A DNA stretch of 64,000 bases, from positions 2,976,001 through 3,040,000 of the forward strand of contig OY759316.1 in the NCBI GenBank assembly GCA_963662275.1. The letters are read 5' to 3'. Positions within the stretch are counted from its first letter, which is position 1; the number at the start of each line of letters is the position of its first letter. The notes beneath the pieces are model-generated. The model ran no database searches and was not told where the DNA came from. It saw only the letters and a list, made by a program, of their open reading frames with translations. Of this stretch, positions 1 to 64,000 are shown piece by piece. Position numbers and translations under genes: made by a program. Origin of the DNA: Candidatus Cloacimonadales bacterium. GTDB taxonomy: Bacteria > Cloacimonadota > Cloacimonadia > Cloacimonadales > DAONDQ01.

Positions 1-647
1 ATGTAGAAAAGAAACTTGGCTGCGTTTTGATTGACTTAGGGGGAGGTACTTCTGATATCTCGATCTTCTATCAGAACTCTCTGTATTCAACTTATGTCGT
101 TCCTACTGGTGGTAATAATGTGACAAATGATCTTGCCATTGGTTTACGTACAACCCCCAAGTTCGCGGAATATCTTAAGATTGAATATGGGGACTGTCAG
201 TCTCAGTCAGTTGATGAGAACCAGGAAGTGATTGTTGAAGGAATAAGTGGACGCAGCTCTACTTCCCAAAAAACACGTCATATTGCCATGATCATCCAGC
301 ATCGAATGGATGAGATATTATCCCAATGTTACAAAGCAGCCGTTCAAAATTACCTGCCAGATCGTTTGACAGCAGGTGTTGTACTCACAGGTGGTGGATC
401 ATTAATCAAGAACACATCTGACCTTGCAACAACCATATTTAATTTACCAGTAAAAATTGGGAGACCAGATACTTCAAAGCTAAGTGGTCCTGTATCCAGG
501 ATGGAAGACCCCCAATATGCTACTGTTATCGGTCTTCTTTACTATGCAATGGATAATGATTTGTTCTTTAAACAAAATCTATCTTCAAGTAAATTGCCCA
601 AAGTTTCTATAAAAAAAGTCATTGAATTTTTCAAAGAATTTAAATAA
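1..647 (+). CDS. ftsA: Cell division protein FtsA, C-terminal part (5'-truncated by window)
   Basis: Frame open from the window start (VEKKLGCVLIDLGGGTSD). Actin-like motifs IDLGGGTSD and VVLTGGGS; directly upstream of ftsZ. Confidence 0.95.
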   Translation, partial: VEKKLGCVLIDLGGGTSDISIFYQNSLYSTYVVPTGGNNVTNDLAIGLRTTPKFAEYLKIEYGDCQSQSVDENQEVIVEGISGRSSTSQKTRHIAMIIQHRMDEILSQCYKAAVQNYLPDRLTAGVVLTGGGSLIKNTSDLATTIFNLPVKIGRPDTSKLSGPVSRMEDPQYATVIGLLYYAMDNDLFFKQNLSSSKLPKVSIKKVIEFFKEFK

Positions 648-662
648 AGGAAGGGAGTATCC

Positions 663-1832
663 ATGATTGAATTTGATAGCAAAAATACGGTAGCAGGATC
701 GATCATTAAAATTATTGGTGTCGGCGGAGCAGGTGGAAATGCGATAAACACAATGATCGAGAACAATTTGAATGGAGTGGAATTCGTTGTTGCCAATACG
801 GATACGATGGATCTCCATAAATCGAAAGCGAAGATCAAACTGCAATTAGGTAAGAAGACTACTCGCGGTTTGGGAACAGGGGCAAATCCCGAAATTGGAA
901 GAGATGCGGCTAATGAGTCCATTGATGAAATTCGAAGTATTCTTGATGGTGCAGATATGGTTTTCCTCGCTGCTGGTATGGGTGGTGGAACAGGCAGTGG
1001 CGCTGCTCCTGTCATAGCCCAATTGGCAAGAGACATGAATATCCTCTCCTTGGGTATTGTTACAAAACCCTTCCGCTTCGAAGGACAAAAAAGAAAGGAA
1101 AATGCTGATTTAGCCATCCAGGAATTCAGTCAGTATGTAGATACATTGATTGTTATTCCCAATGAAAAGATTCGAGAAATCTTTGCCGATATTACCGTTT
1201 TAAATGCATTTCATCAAGCAGACAATATTCTTTATGAAGCTGCTAAAGCTGTTTCTGATATTATCAATTTCAGCGGTTATATGAATGTTGACTTCGCAGA
1301 TGTAAAGAAAGTCATGTCCCAGATGGGGTATGCATTAATGGGTACTGGTGTTGCTGAAGGAGAAAATAGAGCTGTCATTGCTGCAAAGAATGCTATTTCG
1401 AATCCATTACTAAGTGATATCAATCTCCAGGGATGCAAAGCGCTTCTTATTAATATTACTGCTGGAAACGATCTCCTTATGTCTGAATTCGATACTGTTT
1501 CTGAAGTTGTTGTTAATGAAACTGGTTCTTCTGCGAATACAATTTTAGGCTTGGTATTTGATGAGAAGATGCAGGGTAAGATTGGTGTAACAATCATAGC
1601 AACTGGTCTTCAATCAATGGATGACGATAATATTAGCTTCGGTCCTTCAATTATAACTAAACCTGTTGAAGTACCTTCCTCCAATGAATTAGATGACATT
1701 CTTGAGCGTATACAAGCAAACCAAGCGAAATCTATCGATACTTCTACTTCTGTAAATGCAGCAGAAGAATTGAGTAGTTATTCACCTACAATTCAAACTG
1801 ACATACCATCATTCCTGAAAGCAATGGATTAA
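663..1832 (+). CDS. ftsZ: Cell division protein FtsZ
   Basis: IKIIGVGGAGGNAIN, tubulin signature GMGGGTGSG, NVDFADV, C-terminal DIPSFL peptide. Confidence 0.99.
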   Translation: MIEFDSKNTVAGSIIKIIGVGGAGGNAINTMIENNLNGVEFVVANTDTMDLHKSKAKIKLQLGKKTTRGLGTGANPEIGRDAANESIDEIRSILDGADMVFLAAGMGGGTGSGAAPVIAQLARDMNILSLGIVTKPFRFEGQKRKENADLAIQEFSQYVDTLIVIPNEKIREIFADITVLNAFHQADNILYEAAKAVSDIINFSGYMNVDFADVKKVMSQMGYALMGTGVAEGENRAVIAAKNAISNPLLSDINLQGCKALLINITAGNDLLMSEFDTVSEVVVNETGSSANTILGLVFDEKMQGKIGVTIIATGLQSMDDDNISFGPSIITKPVEVPSSNELDDILERIQANQAKSIDTSTSVNAAEELSSYSPTIQTDIPSFLKAMD

Positions 1833-1857
1833 AATAAACCCCACATACATAGTAGAT

Positions 1858-1901
1858 AAAGAAAATGACCGACCCTTTTCCCAGGTCGGTCATTTTTCTT
1901 T
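1858..1901. terminator. Bidirectional intrinsic terminator between ftsZ and the convergent rRNA operon
   Basis: Stem AAAATGACCGACC (1862-1874) / GGTCGGTCATTTT (1884-1896) with A and T runs on either side. Confidence 0.8.
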
Positions 1902-1995
1902 ATACTGTTTCGTGGTTAAATCATCCCTTTTCTGTTCTTCTCTTCCGTTCGCACTTCGTACTTCGGACTTAGTACTTAAAAAAAAAAGGGCGTAA

Positions 1996-2111
<116 letters not shown>

Positions 2112-2180
2112 TTACGCCCTTCATACTTGTTCAATATGCTGAGTTAGGTAAGACGATAAAGGAGCAAGTGTAAAAGTTTT

Positions 2181-5312
<3,132 letters not shown>

Positions 5313-5346
5313 TCGACTTCTACACTCGCTCCCACGTCTATACTAC

Positions 5347-5358
5347 TTTTCAAAGATC
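5347..5358 (-). promoter_or_regulatory. Spacer boxA-like antitermination motif
   Basis: GATCTTTGAAAA on the minus strand just upstream of 23S; identical 12-mer upstream of 16S. Confidence 0.7.
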
Positions 5359-5370
5359 GGATAAAATTAC

Positions 5371-5446
5371 TGGTGGAGCATAGCGGGTTCGAACCGCTGA
5401 CCTCCGCCTTGCAAGGGCGGCGCTCTACCAACTAAGCTAATGCCCC
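5371..5446 (-). tRNA. tRNA-Ala(TGC)
   Basis: GGGGCATTAGCTTAGTTGGTAGAGCGCCGCCCTTGCAAGGCGGAGG...TCCACCA cloverleaf with encoded CCA. Confidence 0.98.
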
Positions 5447-5453
5447 AGTAGGC

Positions 5454-5531
<78 letters not shown>

Positions 5532-5673
5532 CCTTTTTACAGAACAACGTATCAAAAGATACGTTTATTCAAATTATCAAAAAATGGAGTGAAGTCAGCG
5601 CTTTGCGAATGAAATTCATTTGTATGGAAGTTGACCATTTGATCTTACATTTTCTATTGATCGTTTCCTTACA

Positions 5674-7225
<1,552 letters not shown>

Positions 7226-7280
7226 TCCTAAACTCATTATCTTCGCAAGTTGCTTCACTTTCACTCCACTTCTATATGCT

Positions 7281-7292
7281 TTTTCAAAGATC
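7281..7292 (-). promoter_or_regulatory. Leader boxA-like motif
   Basis: GATCTTTGAAAA, identical to the copy at 5347-5358. Confidence 0.7.
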
Positions 7293-7318
7293 ATTCGCCT
7301 ACAAACAGGCAGGTGGTC

Positions 7319-7347
7319 AAGCTACGGATAGCTCGTTTTCCGGTCAA
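7319..7347 (-). promoter_or_regulatory. Putative sigma70 promoter of the rRNA operon
   Basis: TTGACC (7347-7342), 17-nt spacer, TAGCTT (7324-7319), just upstream of boxA. Confidence 0.6.
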
Positions 7348-7396
7348 GAAAAAAGTGACTTTATCATATTTTTCTCATTAACAATACTGTTTTCCG

Positions 7397-8686
7397 TTAT
7401 GTTAACTCCACATACCAAGAAGATTTACCTGTCATTAATGCCCAATATGGTTTTAATACTTCCGGTAAACGAATCCTGCCATCAGACTCCTGGTATGTTT
7501 CTAAAATGGCTATAAAAGTACGTGGTGTTGCTAAGCCAGAACCATTTAACGTATGAACGAACTTTACTTTCCCATCTGCATCACGGAAGCGAATATATGC
7601 TCTTCTTGCCTGGAAATCTTCAAAATTACTTACAGAAGATACTTCCAGGTACTTTCCAGTACCAGGTGCCCATACTTCCAGGTCATAGGTTTTTGCAGAA
7701 GCAAAACTCAAATCACCGGAACTAAGCATCATGACTCTATAATGCAACCCAAGTGCTTGCAGGATTTCTTCTGCATCATTAGTCATCTCTTCAAGTATCT
7801 CATAAGAAATGTCAGGATGAACTAATCTGACCATTTCGACTTTATTGAATTGATGTAACCTCTGCAATCCACGTGTATCCTTGCCATAAGACCCTGCTTC
7901 GCGTCGGAAACAATTGGTATAGCTAACCATTTTTATAGGCAGATTTGCATGAGAAAGAATCTCATCGGCATAAAGATTTGTTACCGGCACTTCTGCTGTT
8001 GGAATCAGGAAAAGATCATCTTCATCCACATGATACATATCATTTTCGAGCTTAGGAAGTTGCCCAGTACCAGTCATGGTTTTACGATTCACAAGTGCTG
8101 GAACTCCCATTTCACGATATCCATGTTTACGGATATGAAAATCGATCATAAAATTGATCAAAGCCCTTTCCAGAATTGCACCAGCTCCGCAATACACGGG
8201 AAATCCGCTGCCGGAAATCTTAGCTCCTCGGTTCAAATCCAATAGATTATTGTGTTCGATGAGAGAAACCTGGTCTTTGGGTTCAAAGTCAAACGTTATC
8301 GCTTTTCCACATTCCCGAACGAATTTATTGAACGTTTCATCTTTCCCGACCGGTACGGAATCATGGGGAATATTGGGGGCACGTAACAGTAATTGTTCCA
8401 GATTCTTCTCAATATCAGATATCTGGTTTGCCAGTTCCTTGTTTTGATCTGATATTACTTGCATATCATGAAGAAGATTTTCTGCGTTTCCACCCTCTTT
8501 TTTAATCTGTGCAATATCCTTAGATACTTTGTTCTGTTGTGCTTTGTTATTATCAAACGTGAATTGCAATTTCCGCCGATTCTCATCCAGGGCAAGGATA
8601 TCATCTACATTCACTTTGTCATTTTTCTTTGCTAATCCTATTCTTACAAAATCAGCATTTTCTCTGATGAATTTCAAATCTAACAT
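7397..8686 (-). CDS. serS: Seryl-tRNA synthetase
   Basis: MLDLKFIREN start, LIPTAEVP, CFRREAGSYGKDTRGLQRLHQFNKVE, HTLNGSGLA. Confidence 0.99.
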   Translation of the reverse strand: MLDLKFIRENADFVRIGLAKKNDKVNVDDILALDENRRKLQFTFDNNKAQQNKVSKDIAQIKKEGGNAENLLHDMQVISDQNKELANQISDIEKNLEQLLLRAPNIPHDSVPVGKDETFNKFVRECGKAITFDFEPKDQVSLIEHNNLLDLNRGAKISGSGFPVYCGAGAILERALINFMIDFHIRKHGYREMGVPALVNRKTMTGTGQLPKLENDMYHVDEDDLFLIPTAEVPVTNLYADEILSHANLPIKMVSYTNCFRREAGSYGKDTRGLQRLHQFNKVEMVRLVHPDISYEILEEMTNDAEEILQALGLHYRVMMLSSGDLSFASAKTYDLEVWAPGTGKYLEVSSVSNFEDFQARRAYIRFRDADGKVKFVHTLNGSGLATPRTFIAILETYQESDGRIRLPEVLKPYWALMTGKSSWYVELT

Positions 8687-8689
8687 ATT

Positions 8690-9466
8690 TTACCTCTTTG
8701 TGTATTCACAGGCAATATCAATCATTACTATATAGGATTCAATATCAAGTGACGCCCCACCTATGAGACCTCCATCAATATCTGGCTTTTCGAGTAATTC
8801 CCGGAAATTATCAGGCTTGACACTTCCGCCATAAAGTATAGAGATTCTGTCTGCAACCATGCTTGAATATTGCGTTTCCAACCAGGAGCGTATCAAGGCA
8901 TGGACTTCCTGGGCTTGCTCGGGAGTGGCAGTTTTTCCTGTCCCAATAGCCCAGACGGGTTCATAAGCAATAACGATCGTGGGATCAAGTTCCAAGTCTA
9001 AATCATTTATACAGTTATCAAGTTGATTGATTACAATGGACTCAGTCAGGTCTGCTTCCCTTTGCTCAAGTGTCTCACCAACACAGATAATGGGCATAAT
9101 GCGGTGTTTTCTAAGAATTTTAGCTTTTAGATGGATCAATTCATTCGTTTCTCCATAATAGGCACGTCTTTCCGAATGTCCGATGATGCAATAGCTGATT
9201 CCAACTGTTTTCAGCATTGCTGCTGAGACTTCCCCTGTATATGCTCCCTGTTCTTTATCATTTACATTTTGTGCAGCAAGAAGTATAGGAGTATCTTTTG
9301 TCAAAAAATGAATGCTATTAAGAAAAGGATATGGTGGTGCAACAACGATTTCACATGGTCCAAAATCCCTTGCTTGAGAAAACTCGGATAACCGTTCCAT
9401 GAAACTATTTGCTTCATGCAGGTCTTTGTTCATTTTCCAATTACCAGCAATGATAATCTTCCGCAT
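8690..9466 (-). CDS. tpiA: Triosephosphate isomerase
   Basis: IAGNWKMN, IIGHSERR, AYEPVWAIGTG, LYGGSVK, LIGGASL. Confidence 0.99.
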   Translation of the reverse strand: MRKIIIAGNWKMNKDLHEANSFMERLSEFSQARDFGPCEIVVAPPYPFLNSIHFLTKDTPILLAAQNVNDKEQGAYTGEVSAAMLKTVGISYCIIGHSERRAYYGETNELIHLKAKILRKHRIMPIICVGETLEQREADLTESIVINQLDNCINDLDLELDPTIVIAYEPVWAIGTGKTATPEQAQEVHALIRSWLETQYSSMVADRISILYGGSVKPDNFRELLEKPDIDGGLIGGASLDIESYIVMIDIACEYTKR

Positions 9467-9673
9467 TTTTCCCTCCCGGGTTATTACTATATTTATAAAT
9501 TGAATCTTTTAGTAGCTGGCTTTTTGACAAGAAATTTATCCAGACAAATTAAGAATTATGCATTATGAGTTATAAATAAGGCAGAAATCGAGAGGAAATC
9601 TTGAAGCTCAAAGTTCCATTTATCTGGGTGTTCATTGAAGATGTGAAAGAAATTTGAACTAAACTAAAAACAG

Positions 9674-9770
9674 GTTTTAGCTACCGATGATGAAAGGTCG
9701 ATTTTGAAGTCCGAATGCCCTTTTAGTTAAGTATTCAATGATAATTTGTTTAGGGCATTTGAACTCCAAA
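9674..9770. repeat. Dispersed structured repeat (GAAGTCC-hairpin-GAACTCC family), copy 1
   Basis: 42/43 identical to the reverse complement of 23135-23177 and similar to 23836-23930; internal stem AATGCCCT/AGGGCATT. Confidence 0.75.
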
Positions 9771-9823
9771 CTCTTAGCTTTCATATAAAGTCCAAACTCT
9801 TAGTTTTATGTTATGTCAGATTC

Positions 9824-10246
9824 TTAGCTGCATAAATCACATCCGCATTGATCGCATTTTTTATACGACCAGCCTGTTCGTGCTCCGCATGTTGGGCAAG
9901 TATATGCTTGTTTTTGTTCCAGGAGCCAATCATCAAGACCAATCTCTCGAATACGTTTCAGATTTTCTATTGTCATGGCACAATGTTCTCTTCCATTATT
10001 TGCGAATCTAGTCAGTTCTTCACAAGGCATTTCTTCACATTCTGCACAAGTCTCATAACCTTTGGCTTCACAACAAACAACAAAGCTGCAATCAGGATGT
10101 TTGGCAACCTTACAATCAGGACAGATCAATTGTTCTACCGGTTTGTTCAGCTTTTTGGCAAATTCTTCAACTGTACTGGTTTCCCGTGCAATGTTGCATA
10201 AACAGCCACCGCAGTATAATCCGCAATATGCTATATAATTAGACAT
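9824..10246 (-). CDS. Cys-rich DUF3795-like protein
   Basis: IAYCGLYCGGC...CPDC...CC.AKG..TCAEC.E.PC pattern plus C-terminal CPTCG. Confidence 0.75.
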   Translation of the reverse strand: MSNYIAYCGLYCGGCLCNIARETSTVEEFAKKLNKPVEQLICPDCKVAKHPDCSFVVCCEAKGYETCAECEEMPCEELTRFANNGREHCAMTIENLKRIREIGLDDWLLEQKQAYTCPTCGARTGWSYKKCDQCGCDLCS

Positions 10247-10520
10247 AATACCTCACAATTTTTTTTTATAATGGATGAAAGATATGGATATATGTCAAAT
10301 GAATTAACCTAGGTTGATTTACTAAATGAAAATCTGCTTTCCTATCTTCGTAGATATGTCATCTCTAGCCTCAGGTGTAAACCTCTGCATTTTTAATCAT
10401 CTGTGTCAATATAACATCGTAGATGTGACATCTCAGCCTAAGGTGTGAACCTCAGGAAACGGCACCAATACATAATTATCACCATCTTCCCCCGCATCCG
10501 AACCCATTTATGGGTGACAT

Positions 10521-12542
10521 CTATTCATTCTTACCCAAAATCTTATCCACCTTTTCTTCTGTCATACATGGTTTGATTTGCTCCAGGACATCCATACTCC
10601 TGGAATACAGCTTTATCGCTTTGATCCGATAAAACATGTACTCACTACCTAAACTCACATTTTCATGTTGATATGTTGTGGTATGACTTAGCCCCAGGAA
10701 ATAGAAAGGACCCGTTTCCACTGAAGATCCATTGAAATACACAAAATAATAATCGGGAATTAATGGTGTCTCTAAAATTGATTGCGTCACAGCTTCCCAT
10801 GAAAGTTGCGCATTGTTATTACTCATATTGATTTGCAGATTATCTGGCTCTTTCGGTGGAACATAGGCTCCCTTTCCACTGAATTTAACTTTAATTATTG
10901 GCAAGTTAACAGCATTGGACTCTATGATGAGTGAATCACTGATAGTAGATGTACTGATAGGATGAAAACTGACATGTATCGTAGCTGAATCACCAGGAGC
11001 AATGCCCTGCATAATATCTGTTGATGCATAACTGAATGCTGGATTACCACTCTTCCAATGAACATTAGTGATATGCAATGAGTCTGAACCTGTACTATGA
11101 ACTGTTATTGTATATTCTGTTGTTGTTCCCAAATATTGAGTATCAAAGTTGATAATACTGTCAGAACAACTTGCATTTGTTAATGCTAGTTTAAAATACC
11201 ACCATGGGCATAAAGAAGAATCAGCATAATCTATAAAACTTCCGTACATTTTATATGGAATGATTTTCCATTTATAGTATCCATAAGATAGCAGAGGTGT
11301 TGTCCATGAAGTTGTATTTCCTATGTCAATCGATGTATTACCATTCCAGGAAAGCAGATAACCACTCGGTTCAGTATCTCCAGAATTAGGCTCCCAGTTA
11401 AGAATTGTTGTTATCAAGATTGACCAAATTGATATATTATTATCAGGAGGGGACTGATTAGTTGGAACATTCAGTGGTATTGTCCCAATTCCATTCAGAG
11501 CGACGTTTGTGATAAGATCATTCGCCATATTAGACACATTTCCATTATTGACTCCATCCAAAAGTGGATTAAAATGAACATATATTAAGCCATTATAAGT
11601 GGGTGGAACTTTGAAAGACGAAACCCATGGACCTATATTATCCATGGAGACTTCGTAACTTGCAGGTACGCTGATAGCTATACTATCCGTTAAATCTATA
11701 CAAGTCAGAGTATATGACTGGTAGGCAGAAGTTGTGCCAATTGAAGTCAAAAATGAAAGACTCGTAGGATTTACAGAAATCGAGCTTGTAACAGGATAAA
11801 CATCATCCCAAGTCGTACCAATTTTAATCGCATCATAAATCGCCGGAGGAGTACTGGTACCCTGTCGTAACATGAAAGCAGTTATATTGGTAGGATCTGC
11901 TGTTATTTCAGTATTAGATATTATTGTTGGTGTTGTCTCAGTACCAGGTGTGGGAGGATTGATCCATAAACGAACTTCATCGTTCGCCGTACCATCAATG
12001 AAGCTGTATTTTATAATAAAAAGATATGTCGTTCCTGTATCATAGATTGTTGTACCATAGACAGCTGATACTGCAGCACTTGACTTAGAAATACCTACAG
12101 TGAATTTGTTGCTAAGTGTTGCATCTCTTTTAAAATAAACTTTAGTATAGAAAGATGAAGGTGTAGTGCCAAGGTTGACTTCATAGTCAGCTGATGGACT
12201 TATCCAACCAGTTGAATTTGCATTAAACAAGAACGCAACATATATGTTACCTGAATTAATAGCAGTAAAGGTCTTATTAATGTCATATCCAGTCATGGCG
12301 GATGTTTGAATCGCTCCACCAAGACTTGGATACGAGTAATTAGCGTAAGATAAACCTGAGTCAATTACCACCCAGGGGTTTGCCATACCACTATGTGTTG
12401 CCCAGCCATTCACTCCAACAACCGTCGAACCAGCAGAGAATGGTGGTATAGTGAAATCTTCCGTCCATAAAAGAGTAGCGTAAAGAGTACAATTTAATAC
12501 TAATACAATAAATAATGAAAGTAATAATAATCTTTTTGTCAT
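10521..12542 (-). CDS. Secreted multidomain protein (Ig-like/ASH-type domain, C-terminal FN3-like tail)
   Basis: Signal-peptide-like N-terminus, Ser/Thr-rich beta-type sequence, GGAGG RBS. Confidence 0.7.
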   Translation of the reverse strand: MTKRLLLLSLFIVLVLNCTLYATLLWTEDFTIPPFSAGSTVVGVNGWATHSGMANPWVVIDSGLSYANYSYPSLGGAIQTSAMTGYDINKTFTAINSGNIYVAFLFNANSTGWISPSADYEVNLGTTPSSFYTKVYFKRDATLSNKFTVGISKSSAAVSAVYGTTIYDTGTTYLFIIKYSFIDGTANDEVRLWINPPTPGTETTPTIISNTEITADPTNITAFMLRQGTSTPPAIYDAIKIGTTWDDVYPVTSSISVNPTSLSFLTSIGTTSAYQSYTLTCIDLTDSIAISVPASYEVSMDNIGPWVSSFKVPPTYNGLIYVHFNPLLDGVNNGNVSNMANDLITNVALNGIGTIPLNVPTNQSPPDNNISIWSILITTILNWEPNSGDTEPSGYLLSWNGNTSIDIGNTTSWTTPLLSYGYYKWKIIPYKMYGSFIDYADSSLCPWWYFKLALTNASCSDSIINFDTQYLGTTTEYTITVHSTGSDSLHITNVHWKSGNPAFSYASTDIMQGIAPGDSATIHVSFHPISTSTISDSLIIESNAVNLPIIKVKFSGKGAYVPPKEPDNLQINMSNNNAQLSWEAVTQSILETPLIPDYYFVYFNGSSVETGPFYFLGLSHTTTYQHENVSLGSEYMFYRIKAIKLYSRSMDVLEQIKPCMTEEKVDKILGKNE

Positions 12543-12767
12543 GCAATCCTCCCTAACTACCGTATATTCATTGATACAAAAAATATATTTGATGAATTTG
12601 GCAATTTTGTGTTTTCATGAATAATTTGTCAAATGATTTGTCAAATGTAGGGATAGACCCATTCCCAATATCCATAAGATTCATAAGATCGGAATCTTAT
12701 GCCACAAAGCACGCATAAAGCACATCTCCACTCCTGAAAAACTCATTAAATGAAATACTTAACCTTT

Positions 12768-12842
12768 ACTATACTATTACGGTACTAATACGGTTTTTTA
12801 CCGTAATGCTACCGTATTGCTACCGTATTGCTACCGTAATGC
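12768..12842. repeat. ~75-bp element of 11-bp TACCGTAWTGC units, copy 1
   Basis: Four direct units facing two inverted ACGGT units; near-identical copy at 33037-33111. Confidence 0.8.
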
Positions 12843-12893
12843 CTTTTAGGGATTTGCCCCGCTCTGCAATTTTTAACTACTAGTTTTTAGTTA

Positions 12894-13454
12894 TTAACTG
12901 ATGTAGGTGACAGCATTTTCTTTTCTTTCAGGAGCTTCAGTCTTTATGGTCTTTTTGCCGATTGCAATGGCATAATATGGAATATAGCCAGAAGGAATTT
13001 GGAACTTCTGCAGATACTCTTCCTTTTTTGCACCTACAAAAACCATACGGGCAAAGCCTATCCAGCAAGAACCTAAATCAAGAGATTCAGCAGCCAGGAG
13101 CATGTTTTGTGCAGCGGCTGCGCAATCTGTTTCGGGCATCATACTAGCTTCTTCACCTGAGATCAGGATAATAGCAGGAGCATTGTAGAAGATATGGAAT
13201 TTGTTATTGTTACCCAGCTTTTGCATCTGTTCATTTTCAGAATGTGCCAGTGTTTCTTTTGCATCTATGCTGTATTGATCAATCATATCCTTATCCTGAA
13301 TTACAGTAAAATGCCAGGATTGGTGGTTATGAGCACTTGGTGCATAGAGACCTGCTTCTATAATAGCTTCAATTTCGTCCTTAGATACTTCATCTGTTTG
13401 AAAACTGCGTGAAGACCTTCTGGTTTTTATCGTTTGAAGAACTGGATTAGTCAT
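12894..13454 (-). CDS. Nitroreductase family protein
   Basis: IKTRRSSRSF, APSAHNHQSWHF, AAQNMLLAAESLDLGSCWIG; start placed at the ATG after a GGAGG RBS. Confidence 0.92.
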   Translation of the reverse strand: MTNPVLQTIKTRRSSRSFQTDEVSKDEIEAIIEAGLYAPSAHNHQSWHFTVIQDKDMIDQYSIDAKETLAHSENEQMQKLGNNNKFHIFYNAPAIILISGEEASMMPETDCAAAAQNMLLAAESLDLGSCWIGFARMVFVGAKKEEYLQKFQIPSGYIPYYAIAIGKKTIKTEAPERKENAVTYIS

Positions 13455-13581
13455 TTTTCCTCCCTGACTCATCTGTATTTTGAGATAAATAGAATTAATA
13501 GCTGGAATTTGTGCAATTTATTTTTTATTATTCTCTTTGTAGAATGGTATTCTATTGTAAAAGGGGATTGGTAAACAAGCT

Positions 13582-15442
13582 GAGACTGTTCATGAAGTTA
13601 TTCATAATATTCAATAAGTTAGAAAGTAGCAAGTTGAAAAAAGTGGTCGAAACGGTCATAATTTAACATACCTTCCAGAATTGACAGATAAGCTCTGCTA
13701 AGGACACCAAATCACAAGTTAAGCTTTTTGACTAAAATTGAAAAACACGCGATTATAAGTAATGTTTCGAAGCCGTTTCTGACTAAATGTGTAGTTAAAA
13801 TCATATAAAATAGTTCTTTACAAGTTTTTTGCTATAGCTTCAATGGCATTTGTTACCTGGTAACAAAAGGGAGGATATTATGACAAAAAAACACTCCAAT
13901 TCAAGAAGCGGTAAGTGTTAGTCATGAAAGTAACCAATACCATGTAAGTATTAACGTACCATTTTCATTCACTTTGCCTGAGACAACATCAAACCACAAG
14001 TTCTTAATAGCGTTTCTACGCTTATTAGTAGGAATAGGCGGAGACAACCTCCTTACACTTCAGCAAATAGCTGATCTGTTTAACTACGCAGACCGCAGGA
14101 ATGTACATAATTTCTGGCAAGAGTTTGAGCAGCATGGTCATGATATCCTGGCATATTTAAGCCGGAAAGTTGACCTGCTGGAGTGTATTCCTCAGATCGA
14201 GAATTTTGTTATCAATAACCTGCTTTTACCTTTAAATGTCATGTATCAGGAGTTCATCAGCCATCATGATTTTAAAATGTCCTATACCACTTTCTGCAAA
14301 TATGCTTCTCAGGTCAATTCTCTGTCTGTAGTTAAGCAAGCTCAGAAGCTTCTTCTGAAAAAGACAGTAGGCGGTGATGCTGTACATCTGCTGAAACTGC
14401 TTGCCGGTCAGCAGAATACACCTGTTATCTGTGACAGACTCCTGGAACAAATGAAGACTGCTAAAGGCAATACATCCCATAGAACCGCCGATGCAAAGCC
14501 GTTCCATAGTCTGGAACGCAAGAACCTGTGTCTGCTGGTACATTACCTGGTTGGAAGCGGTATGAACTTCGAGACGATAGCTTTGCTGCTCAACACCTGT
14601 AAAGCTACAGTCTCAAATCTCTGGCATGAAATCGCTGACCTGCAGAGCCTGATTCTGAACTCAATCGGTAAGTGGAGCGGAAAGATCAGCATTGATGAGA
14701 AATATGTGAAGATCAAAGGTATTCCGTACTATGTCATCAGTATTGTTGATTTTGTGACTCACATCCCTCTGTTTTGTGAGTTGTATCCTGACACAAAGAA
14801 AGAATCATTCGAAGCATGTTTCAGAACCTTCAGACAGCTCTACAGGAAAGATCCAACCCTGATTGTCAGTGATGGCAGTAAATCGTTAGCAGTTGCAAGA
14901 AAAACAGTGTTTCCAAAAGTCCATTACCAACTCTGTAAGTTCCATAAGATACGAAATCTCTTCAAAAGAATCAGTCAATGTCATCTCCCTGAAGACAGGG
15001 ACAAGTTCTTTAAGAAGAGGATTATGAAAGCTTTCCGAAGAGAAACGGCGGGCGGAAGGAAAAAGGGTATCGCAAGCCTGACAGCTATTACTCCCCCAAC
15101 CGCCGCCGAATACATCAAAAGCAATATCATTAGTGATTGGAGACACCTCAGCAAAGGTTTGACTTCCAATGTCTCTGAACGCTGGAACCGCAAAATCAAG
15201 AAGGTGACATCCGGTAGATTTGGACTAAAATCTGAAGAAACCACCCGCAACCTTGTGTTTTCGCTTTGGTTCAAAGAACTGGTCGATAAAGGTCAACCAA
15301 TCATGCGTCAGGAATCACTTTTAGCAAGTTTAAATATCTCCCGCATATGTCAAGAAAATGTGGATTGGTCGCACTTAGACCACTTTTTCTCTGTCACTAC
15401 CAATAAGGCTGCGTAAAATGGAGGTTAATTTTGAACAGTCTC
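13582..15442 (+). mobile_element. Complete IS element, Mutator/IS256-superfamily-like
   Basis: 11-bp TIRs GAGACTGTTCA (13582-13592) / TGAACAGTCTC (15432-15442), flanked by the 7-bp direct repeat ACAAGCT (13575-13581, 15443-15449). Confidence 0.9.
13880..15416 (+). CDS. DDE transposase; probable start ATG at 13880 is out of frame at an A7 run (long ORF 13974-15416)
   Basis: SIDEKY (D), IVSDG (D), QLCKFH (CxxH of Mutator-like Tnps), TSNVSERWN (E); GGGAGG RBS before 13880. Confidence 0.85.
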
Positions 15443-15514
15443 ACAAGCTTCTGCTCTTCATCCCCCATTTTTGTCTTGACATTCTACCGTTCAAAATTGA
15501 AGTAGTTTTAACAT

Positions 15515-15591
15515 GCGCCCATAGCTCAATTGGATAGAGCATCTGACTACGGATCAGAAGGTTTGGGGTTCGAGTCCCTTTGGGCGTGCCA
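15515..15591 (+). tRNA. tRNA-Arg(ACG)
   Basis: GCGCCCATAGCTCAATTGGATAGAGCATCTGACTACGGATCAGAAGG...GGGCGTGCCA cloverleaf. Confidence 0.98.
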
Positions 15592-15595
15592 TTTT

Positions 15596-15620
15596 AGCCG
15601 GCATGTGCCGGCTTTTTTTA
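15596..15620 (+). terminator. Intrinsic terminator after tRNA-Arg
   Basis: AGCCGGCA-TG-TGCCGGCT followed by a T run. Confidence 0.85.
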
Positions 15621-15640
15621 TTTGAGAGGATATTGTAATC

Positions 15641-16648
15641 ATGGAGCATAATCATCAGTTGATGACGGAAAATACAGAATGTCACAATTTCAAGATAGGA
15701 AAATTTCCTTTCCTGGTCTATTATCATACTGTATCAGACAGACATCTGCCTCATCTTCGATATTTAATCCACATGAAGACATCCAAGGAACTTGAAACGG
15801 ATCTGGACTACCTGGGAAAGCATTTTAAGTTCATCACGCTTGCTCAATTCCAAGTTTTACTAGAGAATGGACAACAATCTGGAAAACGAAAATTAGTTCT
15901 TACGTTTGATGATGGCTACAGTGAAGTGTCCGATATCGTACAGCCATTGTTGATTAAAAAAGGAATTCCAGCAGCTTTCTTTGTCCCAAGTCGTTTTCTT
16001 GATAATAAGGACATGTTTTATCGCTGTAAAGTCAGTATTATTCGGAATTTTATAGCTACACACACTCTTTCTGAGTCATTATTACATAAACTATCTGAAA
16101 CTCTCCATAAACCTTTATCATCAAAATACGACTTAATACGCTTTTTAGTGTCTCTTTGTTATGACAATTCAGGACTAGTCAATTGTATTTCAGAGATCAT
16201 GGGAATTGATTTCAACCAATATCTGGAGAAATATCATCCCTATTTATCCCACGAGCAGATATATTCACTTCTTGCTTGTGGATTTGAAATCGGTGCTCAT
16301 TCAATGGATCATCCTTTCTATGGGAAAATCGCACTGGAAGAGCAACTGAGACAAACATCAACGTCCATGGATTTCATACAACATACTTTTAAATTACCAT
16401 ATCGATATTTTGCCCTTCCCCACTCTGATGTAGGAGTTTCAGCAGAATTTTATTACCATGTGAGGAAAAATGTTGATCTGCTGCTAGGGGGATATGGATT
16501 GAACTCGTATCCGCAATATCATTACTTTCAACGCTTTAGTATTGAAAAGTATGGAATTAGTCCATCTATTGCCTGGAAAATAGAAGCTACAAAAGTTCTT
16601 CTAAAGAAATCTATTTATCCTTCCTTTTCCATAAATAAAAACAGCTAA
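15641..16648 (+). CDS. Polysaccharide deacetylase (NodB/CE4) family protein
   Basis: LVLTFDDGY, AAFFVP, FEIGAHSMDHP, YFALPH motifs. Confidence 0.88.
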   Translation: MEHNHQLMTENTECHNFKIGKFPFLVYYHTVSDRHLPHLRYLIHMKTSKELETDLDYLGKHFKFITLAQFQVLLENGQQSGKRKLVLTFDDGYSEVSDIVQPLLIKKGIPAAFFVPSRFLDNKDMFYRCKVSIIRNFIATHTLSESLLHKLSETLHKPLSSKYDLIRFLVSLCYDNSGLVNCISEIMGIDFNQYLEKYHPYLSHEQIYSLLACGFEIGAHSMDHPFYGKIALEEQLRQTSTSMDFIQHTFKLPYRYFALPHSDVGVSAEFYYHVRKNVDLLLGGYGLNSYPQYHYFQRFSIEKYGISPSIAWKIEATKVLLKKSIYPSFSINKNS

Positions 16649-16770
16649 TAATGCATATCATTAGTATCTAGAAGCTTATGCTGATTTGATTAACTATTAT
16701 TTCTTTTGTTAAAATTAGTTCTTAATGAAATGGATTGATTTGTGCATTTAAACACGTTAGAGGGGAAAAA

Positions 16771-19719
16771 ATGCGAATTCAATCTAAGATATTAATCCTG
16801 GTTATAATTTTTCTTTGTGTCTTTCTTCTATTCTTACTCGTCTATACATATAGTCAGAGTCATGTTAAAGACATGCTTATACAAAGTGATAAATTTCAGA
16901 AGGAAAACTTTATCAGTTCAATTCTATATTTGCAGCAAGACCAATTCAATAGGATCAGGAACGATGAATTCAAGGGTAATGCAGCAGCAACATCAATTCT
17001 CTCAGCGAATCGGGAATGGCTTAATCAAAATATCAACCCCTTACTCACTTCAGACGCCATCGATTGTGTTTGGTTGTATGATATGTCAGGGAAGCTTATC
17101 TATTTCACATCTAAAAATAATCATGATAATCTAAAAGACACCGGATTTCCTGAGAAGGATTTCGATTCCATATTTTTACCGACAGATAATTACTATCATA
17201 AATATACGACTGCAGGTTTCATGGTATACAGTGGTATGATCATATCAGATAATACCATTAGTATCTTAGACAGTAAAACAAAGTGTTATTTGATCATAGG
17301 TAAATTATGGGATCATGAATTCTTTGCAGATTTGGGACGTAGAATAGGTTATGAAATCAATTTGGTTCCTTATGATAAGAATATGAAACAGTCTGGAAAA
17401 CTATTGAGAGATATTGCTGAGGACAAGATATCAATCAATCTATCTGATGAAAACAAAAAAATAATTGCAATTCTTGAATTTACTCGTGTTAATCAGTTAC
17501 TCAGCCGTTTTGATGAATTATCACTCAGAACAATCCTATATTTTTTCCTAATTGCTGGACTCATGACTCTAATTTCATTGTTCTTACTAAAAAAGTGGAT
17601 CAACACTCCCCTTAAATGGATATCTAATAGTCTAAGATCAAACGATCCTGCGTTATTATCTAATCTTGAGAGAGATACAACCGAATTCGGTGAAATTGCT
17701 CAATTGGTAGATAATTTCTATTCGCAAAAACAAATGCTCGAAAACGAAATGGATGAACGCAAGACAGTAGAAATTATCCTCAGAAAAAGTGAAGAGAAGA
17801 ATCACGCTTTACTAAAGGCAATTCCTGATTATATGTTCATTATAGATGAAAATGGGGTTGTCATTGATTATAATAACCAACCCAATCAAATCACGAATTT
17901 GAAGATATCGGAGTTTCTGAATCAGAATATACGTGATATTCTTCCTTTATCTATTGCCCAAGAGGCATTACAAAATGAGCGAATGATCTTAGATAACAAA
18001 GAAACAGCTAATCAGGAATTTACGCTGGTAATTGATGGTGCCACCAGATACTTTGAAGCCCGTTTCGCCAAATGCAGCGATACCACTGTTCTGATCATGG
18101 TCAGAGATGTATCTGAGTTGAGAGCTTCTGAACGTGCCCTGCGTATGAGTGAAGAAATAAATCGTGCCATCGTTGAAGGCTCTCCCTTAGGTATTACTGT
18201 TCGAAGCAGTACAGGTAAACTACTAGTCTATAATCGAGCCTGGCGTAAAATATGGGCAATTCCTGATGAAATCATAGAATTTGATCTTTCCCAGAAACGG
18301 AATGAAATGCATTTTGATACTCGTGATGATTATTTGAATAAATGGCAGGAAGCAGTAAAGGAGATATATGCAAAGGGAGGAACACTTTACATACCGGAAG
18401 CCAAAACCCTTGGACGCCGTCCTGGTTCAGCGGAATGGATTGCCCAGTATTTTTATGCAATTATGGATCAGAAAAATAATGTCGATCGGGTTGTCATTAT
18501 CACTGAGGATATTTCGGCTCGAAAACGCTCACAAGTGGAATTACTTACAGCAAAGGAACAGGCAGAAGATGCCAGCCGTGCAAAAACTGTATTTTTAGCC
18601 AATATGAGCCATGAAATGCGAACGCCTTTGAACGGCATTCTCGGAATGACCCAACTAATCATAAAGCGTGATGTACAAAATGAAAACTATGAGCAGATGC
18701 ATATTATTCAATCATCTGCACAGGTACTCCTGCAATTGATTACCCAAATACTCGATTATTCAAAATTAGAAGCAGAAAATCTGAAAATGGAAATAACAGA
18801 TTTTTCTATCTATGCTCTAATGGCGGAAATTCAGAAGAAATATCGCAGTATCGCTCTCAAGAAAAATATCGCTGTTGAAATCAATATAGACCCTGCAGTT
18901 CCAGGTTTGATAACATCCGATGCAAAAAGAATTTCACAAGTTATCTCGAACTTAGTGGACAACGGAATCAAGTTTTCAAGTGAAGGCTCTGTCATGTGCA
19001 CTGTTCGCGTTGAAAAGGGAATCTCAGATGTCGTCATGCTTCATGTCATAGTTACTGATCATGGTATTGGTATTCCAGCAGATAAACATGAGCAGATATT
19101 TAAATCTTTCATGCAAAATGGTGGTGACCCGAATTTATTTACAGGAAGCACTGGTTTGGGTTTGGCAATCTGCAAACGAGTTATTGAACATTTGAATGGA
19201 AATATCTGGCTCGAAAGCGAAGTTGGAAAAGGTGCTTCTTTCCATTTTGTTGTTCCAGTTTCAGTCATGGATAACCATCTTCAAACCCCTGATTTCTCAC
19301 ATGTATCAGAACCTGTTGCAGAAATAAAAAAATCCAATCAATTAAGAATTATTGTAGCAGAAGATAATCTGATCAATCAGAAAGTGTTGATGAAAATTCT
19401 GGAGAAATTGGGACATACTGTTGGTTTAGCATTAGATGGAAAACAGGCAATCGCTTTTTGGAAAGAGGATACTTATGATCTTATTCTGATGGATATCCAA
19501 ATGCCTGAGATGAATGGAATTGAAGCAACTTTACATATCCGTGAACATGAAAAGGTAACCGGTGCCCACATTCCAATCATTGCTGTTACAGCTTATGCAA
19601 TGGTAGGAGATAAAGAGAAATTCCTTGTCGCAGGGATGGATGAATACATTCCAAAACCTATCAATGTGAATCAATTGAATGAGATTCTGCTGAAGATAAT
19701 CGCGTGGAAGAAGAGTTAA
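16771..19719 (+). CDS. Hybrid sensor histidine kinase (2 TM, PAS x2, HisKA, HATPase, REC)
   Basis: [17 protein letters not shown]-box, [16 protein letters not shown], receiver AEDNLINQ...[11 protein letters not shown]; start at the ATG after AGAGGGG. Confidence 0.95.
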
Positions 19720-21526
19720 TTTGTTTCAATTGAGCCAGGATAGTTTTAGCAAGTTTAAGTCCAATACCTTTGATACCAGCAAGTTCTTCAGGAGTTGCCT
19801 GACTGATTATCGATACAGAACCAAATTCTTTTAAAAGCAGGAACTTGGTCTTCTCTCCAATTCCTTTTATCTGATCTAAATCACTGGTTAATGTCCTGGA
19901 AGATCTTCTCTGCCTATGGAATGTGACTGCAAAACGATGTGCTTCATCTCTGATATTTGTAAGCAATCGCAAAGCAGAAGATGAGCGAGGTAAAATAATC
20001 GATTGGGATTGACCCGGGATAAATATCTCTTCAATTCTCTTTGCCAGCGACATCATTAGAATATCAGGAAGCTCAAATCTCTTCAAAATTGAATAAGCTG
20101 CGCTCAATTGCCCCTTTCCCCCATCAATGATGATCAGATCAGGTTTATCATTCTCATTCTCAATCACATGCTTCAAATAACGTTCTAAAGTTTCTGCAAG
20201 AGATGCAAAATCATCCTGTCCAACTACTGTTTTAATGATAAAACGGCGATATTGCTTTTTCAATGGCTTGCCATTTTCAAAGAAAATGCCTGAGGCAACA
20301 GTATCTGTTCCCTGGATTGTGGAAATATCAAAACAAACTATTTTACGAGGTAGCTTAGGTAAATTCAGTTTATCCTTCAACTCCTGTACAGGAAAGACAG
20401 TACGATGTGTTTTTCTCAAATGGGACAGCTTTTGTTCTTCCACATAGTTATAAGCATTCTGACGTGCCATTGTGATCAATTGATTCTTTTCACCACGTTG
20501 AGGCAGTAATATTCTTTTATGAAGCCATTCATTGAGAACTTTAAAATCATCAGGTTCCACTTGTAGCAGAATATCATGCGGAAGATCATCCACGTTTGTG
20601 TAGTATTGCCCAAGAAATGCAGCCATCAATTCTGATGGTGCAGCGTCTTCGATTTGTGTGAGAGGATACAGTTCCTTGTTAATCAGTTTTCCTGCCCGCA
20701 TCTTTAAGACTACCATGGCACCCAGGTTTTCTTCCTGGTAAAAACCAATAATATCACGGTTCTTTTCATCTGTAAAATACATGGTTTGTGTATTTTGTAT
20801 CTTTTCCAATTCGCGGATACGATCCCGTACTTTGGCAGCTTCTTCAAACTTCATTTCTGTTGATAAACGCTGCATTTCATCCTTCATCTCTTCAATAATG
20901 ACAGTATGCCTGCCAGTAAGAAAATTGATGATTTGAAGAACGATCCTGCGGTATTCTTTCATGCTTATCTTTCCGACACATGGAGCTGTACAGATTCCGA
21001 GTTGATAATTAATACAGGCACGTTCGTATTGTGGAGATCCATCATTGATGATACGTTTGCAATTACGGATGGGAAATATCCATTCCATGGAACGAAGGGT
21101 ACGACGCAAGTATTTTACATCTGTATAAGGTCCAAAGTATTTTGCTCCATCTTTCATTAAAGTACGTGTGATAACAACCCTTGGAAATGCTTCCTGCATT
21201 GTAATACAGATAAATGGATAGCGTTTGTCATCTTTCAGAAGGATGTTATATTTGGGTCTGTGCTTTTTTATCAGATTAGCTTCAAGCGCAAATGCTTCTG
21301 CTTCCGTATTAGTGATGATGTAATCAAGATCAAAGATGTGCTCCACCAAGCGTTTTGTTTTACGATCAACAGGAGAGCCTGTTAGATAAGAACGTACCCG
21401 ATACTTGAGGTTTAATGCCTTTCCGACATAGATGATCTTTTTCTTTTCATCGTGCCAAAGATATACTCCTGGCTTATCAGGCAATAGTTGGAGCTTATCC
21501 TTTAATGCCTGTGAAATTTCTGCCAT
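19661..21526 (-). CDS. uvrC: Excinuclease ABC subunit C
   Basis: GIY-YIG N-terminus (PGVY...IYVGKA.NL..RV.SY), FDIST, IIDGGKGQL, RDEAHRFA, HhH tail. Confidence 0.98.
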   Translation of the reverse strand: MAEISQALKDKLQLLPDKPGVYLWHDEKKKIIYVGKALNLKYRVRSYLTGSPVDRKTKRLVEHIFDLDYIITNTEAEAFALEANLIKKHRPKYNILLKDDKRYPFICITMQEAFPRVVITRTLMKDGAKYFGPYTDVKYLRRTLRSMEWIFPIRNCKRIINDGSPQYERACINYQLGICTAPCVGKISMKEYRRIVLQIINFLTGRHTVIIEEMKDEMQRLSTEMKFEEAAKVRDRIRELEKIQNTQTMYFTDEKNRDIIGFYQEENLGAMVVLKMRAGKLINKELYPLTQIEDAAPSELMAAFLGQYYTNVDDLPHDILLQVEPDDFKVLNEWLHKRILLPQRGEKNQLITMARQNAYNYVEEQKLSHLRKTHRTVFPVQELKDKLNLPKLPRKIVCFDISTIQGTDTVASGIFFENGKPLKKQYRRFIIKTVVGQDDFASLAETLERYLKHVIENENDKPDLIIIDGGKGQLSAAYSILKRFELPDILMMSLAKRIEEIFIPGQSQSIILPRSSSALRLLTNIRDEAHRFAVTFHRQRRSSRTLTSDLDQIKGIGEKTKFLLLKEFGSVSIISQATPEELAGIKGIGLKLAKTILAQLKQINSSSTRLSSAESHSIDSH

Positions 21527-23064
21527 AAGTTCTTCCGTATCTGTTCACTGTAAGCAACTTTCCATGCACTTGCCCCAACCGCAAACACGATAAAGCTCAG
21601 TCCTGAGGCAAGAGTATCTTTGATCAGCAGTTGTATTCTGCTTTCATAAGAAAAAAATCGATTAATGATCATCAGCAAGGCAAATATGATGACTGAAAGA
21701 ACACCGATTTTAGCGATGTTATTCCAAATGTTCGTATACTTCACATCCGGCATCTGTTTCTTCATGAGACGAATAAGAATGATGTAGTTTACAATTGCCG
21801 TGATAGATGTAGCCAATGCCAAGCCCATATGAAAGAGAAATTGCATGAGAATGAAGTTCAAAGTGATATTCAATCCTGCCATCCAGGCAGCAACACGAAC
21901 TGGTGTTCGTGTGTCCTTATTGGCGTAAAAGACGGGTGTAATTGTTTGATTCAAACTAAAAAACAACAATCCCAGCGAATAAGCAGCCAAGGCTTTATAA
22001 GTCATCATAGAAGCGTTTTGATCAAACCGACCCATACGGAATAGGATATGAACGAAATCCTGTCCTAAAGCAAGGATTATTGCTGTGACAGGCAACATTA
22101 TGTAAGCCAGGGATATGGAAGCAAATCGAAGGCTATCCGATAATCCTTCCCAATTCTTTTCTGAAGTATATCTGGAAAAAAGAGGAAGAACGGCTGTTCC
22201 GGTTGCAATGGCAAAGATACCCAAAGGTAATTGCATCAGCCGATTCCCGAAACTCAATGCAGAGATAGAACCGATGGGTAAAAACGAAGCCATAAAGACA
22301 TCAGCATAGAGATTGATCTCACGAATACCAATTCCAACCATTGCCGGGATGAATCGCTTCCACATGATTGTCAGAGCTTCACCACTAAATCTGAGTATGA
22401 TTTTAAAATTATACCCGATTCTTTTCAAATACGGAAAGTTGATGATCGTTTGTAAAAAACCACCAAGAACAACACCCCAAGCTGCTTGGAAGATCAGTTC
22501 TGTATTCGGTATGGGACCAATCCAAACAGGTATCAATATCGTGGCAATCATGCCAATATTCCAAAGTGCTGAAGAGAGACCAGTCATAAAGAAATAATCA
22601 TGGGAATTCAGAATTGCAATCATCGTGGATGATAAACCGATAAAAAATAGGTAGGGAAAAATGATTCTGCATAATTTTACCGCTAATTCACTGGTTTGAA
22701 TTGGTAGACCAGGAGATATCAGCTTGATGATCAAAGGTGCAAATATTATCCCCACTAAAGTCAGGGCTAATAACACTGATGTCAATATGGAAAGAACATT
22801 CAGCGCGAATCGTATCTGTTCTTTCTTATTTTCCTTCATCCCGATTTCATTGTAGATAGGCACAAACGCAGCGGATAGTGCCCCTTCTCCAAATAAACGA
22901 CGCAGGAGATTTACAATGTTGAAGGATACATTGAAAGCATCATTGAGGTAGGTCGTACCAAAATAATAAGCCATAATCTGGTCGCGTACAAGCCCTAATA
23001 TCCTGCTGAAAAAGACAGCTATGGACATTACGCCAACATTACGTGCCAGTTTCTTTGTACTCAT
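21502..23064 (-). CDS. murJ: Lipid II flippase MurJ/MviN
   Basis: SRILGLVRD, RRLFGEGALSAAFVP, RLMQLPLGIF; many TM segments. Confidence 0.96.
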   Translation of the reverse strand: MSTKKLARNVGVMSIAVFFSRILGLVRDQIMAYYFGTTYLNDAFNVSFNIVNLLRRLFGEGALSAAFVPIYNEIGMKENKKEQIRFALNVLSILTSVLLALTLVGIIFAPLIIKLISPGLPIQTSELAVKLCRIIFPYLFFIGLSSTMIAILNSHDYFFMTGLSSALWNIGMIATILIPVWIGPIPNTELIFQAAWGVVLGGFLQTIINFPYLKRIGYNFKIILRFSGEALTIMWKRFIPAMVGIGIREINLYADVFMASFLPIGSISALSFGNRLMQLPLGIFAIATGTAVLPLFSRYTSEKNWEGLSDSLRFASISLAYIMLPVTAIILALGQDFVHILFRMGRFDQNASMMTYKALAAYSLGLLFFSLNQTITPVFYANKDTRTPVRVAAWMAGLNITLNFILMQFLFHMGLALATSITAIVNYIILIRLMKKQMPDVKYTNIWNNIAKIGVLSVIIFALLMIINRFFSYESRIQLLIKDTLASGLSFIVFAVGASAWKVAYSEQIRKNLWQKFHRH

Positions 23065-23084
23065 TTTACCTCATTACTAAGTTC

Positions 23085-23211
23085 TGGAGTTCAAATTTCC
23101 ATCGAATCTACTACGACTTCTCAAGTAACAGGAAATTCGGACTTCAAAATCGACCTTTCATCATCGGTAGCGAAAACTCGTTTTCTGGGAAGTTCAAAAT
23201 CGACCTTTCAT
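23085..23211. repeat. GAAGTCC-hairpin-GAACTCC family repeat, inverted copy
   Basis: Reverse complement matches 9674-9716 and 23836-23930; internal duplication of TTCAAAATCGACCTTTCATC. Confidence 0.75.
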
Positions 23212-23244
23212 CCATTGCATAATCCTTTTTATGATAATCTATTC

Positions 23245-23613
23245 TCAATACAGAATGTGTATCTTCTTTTTCCTTGTATCGTTCCGAATGATCAAACTGA
23301 TCTTCTCTGGCATACAAACAATAGGAGACTGATCTGACCAGCCTTGCTTGATGCACAGCTTATTCTTACAAGGTGAGTTCAGCATCCTGACTTTTCCATC
23401 TCTGGTTTCTGCCGTGCACCCGGGAAAGATTTCTATAACTTGATTCTTTGCCAATGAATATTCTGCAAGCAATATATTATTCCGATAAACTTCTACAGTT
23501 CCCTTCTTTCCCTGGTGTGGAAAGGCAAATATCATGGCGACAGCCACGATGATCAGGAAAATGACCAGTATTTTATCTGAGTTCGTGAGTTTCAGCCACA
23601 GGAGTTTTAGCAT
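23245..23613 (-). CDS. NusG domain II-containing (DUF1312-like) protein
   Basis: N-terminal TM helix; SPCKNKLCIKQGW...IVCMPEKI pattern. Confidence 0.85.
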   Translation of the reverse strand: MLKLLWLKLTNSDKILVIFLIIVAVAMIFAFPHQGKKGTVEVYRNNILLAEYSLAKNQVIEIFPGCTAETRDGKVRMLNSPCKNKLCIKQGWSDQSPIVCMPEKISLIIRNDTRKKKIHILY

Positions 23614-23630
23614 GGAACCTCATTCCGGTT

Positions 23631-23975
23631 CCCCTCACTTTTGATAAAGGGAGGGGTTAGGGGAGAGTTAGATTCTCTGCTTTGAATCTGTTTATTTCGG
23701 TGCATCTCGATACGATTTCTCGTTTTTCGACTCAGGTTTTTGGAGTTCAATTGCCCTAACTGATTTTCAATGAATACCTTACTAAAAGGGCAAATGGACT
23801 TCAAAACCGAAAGATTTGAACTTCCCAAAAAAAAAGGTTTCGCTTCCGATGATGAAAGGTCGATTTTGAAGTCCGAATTTCCTATCAGTTGAGCTTTCGA
23901 AAAAGATACGAAGGAAATTTGAACTCCAAACCTCTTCATACTCTGTTTTTCGTGTATTTCGTGTGTTTCGTGGTT
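23631..23975. repeat. Mosaic intergenic region of several repeat families
   Basis: CCCCTC-AAGGGAGGGG hairpin ending GGAGAGTTAG (23631-23671), two opposed GAAGTCC-family copies (23737-23930), and 9-nt TTCGTG(T) repeats (~23949-23973). Confidence 0.7.
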
Positions 23976-23988
23976 AATTTCTTCAATA

Positions 23989-24972
23989 CTAGAACTTGCC
24001 ATACAACTTCGCCCCACATTTTCTGCATCTATCTCCATCCAATCCTTCATTCCTGGTTGCATACCCCATTCTTTCCAGCAAAAGAGCTTTGCAGTTAAAA
24101 CAACTGGTATTGAATGATTCATGTTGAGCTATATTACCAACATACACATAATGCAATTTCTTGATAGCTATCTTGTATGCTGTATTCAGTGTTTTTTCAG
24201 GTGTAGGTTGTTCCTTCATTTTGAATCGAGGAAAATATCTACTGAAATGCAAAGGAATATCAGGATTTAAAGCAGCTACCCAATCCACCAGACTCTCTAT
24301 TTGCTCCGTGCTATCATTCTTCCCAGGTATCAAGAGATTCGTAATTTCCAAGTGAGAGACACTTGCTACTGAAGATATCGTCTTCAACACCGGTGCAACA
24401 TGTGCACCGCATATCTTTTCATAAAATTCATCATCCATTGATTTCAAATCAATATTCCAGGCATCTACAATCGGCAACAGCTCCTGTAATGGCTCTGGAT
24501 TGATGAAGCCATTACTCACCATTACAATTCGAATCCCTGCTTCTTTGAACAAAGGAGCGCAGTCCATGATGTATTCGAACCACATCAAAGGCTCCGTGTA
24601 AGTGAAAGCAACCTGTCTGGCTTTTGTAGCTAGAACCTTTTCACATAATTGAACCGGACTGATATGCATTGTATTGACTTCAAACTGGCTAATCTCATAA
24701 TTCTGGCAGAAAGCACAGGAGAAATTGCATGAATTCGGACCAAGAGAGAGGATTTGTGAACCGGGATAATAGTGATATAGGGGCTTCTTCTCAATGGGAT
24801 CAATACTCAGGGAAATTGTATTCCCATAGTTTTCAGTATAAAGAATGCCTTTGTGATTGACACGGCTCCTGCATTTGCCTTGAGCACCTTCTTCTATCAT
24901 GCATATATGAGGACACAAAAGGCATTGCACTTTCTCATTAGTTTCTTTCCTGTAATAGCGTGCTTCTTTCAT
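23989..24972 (-). CDS. AmmeMemoRadiSam-type radical SAM enzyme (PFL-activase-like)
   Basis: VQCLLCPHIC, DPIEKKPLYHYYPG, CNFSCAFCQN (CxxxCxxC), AFTYTEP. Confidence 0.9.
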   Translation of the reverse strand: MKEARYYRKETNEKVQCLLCPHICMIEEGAQGKCRSRVNHKGILYTENYGNTISLSIDPIEKKPLYHYYPGSQILSLGPNSCNFSCAFCQNYEISQFEVNTMHISPVQLCEKVLATKARQVAFTYTEPLMWFEYIMDCAPLFKEAGIRIVMVSNGFINPEPLQELLPIVDAWNIDLKSMDDEFYEKICGAHVAPVLKTISSVASVSHLEITNLLIPGKNDSTEQIESLVDWVAALNPDIPLHFSRYFPRFKMKEQPTPEKTLNTAYKIAIKKLHYVYVGNIAQHESFNTSCFNCKALLLERMGYATRNEGLDGDRCRKCGAKLYGKF

Positions 24973-24981
24973 ATATTAACT

Positions 24982-26250
24982 CTATATCCACTTTTCTATC
25001 GTCTTTAAATTGATTTCGAGACTGTGGGAATACATATCGATGACAGATTTACCCGCATTCCCCATACTTATACGTAACTCTTCATTTTGAGCGATGTCAA
25101 TGATATCTTCTGCAAATGAGTTTATACTGGATATCTTAATTGCCTTCTCTTCTTGAAGCTTTGCTACACTATCACGACAAGAAGAATAGTAGTTGCCCAT
25201 AATAATTGGAAGTCTATAAAATGCTGCTTCCAATGGATTATGCCCACCGAAGTCATAGAAACTACCACCAATAATAGCCAAGTCAGCCATTGCATAAGTT
25301 TCTACAAGCACACCCATCTGGTCAACGATACACATACGTACCTTAGACAGTGGCTCCGCATTTACGCTGTCTAGTAACACCGGCTTCAGGTGGTTTTGTT
25401 CTGAATATAACTCATACTCCACAGTTGAATAGATAGTCTTAATTTCTTCCATCCTATTCAAATGCCTGGGAACAAGAATTATGTATAGATTCGGAATCTT
25501 TTTTCTTAAAGCAGGTATTACATCTCTCAGCATTACTTCCTCACCTGGTCTGCTGGAACCGAACACAATTACAAAAGCATCCTCGGGTATATTCCAGGCA
25601 GAACGTAATTCATTACGTTTATAATCAGGCAGTTTCAATGCAAACTTCAAATTTCCAGCATTTTTCACATCTTTGAACCCGAGAAACCGAAAACGATCTG
25701 CATCCAACTCTGATTGGGCATTGATTTGAGTAATAAAGGGCTGGATGACTTTCCACAATAGGTTCATCCTTTTATACTTAGGATATGATTTATCTGATAT
25801 ACGTGCATTCACAAGGATCACAGGAATCTTGTGTCTTTGCAGTTGATCAAGCATTACAGGCCATATCTCAGTTTCAATCAGGACAACGATACAGGGATTC
25901 AACGTTTTGATGAACTTCGTCATAATTCGAGGAATATCTAAGGGAAGCAGGTGCGTATAAAGATGTTTATCAATCTGCTGGGCAGTTTTCATGCCTGTAG
26001 TAGAAGTGGTTGTAAGTAGAATATCACGATCCGGATGACGTTCTAATAGTTCTTTTACAAGTTCCTTACAAGCATTGACTTCCCCGACTGATGCAGCGTG
26101 TATCCAAATAATATTCTTCAATTCGGGAGTAAGGAAGCCCAGTCGCTGTTTATTTTCAGATTTTGGTAAGATGAAATTGAGAAATGGCGAAATAACGATA
26201 TAGATAAAATCTAACAATAAGCGATAAAGAAAGAATAGAAACCGGGACAT
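24982..26250 (-). CDS. waaA: 3-deoxy-D-manno-octulosonic acid (Kdo) transferase
   Basis: IWIHAASVGEV, ETEIWP, NARISDKS, GGSF..FGGHNPLEAA; start at the ATG after GGAG. Confidence 0.93.
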   Translation of the reverse strand: MSRFLFFLYRLLLDFIYIVISPFLNFILPKSENKQRLGFLTPELKNIIWIHAASVGEVNACKELVKELLERHPDRDILLTTTSTTGMKTAQQIDKHLYTHLLPLDIPRIMTKFIKTLNPCIVVLIETEIWPVMLDQLQRHKIPVILVNARISDKSYPKYKRMNLLWKVIQPFITQINAQSELDADRFRFLGFKDVKNAGNLKFALKLPDYKRNELRSAWNIPEDAFVIVFGSSRPGEEVMLRDVIPALRKKIPNLYIILVPRHLNRMEEIKTIYSTVEYELYSEQNHLKPVLLDSVNAEPLSKVRMCIVDQMGVLVETYAMADLAIIGGSFYDFGGHNPLEAAFYRLPIIMGNYYSSCRDSVAKLQEEKAIKISSINSFAEDIIDIAQNEELRISMGNAGKSVIDMYSHSLEINLKTIEKWI

Positions 26251-26280
26251 ATATTCTCCGCTGGTTTTCTTTTTCAATAA

Positions 26281-26308
26281 AAATGGGTGTTGCCTGATGA
26301 CAACACCC
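26281..26308 (-). terminator. Hairpin/terminator downstream of tRNA-Asp
   Basis: GGGTGTTG/CAACACCC stem with a T-rich tail on the minus strand. Confidence 0.65.
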
Positions 26309-26316
26309 GAAATTTA

Positions 26317-26393
26317 TGGCGGGAGAGACGAGACTCGAACTCGCGGCCTTCTGCGTGACAGGCAGACGTTCTAACCAACTGAACTACTCCCCC
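26317..26393 (-). tRNA. tRNA-Asp(GTC)
   Basis: GGGGGAGTAGTTCAGTTGGTTAGAACGTCTGCCTGTCACGCAGA...CTCCCGCCA cloverleaf. Confidence 0.97.
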
Positions 26394-26658
26394 GTTTCAT
26401 ATTGAAGATAATGCCATAAGCAAAAGGAAGGTTTAGCTGTCAAGAAAAAGATGGATTTTTGCAGAAGCTTGTAGTGATAGCTTGTAGATTGCAGGAGAAA
26501 CACAGTAACTAATAACTGATAGAAGAGGAGCAGAACACTATCGAAATGTAGAGTTTGGTTCTCTGCATTCATGGTTTGTTGAAAACCGGAGTGCTATTTT
26601 CAATTACATTGACATTTTATACCGCTCTAGAGATTCAATTACCTTGAGGTTTGAACAT

Positions 26659-29133
26659 ATGAAATACTTGAAAATTGTATGGTTAGTGGGGCTTTTAGCC
26701 TTTGTGCCATTGTTTATCAATGCCTCTGAGAATACGATGATGCAAGCTCTGGCTGATAGTATCAAGGTAGTAGATGATACCCGTATTTTTCCGATGGCAG
26801 TCAGATATCAAAGTCTCTATTTTTCTCAAGACCCAAAATCTACATTAACAATTCATCAAAAGGCATTAAAAATTGCCATCCAAACTGGAGATGAACAGCA
26901 GCAGGCAGCCTTTCAGCACAGAATTGCTCTTTGTCTATACAGTCTCCATCGAATGGAGGACGCCTTACGTTACGATCAACAGAGTTTGCAGTTAAGTAGA
27001 AAACTGAACCTTACTCAAGGAACCGCTAAAGCACTCACATCCATTGGTAAGCATTATTTGAAGCAAAAAAACTTGACTCTGGCTTCTACATATCTCTCAG
27101 AAGCATACCAGGCAGCAAACTTGAATAAAGAAGCTGTATATATAAACAATGTCCTGGAGTTATTAGCTGACTTGGCACATGAGCAAGGAGATAAATTAGG
27201 AGAGATCAAGTATAACAAAGAGGCATATCTGTTGAGTGTGCAGCAAAAAGATAAGGAAGATATCATCTATTTTGGTATCAACTTGGGTATTTCCTATAAT
27301 AATAACGCTCAATATGACAAAGCACTTGAATATTGGGATGCAATGCGCGTGATTCTGGAAAAAGGAAACAACAAATCATCCTTATCCAAAGTGTATAACA
27401 ATATGGGAAACGCCTATGTAAAACTTGGAAACTACGAAAAAAGCCTGAGTTGTTACCTGAAATCCCTGGAGCTAAAAGAATCGATCAGCTCTCCACAGGA
27501 TATTTCACTCTTGCTAGTTAATCTAGGCTCATTATATCTAACCTTGGAGCAGTACCCTAAAGCCCTAGAGCATTATAAAAACGCTCTTCAAATTAAACAA
27601 AAGCTCCATGACGAAGTTGGCATGGCTTCGACCTATAGCAGTATGGGTGTGGCATACCGGAATATGGGACAAAGCGATAAAGCTTTACAAAGCTACCAGA
27701 TGGCAGTGGATATCTTCCGTAAAAAAGCTGACAATATGCATCTAGCTCAAACTTTGAATAATATGGGAGTTTTGTATTCCGAACGAGGAGATACTGCCAA
27801 AGCAATGAGCTTGTTTAATCAGTCGCTGAAGCTTAAAGGAACCAAAACAGATGAAATAGAACAATTGAACTCATATCTGAATATCATTGACCTATCTTTG
27901 AATAAGCAAGTGAATCTACTCAGAGCTGACATGTATCTGACTAGAATACAAAATATGCCTTCTCTCAATCAATTGCCTGACATGCGAGTCAAATTCCTCT
28001 CGCTCCAGTCACGGTACTTTGAACAGAAAAAAGATTTTGCTGCAGCTTTACGTTTTTATAAAGCTTATTCGAATCTGCAGGACAGTATATATTCCAACCG
28101 CAACAGTCTTCAACTGGCTGAATTGGATACACAGTACGGTCTTAGCAGTAAAGAAAAACAAATCACTTTACTGAAGGAAAATGCTGATTTGAATATTCAG
28201 AACATGGCTAAATCACGTATGCTGCGCAATTATCTCATTGTTATTATTATGCTGGCTGTTGGGCTTGCACTCATCCTGTTAAACAGGTATCGTACTCTGA
28301 AACGTTATAACCGATTAATCATTGAAAATGATGCAGAACTGCTAAAACTTAATCTATCCTTGGAGCAGAGAGTGGAAACAGAAATCAACATTCGTCGTCA
28401 CCATGAGCAAAAAGCCTTTCAGCAAGCTCGATTGGCAGCCTTAGGAGAAATGGCAGCTGGTATTGCACACGAACTCAATCAACCTTTACATAGCCTCGCA
28501 TTTACTCTCGATAACATCCTACTCTACCTTAAGGAAGAAAAATCAGAACCGGAATATTTAAATCAAAAAATGGATTATCTCTTTGAGGATATCTCCCGTA
28601 TGCGCAAAGCAATCGATCATATCAGACATTTTGCAAAGGTAAAGACTGACATTGAGGATGAAGTGTTTTTTGTGAACGAATCTATCCTTCAAACAGTTAA
28701 CCTGGTACAAAACCAATATCGCAAGCTTGGTATCACTATTTTAACTGACCTGCAAATTGATTTACCAAGGGTAAAAGGAAATCCTTACAAATTGGAACAG
28801 GTAATGCTTAATTTGCTATCCAACAGCCGTGATGCCATAGGTGAAATGCCCTCGATTCCGAATGACTTGGAAGCTAAAACAATACGCATCACTTCCTCTC
28901 TGATAGACGATAAACTGGTAATCAAGTGTATTGATAGGGGAATTGGAATGCCGGATGAACTGCGAGAAAAGGCTTTTCAATCCTTTTATTCTACCAAAGA
29001 CCCTGAACATGGCACTGGACTAGGGCTTACCATCAGCAAAGGTATCATCCAAGATATGAGTGGAGAAATAACTCTGGAAAGCAAACAGAATGCAGGTACT
29101 ACAGTTTCAATAATACTGCCGGTGAGTGCATAA
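26659..29133 (+). CDS. TPR-containing sensor histidine kinase (NtrB-like core)
   Basis: Multiple TPRs (YNNMGNAY...), TM helix, GEMAAGIAHELNQPL, NLLSNSRDAI, GTGLGL. Confidence 0.93.
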   Translation: MKYLKIVWLVGLLAFVPLFINASENTMMQALADSIKVVDDTRIFPMAVRYQSLYFSQDPKSTLTIHQKALKIAIQTGDEQQQAAFQHRIALCLYSLHRMEDALRYDQQSLQLSRKLNLTQGTAKALTSIGKHYLKQKNLTLASTYLSEAYQAANLNKEAVYINNVLELLADLAHEQGDKLGEIKYNKEAYLLSVQQKDKEDIIYFGINLGISYNNNAQYDKALEYWDAMRVILEKGNNKSSLSKVYNNMGNAYVKLGNYEKSLSCYLKSLELKESISSPQDISLLLVNLGSLYLTLEQYPKALEHYKNALQIKQKLHDEVGMASTYSSMGVAYRNMGQSDKALQSYQMAVDIFRKKADNMHLAQTLNNMGVLYSERGDTAKAMSLFNQSLKLKGTKTDEIEQLNSYLNIIDLSLNKQVNLLRADMYLTRIQNMPSLNQLPDMRVKFLSLQSRYFEQKKDFAAALRFYKAYSNLQDSIYSNRNSLQLAELDTQYGLSSKEKQITLLKENADLNIQNMAKSRMLRNYLIVIIMLAVGLALILLNRYRTLKRYNRLIIENDAELLKLNLSLEQRVETEINIRRHHEQKAFQQARLAALGEMAAGIAHELNQPLHSLAFTLDNILLYLKEEKSEPEYLNQKMDYLFEDISRMRKAIDHIRHFAKVKTDIEDEVFFVNESILQTVNLVQNQYRKLGITILTDLQIDLPRVKGNPYKLEQVMLNLLSNSRDAIGEMPSIPNDLEAKTIRITSSLIDDKLVIKCIDRGIGMPDELREKAFQSFYSTKDPEHGTGLGLTISKGIIQDMSGEITLESKQNAGTTVSIILPVSA

Positions 29134-29166
29134 ATTGGCAGTTATGTTGAAAAAGGAGCTTAACCC

Positions 29167-30543
29167 ATGCAGATATTAGTAATCGATGATGAACAAAGAG
29201 TTATTGATGAAATTTGTGAATTTCTCAAACGTACCGGACACCAGGCTGTTGGTATCCTCAATCCTACAGATGGTTTAGCTCTTCTCAAGCAAGGATCTTT
29301 TGATATCCTTATCCTGGACGTTAAGATGCCGGAAATAAGTGGAATTGAGTTTTTGTCCCAAATCAAGCCTGAGTTTCCAGAGCTGGATGTCATTATCATC
29401 AGTGGACATGGGGATATGGAAACCGTGATAGACGCAATGCGTGCTGGTGCTGCTGATTATCTCAAAAAGCCCTTTCGTCACCAGGAACTGCGTTTGGCAA
29501 TGGAGCGCACGCAACAAATCCACCAATTGAAGTCTGAAATTAACCGTTTAACTGAACACAATACACTAATATCGCAGGAGTTATTTAAACGCATAGAGCA
29601 TCAAATGGTGGGAAATAGCCCCGAAATCAAACATGTCATCGATTTGGCTATGAAGGCTTCTGCATACAGCGATTTGCCTGTCCTGATTACTGGAGAAAGC
29701 GGTACTGGCAAAGAAATCATTGCCCGTTTGATTCATCATGCAAGTGAACGTAAAGCTCACAATTTCCTGGGAATTAACTGCTCTGCTATCCCTGAGAATA
29801 TGCTGGAAAGCGAATTCTTTGGTTATAAAAGAGGTGCTTTCACAGGTGCCTTGTCTGATCGGAAAGGATTCTTTGAATATTCTGACCAGGGTACATTGTT
29901 CTTGGATGAATTGGCAGATATGCCGATGATATTGCAATCTAAATTATTACGTGTCTTGGAAGATAAAGTCATCACTAAACTTGGACTGGACAGACCTATT
30001 CCTGTCAATGTACGTATCATTTCAGCCACAAATCACGATCTGACAAAGTATATCAGCGAAGGGCGTTTCCGACTGGATTTACTCCACCGTATCAATACAT
30101 TTCAAATCCATATTCCACCACTCAGGGAACGAAAGTCAGACATTCCGCTGATTGCACAACACTATATACAAAAACTCTGTATTCAATATGGAAAACCTCT
30201 CTGCACTTTACATTATGAAGCTCTCGCTAAGTTGCTGGAGTATAGCTTCCCAGGTAATGTGAGAGAGCTAAAAAACTTGATAGAAAGAGCTATCCTGATA
30301 GCAAACAGCAGTGTCTTATTGCCTGAGTATTTTCCTCTTGATGCAGAAACTCTCAACCATACAAATGAAGTCAGATCTACATTACCTGTTGCACAGACTA
30401 AAAATTACAATCTAGATAGCAATGAAACATATTTAGTCAATGAAGCAATGCAGGCAACTGACAATAATCAAACAAAAGCTGCTGAGTTATTAGGCATTTC
30501 TCGTCATGCTCTGATCCGCAAACTAAAACATATAAACAGCTAA
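29167..30543 (+). CDS. Sigma54-dependent NtrC-family response regulator
   Basis: Receiver domain, GESGTGKE, ESEFFGYKRGAFTGA, FPGNVREL, Fis-type HTH. Confidence 0.96.
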   Translation: MQILVIDDEQRVIDEICEFLKRTGHQAVGILNPTDGLALLKQGSFDILILDVKMPEISGIEFLSQIKPEFPELDVIIISGHGDMETVIDAMRAGAADYLKKPFRHQELRLAMERTQQIHQLKSEINRLTEHNTLISQELFKRIEHQMVGNSPEIKHVIDLAMKASAYSDLPVLITGESGTGKEIIARLIHHASERKAHNFLGINCSAIPENMLESEFFGYKRGAFTGALSDRKGFFEYSDQGTLFLDELADMPMILQSKLLRVLEDKVITKLGLDRPIPVNVRIISATNHDLTKYISEGRFRLDLLHRINTFQIHIPPLRERKSDIPLIAQHYIQKLCIQYGKPLCTLHYEALAKLLEYSFPGNVRELKNLIERAILIANSSVLLPEYFPLDAETLNHTNEVRSTLPVAQTKNYNLDSNETYLVNEAMQATDNNQTKAAELLGISRHALIRKLKHINS

Positions 30544-30753
30544 GAAACAGCTCTCTTCAAACCCTGCTCTTGCCTGTATCGTTTCCGCACAGTTGTGCGC
30601 TTTGTGCTGTGCGAAAACAGAACAACACTTTCCTCTATATCTCTCTGCAGCAGCATATCTGGTACTATCATTCTCCTGTTTCTCTTTTTTATATGCCTAA
30701 ATTTCAATAAGTTACTGCAAAGCGAATCCTCCTGCTCCAATATAACCATATTA

Positions 30754-30769
30754 TGGCACGCTACGTGAT
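30754..30769 (+). promoter_or_regulatory. Putative sigma54 -24/-12 promoter
   Basis: TGGCACG-CTAC-GTGAT: perfect -24 element, -12 reads GA instead of GC; directly downstream of an NtrC-family gene. Confidence 0.5.
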
Positions 30770-30806
30770 ATATAGAGTTTTCATCGAATTCCATATGGAG
30801 GTTAAA

Positions 30807-32576
30807 ATGAAAAGTTCAGGATATTTCACAGCCATCAATATGAAGGTTACATTGATGTGTATCATATTGTGCATAGCACTTACATCATTAGCCGCACAAC
30901 AGGCTCCCAAAATGACCATATCTTATGCAGGTTTGGAAGCTTGGGACTTCACTCTCTGGTCTTACGATTTGGATGCTCCCGGTGATTGGAATACATCAGA
31001 CGGCAATCCTTTTACACGCAGTGGAAACAGTGAACCAGTCTATGCATACAATTATTTTTCTCCATTTGGTGCGCAGGGGCATGTTACTTGTTCAGCAGAA
31101 AATCTTGCTTTTGTTAACAACCCTAATGACATCTTAATTTGGGATTTGGATGCCTTCTGGCTGAAAGCATATCACAAGATGAATACTGTAGTACCGGGAG
31201 CAGCATGGAGCATTTTGGGACAGGCAGGCGATCAACGTACATATACAAGCGAATACCAATCTCTATATGCTTTCGCAAATGGTGCTTATCAGGCACTTGA
31301 ATTAAAGAACATCCAAATTGACCTCATTGTCCCCTGGCAAAACCAGGCACAAATGCGGGCAAATCTTGCTACAATTGGCTATGGTAATCCACAAAGCTGG
31401 AATGGAGATATTGGCTCAGGAGCTGCTATCATTGGTCACGGTTTTGCAGATATTGACCTGGTACGCACATCAGCTGCCTGGCTTGCAGAATTGGACAATG
31501 GTACCCACCAAGTAGAATTTACGCTCACCGTGACGGATTTCCAGATTCAAAGACCGGATGGTACTTTCGATATGACGATCGATGTTTACCAGGCAGAACA
31601 TGTCATCAATCATGCTAAGTGGCAAGTAAATACAACTGCTGCTTTTCCCCAACTCGTCTCGATACCGCAATGTGATATAGATTTCAACACGATATTAGCC
31701 AACGGTGTTTTCGGAGGCGACGGCATTAATAACGTCATCATCGTAAACGAGATTATGCAGTTACCTTCAGGAGTTCTTCCAAATGGCATCACCAGGGTAT
31801 GTAATCGTTCCTGGAAAATTGGTTCAACCTTGGGAAGCTTCAGAACTTATCTCACCTTTGATCTGTCTGATGCCGCTTTTGGTAATTCTGCAAACTGGCG
31901 TGTTCTTTACAAACCCGACCCTTTATCTCCCTGGGCACAATGGGGAAATAATACGATCATAGATGCAAATCACATCCGAGCCAATCTTGTCACACACTTC
32001 GGGGAATGGACAATTGGAACAACAGAAGTGTTAACTGTACCTAATCCTGTAACCCTGACAACGCCTGTTAATAATGCTGCAAATCTGGCACTTGCACCTA
32101 CAGTAAGCTGGACTCCATCACTTCTGGGAACTCCCGCGACTGTTTTTGATGTTTATTGTGATACAAACGCAGATCCGGTAACATTAGTCGGTTCTCCTAT
32201 AGCATCTCCATTTACATTTACAATACCTCTCGCTTATTCAACAAACTACAATTGGAAAGTTGTTGCACGTAACGCTATAGGAAATTCTATCAACAATACA
32301 GTTCGTTCATTTACCACAATCGATTTGAATACACCGACAGTATCATTGACAATTGATATTGCCACCGGGCAGCCCAAGCTTTCCTGGAATGCGATCCCAG
32401 GAGCCAATAGCTATTACATTTATTGGGATGATAACCCTTGTGGGAATTTCCCTCCTGCTAAATTGATCAACCAGATTCAAACGACCAATTGTCTTCTCGA
32501 TAGTACTGAATCCATGAGATTCTACAGAGTTGTTGCTTCTTCGAATGTAGTTCAAGCGAAGAACGGTAACAAATAG
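30807..32576 (+). CDS. Secreted protein of unknown function with FN3-like C-terminal domains
   Basis: ATG after GGAGG; signal-peptide-like segment; FN3-like (YSTNYNWKVVARN) and C-terminal tail. Confidence 0.7.
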   Translation: MKSSGYFTAINMKVTLMCIILCIALTSLAAQQAPKMTISYAGLEAWDFTLWSYDLDAPGDWNTSDGNPFTRSGNSEPVYAYNYFSPFGAQGHVTCSAENLAFVNNPNDILIWDLDAFWLKAYHKMNTVVPGAAWSILGQAGDQRTYTSEYQSLYAFANGAYQALELKNIQIDLIVPWQNQAQMRANLATIGYGNPQSWNGDIGSGAAIIGHGFADIDLVRTSAAWLAELDNGTHQVEFTLTVTDFQIQRPDGTFDMTIDVYQAEHVINHAKWQVNTTAAFPQLVSIPQCDIDFNTILANGVFGGDGINNVIIVNEIMQLPSGVLPNGITRVCNRSWKIGSTLGSFRTYLTFDLSDAAFGNSANWRVLYKPDPLSPWAQWGNNTIIDANHIRANLVTHFGEWTIGTTEVLTVPNPVTLTTPVNNAANLALAPTVSWTPSLLGTPATVFDVYCDTNADPVTLVGSPIASPFTFTIPLAYSTNYNWKVVARNAIGNSINNTVRSFTTIDLNTPTVSLTIDIATGQPKLSWNAIPGANSYYIYWDDNPCGNFPPAKLINQIQTTNCLLDSTESMRFYRVVASSNVVQAKNGNK

Positions 32577-32613
32577 TAACCTATAGAACATTGCATTGAT
32601 CCCCTAGTCAAAT

Positions 32614-32645
32614 AGCGCAATCTCAGAAATGGGATTGCGCTTGTT
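32614..32645 (+). terminator. Intrinsic terminator
   Basis: AGCGCAATCTCA-GAAA-TGGGATTGCGCT then TTGTT. Confidence 0.7.
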
Positions 32646-32755
32646 AGTTCTAATACCCTCTACCTCCCCTCTTGAGAAGGGAAGTAGTTACTAAGCTAAT
32701 TCGAAGTATAGGGGAGTCTCTTTTATCTGTAAATCTTCAATCTACAATTTTCAAT

Positions 32756-33010
32756 CTGACTCTGTGGAAAAAAGTAGCTAAGGAATACTGGAGTCCAAAT
32801 CGCCACCGTGACTTGTTGATAATCGATTAATTATAGGCGATACGGACTTCCGTATTCCGATTACCTAAACAATTGTTTATTATCACTTTAAGTTCGTTAA
32901 TTTCGCTAATGCCGAAGTCCGCAATTCCTATAAACTGGTAGTAGTATGGTTGTTTTCGTAGGAATTTTGAACTCCGGCATGCTTGTCTGGACTTTTTTCC
33001 ACAGAGTCTC
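32756..33010. mobile_element. MITE-like non-autonomous element (~255 bp)
   Basis: Perfect 18-bp inverted repeat GACTCTGTGGAAAAAAGT (32758-32775) / ACTTTTTTCCACAGAGTC (32991-33008); no convincing ORF; contains two hairpin units. Confidence 0.6.
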
Positions 33011-33036
33011 AATTTTAAATGAACTGTTGTATAATT

Positions 33037-33111
33037 ACTATATCAAAACGGTAGCAATACGGTTTTTTACCGTAATGCTACCGTATTGCTACCGTATTGG
33101 TACCGTAATGC
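33037..33111. repeat. ~75-bp element of 11-bp TACCGTAWTGC units, copy 2
   Basis: Near-identical to 12768-12842. Confidence 0.8.
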
Positions 33112-33255
33112 TCATTAGGATTTAAGATTGAATTTATGATTGAAGACAGAACTTGGGAATTCTAAATGAATGTTAGATATTGGAAAATTGTTATTCTGTT
33201 TTTTGGATTCGTACTTCGTAAATCGAACTTCGGACTTCTCTTGATTCCCATCGGG

Positions 33256-33370
33256 AAGACAGATATTAACACTGGATTTCAATCCGGTGATACGAGTCTC
33301 ATACACAGCGGGATGATAGATTCTCTTTACCTATTTCGCCGGATTGAAATCCGAACGTTATTACCTGTCG
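33256..33370. repeat. REP-like inverted repeat pair
   Basis: GGATTTCAATCCGG (33274-33287) / CCGGATTGAAATCC (33339-33352), each itself a small hairpin, with outer GACAG/CTGTC pairing. Confidence 0.55.
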
Positions 33371-33485
33371 TCAGTACCTGACTAATTTTATATCGTAATA
33401 TAAATAAATGTAGACTTATTTATATTATGTTGGTAGAAAGTCAATATGAAGGAATTGACTCTTTATATTTCCATGAGGGGTATTT

Positions 33486-34232
33486 ATGAGTAATTTATGC
33501 AAGAATTGTAATTCTGAAACTACAGATTTGTTTTGTCCTCATTGCGGACAGTCCACTTCTACAAAAAAGATCGATTGGGCTTTTTGTTTCACGGAATTTA
33601 TCTTCAATAACTTCACTTTCCATAAAGGGATGCTTTTTACTATAAAGTCACTGGTTCTGAATCCAAAAAAAATGGTGGAAAACTACCTGGAAGGAAAAAG
33701 AATCGGCTATACTGGAGCTGTTCAATTCTTCTTATTCATTCTCATTTTTAAAGGTATTATTTCTCTCATAGTGGGAGATGTTGGATCTGAAAAACCGGTA
33801 ACGATTACGACCAACGGAAACAGCTCACCAATTGACATGCAAAGTTATATTAGACCCATGATCTTTATTTTTGTTACCATTTCTTCTCTTGGAAATTACC
33901 TGATCTATAAAAACAGGAAATTTAGTCTTGCGGAGCATTTTGTTCTAAACTTCTATATTATTGGCATGTGCATTTTCCTCACTCAAGTATTCGATTTAAT
34001 CACATTTAACAAATCCCAATATTTGCATGTATTAATCATGGCATTGATCATTATTTCTTATTACATTCGGATATTCTATGATAGGAAAATCAGGATTGTA
34101 GATTTTATTAAGGGGATTTGGTGTATGATCGTGAACCTGATCTTTGCGATAATTGTAGTGCTTAGCGGAATAATTATCTATGGGTATCAGCATAATTTAT
34201 TACAGAATCTGAGTTTCTCCCAATGGTGGTGA
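33486..34232 (+). CDS. DUF3667-like membrane protein
   Basis: N-terminal CKNC...FCPHCGQ, YLEGKRIGY, several TM helices. Confidence 0.8.
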   Translation: MSNLCKNCNSETTDLFCPHCGQSTSTKKIDWAFCFTEFIFNNFTFHKGMLFTIKSLVLNPKKMVENYLEGKRIGYTGAVQFFLFILIFKGIISLIVGDVGSEKPVTITTNGNSSPIDMQSYIRPMIFIFVTISSLGNYLIYKNRKFSLAEHFVLNFYIIGMCIFLTQVFDLITFNKSQYLHVLIMALIIISYYIRIFYDRKIRIVDFIKGIWCMIVNLIFAIIVVLSGIIIYGYQHNLLQNLSFSQWW

Positions 34233-34374
34233 TTACTTCAGGAATCGTGGCAGCATCGTTTACGTTGCTTTTCTGCAGAGCAGTCAATACTTGAAGAAAT
34301 TTCCACACAGCTAAAGGAGTAGCCACCTTTATTGTCACCAGTAATGAAAAGAATAATTCATCAAATTACCCAAT

Positions 34375-34407
34375 AAAAAACCGGGATCAGTATTATCTGA
34401 ACCCGGC
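34375..34407 (-). terminator. Terminator of the large secreted-protein gene
   Basis: Minus strand CCGGGTTCAGA-TAATA-CTGATCCCGG followed by T6. Confidence 0.7.
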
Positions 34408-34427
34408 ATTATGTTATTGTTTGTTTC

Positions 34428-37400
34428 TTATTTACCTGAAGGGCTGCTCAAGGCAGTTACTTTGAAGAATTTATATCCTTGTGAGACAGGTATTCCGATA
34501 GTAGTTGTGGCGATCACAACCGTGCTATACCAGGCACCTGGTTCGGGTGAGTTATTCATATATACACGATAGGCACCTGCACCGCTCACAGAGTTCCAAA
34601 TCAGGCTGATGATACCGGTTTCGTTGTTTATGGCTATCTGCAGGTTCTGTGGAGCAGTTAGAGTCAGCAAAGTATATTCATAACAGCCCATATCCGGTGT
34701 ATTACGAAAACTGCCAGCAATGTCAGTGTTGATACCACTAATTGCTGTTCCTGCATTGATTGCAGGAGAACTGCTCAGCAGCTCATAAGTGCTACCATTC
34801 AGCATAGGATCTGCAAAGATGGAATATTGATCACCTGTATTTTGATTCCACCAATAAGAACTATTGATGATCGTGCTGCCAAGCTTCACTGCCTGGATGC
34901 CAGTACTGTAATAGAGATTATGCGTCCATTTCTGTGATTCAAAATCAAAAAGCTGAGAGAAGATCGCTGCTGAACTAGCTCCGGCTTTACAGATATTATC
35001 CATAAAAGCAAGTTCTGAACAACTCGCACCCTGTCTAAAGGCTGCGCCATCGGAACCAGTGTATGTGTTGACGAATGTATTGTAGTACATCTTTGCATTC
35101 GGGACGTTCTCTAAGTTTACCGAATATTGAACATTGGCACCGGTTTGAACATAGTTATTCACGATAGACTGAGTTCCACCTGTTGTACCAAAGCCATTGA
35201 GCGAGATTCCGGAATAGCCGTTCCCTGTAATTTTGTTTTCTTTGATCTCAGCATTTGAAATTCCATTGTTTTGTGTGATTCCCATATACTTGAAGGAGTT
35301 AATTGTATTCTCGTTTGTTTTTGGAGCAGACATGTAACTAATTTGAATTCCTGTATACGGATTCACAATTGTATTACCGGTAATTTGCAATCCTGTACTA
35401 TACTGAGGAAAATTACTAATTCCGTAGAGATTGAATCCATAGGATAGATTTGATATCCAGTTGTTTTCAAAAAGCAGGTTGGTAAAAGGAATACCAATTC
35501 CACTGATTGCTGAGCTATTGGTCGTATTTTGGGAATTCGGTGTGAGCAGGAAAGAACAGTTTGAGACTGTGAGATCCTCGGTATATCTTTCCAGTTCCAA
35601 ACACTTCGCGTAATGGGTATTCTGCGGCATAAAGGCCAGGTTGGATAAGGTTAGATTCCGAGTATTAAACAGTTTCAACATTCCGTTTGTCTCTTCAGTA
35701 GAAGCGTTTCCATTAAATATTGGTGAATTACCAAGAGTTCCTGTTATTGTGAGATTATTGCTGAGAGAGTTGGGAACATATCCCAGGTCTGCATCAAGAG
35801 AATAATTACCTGCCTGCACATCCAATATCACATCACCTGATATTCCACGTCTCATCAGATCAAGCCAAGCTGTGCTGAGATCAGTATAATTTCCGGTGAC
35901 GCCAACGGTCTTTGTCCCTGTGACTTCTGTGCCGTAATTCGGTATCACACTTGCACCTAAATCATGATTCGTTGGGAAAGCAACACCATCGATATCTGAA
36001 GCAACAGTTGTATGAATCCCTTTGCCACGTAAATAAGAACACTTCGTGTAGCCATTGGCATCAGGCAATGGATTGGCATAAATACCACTCTGATTCGTAA
36101 ATAAACTGGAGATGAATTCTGCTACACCATATCTCACACTGGCTATCTCTGCTATATGCTTGCCACTGTTATAGAAAGCATTATTCCAGTAACTGACGTC
36201 TGTAGCTGTCGCCACATTCAATGCTAAACCTGAAAACGGTGAAGAAAGGATATTATTCTGTAAGATCGTATTCGGACTTTGATAGATCGTCAATGCACTG
36301 CCATAATCAAAGCTGGCAGCACCTGAATTCTCTATGTTGATAGTATTGTTGGTGAGGGTTACAAAAGAGGAATACGCTACGCTCATACCATTTGCATTCG
36401 GACAGCTGCTGTTGCGCAGAGTTACGATATTGTCATACACTCTGACAGGATTTGCCAGCGTGCCTAACACATTGGAGAGACTCACAAGAGTTATCCCTGA
36501 GTAGATTCCTGTAGCATGAAAACGGTTCTTATAGACACTTACATTGCCATCCACATAGTAGAGCGTCATGCTATTGTTGAATGCAGTACAGGTGTTCCCC
36601 GTTATTTCCACGTTGGTTGTTTTGGTAATGCTGATCGGGTTCGCGGTTCCGGTGAAAGTGCAATTTGCCACCCTGACATTACTGTAATACGCACCGTTGT
36701 AATAATCACCAACATACACACCATTTGTTCCATTCTGGAAAATGCAGTTTTCAACAGTCAACCCACTCGCCACAGAGTATCTTGTCGGATAAATTCCTGT
36801 ATTCATGTATGTGGTAAGTATGAAGGTACAATTAGTGAAAATGATATTATCGCAGGCACCTGTCAATTGGACAACACTGCTATAATTGGTCGCAGAATTC
36901 GTACTGAACCGGAATCCAGTGAAAGTGACGTTATCAGCACCCTGTAGTTTGAAAAAGTAATTATCATCAGTTTGAGGATTAACAGCATTAAGTACAAACT
37001 GACAGCCCGCTGCTGCGATCCAATTGATTTTATAGAGAGGTGAAGTCGTTGGGTATTGTTTTATCTGATTGTATCCTGCATAGGTTCCAGCAGTGATAGT
37101 GACATTCACGTTGCCATTGATGCCGTAGAGGTTAATGTCATTGAGGAATGCTTGTATCGTAGGATAATTGCAGCCTGTGGCACCGATGGTGTAATTCCCG
37201 GATAGTCTGGTGGTAATTAGAACACCTGTCTGCTGATCAGCACCAATATCAAAACCACCCGTACGAATTTCGCTATCCATATCATCATTGATTTCGGTTC
37301 TATTAGCCCCGACATGACGGAGCCAAGGACTCCCTGTGTGAATATCAGTCGCTAAAAATGGATTCAAATTCAAGGAAGCGCTGTTGATTTCAGGGATAGC

Positions 37401-39779
37401 TGCCTGCATAGCAGTCAACGAAGAATAATAATTACCGATTCGGGCAAAGTAAGTGCCCTCACCGTAATAACAATTGTTGTTGATCACTTTATCTGCTGAA
37501 TGAGTGTAGGATGTAATATCGAAAGAAATCCCTAAAGGAGCAGTGAAGATATTATTCACAATATCCACGCCGGTACCTAGCCCACCGGTATAGAAAGCAG
37601 TACCGTTGCCCTCGTTCAATATAGAGTTATTGAGAATATTAAATCCATTCCCGTTGAAAGTAAGTCCATTACTGCCATTGGCTTCACCTGTTACCTTGAT
37701 CACATTGTTGGCAATGAGATTACGATCTGTGTTGAGAGGGTTCAGATTGTAGGCTGCGATTCCAGTGAACTGACCAGTTCCCTGGATGTAATTTTTGATG
37801 ATCCTCACACCGTTATCACCATTGATATGTATACCTGCAGAACGCATGTTCGTCATACGATTGCTAATGACTTCAGCATCACTGATCTGGGTAAAAACGA
37901 TCCCTTGAAGTTGGTTATCAAACAAACAGCTTGCGATATCCCATTTAGTCCCACTAACATAAATACCATATCCATTGCCTGTGAAAGAAGATCCGAGTAA
38001 GAACATCTCAGAGGCATTTGAGCCATAAGGCATATAAAGACTCGCACCTGCATTGTTATTGGGAGCAATAAAATCGCAATAACGGAACTGCAGCTTTGTA
38101 TTGTACCCCGATAAAAGAACGAGGTTCGAATAGGAAGTGGCAAGTGTTTGGAAAGTGATGTTATCAAAAATAACTTCTTTCGTTCGGGTTAGTTTGAGAA
38201 GATAGCTATCAACCTCATCCTGTGTGGAAAAGCGAATGATTGCATTTACCGGAGTTGAGGAGGTTATGGTAAGCACAGCACCTGGACCGCTGCCGGGTAT
38301 CTTCTCTAGTATGAATTGTTCTTCATAAAGTGCATTTGTGAGATTCGCCGTTACATTGGCACTCATCCCTCTCAAACCAATACCTTGGGCAAAAGCTGCC
38401 ATCGTTGTATAAGTCCCGCCTGTACCAACAGTGATCGTACCGGAAAGTGGAGTCATCGCAGGATTGGAAGTATATTCCCAGGCACCGATATCCGGTGTTG
38501 TTAGGCTGCGTGGATTACCGTTATAATCAATTGTCACACCACAGGCAGCATAAAGATTGTCTAACCTGGGAGCTGTATTATGCAGTAACTCATCCGAGAA
38601 GAAAGGATTCAGGCTTTGGTTGGTCGTGCCTGTGAGAGCATTGAAATCCTCGATCTCTATGTAACTGGCATTATTCACATTTGCAATATACATTGCTCTT
38701 GTATATAAGTTGTTGTTTTCAATGATGTTGTGGCTGCCTTGAAGAGGATCAATATTACTGGCGAAAACAGCGTATGCTCCTCCCGTGCTGATGAAGTGAT
38801 TTTGTCTGATGATATTAGAATTGCCACTGACTGAGAAAGCTGCAGTTTGATATGTAGTGGATGATGTGCATAAAACACTGTTATGGGCTGCGAATACATT
38901 GTTAGCATTGATCTGCATCCCTGGTGAGGCACTTACAGTAATGATATTATTGCTGATATGCGGTGTTGCTGAAGTACTTGGTGTTACGTAATTCAAGGCA
39001 ATTCCATAGTAGGAAGCGCTGATCCTGTTTCTGCTTACATCGAGGCTTCCTGCTCCATTTTCGAGGTAAATACCTGACGTAACACCTGTCATAATTTCAT
39101 TTCTGATTGCAACATCTGACGCTCTGGATAGTGATATTCCACTACCTCCTGTGTGAGTGTTGGAAAGAATCTGCCAGGCAGATAAATTACTCAAACTGCT
39201 TCCGGCATACAGCGAAATATGCAATCCGCCATTATTGAAAACATTCCCTGATATCAAGATATTGTCTTCATCGTTTGTACCATCTGTTACGAAGTACAGT
39301 GTTTGATTGTAGCTTGTATCCGTACTGATAACCCCTTCAAAACGATTGTTGCTGAAGGTCAGGTAATCAGAATTGCCCTGGACATCAATGCAACGGGAGT
39401 AAGTGCCTGTTGGGGAAAAAGTAACATCGTCAATAGTAACCTTGCTGGTTTGATCGATTTTCAGTATATAATTACTCTCGTATGTTGAGGAAGGATTCGT
39501 AAGAATCACTTGACTGTCATCATAGATACCCGAAGAGATTGTTAATACATAGGAATTGCCAGGAATATTGATCACAAACGGTCCTGCATAAGTTCCCGGA
39601 TTCAGGTTAAAAGTTACAGCAGCGCTTAATCCCTGCGCATTTGCAGCAGCGATTGCTGCGGTCAAAGTTGCATAATTGGCTGTTCCGCCACCAACAGTAT
39701 AACTGCCGGTCAATGGCAAACAAAAAGCCAATGTTGTCATCAGTAGCAAAAACAAGGTTACAGTCAGTCTCATGTACAA
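34428..39779 (-). CDS. Large secreted parallel beta-helix repeat protein (four modules)
   Basis: Signal peptide; four modules starting L(T/S)G.YT(V/I)G...Y.T and ending PDIGAWEY/FDIGADQ/HDLGAS/PDMGCYEY; Asn/Ile-rich beta-helix sequence. Confidence 0.8.
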   Translation of the reverse strand: MYMRLTVTLFLLLMTTLAFCLPLTGSYTVGGGTANYATLTAAIAAANAQGLSAAVTFNLNPGTYAGPFVINIPGNSYVLTISSGIYDDSQVILTNPSSTYESNYILKIDQTSKVTIDDVTFSPTGTYSRCIDVQGNSDYLTFSNNRFEGVISTDTSYNQTLYFVTDGTNDEDNILISGNVFNNGGLHISLYAGSSLSNLSAWQILSNTHTGGSGISLSRASDVAIRNEIMTGVTSGIYLENGAGSLDVSRNRISASYYGIALNYVTPSTSATPHISNNIITVSASPGMQINANNVFAAHNSVLCTSSTTYQTAAFSVSGNSNIIRQNHFISTGGAYAVFASNIDPLQGSHNIIENNNLYTRAMYIANVNNASYIEIEDFNALTGTTNQSLNPFFSDELLHNTAPRLDNLYAACGVTIDYNGNPRSLTTPDIGAWEYTSNPAMTPLSGTITVGTGGTYTTMAAFAQGIGLRGMSANVTANLTNALYEEQFILEKIPGSGPGAVLTITSSTPVNAIIRFSTQDEVDSYLLKLTRTKEVIFDNITFQTLATSYSNLVLLSGYNTKLQFRYCDFIAPNNNAGASLYMPYGSNASEMFLLGSSFTGNGYGIYVSGTKWDIASCLFDNQLQGIVFTQISDAEVISNRMTNMRSAGIHINGDNGVRIIKNYIQGTGQFTGIAAYNLNPLNTDRNLIANNVIKVTGEANGSNGLTFNGNGFNILNNSILNEGNGTAFYTGGLGTGVDIVNNIFTAPLGISFDITSYTHSADKVINNNCYYGEGTYFARIGNYYSSLTAMQAAIPEINSASLNLNPFLATDIHTGSPWLRHVGANRTEINDDMDSEIRTGGFDIGADQQTGVLITTRLSGNYTIGATGCNYPTIQAFLNDINLYGINGNVNVTITAGTYAGYNQIKQYPTTSPLYKINWIAAAGCQFVLNAVNPQTDDNYFFKLQGADNVTFTGFRFSTNSATNYSSVVQLTGACDNIIFTNCTFILTTYMNTGIYPTRYSVASGLTVENCIFQNGTNGVYVGDYYNGAYYSNVRVANCTFTGTANPISITKTTNVEITGNTCTAFNNSMTLYYVDGNVSVYKNRFHATGIYSGITLVSLSNVLGTLANPVRVYDNIVTLRNSSCPNANGMSVAYSSFVTLTNNTINIENSGAASFDYGSALTIYQSPNTILQNNILSSPFSGLALNVATATDVSYWNNAFYNSGKHIAEIASVRYGVAEFISSLFTNQSGIYANPLPDANGYTKCSYLRGKGIHTTVASDIDGVAFPTNHDLGASVIPNYGTEVTGTKTVGVTGNYTDLSTAWLDLMRRGISGDVILDVQAGNYSLDADLGYVPNSLSNNLTITGTLGNSPIFNGNASTEETNGMLKLFNTRNLTLSNLAFMPQNTHYAKCLELERYTEDLTVSNCSFLLTPNSQNTTNSSAISGIGIPFTNLLFENNWISNLSYGFNLYGISNFPQYSTGLQITGNTIVNPYTGIQISYMSAPKTNENTINSFKYMGITQNNGISNAEIKENKITGNGYSGISLNGFGTTGGTQSIVNNYVQTGANVQYSVNLENVPNAKMYYNTFVNTYTGSDGAAFRQGASCSELAFMDNICKAGASSAAIFSQLFDFESQKWTHNLYYSTGIQAVKLGSTIINSSYWWNQNTGDQYSIFADPMLNGSTYELLSSSPAINAGTAISGINTDIAGSFRNTPDMGCYEYTLLTLTAPQNLQIAINNETGIISLIWNSVSGAGAYRVYMNNSPEPGAWYSTVVIATTTIGIPVSQGYKFFKVTALSSPSGK

Positions 39780-40273
39780 TTCTCCTTTTCAGAATCAGAT
39801 TCAATTATTTTTCGAATTATTTTCAGATGGAATTTCAAAGAGTGTATTACAGATAAATAAGCAATAACTACAAATGAATGTGTATTTTTTTATTTTGTCC
39901 TGTTTAAGTCAAGGAAAAATGCGGTACTTTTACGATCCCACCCATATTTAACCAGCCTGATTTTTTTTTGTTTTAACGAAAACTCAGATACTTCAGACTA
40001 TTATTTTGCACATTGCCATGATCTAGATAATTCTTGTTTTTTATAAAGACTAGTAGGAAATTCGAACATCCATGTAGTAATCATAGGATTATCAGTTTGA
40101 TATATATTAAATCATATTGATATTTTCCCGACCATCATTCAAGCTAGATTTCTTTCTTGACATAAATGTGCCAATACAGTAAAATTATAACAATTAGTGA
40201 AGCATCTAATACAAGGATAGAATTGTTCTTGGTTTCTGAAATTTGAATCAAATAACCTTGAGAGGAACTCATA

Positions 40274-43200
40274 ATGATGATTAGAGAATTTATTTCTTAT
40301 TTATTCAAAGAGCATGATCTATTTCTATTGTTTGTGATCATCTTATCTACTCCATTGAGTCTTTTAGCACAGTTTACCGAAATTAATACCAACTTACCTA
40401 ATGTTGGAATTAGCTCTGCTGCCTGGGGTGATTATGACAACGACGGTGATCTGGATATTCTCCTTACGGGATACGAAATCAATATCGGAGTTTATTCTAG
40501 AGTCTATCGGAATAATGGTAACAGCACTTTTACAGATATATATGCGGGTTTAACTCCCGTGCAAGTAGGCTCTGTTGCCTGGGGTGATTATGACAACGAT
40601 GGTGATTTAGACATTCTGCTAACTGGACGAACAATCGATGGTGTTTGTATTTCCAAGATCTATCGAAACAACGGTAACAGCACCTTTACTGATATTAATG
40701 CCGGCTTAACAGGTGTATGTTATAGCTCAGTCGCTTGGGGTGATTATGACAACGATGGTGATTTGGATATCTTGCTGACAGGAGCTCAAGGTGTATTTCC
40801 TAATTATAATCAAGTCTCTAAAATCTATCGAAATAACGGTAACAGCACATTTTCTAGCATTACTGTTGGTTTGATAGCAGTTCATGATGGTTCCGTCGCC
40901 TGGGGTGATTATGATAATGATGGCGATTTAGATATTCTGCTAACCGGACAATCAACCGGATATGAATATAATATAAAAATCTATCGTAATAACGGTAACA
41001 ATACATTTACTGAGATTGCTGCCAGTCAAGTAATTGTATCGGTAGCATTTAGCTCCGTTGCCTGGGGAGATTATGATAATGATGGTGATTTGGATATTCT
41101 CATAACGGGAGGTGGTTTTTCCTTAGTTTATCGAAACAATGGAAATAGTACCTTTACTAACATAGGTGTTGGTTTGACCTTAACAGGTGTCGATAATAGC
41201 TCCGCTGCTTGGGGAGATTATGACAACGATGGTGATTTGGACATTCTGCTGACGGGATATGTTCAATCAGATAGCACAAGGATTGCCAAGGTGTTCCGAA
41301 ATAACGGTAACAGTACATTTACCAATATTGGTGCCAACCTGACAGGTGTCTCTCAAGGTTCTGTTGCCTGGGGTGATTATGACAACGATGGCGATTTGGA
41401 TATTCTGTTGACGGGTTGTTTTTATAATTACAATAATAATAGTTGGATTAATCTCACCAAAGTCTATCGTAATGATATCACTGTTCAAAATACTATTCCA
41501 ACAGTACCCTCAAATTTACGGTTGAACACTGTTGGAGATTATATAAATTTTCAGTGGAATGCAGCAACTGACACTCAAACTCCGGCATCGGGATTAAACT
41601 ATACAGTAAGAGTAGGCTCTACTCCTGGAGGAAACCAGATTTCAGCTTCGATGTCTAATACTACAGGGTATAGATTAATACCTGTCAAAGGAAATGCCAA
41701 TGGGACGTGCAGTTGGAAAATAGCTGCTTCGGTATTATCTAATTATAATAAGTTCTACTGGAGTGTACAGGCAATAGATGGGGCGTATGCAGGATCAGAA
41801 TTTGCCTCGGAAGCAATCTATCAATCGATAAGAGTAATCGCACCTTACGGAGGAGAAAACTGGCAGACAAATTCAGCTAAGACAGTGTACTGGACTGCTC
41901 AACCAGCAATTAGCCAAGTCAATATTTTGCTATCTACCAACAACGGGGCTAATTGGAACACTCTCAATACAAGTCCGGTTTCAGCAGCGTTGGGCAGGTT
42001 CTCCTTTACCGTTCCTTCTACTGTATCAAATCAATGTCGAATCAAAGTAATCAGCACTGCCAATAATAATTTATTTGATACTTCTGTGAATGTCTTTTCC
42101 ATTAGCAGCAACCCTGGTTCAAGTTTGTCTTTGACTGCCCCGACTAATACAAAGCTGCAAGCCGGAAATATCTATAACATCACTTGGATAGCAAACGGTA
42201 TACAAAATATCAAGCTGGAATATACACTTGATGCCGGACTAAATTGGAATTCCATTGTATCTTCCTTACCAGCCAGCAACGGGACATATACCTGGACAGT
42301 TCCCAATACTCCTGCGGCAACCTGCTATCTCAGAATATCCGGAGTAACAAATCCAACTGTTTATGATTGGAGCGACGAACCATTTTGTATATATAACTTA
42401 CAACTCACCAGCCCAAATGGAGGCAATCTGTTCCAAGCCGGTTCTTCACAAAACATAACTTGGTCATCCGCCCAGATTGCTAATGTTAAACTGGAATATT
42501 CACAGAATAATGGCTCAAACTGGACACAAATCATTGCAAGCACAGGAGCTTCAACTGGAACCTATAGCTGGTCTGTACCAAACCTAGCAGCAAGCCAGTA
42601 TATCATCAGGATTAGTGATACAACAGATAGTACTATTAACGATTTTTCTGATAATATCTTCACTGTAGTATTACTGAATATCACTTATCCAAGTGCCCCA
42701 AGTACCAAGCTTCGAGCAGGTAATCTTTGTAATATTACCTGGAATCAGCAAGGTTTGTCTGGGACCGTAAAACTGGAACTGACGACTAACAATGGAAGCT
42801 CTTATACTTCGATAGCCACAGGAATAAATGTATCTGAAGGAACATATTCCTGGCTTATCCCAGATATATCCTCTTTGAATTGTAAGATAAGAATCACTTC
42901 TGAACTGTATGGTTTGATTTTAGATAGCAGTGATAATAATTTTACAATCTGCAGACTGATACTGAACACTCCAAACGGTTCTGAAATATGGAGTTCCGGA
43001 TCAGTTCATACAATTTCTTGGACAAGTATCTATATTCTTGCATTAAAACTGGAATATTCACTTACAAATAGTAATAATTGGATTCAAATAGCACCAACTA
43101 TTTCAGCTTCATTAGGATCATATTCCTGGACGGTACCTGCGGTTAATTCAAATCTGTGCAGAGTACGCATTTCTGATGTGACTTTCCCTCAAATATTAGA

Positions 43201-44677
43201 TATTAGTGATACAACATTTACCATCCAACCATCGATCAATGTTATTGCTCCAAACGGAGGTGAGTATCTGGTTATTGGAAATGTTTATCATATTCAGTGG
43301 AACGCAATTCCAGATATTTCCTCCGTTTCTATCGTATATTCTGTAGATAATGGTGCGAGTTGGATTCCTATTCAGGCTTCATCTTATCCAGCTTCGGCAG
43401 GAAGTTACGAATGGGTGATACCGAATACTACTTCGACACAATGTAGGATGAAAGTTCAAAATTTTGCTAATAATAATGTTTATGATACATCAGATAGCGT
43501 CTTTACCATTTCGGATGGGAATTTAGCTCCAATAGCGCAAATATCAGCCGATATCACTTCCGGAAATGCACCTTTGACAGTACATTTTACTGACCAATCT
43601 ATACATGGATCTTGTCCAATAACATCCTGGGATTGGGATTTCGGTGATAACACTCCTCATGCGAATACTCAGAATCCAACACATTTATATGCAAATAGAG
43701 GTATTTATTCAGTTTCATTAAGCGTATCTGGTGCTAATAACATATCTAACTCGATAACAGCAGCGAATCTGATTACTTTATCAAATCAAGCACCATATGT
43801 TTCAGAGCCATTGCCAGACATAATCGTAAACGAAGATTTTGCGACAATCTTCACTAATCTGAGCAGTAATTTTACTGATAACGACGGAGATATCCTAACG
43901 TATTCAGTTTCATTTGATTCAACGACTATTCATGCTAGTATTGTTAATAATACGCTTGAATTGTCATCTCTTCCGAATGTCAACGGGCACACAAATATCA
44001 TTATCACAGCTAATGATAATTATCAATTAGAGCGTTTGTTAAAATCCTCTAATTCTAAAAATCGCGATATCTGTACTTGCAGCTTTTCTGTAACTATCAA
44101 TCCCATTAATGATCCACCTCAAATTATCAGCTATTTACCAACGCAAACAACTTTTACCGTAGTGCAGAATGAAACTCAGAACTTCAGCATTAATGCCTTA
44201 GATATTGATAGTCAGATCAATTACCACTGGTATATAAATAATGTTGATCAGAGTATCAATACGAATGAGTTTGCCTACCAATTCACTCAAAACGATACAT
44301 ATCAGGTTAAAGCAGTTGCGTATGACAGTATATCTTCGGTTGAGCAATTATGGACAGTGACTGCTACTGTTGAGAATAATGACCCTCAAGTAACACCCTT
44401 GGAAACCAGGATGTATACTAATTACCCTAATCCGTTTAATCCGGAAACAACTATCAGGTATAGTTTAAAATCAACTGGATGGGTGAATATCTCGGTTTAT
44501 GATATTAAAGGGCAACTGCTAAGGATACTCACAAATAGTAATCAAAAACCTGGTCGTTATCATGTGATTTGGAATGGTCGAGATAACCATAATGATGCAG
44601 TTGCATCCGGTATTTATTATATTCAGATGAAAACAAACGAGGGGAATGATATAAGGAAGATAACACTAATCAAGTAA
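40274..44677 (+). CDS. Secreted FG-GAP/VCBS beta-propeller protein with Ig-like repeats, PKD domain and FlgD/Por-tail-like CTD
   Basis: Seven AWGDYDNDGDLDIL(L/I)TG repeats, PNGGE-type Ig repeats, WDWDFGD (PKD), NYPNPFNPETTI...KITLIK tail. Confidence 0.9.
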   Translation: MMIREFISYLFKEHDLFLLFVIILSTPLSLLAQFTEINTNLPNVGISSAAWGDYDNDGDLDILLTGYEINIGVYSRVYRNNGNSTFTDIYAGLTPVQVGSVAWGDYDNDGDLDILLTGRTIDGVCISKIYRNNGNSTFTDINAGLTGVCYSSVAWGDYDNDGDLDILLTGAQGVFPNYNQVSKIYRNNGNSTFSSITVGLIAVHDGSVAWGDYDNDGDLDILLTGQSTGYEYNIKIYRNNGNNTFTEIAASQVIVSVAFSSVAWGDYDNDGDLDILITGGGFSLVYRNNGNSTFTNIGVGLTLTGVDNSSAAWGDYDNDGDLDILLTGYVQSDSTRIAKVFRNNGNSTFTNIGANLTGVSQGSVAWGDYDNDGDLDILLTGCFYNYNNNSWINLTKVYRNDITVQNTIPTVPSNLRLNTVGDYINFQWNAATDTQTPASGLNYTVRVGSTPGGNQISASMSNTTGYRLIPVKGNANGTCSWKIAASVLSNYNKFYWSVQAIDGAYAGSEFASEAIYQSIRVIAPYGGENWQTNSAKTVYWTAQPAISQVNILLSTNNGANWNTLNTSPVSAALGRFSFTVPSTVSNQCRIKVISTANNNLFDTSVNVFSISSNPGSSLSLTAPTNTKLQAGNIYNITWIANGIQNIKLEYTLDAGLNWNSIVSSLPASNGTYTWTVPNTPAATCYLRISGVTNPTVYDWSDEPFCIYNLQLTSPNGGNLFQAGSSQNITWSSAQIANVKLEYSQNNGSNWTQIIASTGASTGTYSWSVPNLAASQYIIRISDTTDSTINDFSDNIFTVVLLNITYPSAPSTKLRAGNLCNITWNQQGLSGTVKLELTTNNGSSYTSIATGINVSEGTYSWLIPDISSLNCKIRITSELYGLILDSSDNNFTICRLILNTPNGSEIWSSGSVHTISWTSIYILALKLEYSLTNSNNWIQIAPTISASLGSYSWTVPAVNSNLCRVRISDVTFPQILDISDTTFTIQPSINVIAPNGGEYLVIGNVYHIQWNAIPDISSVSIVYSVDNGASWIPIQASSYPASAGSYEWVIPNTTSTQCRMKVQNFANNNVYDTSDSVFTISDGNLAPIAQISADITSGNAPLTVHFTDQSIHGSCPITSWDWDFGDNTPHANTQNPTHLYANRGIYSVSLSVSGANNISNSITAANLITLSNQAPYVSEPLPDIIVNEDFATIFTNLSSNFTDNDGDILTYSVSFDSTTIHASIVNNTLELSSLPNVNGHTNIIITANDNYQLERLLKSSNSKNRDICTCSFSVTINPINDPPQIISYLPTQTTFTVVQNETQNFSINALDIDSQINYHWYINNVDQSINTNEFAYQFTQNDTYQVKAVAYDSISSVEQLWTVTATVENNDPQVTPLETRMYTNYPNPFNPETTIRYSLKSTGWVNISVYDIKGQLLRILTNSNQKPGRYHVIWNGRDNHNDAVASGIYYIQMKTNEGNDIRKITLIK

Positions 44678-45295
44678 TAACGCTGTAAGTTAAAAATAAT
44701 CCAGAATGGAAAAATTGAATGCTATCTTCCAGATAAGAAGATTCTTTTTTCACACTTTATGAGCATGTCAAGATTTCTGTATTTTCTTGAATACCTGCTA
44801 AAAGAGTAAATTGACTTTACATGAAAGCTAATAGACGGTTCATAGAGTGATTTCGACGAAGGAGAAATTGTATCGAAATGAACTGATATTGCCCTCATAA
44901 CTGTAATGTCCTCTCCTCGATACAAATAGATAAATCAATTCACTCGGAGAACTCAGCTTTCATCCCCGCTAGCGAAAATCCTTTTCAGGGAAGTTCAGAA
45001 GCAACCTTATCTGTTAAATTCAACTTCGTAGAAAGCCCAATCATTCCCCAAAGAGCCTACCTATATCAATGCAAATTGTAAGCAAGCATAATCCAGTCTC
45101 CTTCCAATGTCGCGAAACAGGAATGAAACAGGTATGAAATTGGTATGAACCTGGATTGAACTTTGTATGCTCTTTGTGGAGTTTTAAATAATTTCTGGAC
45201 AATATTCATATTTTCTCCTTGACTCTGTTTAAAATCATACATATAAAGATTTCAGTTAGATGAATAAATCAATATTCTCAACCCTTGGAGGAAAA

Positions 45296-47911
45296 ATGAA
45301 AGTCATGATTTTTACTCTATCTTGTTTATTCTTGATATTTCCATTATTAGCAATTCAGGTTTCCGGTAATCAAAGCGGGACTTGGACAGTTGAAAATAGT
45401 CCCTATATAATGATAGGAGATGTAACTGTCTCTTCAGGACAAACTCTTACTGTTGATCCGGGAGTTACTGTTTTGTCTCAAGGTAACTATCAAATTACTG
45501 TCCAGGGTTTGCTGTTAGCATCCGGTACCCAGGCAGATTCTATTCTCTTTGGTATTTCTGCTGATAATACTGGTGGTATTTGGCAAGGTATCAGATTGGA
45601 GAATGTCACCGGGACAGATGAATTACATTACTGTGATATTCGTTATGCTGAAACCGGGGTCAATGTCATAGCTGCACAAGCAGTTATTATGAACTGTCAC
45701 TTTTATGGTAATAAGAAAGGAATCAACTGCTTTGGTATCGGTTCAGATGATCCTTCTTCCATAATGATTTCGCGCTGTAATATCGAATACAGCAAGGAAA
45801 ATGCTATTTATATTGTAGAACACCGTAATGTTTCCGTTATTGATTGTGATATCTCCAATAATGGTGTAGCTTCATCATTCAGAGCAGCTATCCATCTTAG
45901 TATTCAATCTGCCGGAGCGAACTGCAGTCCTTTCATTGAAAACAATCATATTCACCATAACCGCTGGCAGGGGATCACAGCTGCCGATACTTTTGTGCAG
46001 GGTACAATGGAACCCCAGATAACCAATAATAACATTGAGTATAATTATACAGGTATTTATTTACTGAACTCTGATGGACAAGTTCAGCATAACGACATCA
46101 CAAATAACTTTATCCCCGGCAATATGAATTCCGGTGCCGGCGTTATGGTGAGTGGGGCTTCTTCCACACCGATGTTCTATGATAACGTAATAACCGGCAA
46201 CTATACAGGCTTTTACCTGGCTAGTAACGCCAATCCATGTATCGGTGATCTCAGTGAAGACGTTATTACTTATTGGGGCAGAAATACGATCAGTAACAAT
46301 ATTGATGCCAATGGAACCCTTCATAGCATATATCTCTACCAGTATACGAATGCTGCTATTGTTGTGAAAGCAGAAAATAACGATTGGGGAACTGAGGATA
46401 CTTTAGCAATTGCACTATCCATTCAAGATCATGCAGATGATCCGGCACTGGGAATAGTTGATTTTATGCCGATTTCGAACGGAACACCTGTTCAGTCTAT
46501 TAGCGGGAGAATTTACCCTCTCGAAGGAATGATTTCTTGCGAAGTCCGTGCAATTTCTGTCAGCAATCCTAATGATTTCGTTTCCGTCATGATGAACCAG
46601 AATCATACATATATGATTCCTCTTGAAAATCCTGGTGTGTATTATGTGACAGCTTACGGTTATATGTTTGAAGACATCAATCCTTCCATATTTAGTGCTT
46701 ATGGAGATACCTATGAACCACAACCTGTGGATGTCTGGCTCACTTCACATGTGGAGAATATTAATATCATTATGCATGACTTGCCAGAGTATTTGTATTC
46801 AAAAGTTGGTGCTTCATTCCAGCAGGATAACCTGACGCTGTTTCCCCTTCAGCAAGGTCGTTTTGTCACACCAATCCCATATATCACTAATCTGTATAAG
46901 GATAATACAAGCGGAAATATCAAAATTCATTCTTTCTCTTTCAGTACAGGTAATCCCATCGTTCTAACAGATAATAACATTCTTGTCCCTGTAGATGTGA
47001 TGAATTATGGACAAACTTGGAGTTCATCAAGAATGATCTATAATGAAGATATATGGGAATGGCAATTAGCCCAAGTTACAAGCACCGTGGTGGGAAATGA
47101 AAATTTATTGTTCAATGACAATATAATCAATTGCTGGATTGTTGAAAACAGTAATGCAAGTAATGAGATTATCAGTAAGGAATGGTACGCATTAACTATG
47201 GGATTAATGAAAGCTGTTTACTACGATGCACCATTTATGAATCATACAAAGTTCGTACAATACATGTTTGCTGGAGTCGAGAATTCTTATCTGCCACTCG
47301 CTTCAGGTAACCAATGGTTCTATTTCTTTGAACAGCCATCAACTCCGACAGAATTAGTATGTATGCCTGGAAATGCCACTAATTTCTTCTCCTGGGAACC
47401 ACCAATCCAGGGAGGAGAAACTCCATGGACACATTACAAGTTCTATGAAGATGATGTCATACTGGCTCAATTGCCTATTGAACAGCCAAATTACGGCGTG
47501 TTGCAGGATTTCTATCATACGCATCGTTATTATGTTACAGCCTGGAGAGAAGGTTGGGAATCCAGTCCCAGTAATATTGTCATAATCGACGGTGTACCCA
47601 ATTCAGACAACATTGAAACACCAATGGTTTCCAAATTATCCATATATCCGAATCCATGTAATATGTCACAATCAAATATGAATATCAAGTTTAACTTGCA
47701 GAAAACCGAATCTGCAACTATCTTAATCTATAATGTTCGTGGACAAAAAGTCAGAACCCTTCATTTCGATTCTTTAGCCAAGGGTTCACAGACGATTACC
47801 TGGGACGATAGGAATGATGATCATAAACAAGTTGTTGATGGTGTGTATCTTGTGAAGATGGATTTGAATAAGCAATCAGTTACACAAAAGGTCGTTTTAC
47901 AAGTTAAATAG
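45296..47911 (+). CDS. Secreted beta-helix protein with FlgD/Por-tail-like CTD (tandem paralog 1)
   Basis: VSGNQSGTWT..NSPY start, beta-helix repeats, IYPNP...IYNVRGQKVRTL...KVVL; ATG after GGAGG. Confidence 0.85.
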   Translation: MKVMIFTLSCLFLIFPLLAIQVSGNQSGTWTVENSPYIMIGDVTVSSGQTLTVDPGVTVLSQGNYQITVQGLLLASGTQADSILFGISADNTGGIWQGIRLENVTGTDELHYCDIRYAETGVNVIAAQAVIMNCHFYGNKKGINCFGIGSDDPSSIMISRCNIEYSKENAIYIVEHRNVSVIDCDISNNGVASSFRAAIHLSIQSAGANCSPFIENNHIHHNRWQGITAADTFVQGTMEPQITNNNIEYNYTGIYLLNSDGQVQHNDITNNFIPGNMNSGAGVMVSGASSTPMFYDNVITGNYTGFYLASNANPCIGDLSEDVITYWGRNTISNNIDANGTLHSIYLYQYTNAAIVVKAENNDWGTEDTLAIALSIQDHADDPALGIVDFMPISNGTPVQSISGRIYPLEGMISCEVRAISVSNPNDFVSVMMNQNHTYMIPLENPGVYYVTAYGYMFEDINPSIFSAYGDTYEPQPVDVWLTSHVENINIIMHDLPEYLYSKVGASFQQDNLTLFPLQQGRFVTPIPYITNLYKDNTSGNIKIHSFSFSTGNPIVLTDNNILVPVDVMNYGQTWSSSRMIYNEDIWEWQLAQVTSTVVGNENLLFNDNIINCWIVENSNASNEIISKEWYALTMGLMKAVYYDAPFMNHTKFVQYMFAGVENSYLPLASGNQWFYFFEQPSTPTELVCMPGNATNFFSWEPPIQGGETPWTHYKFYEDDVILAQLPIEQPNYGVLQDFYHTHRYYVTAWREGWESSPSNIVIIDGVPNSDNIETPMVSKLSIYPNPCNMSQSNMNIKFNLQKTESATILIYNVRGQKVRTLHFDSLAKGSQTITWDDRNDDHKQVVDGVYLVKMDLNKQSVTQKVVLQVK

Positions 47912-47933
47912 AAAACTCCCGCTTGGAGGAATA

Positions 47934-50552
47934 ATGAAAGCAATGTTTTTTATCCTATTTTGCCTGATTCTAGTTGTCCCTATGATAGCTACACAGGTTT
48001 CCGGTACCCAAAGCGGAACATGGACAGTTACAGACAACCCGTACATTCTAATCAGTGATGTAACTGTTCCGGCAGGTCAATCCCTGATTTTAAACCCGGG
48101 AGTCATTGTTCAGTCACAGGGGAACTATCAGATCATCGTACAAGGGTTGCTTTCAGCAATAGGTAGCCAAGCGGATACCATTCGCTTCAGTATTACTTCT
48201 GATAATGCGGGTAATATCTGGAAAGGATTGAGATTCGAAAACCTAACGGGAATGAATGAGCTGTCCTTTTGTGATATCCGTTTTGCAGAGAATGGTGCGA
48301 ATATCATTTCAGCACCTGTTAGTATCACGGATTGTCATTTCTACGGTAATACAATTGGAATCAACTGCTCTGGCATCGGGTATCCACAACCAGCCCCAGT
48401 AATAATCACTCGCTGTCTAATAGAATATAGTAAAAATAATGGTATTTTCATTGTAGAAAATCACGAAGTTCTGATCACTGATTGTAATATTTCAAATAAT
48501 GGGGTGGAATCAACTTATCAAGGCGCTATCCAGCTCAGTATTCAATCAAACGGTGCAGATTGCAGCCCAAGGATTCGATCCAATCATATACATCATAACC
48601 GTTGGCAAGGAATCACAGGTTTGGATTCTACTGGACAAGGAATTATGCAGCCCGTCATTTCTGACAATATCATTGAGTATAATTATTCAGGTATTTATCT
48701 GCTGAATGCTGATGGGCAAGTGCTAAATAACCAGATTTGCAACAACTTTATACCTGGTAATATGAATTCCGGTGCTGGTATCATGGTGGGAGGAGCTGCT
48801 TCAGCTCCTTTAATCTATCGAAATACAATCACCGGTAATTATCAGGGTATTTACTTGGCAAACAATGCCAATCCCTGTATTGGTGACCTCACTGAGGATG
48901 TTCTATCGTTTTGGGGACGAAACACAATTAGTAACAATATCGATGCGAATGGCACTCTTCGTAGTATCGTGCTATATCAGTATACAGATTCTTCAATCCT
49001 TGTAAAAGCAGAAAATAACTCATGGGGAACTGAGGATACTTTGGCAATTGCGCAATCCATCACTGATCATGCCGATAACCCGACATTAGGGACTGTAGAT
49101 TTTATGCCCTTGGAAACTCCCGGTCCCCTACAGTCGATTAGCGGTATAATAACACCTATTGAAGGTATGTTGGGTTGCCAGATTGTCGCAGTACCAGTCA
49201 ATGATCCAACGAATATTATTACCACCCAAATGAACGTTGATCATACATATCAAATACCTCTTGAAAGCCCTGGAGTATATTATGTGACTGCGTATGGAAA
49301 TAGGTTTGAAGATATTATACCTTCCATGTGTGGAACTTATGGGAATATCTTTGATCCTCAAGCAGTTGAAATTTGGTTATTGGATCATGCCCAGAATATT
49401 GATATTACAATGCACCCTTTTCCAGCTTATATGTTTAGCAGGATGGGAGCTTCCTTTCAACAGGATAATCTAACAGTTTTTCCATTCTTACAAGGAATTT
49501 TCGTCACTCCTAACCCCATTGTAATGAACTTATTTGAAGACAACACCACATCAAATATTCTAATTCATTCCTTTACGGATAGTTCAAGCAATCCACCAAA
49601 TACTATCACACTGACATCAAATAATGTTTTAATACCCAAGGATAATATTGAGATTGGAGATTCATGGGCTTCAAGCAGGATGATCAGTAATAATGAAGAA
49701 AGTGTCTATGAACTCATAAATGTCAACTGCACTGTGACCGGCGCAGAGAATATCTTATTCAATGATGTTAGTTATCAGACTTGGATCATTGAAACTCGAA
49801 CGCAGGAGAACGCACTCTTCAGCACGGAATGGTATGCTTTTAACCTCGGAGTAATGCGTGCAAAGTTTTATCATGGACCTTTCATTGTTTATAAAATGAA
49901 CCTGCAAAGTGGACTTACAATTTCTAATGACTCTTACATGCCTCTTATAGAAGGGAATAAGTGGTTCTATCAGTATACCATGCCTATTGTTCCAAACGAA
50001 TTAACCTATATGCCTGGTGATGCAACAAACTTCTTTTCCTGGGAACCACCAACTCAGGGTGAGGTACCTTGGACACACTATAAGTTCTATGAAGATGATG
50101 TGATGCTTGCACAATTGCCGATAACACAAACTAATTATGGTGTACTGCAGGATTTCTATCATACGCATCGTTATTATGTTACTGCTTGGAGAGAAGGTTG
50201 GGAATCCAGTCCAAGTAATATTGTCACAATTGAAGGTGTACCCAATTCAGATGACACTGAAACTCCAATCTTATCCAAGTTATCAATATATCCGAATCCA
50301 TGCAATTTGTCTTCAACGAATATGAACATTAAGTTCAACATGCAGAAAACAGAACCAGCAACCATGACGATTTATAATATACGTGGTCAGAAAGTCAGAA
50401 CACTTCATTTCAATTCTTTAGCCAAGGGTTCACAGACGATTACCTGGGACGGCAGGAATGATGATCATAAACAAGTTGTTGATGGTGTGTATCTTGTGAA
50501 GATGGATTTGAATAAAAAGTCAATTACACAGAAGGTGGTGTTGATTAAGTAG
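47934..50552 (+). CDS. Secreted beta-helix protein with FlgD/Por-tail-like CTD (tandem paralog 2)
   Basis: Colinear with 45296-47911 over the full length. Confidence 0.85.
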   Translation: MKAMFFILFCLILVVPMIATQVSGTQSGTWTVTDNPYILISDVTVPAGQSLILNPGVIVQSQGNYQIIVQGLLSAIGSQADTIRFSITSDNAGNIWKGLRFENLTGMNELSFCDIRFAENGANIISAPVSITDCHFYGNTIGINCSGIGYPQPAPVIITRCLIEYSKNNGIFIVENHEVLITDCNISNNGVESTYQGAIQLSIQSNGADCSPRIRSNHIHHNRWQGITGLDSTGQGIMQPVISDNIIEYNYSGIYLLNADGQVLNNQICNNFIPGNMNSGAGIMVGGAASAPLIYRNTITGNYQGIYLANNANPCIGDLTEDVLSFWGRNTISNNIDANGTLRSIVLYQYTDSSILVKAENNSWGTEDTLAIAQSITDHADNPTLGTVDFMPLETPGPLQSISGIITPIEGMLGCQIVAVPVNDPTNIITTQMNVDHTYQIPLESPGVYYVTAYGNRFEDIIPSMCGTYGNIFDPQAVEIWLLDHAQNIDITMHPFPAYMFSRMGASFQQDNLTVFPFLQGIFVTPNPIVMNLFEDNTTSNILIHSFTDSSSNPPNTITLTSNNVLIPKDNIEIGDSWASSRMISNNEESVYELINVNCTVTGAENILFNDVSYQTWIIETRTQENALFSTEWYAFNLGVMRAKFYHGPFIVYKMNLQSGLTISNDSYMPLIEGNKWFYQYTMPIVPNELTYMPGDATNFFSWEPPTQGEVPWTHYKFYEDDVMLAQLPITQTNYGVLQDFYHTHRYYVTAWREGWESSPSNIVTIEGVPNSDDTETPILSKLSIYPNPCNLSSTNMNIKFNMQKTEPATMTIYNIRGQKVRTLHFNSLAKGSQTITWDGRNDDHKQVVDGVYLVKMDLNKKSITQKVVLIK

Positions 50553-50555
50553 ATT

Positions 50556-51076
50556 CGTAGGGGTCCGCGTCAGCAGACCCGTTATCAATTAAAGCTCGTT
50601 AGGTCTGAATCGTAGGGGTCAGCGTCAGCAGACCCGTTATCAATTAAAGCTCGTTAGGTCTGAATCGTAGGGGTCCGCGTCAGCAGACCCGTTAAAAATT
50701 AAAGCTCGTAGGTCTGAATCGTAGGGGTCAGCGTCAGCAGACCCGTTATCAATTAAAGCTCGTTAGGTCTGAATCGTAGGGGTCCGCGTCAGCAGACCCG
50801 TTATCAATTAAAGCTCGTTAGGTCTGAATCGTAGGGGTCAGCGTCAGCAGACCCGTTATCAATTAAAGCTCGTTAGGTCTGAATCGTAGGGGTCCGTGTC
50901 AGCAGACCCGTTATCAATTAAAGCTCGTTAGGTCTGAATCGTAGGGGTCAGCGTCAGCAGACCCGTTATCAATTAAAGCTCGTTAGGTCTGAATCGTAGG
51001 GGTCAGCGTCAGCAGACCCGTTATCAATTAAAGCTCGTTAGGTCTGAATCGTAGGGGGCTGCGTCAGAAGACCCGA
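50556..51076 (+). repeat. Tandem REP array: nine ~55-bp units plus a tenth degenerate REP
   Basis: Units start at 50556, 50611, 50666, 50720, 50775, 50830, 50885, 50940, 50995, 51050. Each is CGTAG-GGGTC(C/A)GCGTCAGCAGACCC plus a constant linker. Confidence 0.95.
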
Positions 51077-51101
51077 TTTCTTTTACCATTTGCACTCTTT
51101 T

Positions 51102-51129
51102 AACGGGTCTGCTGACGCGGACCCCTACG
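51102..51129 (-). repeat. Inverted REP copy upstream of RAYT
   Basis: AACGGGTCTGCTGACGCGGACCCCTACG is the reverse complement of the array REP. Confidence 0.9.
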
Positions 51130-51156
51130 CTGCAACAACTTTTATGGAGGGTTGAC

Positions 51157-51684
51157 GTGAGTTATGATTATTATAGTAATCGACATTCAGTTCGTTTACG
51201 AGGTTATGATTATGCTCAAAATGGTGCATATTATGTGACTATTTGTGCATATGAGAAGCAAAAACTTTTTGGTGAAATCCGCAACAACATTATGAATGTT
51301 AACGATCTTGGGGCTATATTAGAAGAAGAATGGTACAAAGTAGCTCAAATAAGAAATTATATGATTTTGGATGATTACATCGTGATGCCTAATCACTTTC
51401 ATGGAATCTTTTTCATTAGCAATGATAGTAATATCCAACTGCCTTATCATGAAGATGACAAACCTATACTATATCAAAATTCATTGGGTTCTATAATTGG
51501 AGGTTTTAAAGCGGCAGTTACCAGACATTGTAGAATCATATTAAATAGTCCAAAACAAGAGATCTGGCAACGTAGTTTCTATGATCATATTATACGTAAT
51601 GAAGATGATTTGAACCATTGCAGAGAATATATTATACAAAATCCAGCCAATTGGAATAAAGACGAAATGTTCATGAAATCGTAG
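51157..51684 (+). CDS. REP-associated tyrosine transposase (RAYT, Y1 HUH)
   Basis: RHSVRLRGYDY..GAYYVTIC, HUH motif MPNHFHGI, WQRSFYDHIIR, catalytic Tyr in EYIIQNP; GTG after GGAGG; flanked by GTAG REPs. Confidence 0.93.
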   Translation: MSYDYYSNRHSVRLRGYDYAQNGAYYVTICAYEKQKLFGEIRNNIMNVNDLGAILEEEWYKVAQIRNYMILDDYIVMPNHFHGIFFISNDSNIQLPYHEDDKPILYQNSLGSIIGGFKAAVTRHCRIILNSPKQEIWQRSFYDHIIRNEDDLNHCREYIIQNPANWNKDEMFMKS

Positions 51685-51759
51685 GGGTTCGCATCAGCAG
51701 ACCCGTTCCACGAGTATAAATGGCAAAAGAAATCGGGTCTGCTGACGCGGACTCCTACG
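51680..51759. repeat. Inverted REP doublet (REPIN-like) downstream of RAYT
   Basis: CGTAGGGGTTCGCATCAGCAGACCCG (51680-51705) and inverted copy 51734-51759; the GTAG supplies the RAYT TAG stop. Confidence 0.9.
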
Positions 51760-51768
51760 AAGCAATGT

Positions 51769-52566
51769 TTACAATTTGTAAAACTCTGTTCTTCTATCTG
51801 CAAAAGCGTCATTGTACTTTGTAACCTGTTTATCCAATGCAATACTAGGATCTATTTCTATAATTACATGTTCTTCTTTATCTTCTGAAAGACGAGTCAA
51901 TATCTCGCCTTTTGTAGATATCACCTGGCTCATACCCGTAAAATACATTTCTTTCACACCATTTACTTCTTTTCCTATACGATTGCAGGTGATGCTGAAC
52001 ACCCTATTTTCAAGAGAACGTGTTAACATCGATTGCTGGCACCAAGGCAGAACAAGATTGGAAGGATGGCAGATGATCTGTGCTCCCTTCAAGGCAAGTG
52101 TTCGGGCTGCTTCGGGGAATTGCCAGTCAAAACAAATCATGAGTCCTACTTTCACTCCATTCTTAGCTTCGAAGATGGGAAAGCCGGTATCACCAGGAAG
52201 GAAGAACTGCTTTTCTTCAAAAAAGAGATGTGTCTTTCGATATATATATATCTTCCCATCAGGATTCACTAACATAGCTGAATTGAATACACCATTCAAA
52301 GTCCTTTCCGGAAAGCCAATTACATAGCTCGTATTCTTAACTTTGGAAAACTTCCTCAAGAGAATAGCTGTCTGTCCTGTGAAAGTATCTTCCGCTATAT
52401 CATTGACTTCCTGCTGATTGGCAAAGACATAACCGGAAGTTGCCAATTCAGGCAGTACAACCAAGTCTGCTTCTATCTTTGAAAGCATTTCTTCTATCTT
52501 GTTAAGATTGAAATTCCTGTTATTCAGAATAGGTTGGAATTGGCATACGGCAACACGATAATTCAT
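51769..52566 (-). CDS. Carbon-nitrogen hydrolase (nitrilase superfamily)
   Basis: Glu-Lys-Cys triad: VVLPEL, YRKTHL, ICFDWQFPE; start MNYRVAVCQ after AGGAGA. Confidence 0.92.
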   Translation of the reverse strand: MNYRVAVCQFQPILNNRNFNLNKIEEMLSKIEADLVVLPELATSGYVFANQQEVNDIAEDTFTGQTAILLRKFSKVKNTSYVIGFPERTLNGVFNSAMLVNPDGKIYIYRKTHLFFEEKQFFLPGDTGFPIFEAKNGVKVGLMICFDWQFPEAARTLALKGAQIICHPSNLVLPWCQQSMLTRSLENRVFSITCNRIGKEVNGVKEMYFTGMSQVISTKGEILTRLSEDKEEHVIIEIDPSIALDKQVTKYNDAFADRRTEFYKL

Positions 52567-52694
52567 ATTTTCTCCTAAAATTTGTAGCAACAACTTCAGT
52601 CGTTGGAAAAACTGCTTCAGCTGTTTTAGGGTTTTAACCCATTGAAATGGGTAACGGTTTGATAAATCAAACCGTACGTTGACTAAAGTCAACG

Positions 52695-53888
52695 CTACGA
52701 TTTCAATGGCTTTACCACTCTCTCCAATACCCCTTGCAACTTGGATATGGCTAACCCATAATTGGTAATAGGCACACCCCGTCTTTCACATTCGATGATA
52801 CGTCTTCCCATTTCCATCTGGTTGATCATGCAACCGCCACAATGAATAGCGAGAGCAAAGTCCTCCAGGTTATCTGGGAAATCATGTCCTGCAAAGACCT
52901 CAAATTGCAAATCCTTCCCCGTATACTGGCTGATCCAGCGTGGTATCTTGGTTCTTCCGATATCATCTGCCTGCACATGATGAGAGCATGCTTCGGCAAT
53001 CAATACCTTATCTCCGTCTTTAAGCTTATCCAACATTGCAGCACCAGCAATTAAGGCATCTAATTCCCCTTTATAACGGGCAAAGAGAATGGAAAACGTA
53101 GTTAGCTTAACTGGTTCAGGAACATCTCCGGCAACCTTTAAGACTACCTGCGAATCTGTGATAACAAGGTCAGGATTCTCTTTCAAGGACTCCAGGGCTG
53201 CTTCCAGTTCACGTTCCTTGACAGTTGTAACGATCACATCATTATCTAAAAGCTCTCTGATCACCTGTACCTGGGGAAGTATTAATCTGCCTTTCGGAGC
53301 AGCAAGATCGATAGGAACGACAAGTACTACCCTGTCCCCCGCTTTCACAAGATCGCCGACCAGCACTCTTTCCTTCATCAGTTCCTTAGGAGCCAGATTC
53401 ATGAGAAGTTCTTTACATTCCCGGATACTATCACCTGTTTTAGCTGAAACACTGATGAAGGTGATGCCGTGTTCCCGGCAGAAAGCTATCTCTTCTGATT
53501 CAGCTGAACGTATATCTGATTTATTGAAGATAACGAGTATCGGTATTTTGAGTTGCTGTATCTGGTTGATGAAATCCTTTTCATAGGTTCCCAATCCCTG
53601 TTCACCAATCACAACAAGGGCTATATCCGTACGATACAGTACTTTCCTTGTTCCTTTGATGCGCATGTCACCAAGCTCACCCGTGTCATCGATACCGGCA
53701 GTATCATAGAATGTAACGGGACCTAAGGGAAGCAGTTCATAGTGTTTATCAACAGGGTCTGTTGTTGTCCCCGGCACATCAGAAACGATGGCAATATCCT
53801 GTCCTGTGAGAGCATTGATCAAAGAGGATTTCCCTGCGTTGCGTCTGCCAACCAGGGCTAATATGAGTCTTTCTCCGCGTGGTGTCAT
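52695..53888 (-). CDS. hydF: [FeFe]-hydrogenase maturation GTPase HydF
   Basis: GRRNAGKSS, GTTTDPV, DTAG, NKSD, APKGRLILPQVQ, EACSHH and HCGGCM cluster motifs. Confidence 0.96.
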   Translation of the reverse strand: MTPRGERLILALVGRRNAGKSSLINALTGQDIAIVSDVPGTTTDPVDKHYELLPLGPVTFYDTAGIDDTGELGDMRIKGTRKVLYRTDIALVVIGEQGLGTYEKDFINQIQQLKIPILVIFNKSDIRSAESEEIAFCREHGITFISVSAKTGDSIRECKELLMNLAPKELMKERVLVGDLVKAGDRVVLVVPIDLAAPKGRLILPQVQVIRELLDNDVIVTTVKERELEAALESLKENPDLVITDSQVVLKVAGDVPEPVKLTTFSILFARYKGELDALIAGAAMLDKLKDGDKVLIAEACSHHVQADDIGRTKIPRWISQYTGKDLQFEVFAGHDFPDNLEDFALAIHCGGCMINQMEMGRRIIECERRGVPITNYGLAISKLQGVLERVVKPLKS

Positions 53889-55297
53889 TTACTTTCCTTT
53901 TTTATATCATCTTCGGTAAAACCGAGCTTGCGCATGTGCTTTGCAGAAAGGTGTTTCTCAAGTTCTGTCTTCGACATCACACCCTTTTCAATGACCAAAT
54001 CGCTGAATGAACGATTCGTTTTCAAAGCTTCATGAAGTATCTCTTCCACTTTGTGATAACCGATAATGGGAACAAGCACTGTAGCTAAAGTCTTACTATT
54101 CAATACCAGTTCCTTGCACTTTTCTTCATTGGCAGTCATACCTTTCAGGCATTTCTCACGAAGAATGGTAGTGGCATTCACCAATAGATGAAGTGTCTCC
54201 AACATGGTAAAAGCAATTAACGGAAAATACTGGTTCAGTTCAAGCTGCCCCATTCCGCAGGCTATTGTTATGAGGTTATCATTGGAAATGACACGTAATG
54301 CCACCTGCCCTATCGCTTCCGGTATCACAGGATTGATCTTACCCGGCATGATGGTGGAACCTGCCTGCATTTCAGGAAGACGAATCTCTGAAATACCTCC
54401 ATCCGGTCCCATGTTCATCAGTCGCAAGTCATTTGATATCTTCAATAGGTTGGAAGCATAAGTTTTAAGCATACCTGAGATTTCCACAAAAGGGTCGAGA
54501 TTCTGGGTGGCATCGACGAGGTTTTCACTGCGGGAAATACTCAATCCAGTTAAGGAACGAAGCACTTCTCCCACTTTAAAGATATATTCTCTCGGTGCAC
54601 CGAGACCAGTACCGATCGCAGTTCCACCGAGATTGATGACTTTTATCCTTTCCCTGCATTTGAAGATACGCCAGCGGTCACGAGCAATGGCTTCCGCATA
54701 AGCACCGAATTCCATGCCAAGTGTTAAGGGAACTGCATCCATCAGCTCTGTGCGTCCCAACTTCACGACATGTCCAAATTCCTGTTCCTTAGCCTGGAAC
54801 TCTTCCTGTAACCAGGATATCTCTCTTTCCAAATCTTTAAGATAGAATAAGACAGCCACTTTCAAAGCTGTTGGATAGACATCATTCGTTGATTGGTGCA
54901 TATTCACATGTTCAAGAGGAAGCACAGGATCATTGGAACCAAATGTATCATCCAATTTGCGATCTGCAATAAAGGCGATGACTTCATTAAAATTCATGTT
55001 TGTGGAAGTACCTGCACCACCCTGGAAAGGATCGACCACAAACTGGTCATGATGCTCACCTTCGATGATTTCATCACATACTTGGATGATGGCTCTTGCA
55101 GTTTTTTCTTCGAGATAGCCCAGGTCAGAGTTCACCTGCGCTGCTGCTTTTTTCACATAGGCAAAAGACTTTATGAAATATGGTTGCATCTTATAGCCTG
55201 ATAATGGGAAGTTGTTGATCGCACGCTGGGTTTGCACACCCCACGCTGCATCTTCCATGATCTCGATCGTTCCCAATCCGTCTGTTTCTAATCTCAT
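53885..55297 (-). CDS. aspA: Aspartate ammonia-lyase (fumarase/aspartase family)
   Basis: QGGAGTSTNMN, QSTNDVYPTA, GSTIMPGKINP signature. Confidence 0.88.
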   Translation of the reverse strand: MRLETDGLGTIEIMEDAAWGVQTQRAINNFPLSGYKMQPYFIKSFAYVKKAAAQVNSDLGYLEEKTARAIIQVCDEIIEGEHHDQFVVDPFQGGAGTSTNMNFNEVIAFIADRKLDDTFGSNDPVLPLEHVNMHQSTNDVYPTALKVAVLFYLKDLEREISWLQEEFQAKEQEFGHVVKLGRTELMDAVPLTLGMEFGAYAEAIARDRWRIFKCRERIKVINLGGTAIGTGLGAPREYIFKVGEVLRSLTGLSISRSENLVDATQNLDPFVEISGMLKTYASNLLKISNDLRLMNMGPDGGISEIRLPEMQAGSTIMPGKINPVIPEAIGQVALRVISNDNLITIACGMGQLELNQYFPLIAFTMLETLHLLVNATTILREKCLKGMTANEEKCKELVLNSKTLATVLVPIIGYHKVEEILHEALKTNRSFSDLVIEKGVMSKTELEKHLSAKHMRKLGFTEDDIKKESK

Positions 55298-56478
55298 CCC
55301 TTCCTCCGTAACAGTCTGTCTTTCCGTTTATTCCAATCTATCAGCACTTTCTCATTTTCATTTGAATCATTTTCCAGATAATATAATGCCTTTTCCACCC
55401 ATTTCAAAGCTTCACCGGCATTCTTTCCCGTGTGTTCAGCGAATATCGCCAATTCGCGAATAGCAAACAACTCACCTTTCTCGGCAGCTTCTTCCCATAG
55501 TTTCAGGGCTTTTTCCAACTGCTGTTCCTTTTTGAAAAGAAAGGAAAGCTGCTTCAGTACAGCGGTATTATCAGTGGAAAGCATAGTCTCGTAGATGTCA
55601 ATCGCCGTCTGTGTCTCCCCCATTTCCTCATAAAGACGACCAACAGCAAAAAGATCAAACTCTGTATGAGTTTGACGTGAATGTGGCACTTCCAGTTCAT
55701 CAGAAATGAGATGCAGCAGCACGGGCATACTGAGGATATCACTGCGGTTATGATTAAAGATATTCACGATCTCTTCGGCATTGTGCGTATCCAGGTAATG
55801 GAAATATACTTGTGGTATATGACCACCCCATATATCCTGGGAAGAGTCGCGCATACTACCTAAAATGTAGTACTCGAGACTTTCCAGGGCACAGCTTTCC
55901 AACTGGTGTTTCCACAACCTTCTTGCTAACGGAAGTAAATCTAGATGCGGAATCCGCTTCCAGGAGAAGTCCACTCCCTGCAGGATGCATCGTGTTTCCA
56001 AAAGATTCGTATCGAATGACTTACCATTGAAGGAAACAATGATTTGAAACTTCCTTGCCCTTTCCACAACCTGTTCCAGCATACCTTTTTCATATCCAAG
56101 ATTGGAAAGAAAATACTGCTCGATAACTACTGAGTTCTCTCGAATGAAACCCATGCCCACCATGAAGACATACGTACCTGTACCCCCTGAAAGACCAGTG
56201 GTCTCAGTATCGAGAAAGAGCATCTCTTCGGGTGTGAAATCTATATCCTTGAGCTTAGCCCATTTCCGTATCAGATCATGAACGGCAGGACTTTGCACTT
56301 TATGCTTACCAACCTCAAAGCCAAAAGGAAAGGAAATCGATGCCTTGAAGACTGAACCATATTGAGTTTCTATCAGTTCACCTTCCATCATATCCCAGAT
56401 ATCATTGCCCGTTTCCTTGGGCTTTTGTACCTTCTGCTCTTTCGGATAGCTGCGTTTCAGGATATCAAGATCATTCAT
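55294..56478 (-). CDS. YprB/MrfB-like RNase H-fold (DEDD) exonuclease with TPR tail
   Basis: FLDTETTGLSGGTG, SFNGKSFD, HLDLL, HNRSDI; downstream of a DUF1998 helicase. Confidence 0.88.
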   Translation of the reverse strand: MNDLDILKRSYPKEQKVQKPKETGNDIWDMMEGELIETQYGSVFKASISFPFGFEVGKHKVQSPAVHDLIRKWAKLKDIDFTPEEMLFLDTETTGLSGGTGTYVFMVGMGFIRENSVVIEQYFLSNLGYEKGMLEQVVERARKFQIIVSFNGKSFDTNLLETRCILQGVDFSWKRIPHLDLLPLARRLWKHQLESCALESLEYYILGSMRDSSQDIWGGHIPQVYFHYLDTHNAEEIVNIFNHNRSDILSMPVLLHLISDELEVPHSRQTHTEFDLFAVGRLYEEMGETQTAIDIYETMLSTDNTAVLKQLSFLFKKEQQLEKALKLWEEAAEKGELFAIRELAIFAEHTGKNAGEALKWVEKALYYLENDSNENEKVLIDWNKRKDRLLRRKG

Positions 56479-56492
56479 ATTTCAATTGCTCC

Positions 56493-56540
56493 TATTCCTC
56501 CCTTATGCTAAGGGAGGTGGCATTTATGCCGGAGAGTTAG
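56493..56540. repeat. 48-bp direct repeat (left copy) containing hairpin CCTCCCTTA-TGC-TAAGGGAGG
   Basis: 47/48 identical to 57214-57261. Confidence 0.92.
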
Positions 56541-56566
56541 ATATCTATACGTTTTAACAAATATCT

Positions 56567-56953
56567 TTATCTCTCTTCGGTATTCATCACATTTTCTGGT
56601 TCTTCAATAACACATCGAATATATTCCATAACACCATCTATATTCGTGAGCACATTATAATTTGTTAACCTTAATACTCGTATATCATGCTCTTGAAAAA
56701 ATAATGTTCTTTTCCGATCGTATTCTGCATTCTCTTTTTCAAAGTGCTGACTTCCATCAACTTCTATTATTAACAATTTATCCGGACAATAAAAATCAGC
56801 GATATAGTTACCGAAACCGCTCTGTCTATAGAATTTTAGCCCCAACAATCTTTTATTTCTCAATCGTGACCATAGCTTGCGCTCAGCTACAGTTTGCTCT
56901 TTCCGGAGTTCAAGCCTTTTGTCTTTGGTTGAGTACAAATTAATTAATTTCAT
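56567..56953 (-). CDS. DUF559 (Vsr-like) endonuclease domain protein
   Basis: LRKEQTVAERKLWSRLR, KFYRQ, YIADFYC, IIEVDGSQH, YDRKRT, VLRLTN; AGGAGGGAG RBS. Confidence 0.9.
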   Translation of the reverse strand: MKLINLYSTKDKRLELRKEQTVAERKLWSRLRNKRLLGLKFYRQSGFGNYIADFYCPDKLLIIEVDGSQHFEKENAEYDRKRTLFFQEHDIRVLRLTNYNVLTNIDGVMEYIRCVIEEPENVMNTEER

Positions 56954-56979
56954 TTACTCCCTCCTATTATTTTAACCTC

Positions 56980-57261
56980 CTAACTCTCCACCCTGAAGGG
57001 TACCTCCCTTAGCATAAGGGAGGTGGCTTTTGTACCCGTCTTATTCCTCCCTTATGCTAAGGGAGGTGGCATTTTGCTCCGTCCAATTCCTCCCTTATGC
57101 TATGGGAGGTGGCATTTTGCTCCGTCCAATTCCTCCCTTATGCTATGGGAGGTGGCATTTTGCTCCGTCCAATTCCTCCCTTATGCTATGGGAGGTGGCA
57201 TTTTGCTCCGTCTTATTCCTCCCTTATGCTAAGGGAGGTGGCATTGATGCCGGAGAGTTAG
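56980..57261. repeat. Hairpin array with 43-bp period upstream of the DUF559 gene
   Basis: CCTCCCTTA...GGGAGG hairpins start at 57003, 57046, 57089, 57132, 57175 and 57218. Confidence 0.93.
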
Positions 57262-60124
57262 TTCTTCTTTTATCAACAAAATACTCCAAAAGCGCCAATG
57301 TCTCCGCCTTCGCCCCTTCCCCATTCTCTGCGACCGGACCGACACAGGCGGGACAGCCATCCTTACACCCACAGGTCAGAATGACTTTCATGGATTCATT
57401 CATTATGGTATTATGAATTTCATACATCTTCTCACTTAAACCAATACCACCCGGTACCTGGTCATATAAGATAACCGCAGGCTTTCCATTTGCCACAGAA
57501 GCATTGGAACTGCCCATCACACCAATATCCTTGATATCGCACATCAGATACAATGGAGCCAGATTACCAAGTACATAGGCAAGACCAGCCATACCACTTT
57601 GGATGCGGGCTTGCTGCTCTGCCAACTTGTGACAGGAAGAGCAGAGGGTTGTCAAGTTCTTAAGTGCGTTGGCTTCATCCCGATTCATGAACTTGCGGAA
57701 AGGCACTATATGATGCACATCATGCGGTCTGTCAGTTTCAGCGATATGGCAATGCGTGCATTTGAATTCATCCCGTGTCCTTGCAGCCTGGCTGATTTCC
57801 TTCCACTTCGGACCATAGGAATTCGGATTGTTCTTCCACTTCTCGGCTTTCTCTAATTCATCCACTACCTGGTCTTCGATTTCAAACCAATAACCATATG
57901 TGATCAGCTCTGTCTTGGGCAGATCAAGCTCACCATAGCCCAATATCTCCTGGGAATACCATTTCACTTTCTTGAAGCCAGTCACCTGGTTAGTTACCAG
58001 CAGTTTTCCATAATGAATGGAACCACCCATCACAGGCATCAATTTATCTTCATGAATCAATTCAATTTCTGTGTTGCTCATCGGCTGTGTGTAGAATCCT
58101 TCCGAGAAAGGTCTCATCTGCACAGTATGTGTCTTTGTATCAATGCTTTCCACGAGGTATGATTCCCCATCCTGAAGATATACAGCCTGGGGATGCACAA
58201 GCCAATACACGCTTTTATCATCTACTTCCCCGATCACGTTGCCGTTCACGATGAGATTATATCGATCCAAACCGGCATTACGCAGCGATATCTCATCCGC
58301 TGGATAATCCTCTGATTTCCAGAAATACTGTTCATTGGATTCGATCGCTTTCCCCAATTGCTGAAGAAAATCGAGATAATCCTTCAATTCATCGATGGGA
58401 AGAGCACCGAATGTCTCATTCTTGGAGAAAGGCTTCTCGAATAAGGCACACTGCAAATGCTGCATGAGAATGAACGGATTGTTCGGATTCAACAGCGCCA
58501 TTTCCGGTGAACCACCGAAGAGAAAGTCAGGATGCTGAAGAATATACTGGTCTAATAGGCTGGCAGAAGCGATCATGAATGCAACGGATGACTCCGCTTT
58601 GCGTCCTGCTCTTCCCGCTTGCTGACGTGTAGCAGCGATCGTACCGGGATAACTGCACAGCACCACCGCATCCAGGCTTCCGATATCGATACCCAGTTCC
58701 AGGGCATTGGTGGAAACAACCGTCGAGATCGTTCCTTCCCTGAATCCCTTTTCAATCGCTCTTCTATCAGTTGGAAGATACCCACTGCGATAGCCTTGAA
58801 TCTTTTCTTTATGCTCTGAAGCATTCTGTAAATAGGTAAGAATTAGCTCAATCGCCTTCCGTGCCTGGGCAAAGACAAGCGTCTGGAATCCGCATGGCAT
58901 AATGTTTTCTGTAACTCTCACCGTTTCCATGATCACACTTCTTCTAATTCCCAAATCCTTATTCACGAATGGCGGATTATAGAGCAGGAAATGCCTCTCT
59001 CCCTGGGGTGAACCATCCTGCTCGATAAGGTCGAAGTCTTCTTCCAGTAAAGTCGAAATGAATTCTCTTGTATGTGAAAGAGTAGCTGAAGTGAGAATAT
59101 ATTGAGGATAAGCGCCATAGAAATTTGCTATTCTTTTGAAACGCCTAAGCACATTGGCAAAATGAGAACCGAACACTCCGCGATACACATGCACTTCATC
59201 GATGATGACAAACTTCAGGTTGCGAAAAAAATCCACCCACTGCGCATGATGCGGTAAAATGCCCATACTCAGCATATCAGGATTGGAGAAGATGAAGTTA
59301 GCACTGCTGCGTATCTGCTTCCGTCTTTCAGTAGGTGTATCACCGTCATACATCCCACAAGTGGGAAGTGCGAAGTTCGAAGTCCGAAGTGCGAAGTAGG
59401 GATTTACGGAAGGAAATCCATCATTGGAAGTTCGAAGTGAAGAATCGGAAGATTCAGAATATCCACCTTTGGGAAAGGTCTCCGATAATTTCCCCTTGGG
59501 AAGGGCTACCGAAGACAATCCCCCCTTGGGAAGGGCTACCGAAGACAATCCCCCCTTGGGAAGGGCTACCGAAGACAATCCCCCCTTGGGAAGGGCTACC
59601 GAAGACAATCCCCCCTTGGGAAGGGCTACCGAAGACAATCCCCCCTTGGGAAGGGGGGTAGGGGGGTCTATTCTTGGGGAAGTGCGAAGTCCGAAGTGCG
59701 AAGTCCGAACGGCAGAATCAGATGTATTATCACTTTGTTGATAAACCAAATTCAAAAACGCACTCAACTTCCCATACTGATCTTGTGCCAATGCTTTCGT
59801 GGGAAAAAGGAATAGCCCTTTCGCTTTGGGATTGGATTGTAAAGTCTGAAGTATCGGAAGCTGGTAGCAAAGGCTCTTTCCACTGGCAACACCTGTCGAA
59901 ATGACGATATTCCTGCCTTTCATGACAGCTTCATACGCCATCACTTGGTGACTGTAAATGCTGTACACACCGGATTTCAGCAGTGCATGCCGCACATTTT
60001 GATGCAAATCGTCCGGCAGATCTGCAAACACTGCTTCCTTGGCTTTATCGATATGATGCACAACGAAGCAATCCCTGAAATCAGGATCCGCCTTCATCGC
60101 CTCGATCAGATGTTCTACTTTCAT
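57224..60124 (-). CDS. YprA/MrfA (SftH/Hrq1-like) DEAD/DEAH helicase with DUF1998, inserted HNH domain and repeat-derived insert
   Basis: TGVASGKSLCY, DEVH, SAT, TNALELGIDIG, QQAGRAGR, LYDQVPGGIG, CGCKDGCPAC. Confidence 0.93.
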   Translation of the reverse strand: MKVEHLIEAMKADPDFRDCFVVHHIDKAKEAVFADLPDDLHQNVRHALLKSGVYSIYSHQVMAYEAVMKGRNIVISTGVASGKSLCYQLPILQTLQSNPKAKGLFLFPTKALAQDQYGKLSAFLNLVYQQSDNTSDSAVRTSHFGLRTSPRIDPPTPLPKGGLSSVALPKGGLSSVALPKGGLSSVALPKGGLSSVALPKGGLSSVALPKGKLSETFPKGGYSESSDSSLRTSNDGFPSVNPYFALRTSNFALPTCGMYDGDTPTERRKQIRSSANFIFSNPDMLSMGILPHHAQWVDFFRNLKFVIIDEVHVYRGVFGSHFANVLRRFKRIANFYGAYPQYILTSATLSHTREFISTLLEEDFDLIEQDGSPQGERHFLLYNPPFVNKDLGIRRSVIMETVRVTENIMPCGFQTLVFAQARKAIELILTYLQNASEHKEKIQGYRSGYLPTDRRAIEKGFREGTISTVVSTNALELGIDIGSLDAVVLCSYPGTIAATRQQAGRAGRKAESSVAFMIASASLLDQYILQHPDFLFGGSPEMALLNPNNPFILMQHLQCALFEKPFSKNETFGALPIDELKDYLDFLQQLGKAIESNEQYFWKSEDYPADEISLRNAGLDRYNLIVNGNVIGEVDDKSVYWLVHPQAVYLQDGESYLVESIDTKTHTVQMRPFSEGFYTQPMSNTEIELIHEDKLMPVMGGSIHYGKLLVTNQVTGFKKVKWYSQEILGYGELDLPKTELITYGYWFEIEDQVVDELEKAEKWKNNPNSYGPKWKEISQAARTRDEFKCTHCHIAETDRPHDVHHIVPFRKFMNRDEANALKNLTTLCSSCHKLAEQQARIQSGMAGLAYVLGNLAPLYLMCDIKDIGVMGSSNASVANGKPAVILYDQVPGGIGLSEKMYEIHNTIMNESMKVILTCGCKDGCPACVGPVAENGEGAKAETLALLEYFVDKRRTNSPASMPPPLA
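59461..59668. repeat. In-frame 30-bp tandem repeat inside the helicase gene (LPKGGLSSVA)
   Basis: CCCCCTTGGGAAGGGCTACCGAAGACAATC exact at 59521, 59551, 59581, 59611; variant at 59491; terminal perfect hairpin at 59640-59658. Confidence 0.95.
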
Positions 60125-60191
60125 ACATATCCTTTATGCTTGTTATAGAACATCTGGCAAAGAAGATTTTCATGTCAAATGAAATGTAGTG

Positions 60192-61280
60192 TTACGGTGC
60201 AATCCTGCAAATGCGGAATCCTAAATCCTCATAACCAGTTGTTTCATTGTTGCTGTTCCTACTGTTAACATAGCAGAAATTTTCCTCCAAACTGAAACCG
60301 CCACCCCGAAGTGAACGATATGGACCACTCACTGCTCCATGGGGATTGATCTGCATACCACTAGGGTAATCTCCATATATATCCCAAACATACTCCATGA
60401 CGTTTCCGCTCATATCATAAAGACCCAATTCATTGGCAGTCTTTGTTCCAATTGTGTGAGTGCAGTAATCAGAATTTTCAGAATACCAGGCTACATCGTC
60501 TAAAGTGTTACTACCGCTGAAAGAGTAATTGTTCGTCTGGTTTCCACCCCGCGCTGCAAATTCCCATTCTGCCTCTGTAAGTAAGCGATAACCATTTGCT
60601 GTCCAATTGCATGTTAGATTAGTATGATTTAAATCATCTGTATTCCAGCCTGCTGGCCAATACTCAGGATTTGTACCGGAGGAAATATAACTGTAGCAAG
60701 GAGTTAAACCTTCGCTGATGCTTCTTATATTACAAAACTCAATCGCATTGTACCAGGATACAAGATATACTGGATAATTGCTGCCAACTCCATACCCGGA
60801 GGCAGGATTATTCCCCATGACAGTTTGATATGTTGACTGTGTCATCTCATACTTATCAAGATAAAATGAAGATACTGTTACTTCGGAAGTGCCATTATTG
60901 AATGTCCCTCCGGGAATAAGTTCAAAGCCATCTTCAGCAAAAACTTTTACCCTGTAATGGCTTCCAAGAATTTCAGTACTTTCAGCTCCAATGTCCCAGA
61001 TAATATGTTTTCCATAACCGGGAGCGACGCCAAAGCCAATATCTCCGCTCAGATTTGCAGGTGAAGGAATAATTGTAAATGTACTGCCTGAATCATTTGA
61101 AATGATGATTGAAACAGTGCAGGTATCGGATTCCGCATCCGATAAATTATAAGTAATATCCACAAGTTCACTGTTTCCGTGACGTTGAATCATCGTAGCA
61201 TTGGAAATTAATGGTGCTGTGACAGCATAAGATAGAACAGCAAACAGCAACAAACAAAAAGTAATTATTACGTGTTTCAT
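60192..61280 (-). CDS. Secreted formylglycine-generating-enzyme-like (FGE-sulfatase/CLec fold) domain protein
   Basis: Signal peptide, GYRLLTEAEWEFAARGG, NELGLYDMSGNVMEY, RGG...GFRICR C-terminus. Confidence 0.9.
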   Translation of the reverse strand: MKHVIITFCLLLFAVLSYAVTAPLISNATMIQRHGNSELVDITYNLSDAESDTCTVSIIISNDSGSTFTIIPSPANLSGDIGFGVAPGYGKHIIWDIGAESTEILGSHYRVKVFAEDGFELIPGGTFNNGTSEVTVSSFYLDKYEMTQSTYQTVMGNNPASGYGVGSNYPVYLVSWYNAIEFCNIRSISEGLTPCYSYISSGTNPEYWPAGWNTDDLNHTNLTCNWTANGYRLLTEAEWEFAARGGNQTNNYSFSGSNTLDDVAWYSENSDYCTHTIGTKTANELGLYDMSGNVMEYVWDIYGDYPSGMQINPHGAVSGPYRSLRGGGFSLEENFCYVNSRNSNNETTGYEDLGFRICRIAP

Positions 61281-61295
61281 AGTTTTCCGCCTTTC

Positions 61296-61691
61296 CTACT
61301 TGAGCAGTACCATTTTTTTGGTTGTCTTTATAGAAGGAGTGATCAATTGATAGAAATATATACCACTGCTGCATCCTGAACTATTCCATGTCAGTGTATG
61401 AGTACCTGATGTCAGAGGAAAGGTTTTGACTGTTTGACCCAGGATATTGAAGATAGTTACATTACCTGCTTCCCCAGTTTTGATAGAAACATCAATATTC
61501 GTACTGCCATCAATATAGAAAGGATTTGGATAAGCACTACCCAGCACTGATCCATTCATTGGGGGAACAGGATCATCATTCAAAGTTCCTGTGTTATCGA
61601 GCGCTAAGTCCTCTACTGAGACTACAAAACTTGTGAGGGCAAATATGCTTGCCGATAGGCAAAGCATGGCAACGAATAAGATTGCTTTCAT
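61296..61691 (-). CDS. Small secreted protein consisting almost only of a Por-tail/FlgD-like CTD
   Basis: Signal peptide, then ~30 aa, then AYPNPF...IFNILGQTVKT...SGIYFYQL...KKMVLLK. Confidence 0.8.
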   Translation of the reverse strand: MKAILFVAMLCLSASIFALTSFVVSVEDLALDNTGTLNDDPVPPMNGSVLGSAYPNPFYIDGSTNIDVSIKTGEAGNVTIFNILGQTVKTFPLTSGTHTLTWNSSGCSSGIYFYQLITPSIKTTKKMVLLK

Positions 61692-62179
61692 CTCCGCTTC
61701 TCCTTATATGGCATTTTGATAGTACACATTTTGGAATATATATTAATGTATGGCTGTTTGTCAATAACAAAAAAATGATGTATAGCACAAAATTGTATCT
61801 TGTTTTCACCGAAGGTTTGAAACCTCGGTGTTTTCTAGAGTTGTAGGGATACAATCCCAACAACATAACATAATAAGCATTTCCCATCATAGGCATGATT
61901 GGATATGCTGTTGAACAAGCTCAAGTAGCAGGGTGATTTTGAATATGTATTTGGAAATTGCTTTTTGAAGATTTCTTGGGTTGAATTGGATTTTTACAAT
62001 TTTAGCAGAGTCTTTTACCAATGGAAGAGATGATTTTCTTTTCAGAAGTTATCAAATCACTTTGAGATCAGACTTTTTGTGTATGGGCTGATATTGTTTT
62101 CAAGTATTTTAGCAAATTGCCTGTAATATTTCGGTTGTTTCTATAATTTAGGCAAGACAATCCCGTCGGTAAAATTAAC

Positions 62180-63322
62180 TTACAGTTTACCGCCATCAAA
62201 GCAATTTGCCAAAAACAACAGCGACCAAGGCGGTGATCTTGGTTTTCCGGTAATTGAAGCATGCTGTGTCATCTTTGATTTGCAATTAGGGCAGAGGTCT
62301 TTTTCAAATTTGGGAATTACAAAAGTTTTAGCTGTCTGATTCTTGTCATTAGAATCGGACTTTGCTGGGAAAAAGCTGTTGACCATCTCCCAGACAGATT
62401 TTGCCGCCGGACTGAGAAATCCGTAGTATCTGATTTTCTGAAATCCCTGCGGCAGAACATGCATCAGGAACTTATTGATAAACTCCACGGAGTCGACGCT
62501 TTTAAAGGCGAATTTAGCTGAACCTGCCGGCTTGTATTTAAAGGTTACCAGCCCGTCCTTTTCCCAAAGGATGCGATTGTTGGTGATGGCGGTCCGATAC
62601 ACATAATTGGCCAAATAAGTCAGAGCCTCCCGACCTTTTCCGACGGGTCGGGAGTCTGTGACAAACTCTTTTTGCTGCCAGACTAGCGGGGATATCCGAC
62701 CAAACAGATGCTGATTTTCCAGTCGAAGCAAATCACGGAATTTTGCCCGGTAAATCACCGAAAGAGCTTTGACCGGAATCAGGAACTTATTGCCTGCTTT
62801 TTGCCATTCCTTTCGTTCTTTATTCCAAGCTCCGCCGGGGACTATATAATGAATATGAGGATGATATTCAAGCTGCCTTGTCCAGGTATGAAGTACCCCG
62901 GTAAAGCCTGAAACGCCACCGGCATATTTGGGATCTGAAAGCAATGTCTTTAAGGCTTCAGATGATGCTTTGAACTGAAGATCATAAAGCAGTTTCTGAT
63001 TTGACAGGCATGTTTTGTGCAGTTCCCGGGGTATGGTGAAAGTTACCATGAAGTACTTAACCGGCAGCAGTTTGGCAAGCTGCTTTTCCAGCCATTTCGC
63101 TGAATCATTACGGCCACACTTCGGGCAGTGACGGTTTTTGCAGGAATGATAGGAATAATGCAGTTCCGCACATTCCTGGCATAAATAGACTTCTCCGCCC
63201 AGTTCAGGTGTCCGGCAAAGGAGAATATCTCTGATCGCTCTTAAATGGCTTTCCGGTGACTGGTTTCCATATTTTTCCAGATACTCGGACAGGTTGTTTT
63301 TGAGAATCCTGCTAAAATCCAT
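62180..63322 (-). CDS. IS91-family (Y2 HUH rolling-circle) transposase
   Basis: Zn-binding SCKNRHCPKC, VTFTIP, LHTW...HPHIH (HUH), YLANY (Y2), HVLPQGFQKIRYYG. Confidence 0.93.
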   Translation of the reverse strand: MDFSRILKNNLSEYLEKYGNQSPESHLRAIRDILLCRTPELGGEVYLCQECAELHYSYHSCKNRHCPKCGRNDSAKWLEKQLAKLLPVKYFMVTFTIPRELHKTCLSNQKLLYDLQFKASSEALKTLLSDPKYAGGVSGFTGVLHTWTRQLEYHPHIHYIVPGGAWNKERKEWQKAGNKFLIPVKALSVIYRAKFRDLLRLENQHLFGRISPLVWQQKEFVTDSRPVGKGREALTYLANYVYRTAITNNRILWEKDGLVTFKYKPAGSAKFAFKSVDSVEFINKFLMHVLPQGFQKIRYYGFLSPAAKSVWEMVNSFFPAKSDSNDKNQTAKTFVIPKFEKDLCPNCKSKMTQHASITGKPRSPPWSLLFLANCFDGGKL

Positions 63323-64000
63323 TTACATCTTATTCATCAGTTCATTGATGATTTTACATGACTGCTCTCGGGAAACGTTAGTCAAATGCACGTATACCAT
63401 GGTCGCTCTAAGACTTTCGTGCCCGAGCAAGTCTTTGATGATGATGATACTGACACCTGCTTCCAATAAATGTGTGGCATAAGAATGTCTGAGTGTATGA
63501 CAGGTTACATGCTTAGGGATGCGTGTCTCCTTTAAGGCTGACTTCAGAGCTGACCGAAGAGTTTGGACAGAAATCTGGTTCGAGGTTGTCATTCTGTTAA
63601 TATCAGCCTGTCTGGTGCTTCTGCTCGGGAATAAAAGCTGTCTGTTCTGATGGGTTTTCCAATATTCCCGGAGTTCCTGATACAATTTTTCAGGCAGAGG
63701 TATTGACCTGTCTTTGTTGCCTTTGGATTGCCTTACCGTGATGGTCATCAATTCCCGGTTGATATCGGCTATTTTAATCTTGACTGCTTCCGAAATCCTT
63801 AATCCGCATTGATAGGTAAGAGTCAGTAAGAGTCGATAATCATAAGTATGAATGCGGGAGATAAGCATTCTAACTTCGTCTGTGGTCAGAATCACAGGAA
63901 GTTTGTGCTCAATCTTTGCCTTAAAAAAGGTAAAATCCTCTTGCCTGAAACCAACAACATGGATGAAAAAAAATCTGATGCCATAATAGGCTGATTTTAA
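63323..64000 (-). CDS. Tyrosine recombinase/integrase, 5'-truncated by window edge
   Basis: GLRISE, SKGNKDR, HTLRHSYATHLLEAG, LLGH...TMVY; frame stays open to base 64000. Confidence 0.93.
   Translation of the reverse strand, partial: LKSAYYGIRFFFIHVVGFRQEDFTFFKAKIEHKLPVILTTDEVRMLISRIHTYDYRLLLTLTYQCGLRISEAVKIKIADINRELMTITVRQSKGNKDRSIPLPEKLYQELREYWKTHQNRQLLFPSRSTRQADINRMTTSNQISVQTLRSALKSALKETRIPKHVTCHTLRHSYATHLLEAGVSIIIIKDLLGHESLRATMVYVHLTNVSREQSCKIINELMNKM

Follow-up and report, generated by a model that had tools for sequence, protein, structure and literature searches.

In the 64,000-nucleotide stretch of the Candidatus Cloacimonadales genome analysed here (the window), a small gene of the DUF559 family (56567..56953, minus strand, 128 aa) lies between the gene for an MrfA/YprA-type helicase of 966 aa (57224..60124, minus strand; Pfam DEAD, Helicase_C, WHD_HRQ1, HNH and MZB, the HNH domain being inserted at residues 789-834) and a YprB/MrfB-like gene (55294..56478, minus strand; RNase_H_2 and TPR), the downstream neighbour of the insertion. 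No cytosine methylase gene adjoins it among the neighbouring ORFs scanned with Pfam. Sequence inspection, pattern search and Pfam confirm the inventory given for this interval in an earlier note, namely seven hairpins, most of them arrayed at a 43-bp period, two repeats of 48 bp and the DUF559 gene. The pattern CCTCCCTTA-NNN-TAAGGGAGG matches seven times in the window with 0 to 1 mismatch, at 56497, 57003, 57046, 57089, 57132, 57175 and 57218, against 0.00 matches expected from 100 shuffles. Exactly 43 bp separates each of the six upstream copies from the next, and Tandem Repeats Finder reports a period of 43 with 5.7 copies and 94% matches over 57003-57245. With a CCTCCCTTA arm, a 3-nt loop and a TAAGGGAGG arm, these elements have the hairpin of a class II triplex motif.

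Three of the copies are extended to full ends, which when folded as single-stranded DNA form a 9-bp hairpin and a 4-bp mini-hairpin and leave GGAGAGTTAG unpaired (z −3.1 to −4.9). The proximal end (56980..57023, minus strand; detector match and fold) forms the 5' inverted repeat of the cassette and comprises the hairpin, the mini-hairpin ACCCTTCAGGGT and a purine box GGAGAG followed by TTAG. It is inverted relative to the other copies, its loop being reverse-complemented and CTAACTCTCC with a different mini-hairpin lying on the opposite side. Its box is directed at the DUF559 start, from which it is separated by a spacer (56954..56979, minus strand) with a ribosome-binding-like AGGAGGGAG that is not conserved in the sister species. 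The 3' inverted repeat (56493..56540, plus strand; pattern search and fold) is a full end with the mini-hairpin GGCATTTATGCC; it was missed by our strict motif detector because its box fits the mirror at just 5/7 positions. The box of this end is directed at the DUF559 stop, and yprB starts 15 nt further on. The gene is therefore flanked by terminal inverted repeats, in the form of the inward ends 56980-57023 and 56493-56540, and in the Pfam profile search its ORF matched no transposase family.

The distal full end (57214..57261, plus strand; fold z −4.6) comprises the 9-bp C/G hairpin, the mini-hairpin GGCATTGATGCC and the purine box GGAGAG plus TTAG. As the outer end of the upstream doublet, it has its box directed away from DUF559 and toward the helicase 3' end; its pattern match lies at genome position 3033218-3033257. 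Between the distal and proximal ends lies the inner part of the doublet (57046..57213, plus strand), which consists of hairpin-plus-spacer units of 43-bp period that lack the purine box, with one stem mismatch in three of the hairpins. Comparable inner amplifications are found in other doublets of the genome (1006883-1006985, 2938087-2938195 and 3669320-3669426). The 48-bp direct repeats (56493-56540 and 57214-57261) differ at a single position within the mini-hairpin loop, and one of the two belongs to the upstream REPIN-like doublet. We considered these direct repeats as a target duplication or attachment sites and rejected this, since both are simply ends pointing the same way, and the arrangement round the same cassette differs in the sister species. 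The stretch is present in five public read runs from two studies, with no RNA run listed. The Logan contigs of these runs break at the repeats; no joint was reported, and none of the listed pieces covers the stretch whole.

The distal repeat also contributes to the neighbouring gene. Because the helicase stop (57224-57226) falls in the distal hairpin loop, the last 12 codons and stop of this gene (57224-57259, frame read from the sequence) are supplied by the repeat, as the earlier note had recognised. The orthologous helicase of the same genus (locus L002) has its own native stop, 14 nt ahead of the first hairpin.

DUF559 is a widespread nuclease-fold domain, represented in E. coli by YcjD. 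The ORF at 56567-56953 matches the Pfam profile (PF04480) at 107.9 bits against a cut-off of 20.6, over profile positions 5-108 of 109, and the protein matches PDB 3HRL at E 5e-28. Five residues (D53, E64, D66, H70 and D79) are invariant across 64 aligned relatives and, judging from the fold family, are probably catalytic. An AlphaFold2 model (mean pLDDT 88.1) predicts a fold of Vsr type, and hence a PD-(D/E)XK nuclease, with Foldseek TM scores of 0.91 (target-normalised) to 3HRL, 0.72-0.75 to 3R3P and 0.57-0.59 to 1VSR. Like the Vsr and DUF559 nucleases (E. coli Vsr, Caulobacter VsrA and 3HRL), the protein thus combines this fold with conserved acidic and histidine residues; unlike them, its gene occurs in several copies, lies between inverted repeats and is present in some genomes but not in others. 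The sole functional link that we found in the available parts of the DUF559 literature is that of Caulobacter VsrA, a DUF559 protein tied there to a cytosine methylase and DNA damage and not to repeats (PMC12907096).

Comparison with a same-genus relative (G001) points to purifying selection on both the gene and its ends. The DUF559 orthologs are separated by a dS of 1.48 and a dN of 0.089 (dN/dS 0.06), while 94 of 95 bases are identical in the ends (43/44 in the proximal end at 56980..57023 and 51/51 in the 3' end) and the box-to-ATG spacer has diverged. In the sister species the cassette is the same but has its doublet on the opposite side, and the two types of mini-hairpin are each kept at their own position. 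The difference between mini-hairpins, which the earlier note had read as structural covariation, therefore reflects two distinct end types. Further afield, the helicase abuts yprB without a cassette in 4 of 10 order-level loci, all from other families, which is the junction that the note had asked to be looked for in relatives. No allele with repeats but without the gene was seen at this site; the relatives concerned lack the whole cassette, repeats included. Nor did comparing the junctions with those of the sister species and of empty sites reveal a target-site duplication, although these sites are too diverged to be compared base by base.

The hairpins had been taken to be private to this locus, but they form a single subtype within a BoxC/triplex-motif-like family that extends over the whole genome and for which the detector returns 288 matches in the genome versus 13 in a shuffled genome. 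By arm type these comprise 130 G6, 72 GGGAGG, 35 GAGAGG and 51 others. The sequence GGAGAG[CT]T[AT]G occurs in 163 copies, with a hairpin on its outer side in 105. Twenty pairs of motifs face outward, mostly as inverted doublets of ~105 bp joining two end types, and short inward junctions of 57-68 bp without a gene occur in doublet arrays. These gene-less dispersed copies resemble the ends that flank DUF559. For the large GGAGAGTTTG family, with 104 motif copies, this genome contains no cognate DUF559 gene; one is seen only in the sister species.

The layout reported for class II TM repeats consists of a C-rich arm, a loop of 3-6 nt, a G-rich arm, a second loop of 3 nt and a purine block (PMC4666352), and inverted pairs of type A and type B repeats have been reported in E. 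coli (Holder et al. 2015, PMC4666352). The ends of this locus share with BoxC, PIT and TM_ECO repeats the order of these parts, the inverted pairing of two end types and the dispersal of intergenic copies, and sister repeat families of this genome also share the TTA second loop. They differ in deviating from the TM_ECO consensus, in having as second loop a mini-hairpin of 12-13 nt and not the 3 nt (TTA or CCG) of class II, in their 6-nt purine box and in bracketing a gene. By sequence, then, the ends appear to have the same architecture as BoxC/TM_ECO without being TM_ECO itself. The box GGAGAG agrees with the mirror of the G-arm, GGAGGG, at 5/6 positions. A first, cruder comparison of mirror and direct fits (29 vs 35 at 6 of 7 or better) was equivocal because A's in the loop and runs of G blur the two, whereas a cleaner one restricted to 98 asymmetric arms near DUF559 genes found the mirror better in 34, the direct fit better in 9 and 55 ties.

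Ten DUF559 frames are present in the genome, falling into four clades of 34-64% identity, and the same bracketing layout is found at each. The arm sequence differs from clade to clade: CCTCCCTTA/TAAGGGAGG at this locus, CCCTCCC/GGGAGGG with GGGGAGAGCTAG at a cassette at 1.437 Mb, CCCGCTC/GAGAGGG at one at 2.244 Mb, where the copy has an in-frame stop, and CCCCCC/GGGGGG with GGGGGGTC at seven tandem cassettes at 3.58 Mb. A link between repeat type and DUF559 clade was among the checks proposed in the earlier note. The detector finds an inward motif upstream of 10/10 frames and downstream of 8/10. In general the ends adjoin the ORF closely, with 0-45 nt between box and start codon and with the stop codon beside or within the end motif. 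The hairpin enrichment that had been expected near DUF559 genes amounts in this genome to 6.3 motifs per kb near the frames versus 0.066/kb genome-wide. Among 18 inward consecutive pairs of motifs 200-3000 bp apart, all 8 tight (423-476 bp) matched pairs enclose a DUF559 gene, and genome-wide no other small cargo was found between tight matched pairs. The three solo copies of the gene share 62-64% identity with one another. Dispersed repeats are present for the 1.437-Mb and 3.58-Mb clades. The subtype of this locus (loop TGC/GCA) was found nowhere else in the genome, its four exact and three one-mismatch copies all lying here, so that there is no sign of spreading by this particular copy.

In the same-genus relative, the site homologous to the 1.437-Mb cassette has motifs of several repeat types without DUF559, and a cassette at another site of that genome has as its ends the large GGAT-loop/TTTGA family of the present genome.

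The arrangement invites comparison with REP/RAYT systems, in which one small gene likewise lies between inverted copies of a hairpin repeat, itself also dispersed as inverted doublets and tandem arrays, and in which each of several gene clades within a genome is associated with a repeat of its own. The window contains a RAYT-like locus of its own (50555-51684), and the earlier note had held that the DUF559 cassette mirrors it. The repeats of the two loci are not kin, those of the RAYT-like locus being an unrelated 55-bp unit in 9.5 copies. Its ORF at 51157-51684 scores 63.5 bits against the NCBIfam model of REP-associated tyrosine transposases, below the cut-off of 80, and has no Pfam match at E <= 0.001; the genome as a whole has 15 Y1_Tnp matches. 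We rejected a RAYT as the partner of the hairpins, as judged by eye their repeats are absent from the flanks of all 15 Y1_Tnp loci, and where a flanking repeat is visible there it is a different one. REP/RAYT differs further in that the enzyme here has the Vsr fold of a hydrolase and is not an HUH/Y1 transposase, in that the repeat has an additional purine box, and in that no RAYT locus of this genome uses these repeats. Because the gene is DUF559, the cassette is not a member of REP/RAYT and can at most work in a REP/RAYT-like way.

The pairing of gene and ends extends well beyond this genome. We surveyed the best 80 of 562 confirmed relatives of the DUF559 protein, which are its closest relatives in the alignment and not a random sample of the family, and found the frame to be complete in 79 of the loci. 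In these, motifs numbered 5.05/kb within 150 bp of the ORF ends versus 0.28/kb elsewhere, a difference of ~17-fold, which extends the expected enrichment across phyla; at the ends of 58 neighbouring genes used as a control the density was 0.29/kb, and 0/58 of these genes had motifs on both sides. An inward motif was detected upstream of 48/79 DUF559 loci, downstream of 32/79 and on both sides of 22/79, leaving 31/79 with no detected upstream motif and 21/79 with a motif on neither side. Upstream and downstream motifs of one locus were more alike (identity 0.80) than those of different loci (0.69), and a motif's own partner was its best match in 11/24 loci, kinship being ignored. A Mantel comparison of protein and motif identity, which also ignored kinship, gave r = 0.38, a value reached in 0/2000 permutations, so that repeat type follows clade across phyla as well. 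The upstream/downstream inverted-repeat score was weaker than the motif test, with 12/77 loci above the 99th percentile of a mismatched-pair control that is inflated by motifs common to different loci. In the order itself DUF559 is present in 20/41 genomes and a CCTCCC-type pattern in just 5, a count that says little either way because this pattern is specific to one arm type. The association of the gene with its ends is tight, clade-specific and cross-phylum, and the genomes differ in whether the cassette is present.

Because the pairing recurs across this genome and many phyla, the DUF559 enzyme is, on the comparative evidence, a candidate partner of these folded repeats. We propose, with a probability of roughly one half, that 56493-57261 is a selfish unit of a nuclease and its cognate repeats, REP/RAYT-like and built on an unrelated enzyme of the Vsr fold. 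Under this proposal a cassette made up of the DUF559 gene with a structured, inward-facing end on either side would have been inserted between mrfA/yprA and mrfB/yprB, each end having a 9-bp C-rich/G-rich hairpin, a second loop and a purine box (GGAGAG then TTAG) that roughly mirrors the G-arm. The upstream end would belong to a REPIN-like inverted doublet as one of its halves, and the 43-bp array would have arisen by amplification of the hairpin-plus-spacer unit inside that doublet. The nuclease would recognise and nick its cognate end in folded form, whether in a single strand exposed at a fork or in a cruciform or triplex that has been extruded, and host repair and replication would then copy and amplify the ends into gene-less doublets, solo ends and arrays, the gene occasionally being carried along with them. 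We infer binding or cutting of the ends by the protein, with their spread as the consequence. Since the enzyme is unrelated, the chemistry must differ from that of REP/RAYT and may be a hydrolytic nick without covalent strand transfer. We know of no means of strand joining by a PD-(D/E)XK hydrolase, and any spreading must therefore lean on host functions.

An unlikely, though serious, alternative is that the gene is a free-standing Vsr-like/EDxHD homing endonuclease that cuts pairs of repeats lacking the gene, break repair copying the gene in with the ~45-bp ends as homology, and that the repeats exist and spread independently of it, for instance through slippage or through recombination at folded DNA. 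Among solved structures, the second closest in fold is the I-Bth0305I catalytic domain (EDxHD family; PDB 3R3P, E 1.8e-4, 21-23% identity), another selfish small nuclease gene, and a DUF559 gene has been placed in the I-Bth0305I family in the available part of one paper (PMC9403480). The gene always lies between two inward ends, and the short inward junctions described above would be suitable gene-less counterparts; the largest repeat family of this genome has no gene, as expected of gene-independent repeats, and the counterpart of the 1.437-Mb site in the same-genus relative also consists of repeats without the gene. DUF559 differs from I-Bth0305I, however, in that it is not in an intron or intein and is flanked by structured inverted repeats, hundreds of which also occur without a gene. 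Against homing, the ends vary by clade and track the protein, which is explicable only with a subtype-specific nuclease and so makes gene and repeats partners again. The divergence among the solo copies gives no sign of recent copying between sites, and the genome holds no empty target of the exact subtype of this locus.

It is more doubtful still that DUF559 is a housekeeping Vsr-type mismatch nuclease, merely located or retained at fragile, recombinogenic repeats. In favour of such a passenger role, TM repeats are abundant and tied to genome instability and local rearrangement, and no mobility genes were found near them (PMC4666352); the several repeat types at the relative's counterpart of the 1.437-Mb intergenic site likewise fit a rearrangement hot spot. 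Caulobacter VsrA, with its tie to methylation-related damage, would provide a precedent for a housekeeping function, and the fabI-ycjD-sapF region is itself variable in E. coli, the K-12 query finding no match that covers at least 80% of it in 2080 of 5426 genomes. This explanation nevertheless leaves unexplained why 8/8 tight pairs are inverted, matched in subtype and within a few tens of bases of the start and stop with no other gene so enclosed, why motif density at neighbouring genes is so far below that at DUF559 ends (0.29/kb at 58 genes vs 5.05/kb), why the ends are 94/95 identical at a dS of 1.5, and why seven cassettes have been amplified as units of gene plus ends.

It is very improbable that the flanking structures are terminators, processing sites or stabilisers for DUF559 and the dispersed copies the same signals, for although the hairpins are stable and the ends lie directly beside the ORF, the hairpins are not followed by a T-run, Rfam gives no match above threshold (its one hit, to a microRNA family, scores 26.3 bits vs a gathering score of 98), copies of the ends are found in either orientation, in doublets and arrays and inside coding frames (the helicase tail, and genome G013, where a DUF559 is read in frame within an N6_Mtase ORF), and the purine box with its mirror tendency would serve nothing in a simple terminator.

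It is conceivable, at somewhat less than even odds, that the pan-bacterial BoxC/triplex-motif repeats have their missing partner enzymes in the DUF559 nucleases and that the two together represent a new class of mobile or self-propagating element. If so, this would be a partnership of repeat and enzyme parallel to REP/RAYT on a different chemistry, with clade-specific recognition of a folded DNA end and with nicking and host repair spreading gene-less doublets, and it would offer a source of structure-specific nucleases. The pairing makes two open questions, the nature of BoxC/TM repeats and the function of DUF559, approachable by experiment. The present genome is unusually informative in this respect, being complete and having four gene clades with four repeat types, and its clades, seven tandem cassettes and ~290 motif copies would suit it to testing such a partnership.

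A pairing of DUF559 with hairpin/purine-box repeats was not found in the literature, and no top-ranked paper combined ycjD with triplex. The available part of the text of Holder et al. contains zero mentions of ycjD or endonuclease (PMC4666352). In E. coli K-12, which has 23 TM_ECO copies in total, the end of ycjD lies 168 bp from TM_ECO no. 9 of that study, and in the ten listed E. coli genomes with coverage below 80% the match on the fabI side stops ~40 bp before this same repeat.

The 4.38-Mb genome of the Candidatus Cloacimonadales bacterium (39% G+C) is complete, and the genes around the cassette read on the minus strand. As the earlier note had it, a 128-aa DUF559 frame (56567-56953, minus strand; 107.9 bits, cut-off 20.6) lies between yprA- and yprB-like genes, profile matches identifying a 966-aa MrfA/YprA-type helicase (57224-60124, minus strand; DEAD, Helicase_C, WHD_HRQ1, inserted HNH and MZB) and a YprB/MrfB-like gene (55294-56478, minus strand; RNase_H_2 and TPR). 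The HNH endonuclease domain of the helicase (29.8 bits) occupies residues 789-834, or window 57624-57761, directly before the MZB zinc domain. A pattern search found seven copies of the CCTCCCTTA-NNN-TAAGGGAGG hairpin in the window against 0.00 expected, a single one downstream of DUF559 and six upstream at exactly 43 bp spacing, the period already read by eye and now returned by a tandem-repeat call (period 43, 5.7 copies). Three copies are full ends, in which the hairpin is followed by a 12-nt mini-hairpin and then by GGAGAGTTAG: 56493-56540 and 57214-57261 on the plus strand, which are the 48-bp direct repeats with one mismatch reported previously, and 56980-57023 on the minus strand. Folded as single-stranded DNA, each full end forms the hairpin and mini-hairpin and leaves the purine tail unpaired (z -3.1 to -4.9). 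The distal end supplies the stop and last 12 codons of the helicase, in agreement with the approximate count first given.

The hairpins had been taken for the cassette's own array, which is true of the exact subtype, absent elsewhere in the genome in a whole-genome pattern search, but not of related hairpins, which are dispersed genome-wide. A related hairpin, CCTCCCTT...AAGGGAGG, occurs 86 times, and the flanking motif GGAGAG[CT]T[AT]G 163 times (composition expectation ~3.2 per 10-mer and strand), 105 of these copies being flanked by a C/G hairpin on their outer side. Members of the family share one order of parts, namely C-arm, loop, G-arm, second loop (often TTA) and purine box, and a detector written for this layout returned 288 copies in the genome versus 13 in a block-shuffled control. 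There are twenty outward motif pairs with a spacing of up to 600 bp, most of them ~105-bp inverted doublets joining two different end types; 56980-57261 is one such doublet with an amplified inner hairpin-plus-spacer unit, and inner amplification of the same kind is found in other doublets. Short tandem runs of 6-8-bp units (GGTAACA x3, AATTAAGA-type, CACCTAG-type) and GCAGAG/CTCTGC-type inverted blocks often abut repeat ends, as in the flanks of loci L013 and L014 and at many other sites.

The genome holds ten DUF559 frames: three solo frames, at the window locus, 1.437 Mb and 2.244 Mb (the last with an in-frame stop), and seven tandem cassettes at 3.58 Mb (G000:C1:3580700-3588100), which recur about every 580 bp and each of which has G6-type ends of its own as well as small arrays of about 55 bp. 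An IS21-type istA/istB insertion splits one of the seven, and stop codons occur in two more. The frames fall into four clades, 34-64% identical, every one bracketed alike and each with its own arm sequence, so that the ends are clade specific. The detector places an inward motif, its box facing the gene, upstream of 10/10 frames and downstream of 8/10; the two misses are the window locus, where the box falls below threshold and is visible by eye, and the IS21-truncated copy. Motif density is 6.3/kb near DUF559 frames versus 0.066/kb genome-wide. Among 18 inward pairs 200-3000 bp apart, all eight tight, matched pairs enclose DUF559, and the remainder hold ordinary genes between separate insertions; DUF559 is the only kind of gene enclosed by these ends in this genome.

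The cassette is shared, at the same site, with a sister species of the same genus (G001), whose DUF559 protein is 87% identical; there the helicase terminates at a stop codon of its own, one inward end lies ahead of DUF559, and the doublet is downstream, not upstream. The DUF559 protein is constrained between the two species (dN/dS 0.06, with dS 1.48 indicating saturated synonymous sites), and the non-coding ends are identical at 43/44 and 51/51 bases, the spacer to the ATG having diverged. Cassettes are also gained and lost between genomes. At the sister site homologous to the 1.437-Mb cassette, the repeats are present and DUF559 is absent, and a sister cassette elsewhere has ends of the GGAT-loop/TTTGA family, which is abundant but gene-less in the window's genome. 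An empty yprA-yprB junction, sought in relatives at the suggestion of the earlier note, was found at 4 of the 10 loci taken from the order's other families, the helicase and yprB there being directly adjacent or overlapping; the other six have no helicase within the flank examined. Across the 41 genomes of the order survey, a CCTCCC-type pattern occurs 94 times in the window's genome, 8 times in the sister, 1-3 times in three more and not at all in the other 36, its backwards-read control being absent from every genome. DUF559 is present in 5/5 pattern-positive genomes and 20/41 overall, and several pattern matches directly flank DUF559 genes.

In one genome of the survey (G013:C37:19800-21400), a DUF559 domain (residues 234-327) is embedded in frame midway through an N6_Mtase (type I methylase-like) ORF, with a repeat match about 90 bp upstream of the domain; DUF559 matches inside long open frames also occur in G004, G014, G025 and G026. 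One intergenic spacer of the sister species (G001:C28:511-3987) has three different triplex-type ends and a RAYT-type REP side by side, which suggests that repeats of several systems accumulate in certain spacers.

The association of gene and ends extends to other phyla. Our sample comprised the best 80 among 562 confirmed DUF559 relatives on one-genome-per-species contigs, 79 with a complete frame, spanning Patescibacteria, Chloroflexota, Proteobacteria, Bacteroidota, Planctomycetota, Clostridia, Cyanobacteria and others. In these 79 loci motif density is 5.05/kb up to 150 bp from the DUF559 ends versus 0.28/kb elsewhere; the latter is mostly coding DNA, and 58 complete genes in the neighbourhood were therefore scored at their ends as a further control, giving 0.29/kb. 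The hairpin enrichment proposed for DUF559 homologs across phyla is supported in this sample. Inward motifs lie upstream in 48/79 loci, downstream in 32/79 and on both sides in 22/79 of this best-80 sample, versus both sides in 0/58 neighbours, and repeat ends often abut the DUF559 start and stop codons. Upstream and downstream motifs are 0.80 identical within a locus versus 0.69 between loci, and in 11/24 loci a motif matches its own partner best. The predicted co-variation of protein and repeat also appears, motif similarity following protein similarity (Mantel r 0.38, 0/2000 permutations as high), although this test, like the partner tests, ignores shared descent. A crude test for mirror symmetry between the purine box and the G-arm, a triplex signature, gave an equivocal result; a cleaner one (n=98) favoured the mirror, which was better in 34, the direct reading being better in 9, with 55 ties.

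Among solved structures, 3HRL is the sole relative identified by sequence. The AlphaFold2 model (64 input sequences, mean pLDDT 88) is nearest in fold to 3HRL, next to the homing endonuclease I-Bth0305I and then to Vsr, and D53, E64, D66 and H70 are invariant in the 64-sequence alignment.

The part order of the repeats, and their inverted pairs of two end types, are those of the E. coli BoxC/TM_ECO repeats, which include type A and type B inverted pairs, as described by Holder et al., who report finding no mobility genes near TM_ECO (PMC4666352). Their supplementary tables give motif sites in further genomes and may be relevant to the pairing with DUF559. In E. coli K-12, TM_ECO no. 9 (numbering of Table 1, PMC4666352) lies 168 bp from the end of the DUF559 gene ycjD, whose stop codon is overlapped by a degenerate inward copy, read by eye. 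Among the papers listed in a literature search on DUF559, YcjD and the BoxC/TM_ECO repeats, we found none linking DUF559 or YcjD with these repeats, nor any on mobile Vsr-like nucleases with inverted repeats. Downstream of ycjD in K-12 (L101, 16040-16840), a ycjD-like 3' end survives as a duplicated remnant, and TM_ECO no. 9 comes next. Of 5426 complete E. coli genomes, 2080 have no match spanning 80% or more of the K-12 fabI-ycjD-sapF query; in the ten of these among the matches listed, the fabI-side match stops about 40 bp before TM_ECO no. 9, and E. coli 536 (L102) has a TetR regulator and RND efflux segment in place of the K-12 continuation.

The best-supported reading, to which we give a probability of about 0.5, is a selfish unit made of a nuclease gene and its cognate structured ends, repeats of the BoxC/triplex-motif kind. 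Gene and ends are seen to occur together, to match by clade, to be constrained, and to come and go between genomes; we infer that the protein binds and nicks the ends and spreads the repeats. REP/RAYT is an analogous gene-plus-repeat unit, from which this one differs in its unrelated, hydrolytic enzyme. Counted against a selfish unit are the subtype of the window locus, which has not spread, the hydrolase's need for host help to move DNA, the 21/79 cross-phylum loci (about a quarter) with no motif detected on either side, and a large TTTG-box family (104 motif copies) that is gene-less in the window's genome. A homing-type gene may instead have invaded pre-existing repeats, a tentative alternative to be weighed with both that gene-less family and the arm sequence proper to each clade. 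It is doubtful that DUF559 is a passenger in a fragile hot spot, a reading to be set against the matched pairs that enclose DUF559 alone. That the ends are a regulatory structure of the gene they abut is very improbable, considered with their dispersal as doublets.

The layout of the cassette had also been said to mirror the RAYT/REP locus at 50.5-51.8 kb; the comparison locus is built on an unrelated 55-bp repeat unit. It comprises (50555-51760) 9.5 tandem copies of the unit with a GTAGGGGTC...GACCC palindrome, an inverted copy, an ORF and more copies downstream. The 175-aa ORF (51157-51684), a RAYT relative, has no Pfam match and scores 63.5 bits, below the cut-off of 80, against the NCBIfam REP-associated tyrosine transposase. 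Triplex-type repeats were seen at 0/15 Y1_Tnp/RAYT loci of the genome, the comparison locus included, flanks being read by eye. The 15 matches are an unusually rich REP/RAYT set for one genome, and the majority have distinct palindromic repeats of their own on either side, which often form long tandem arrays.
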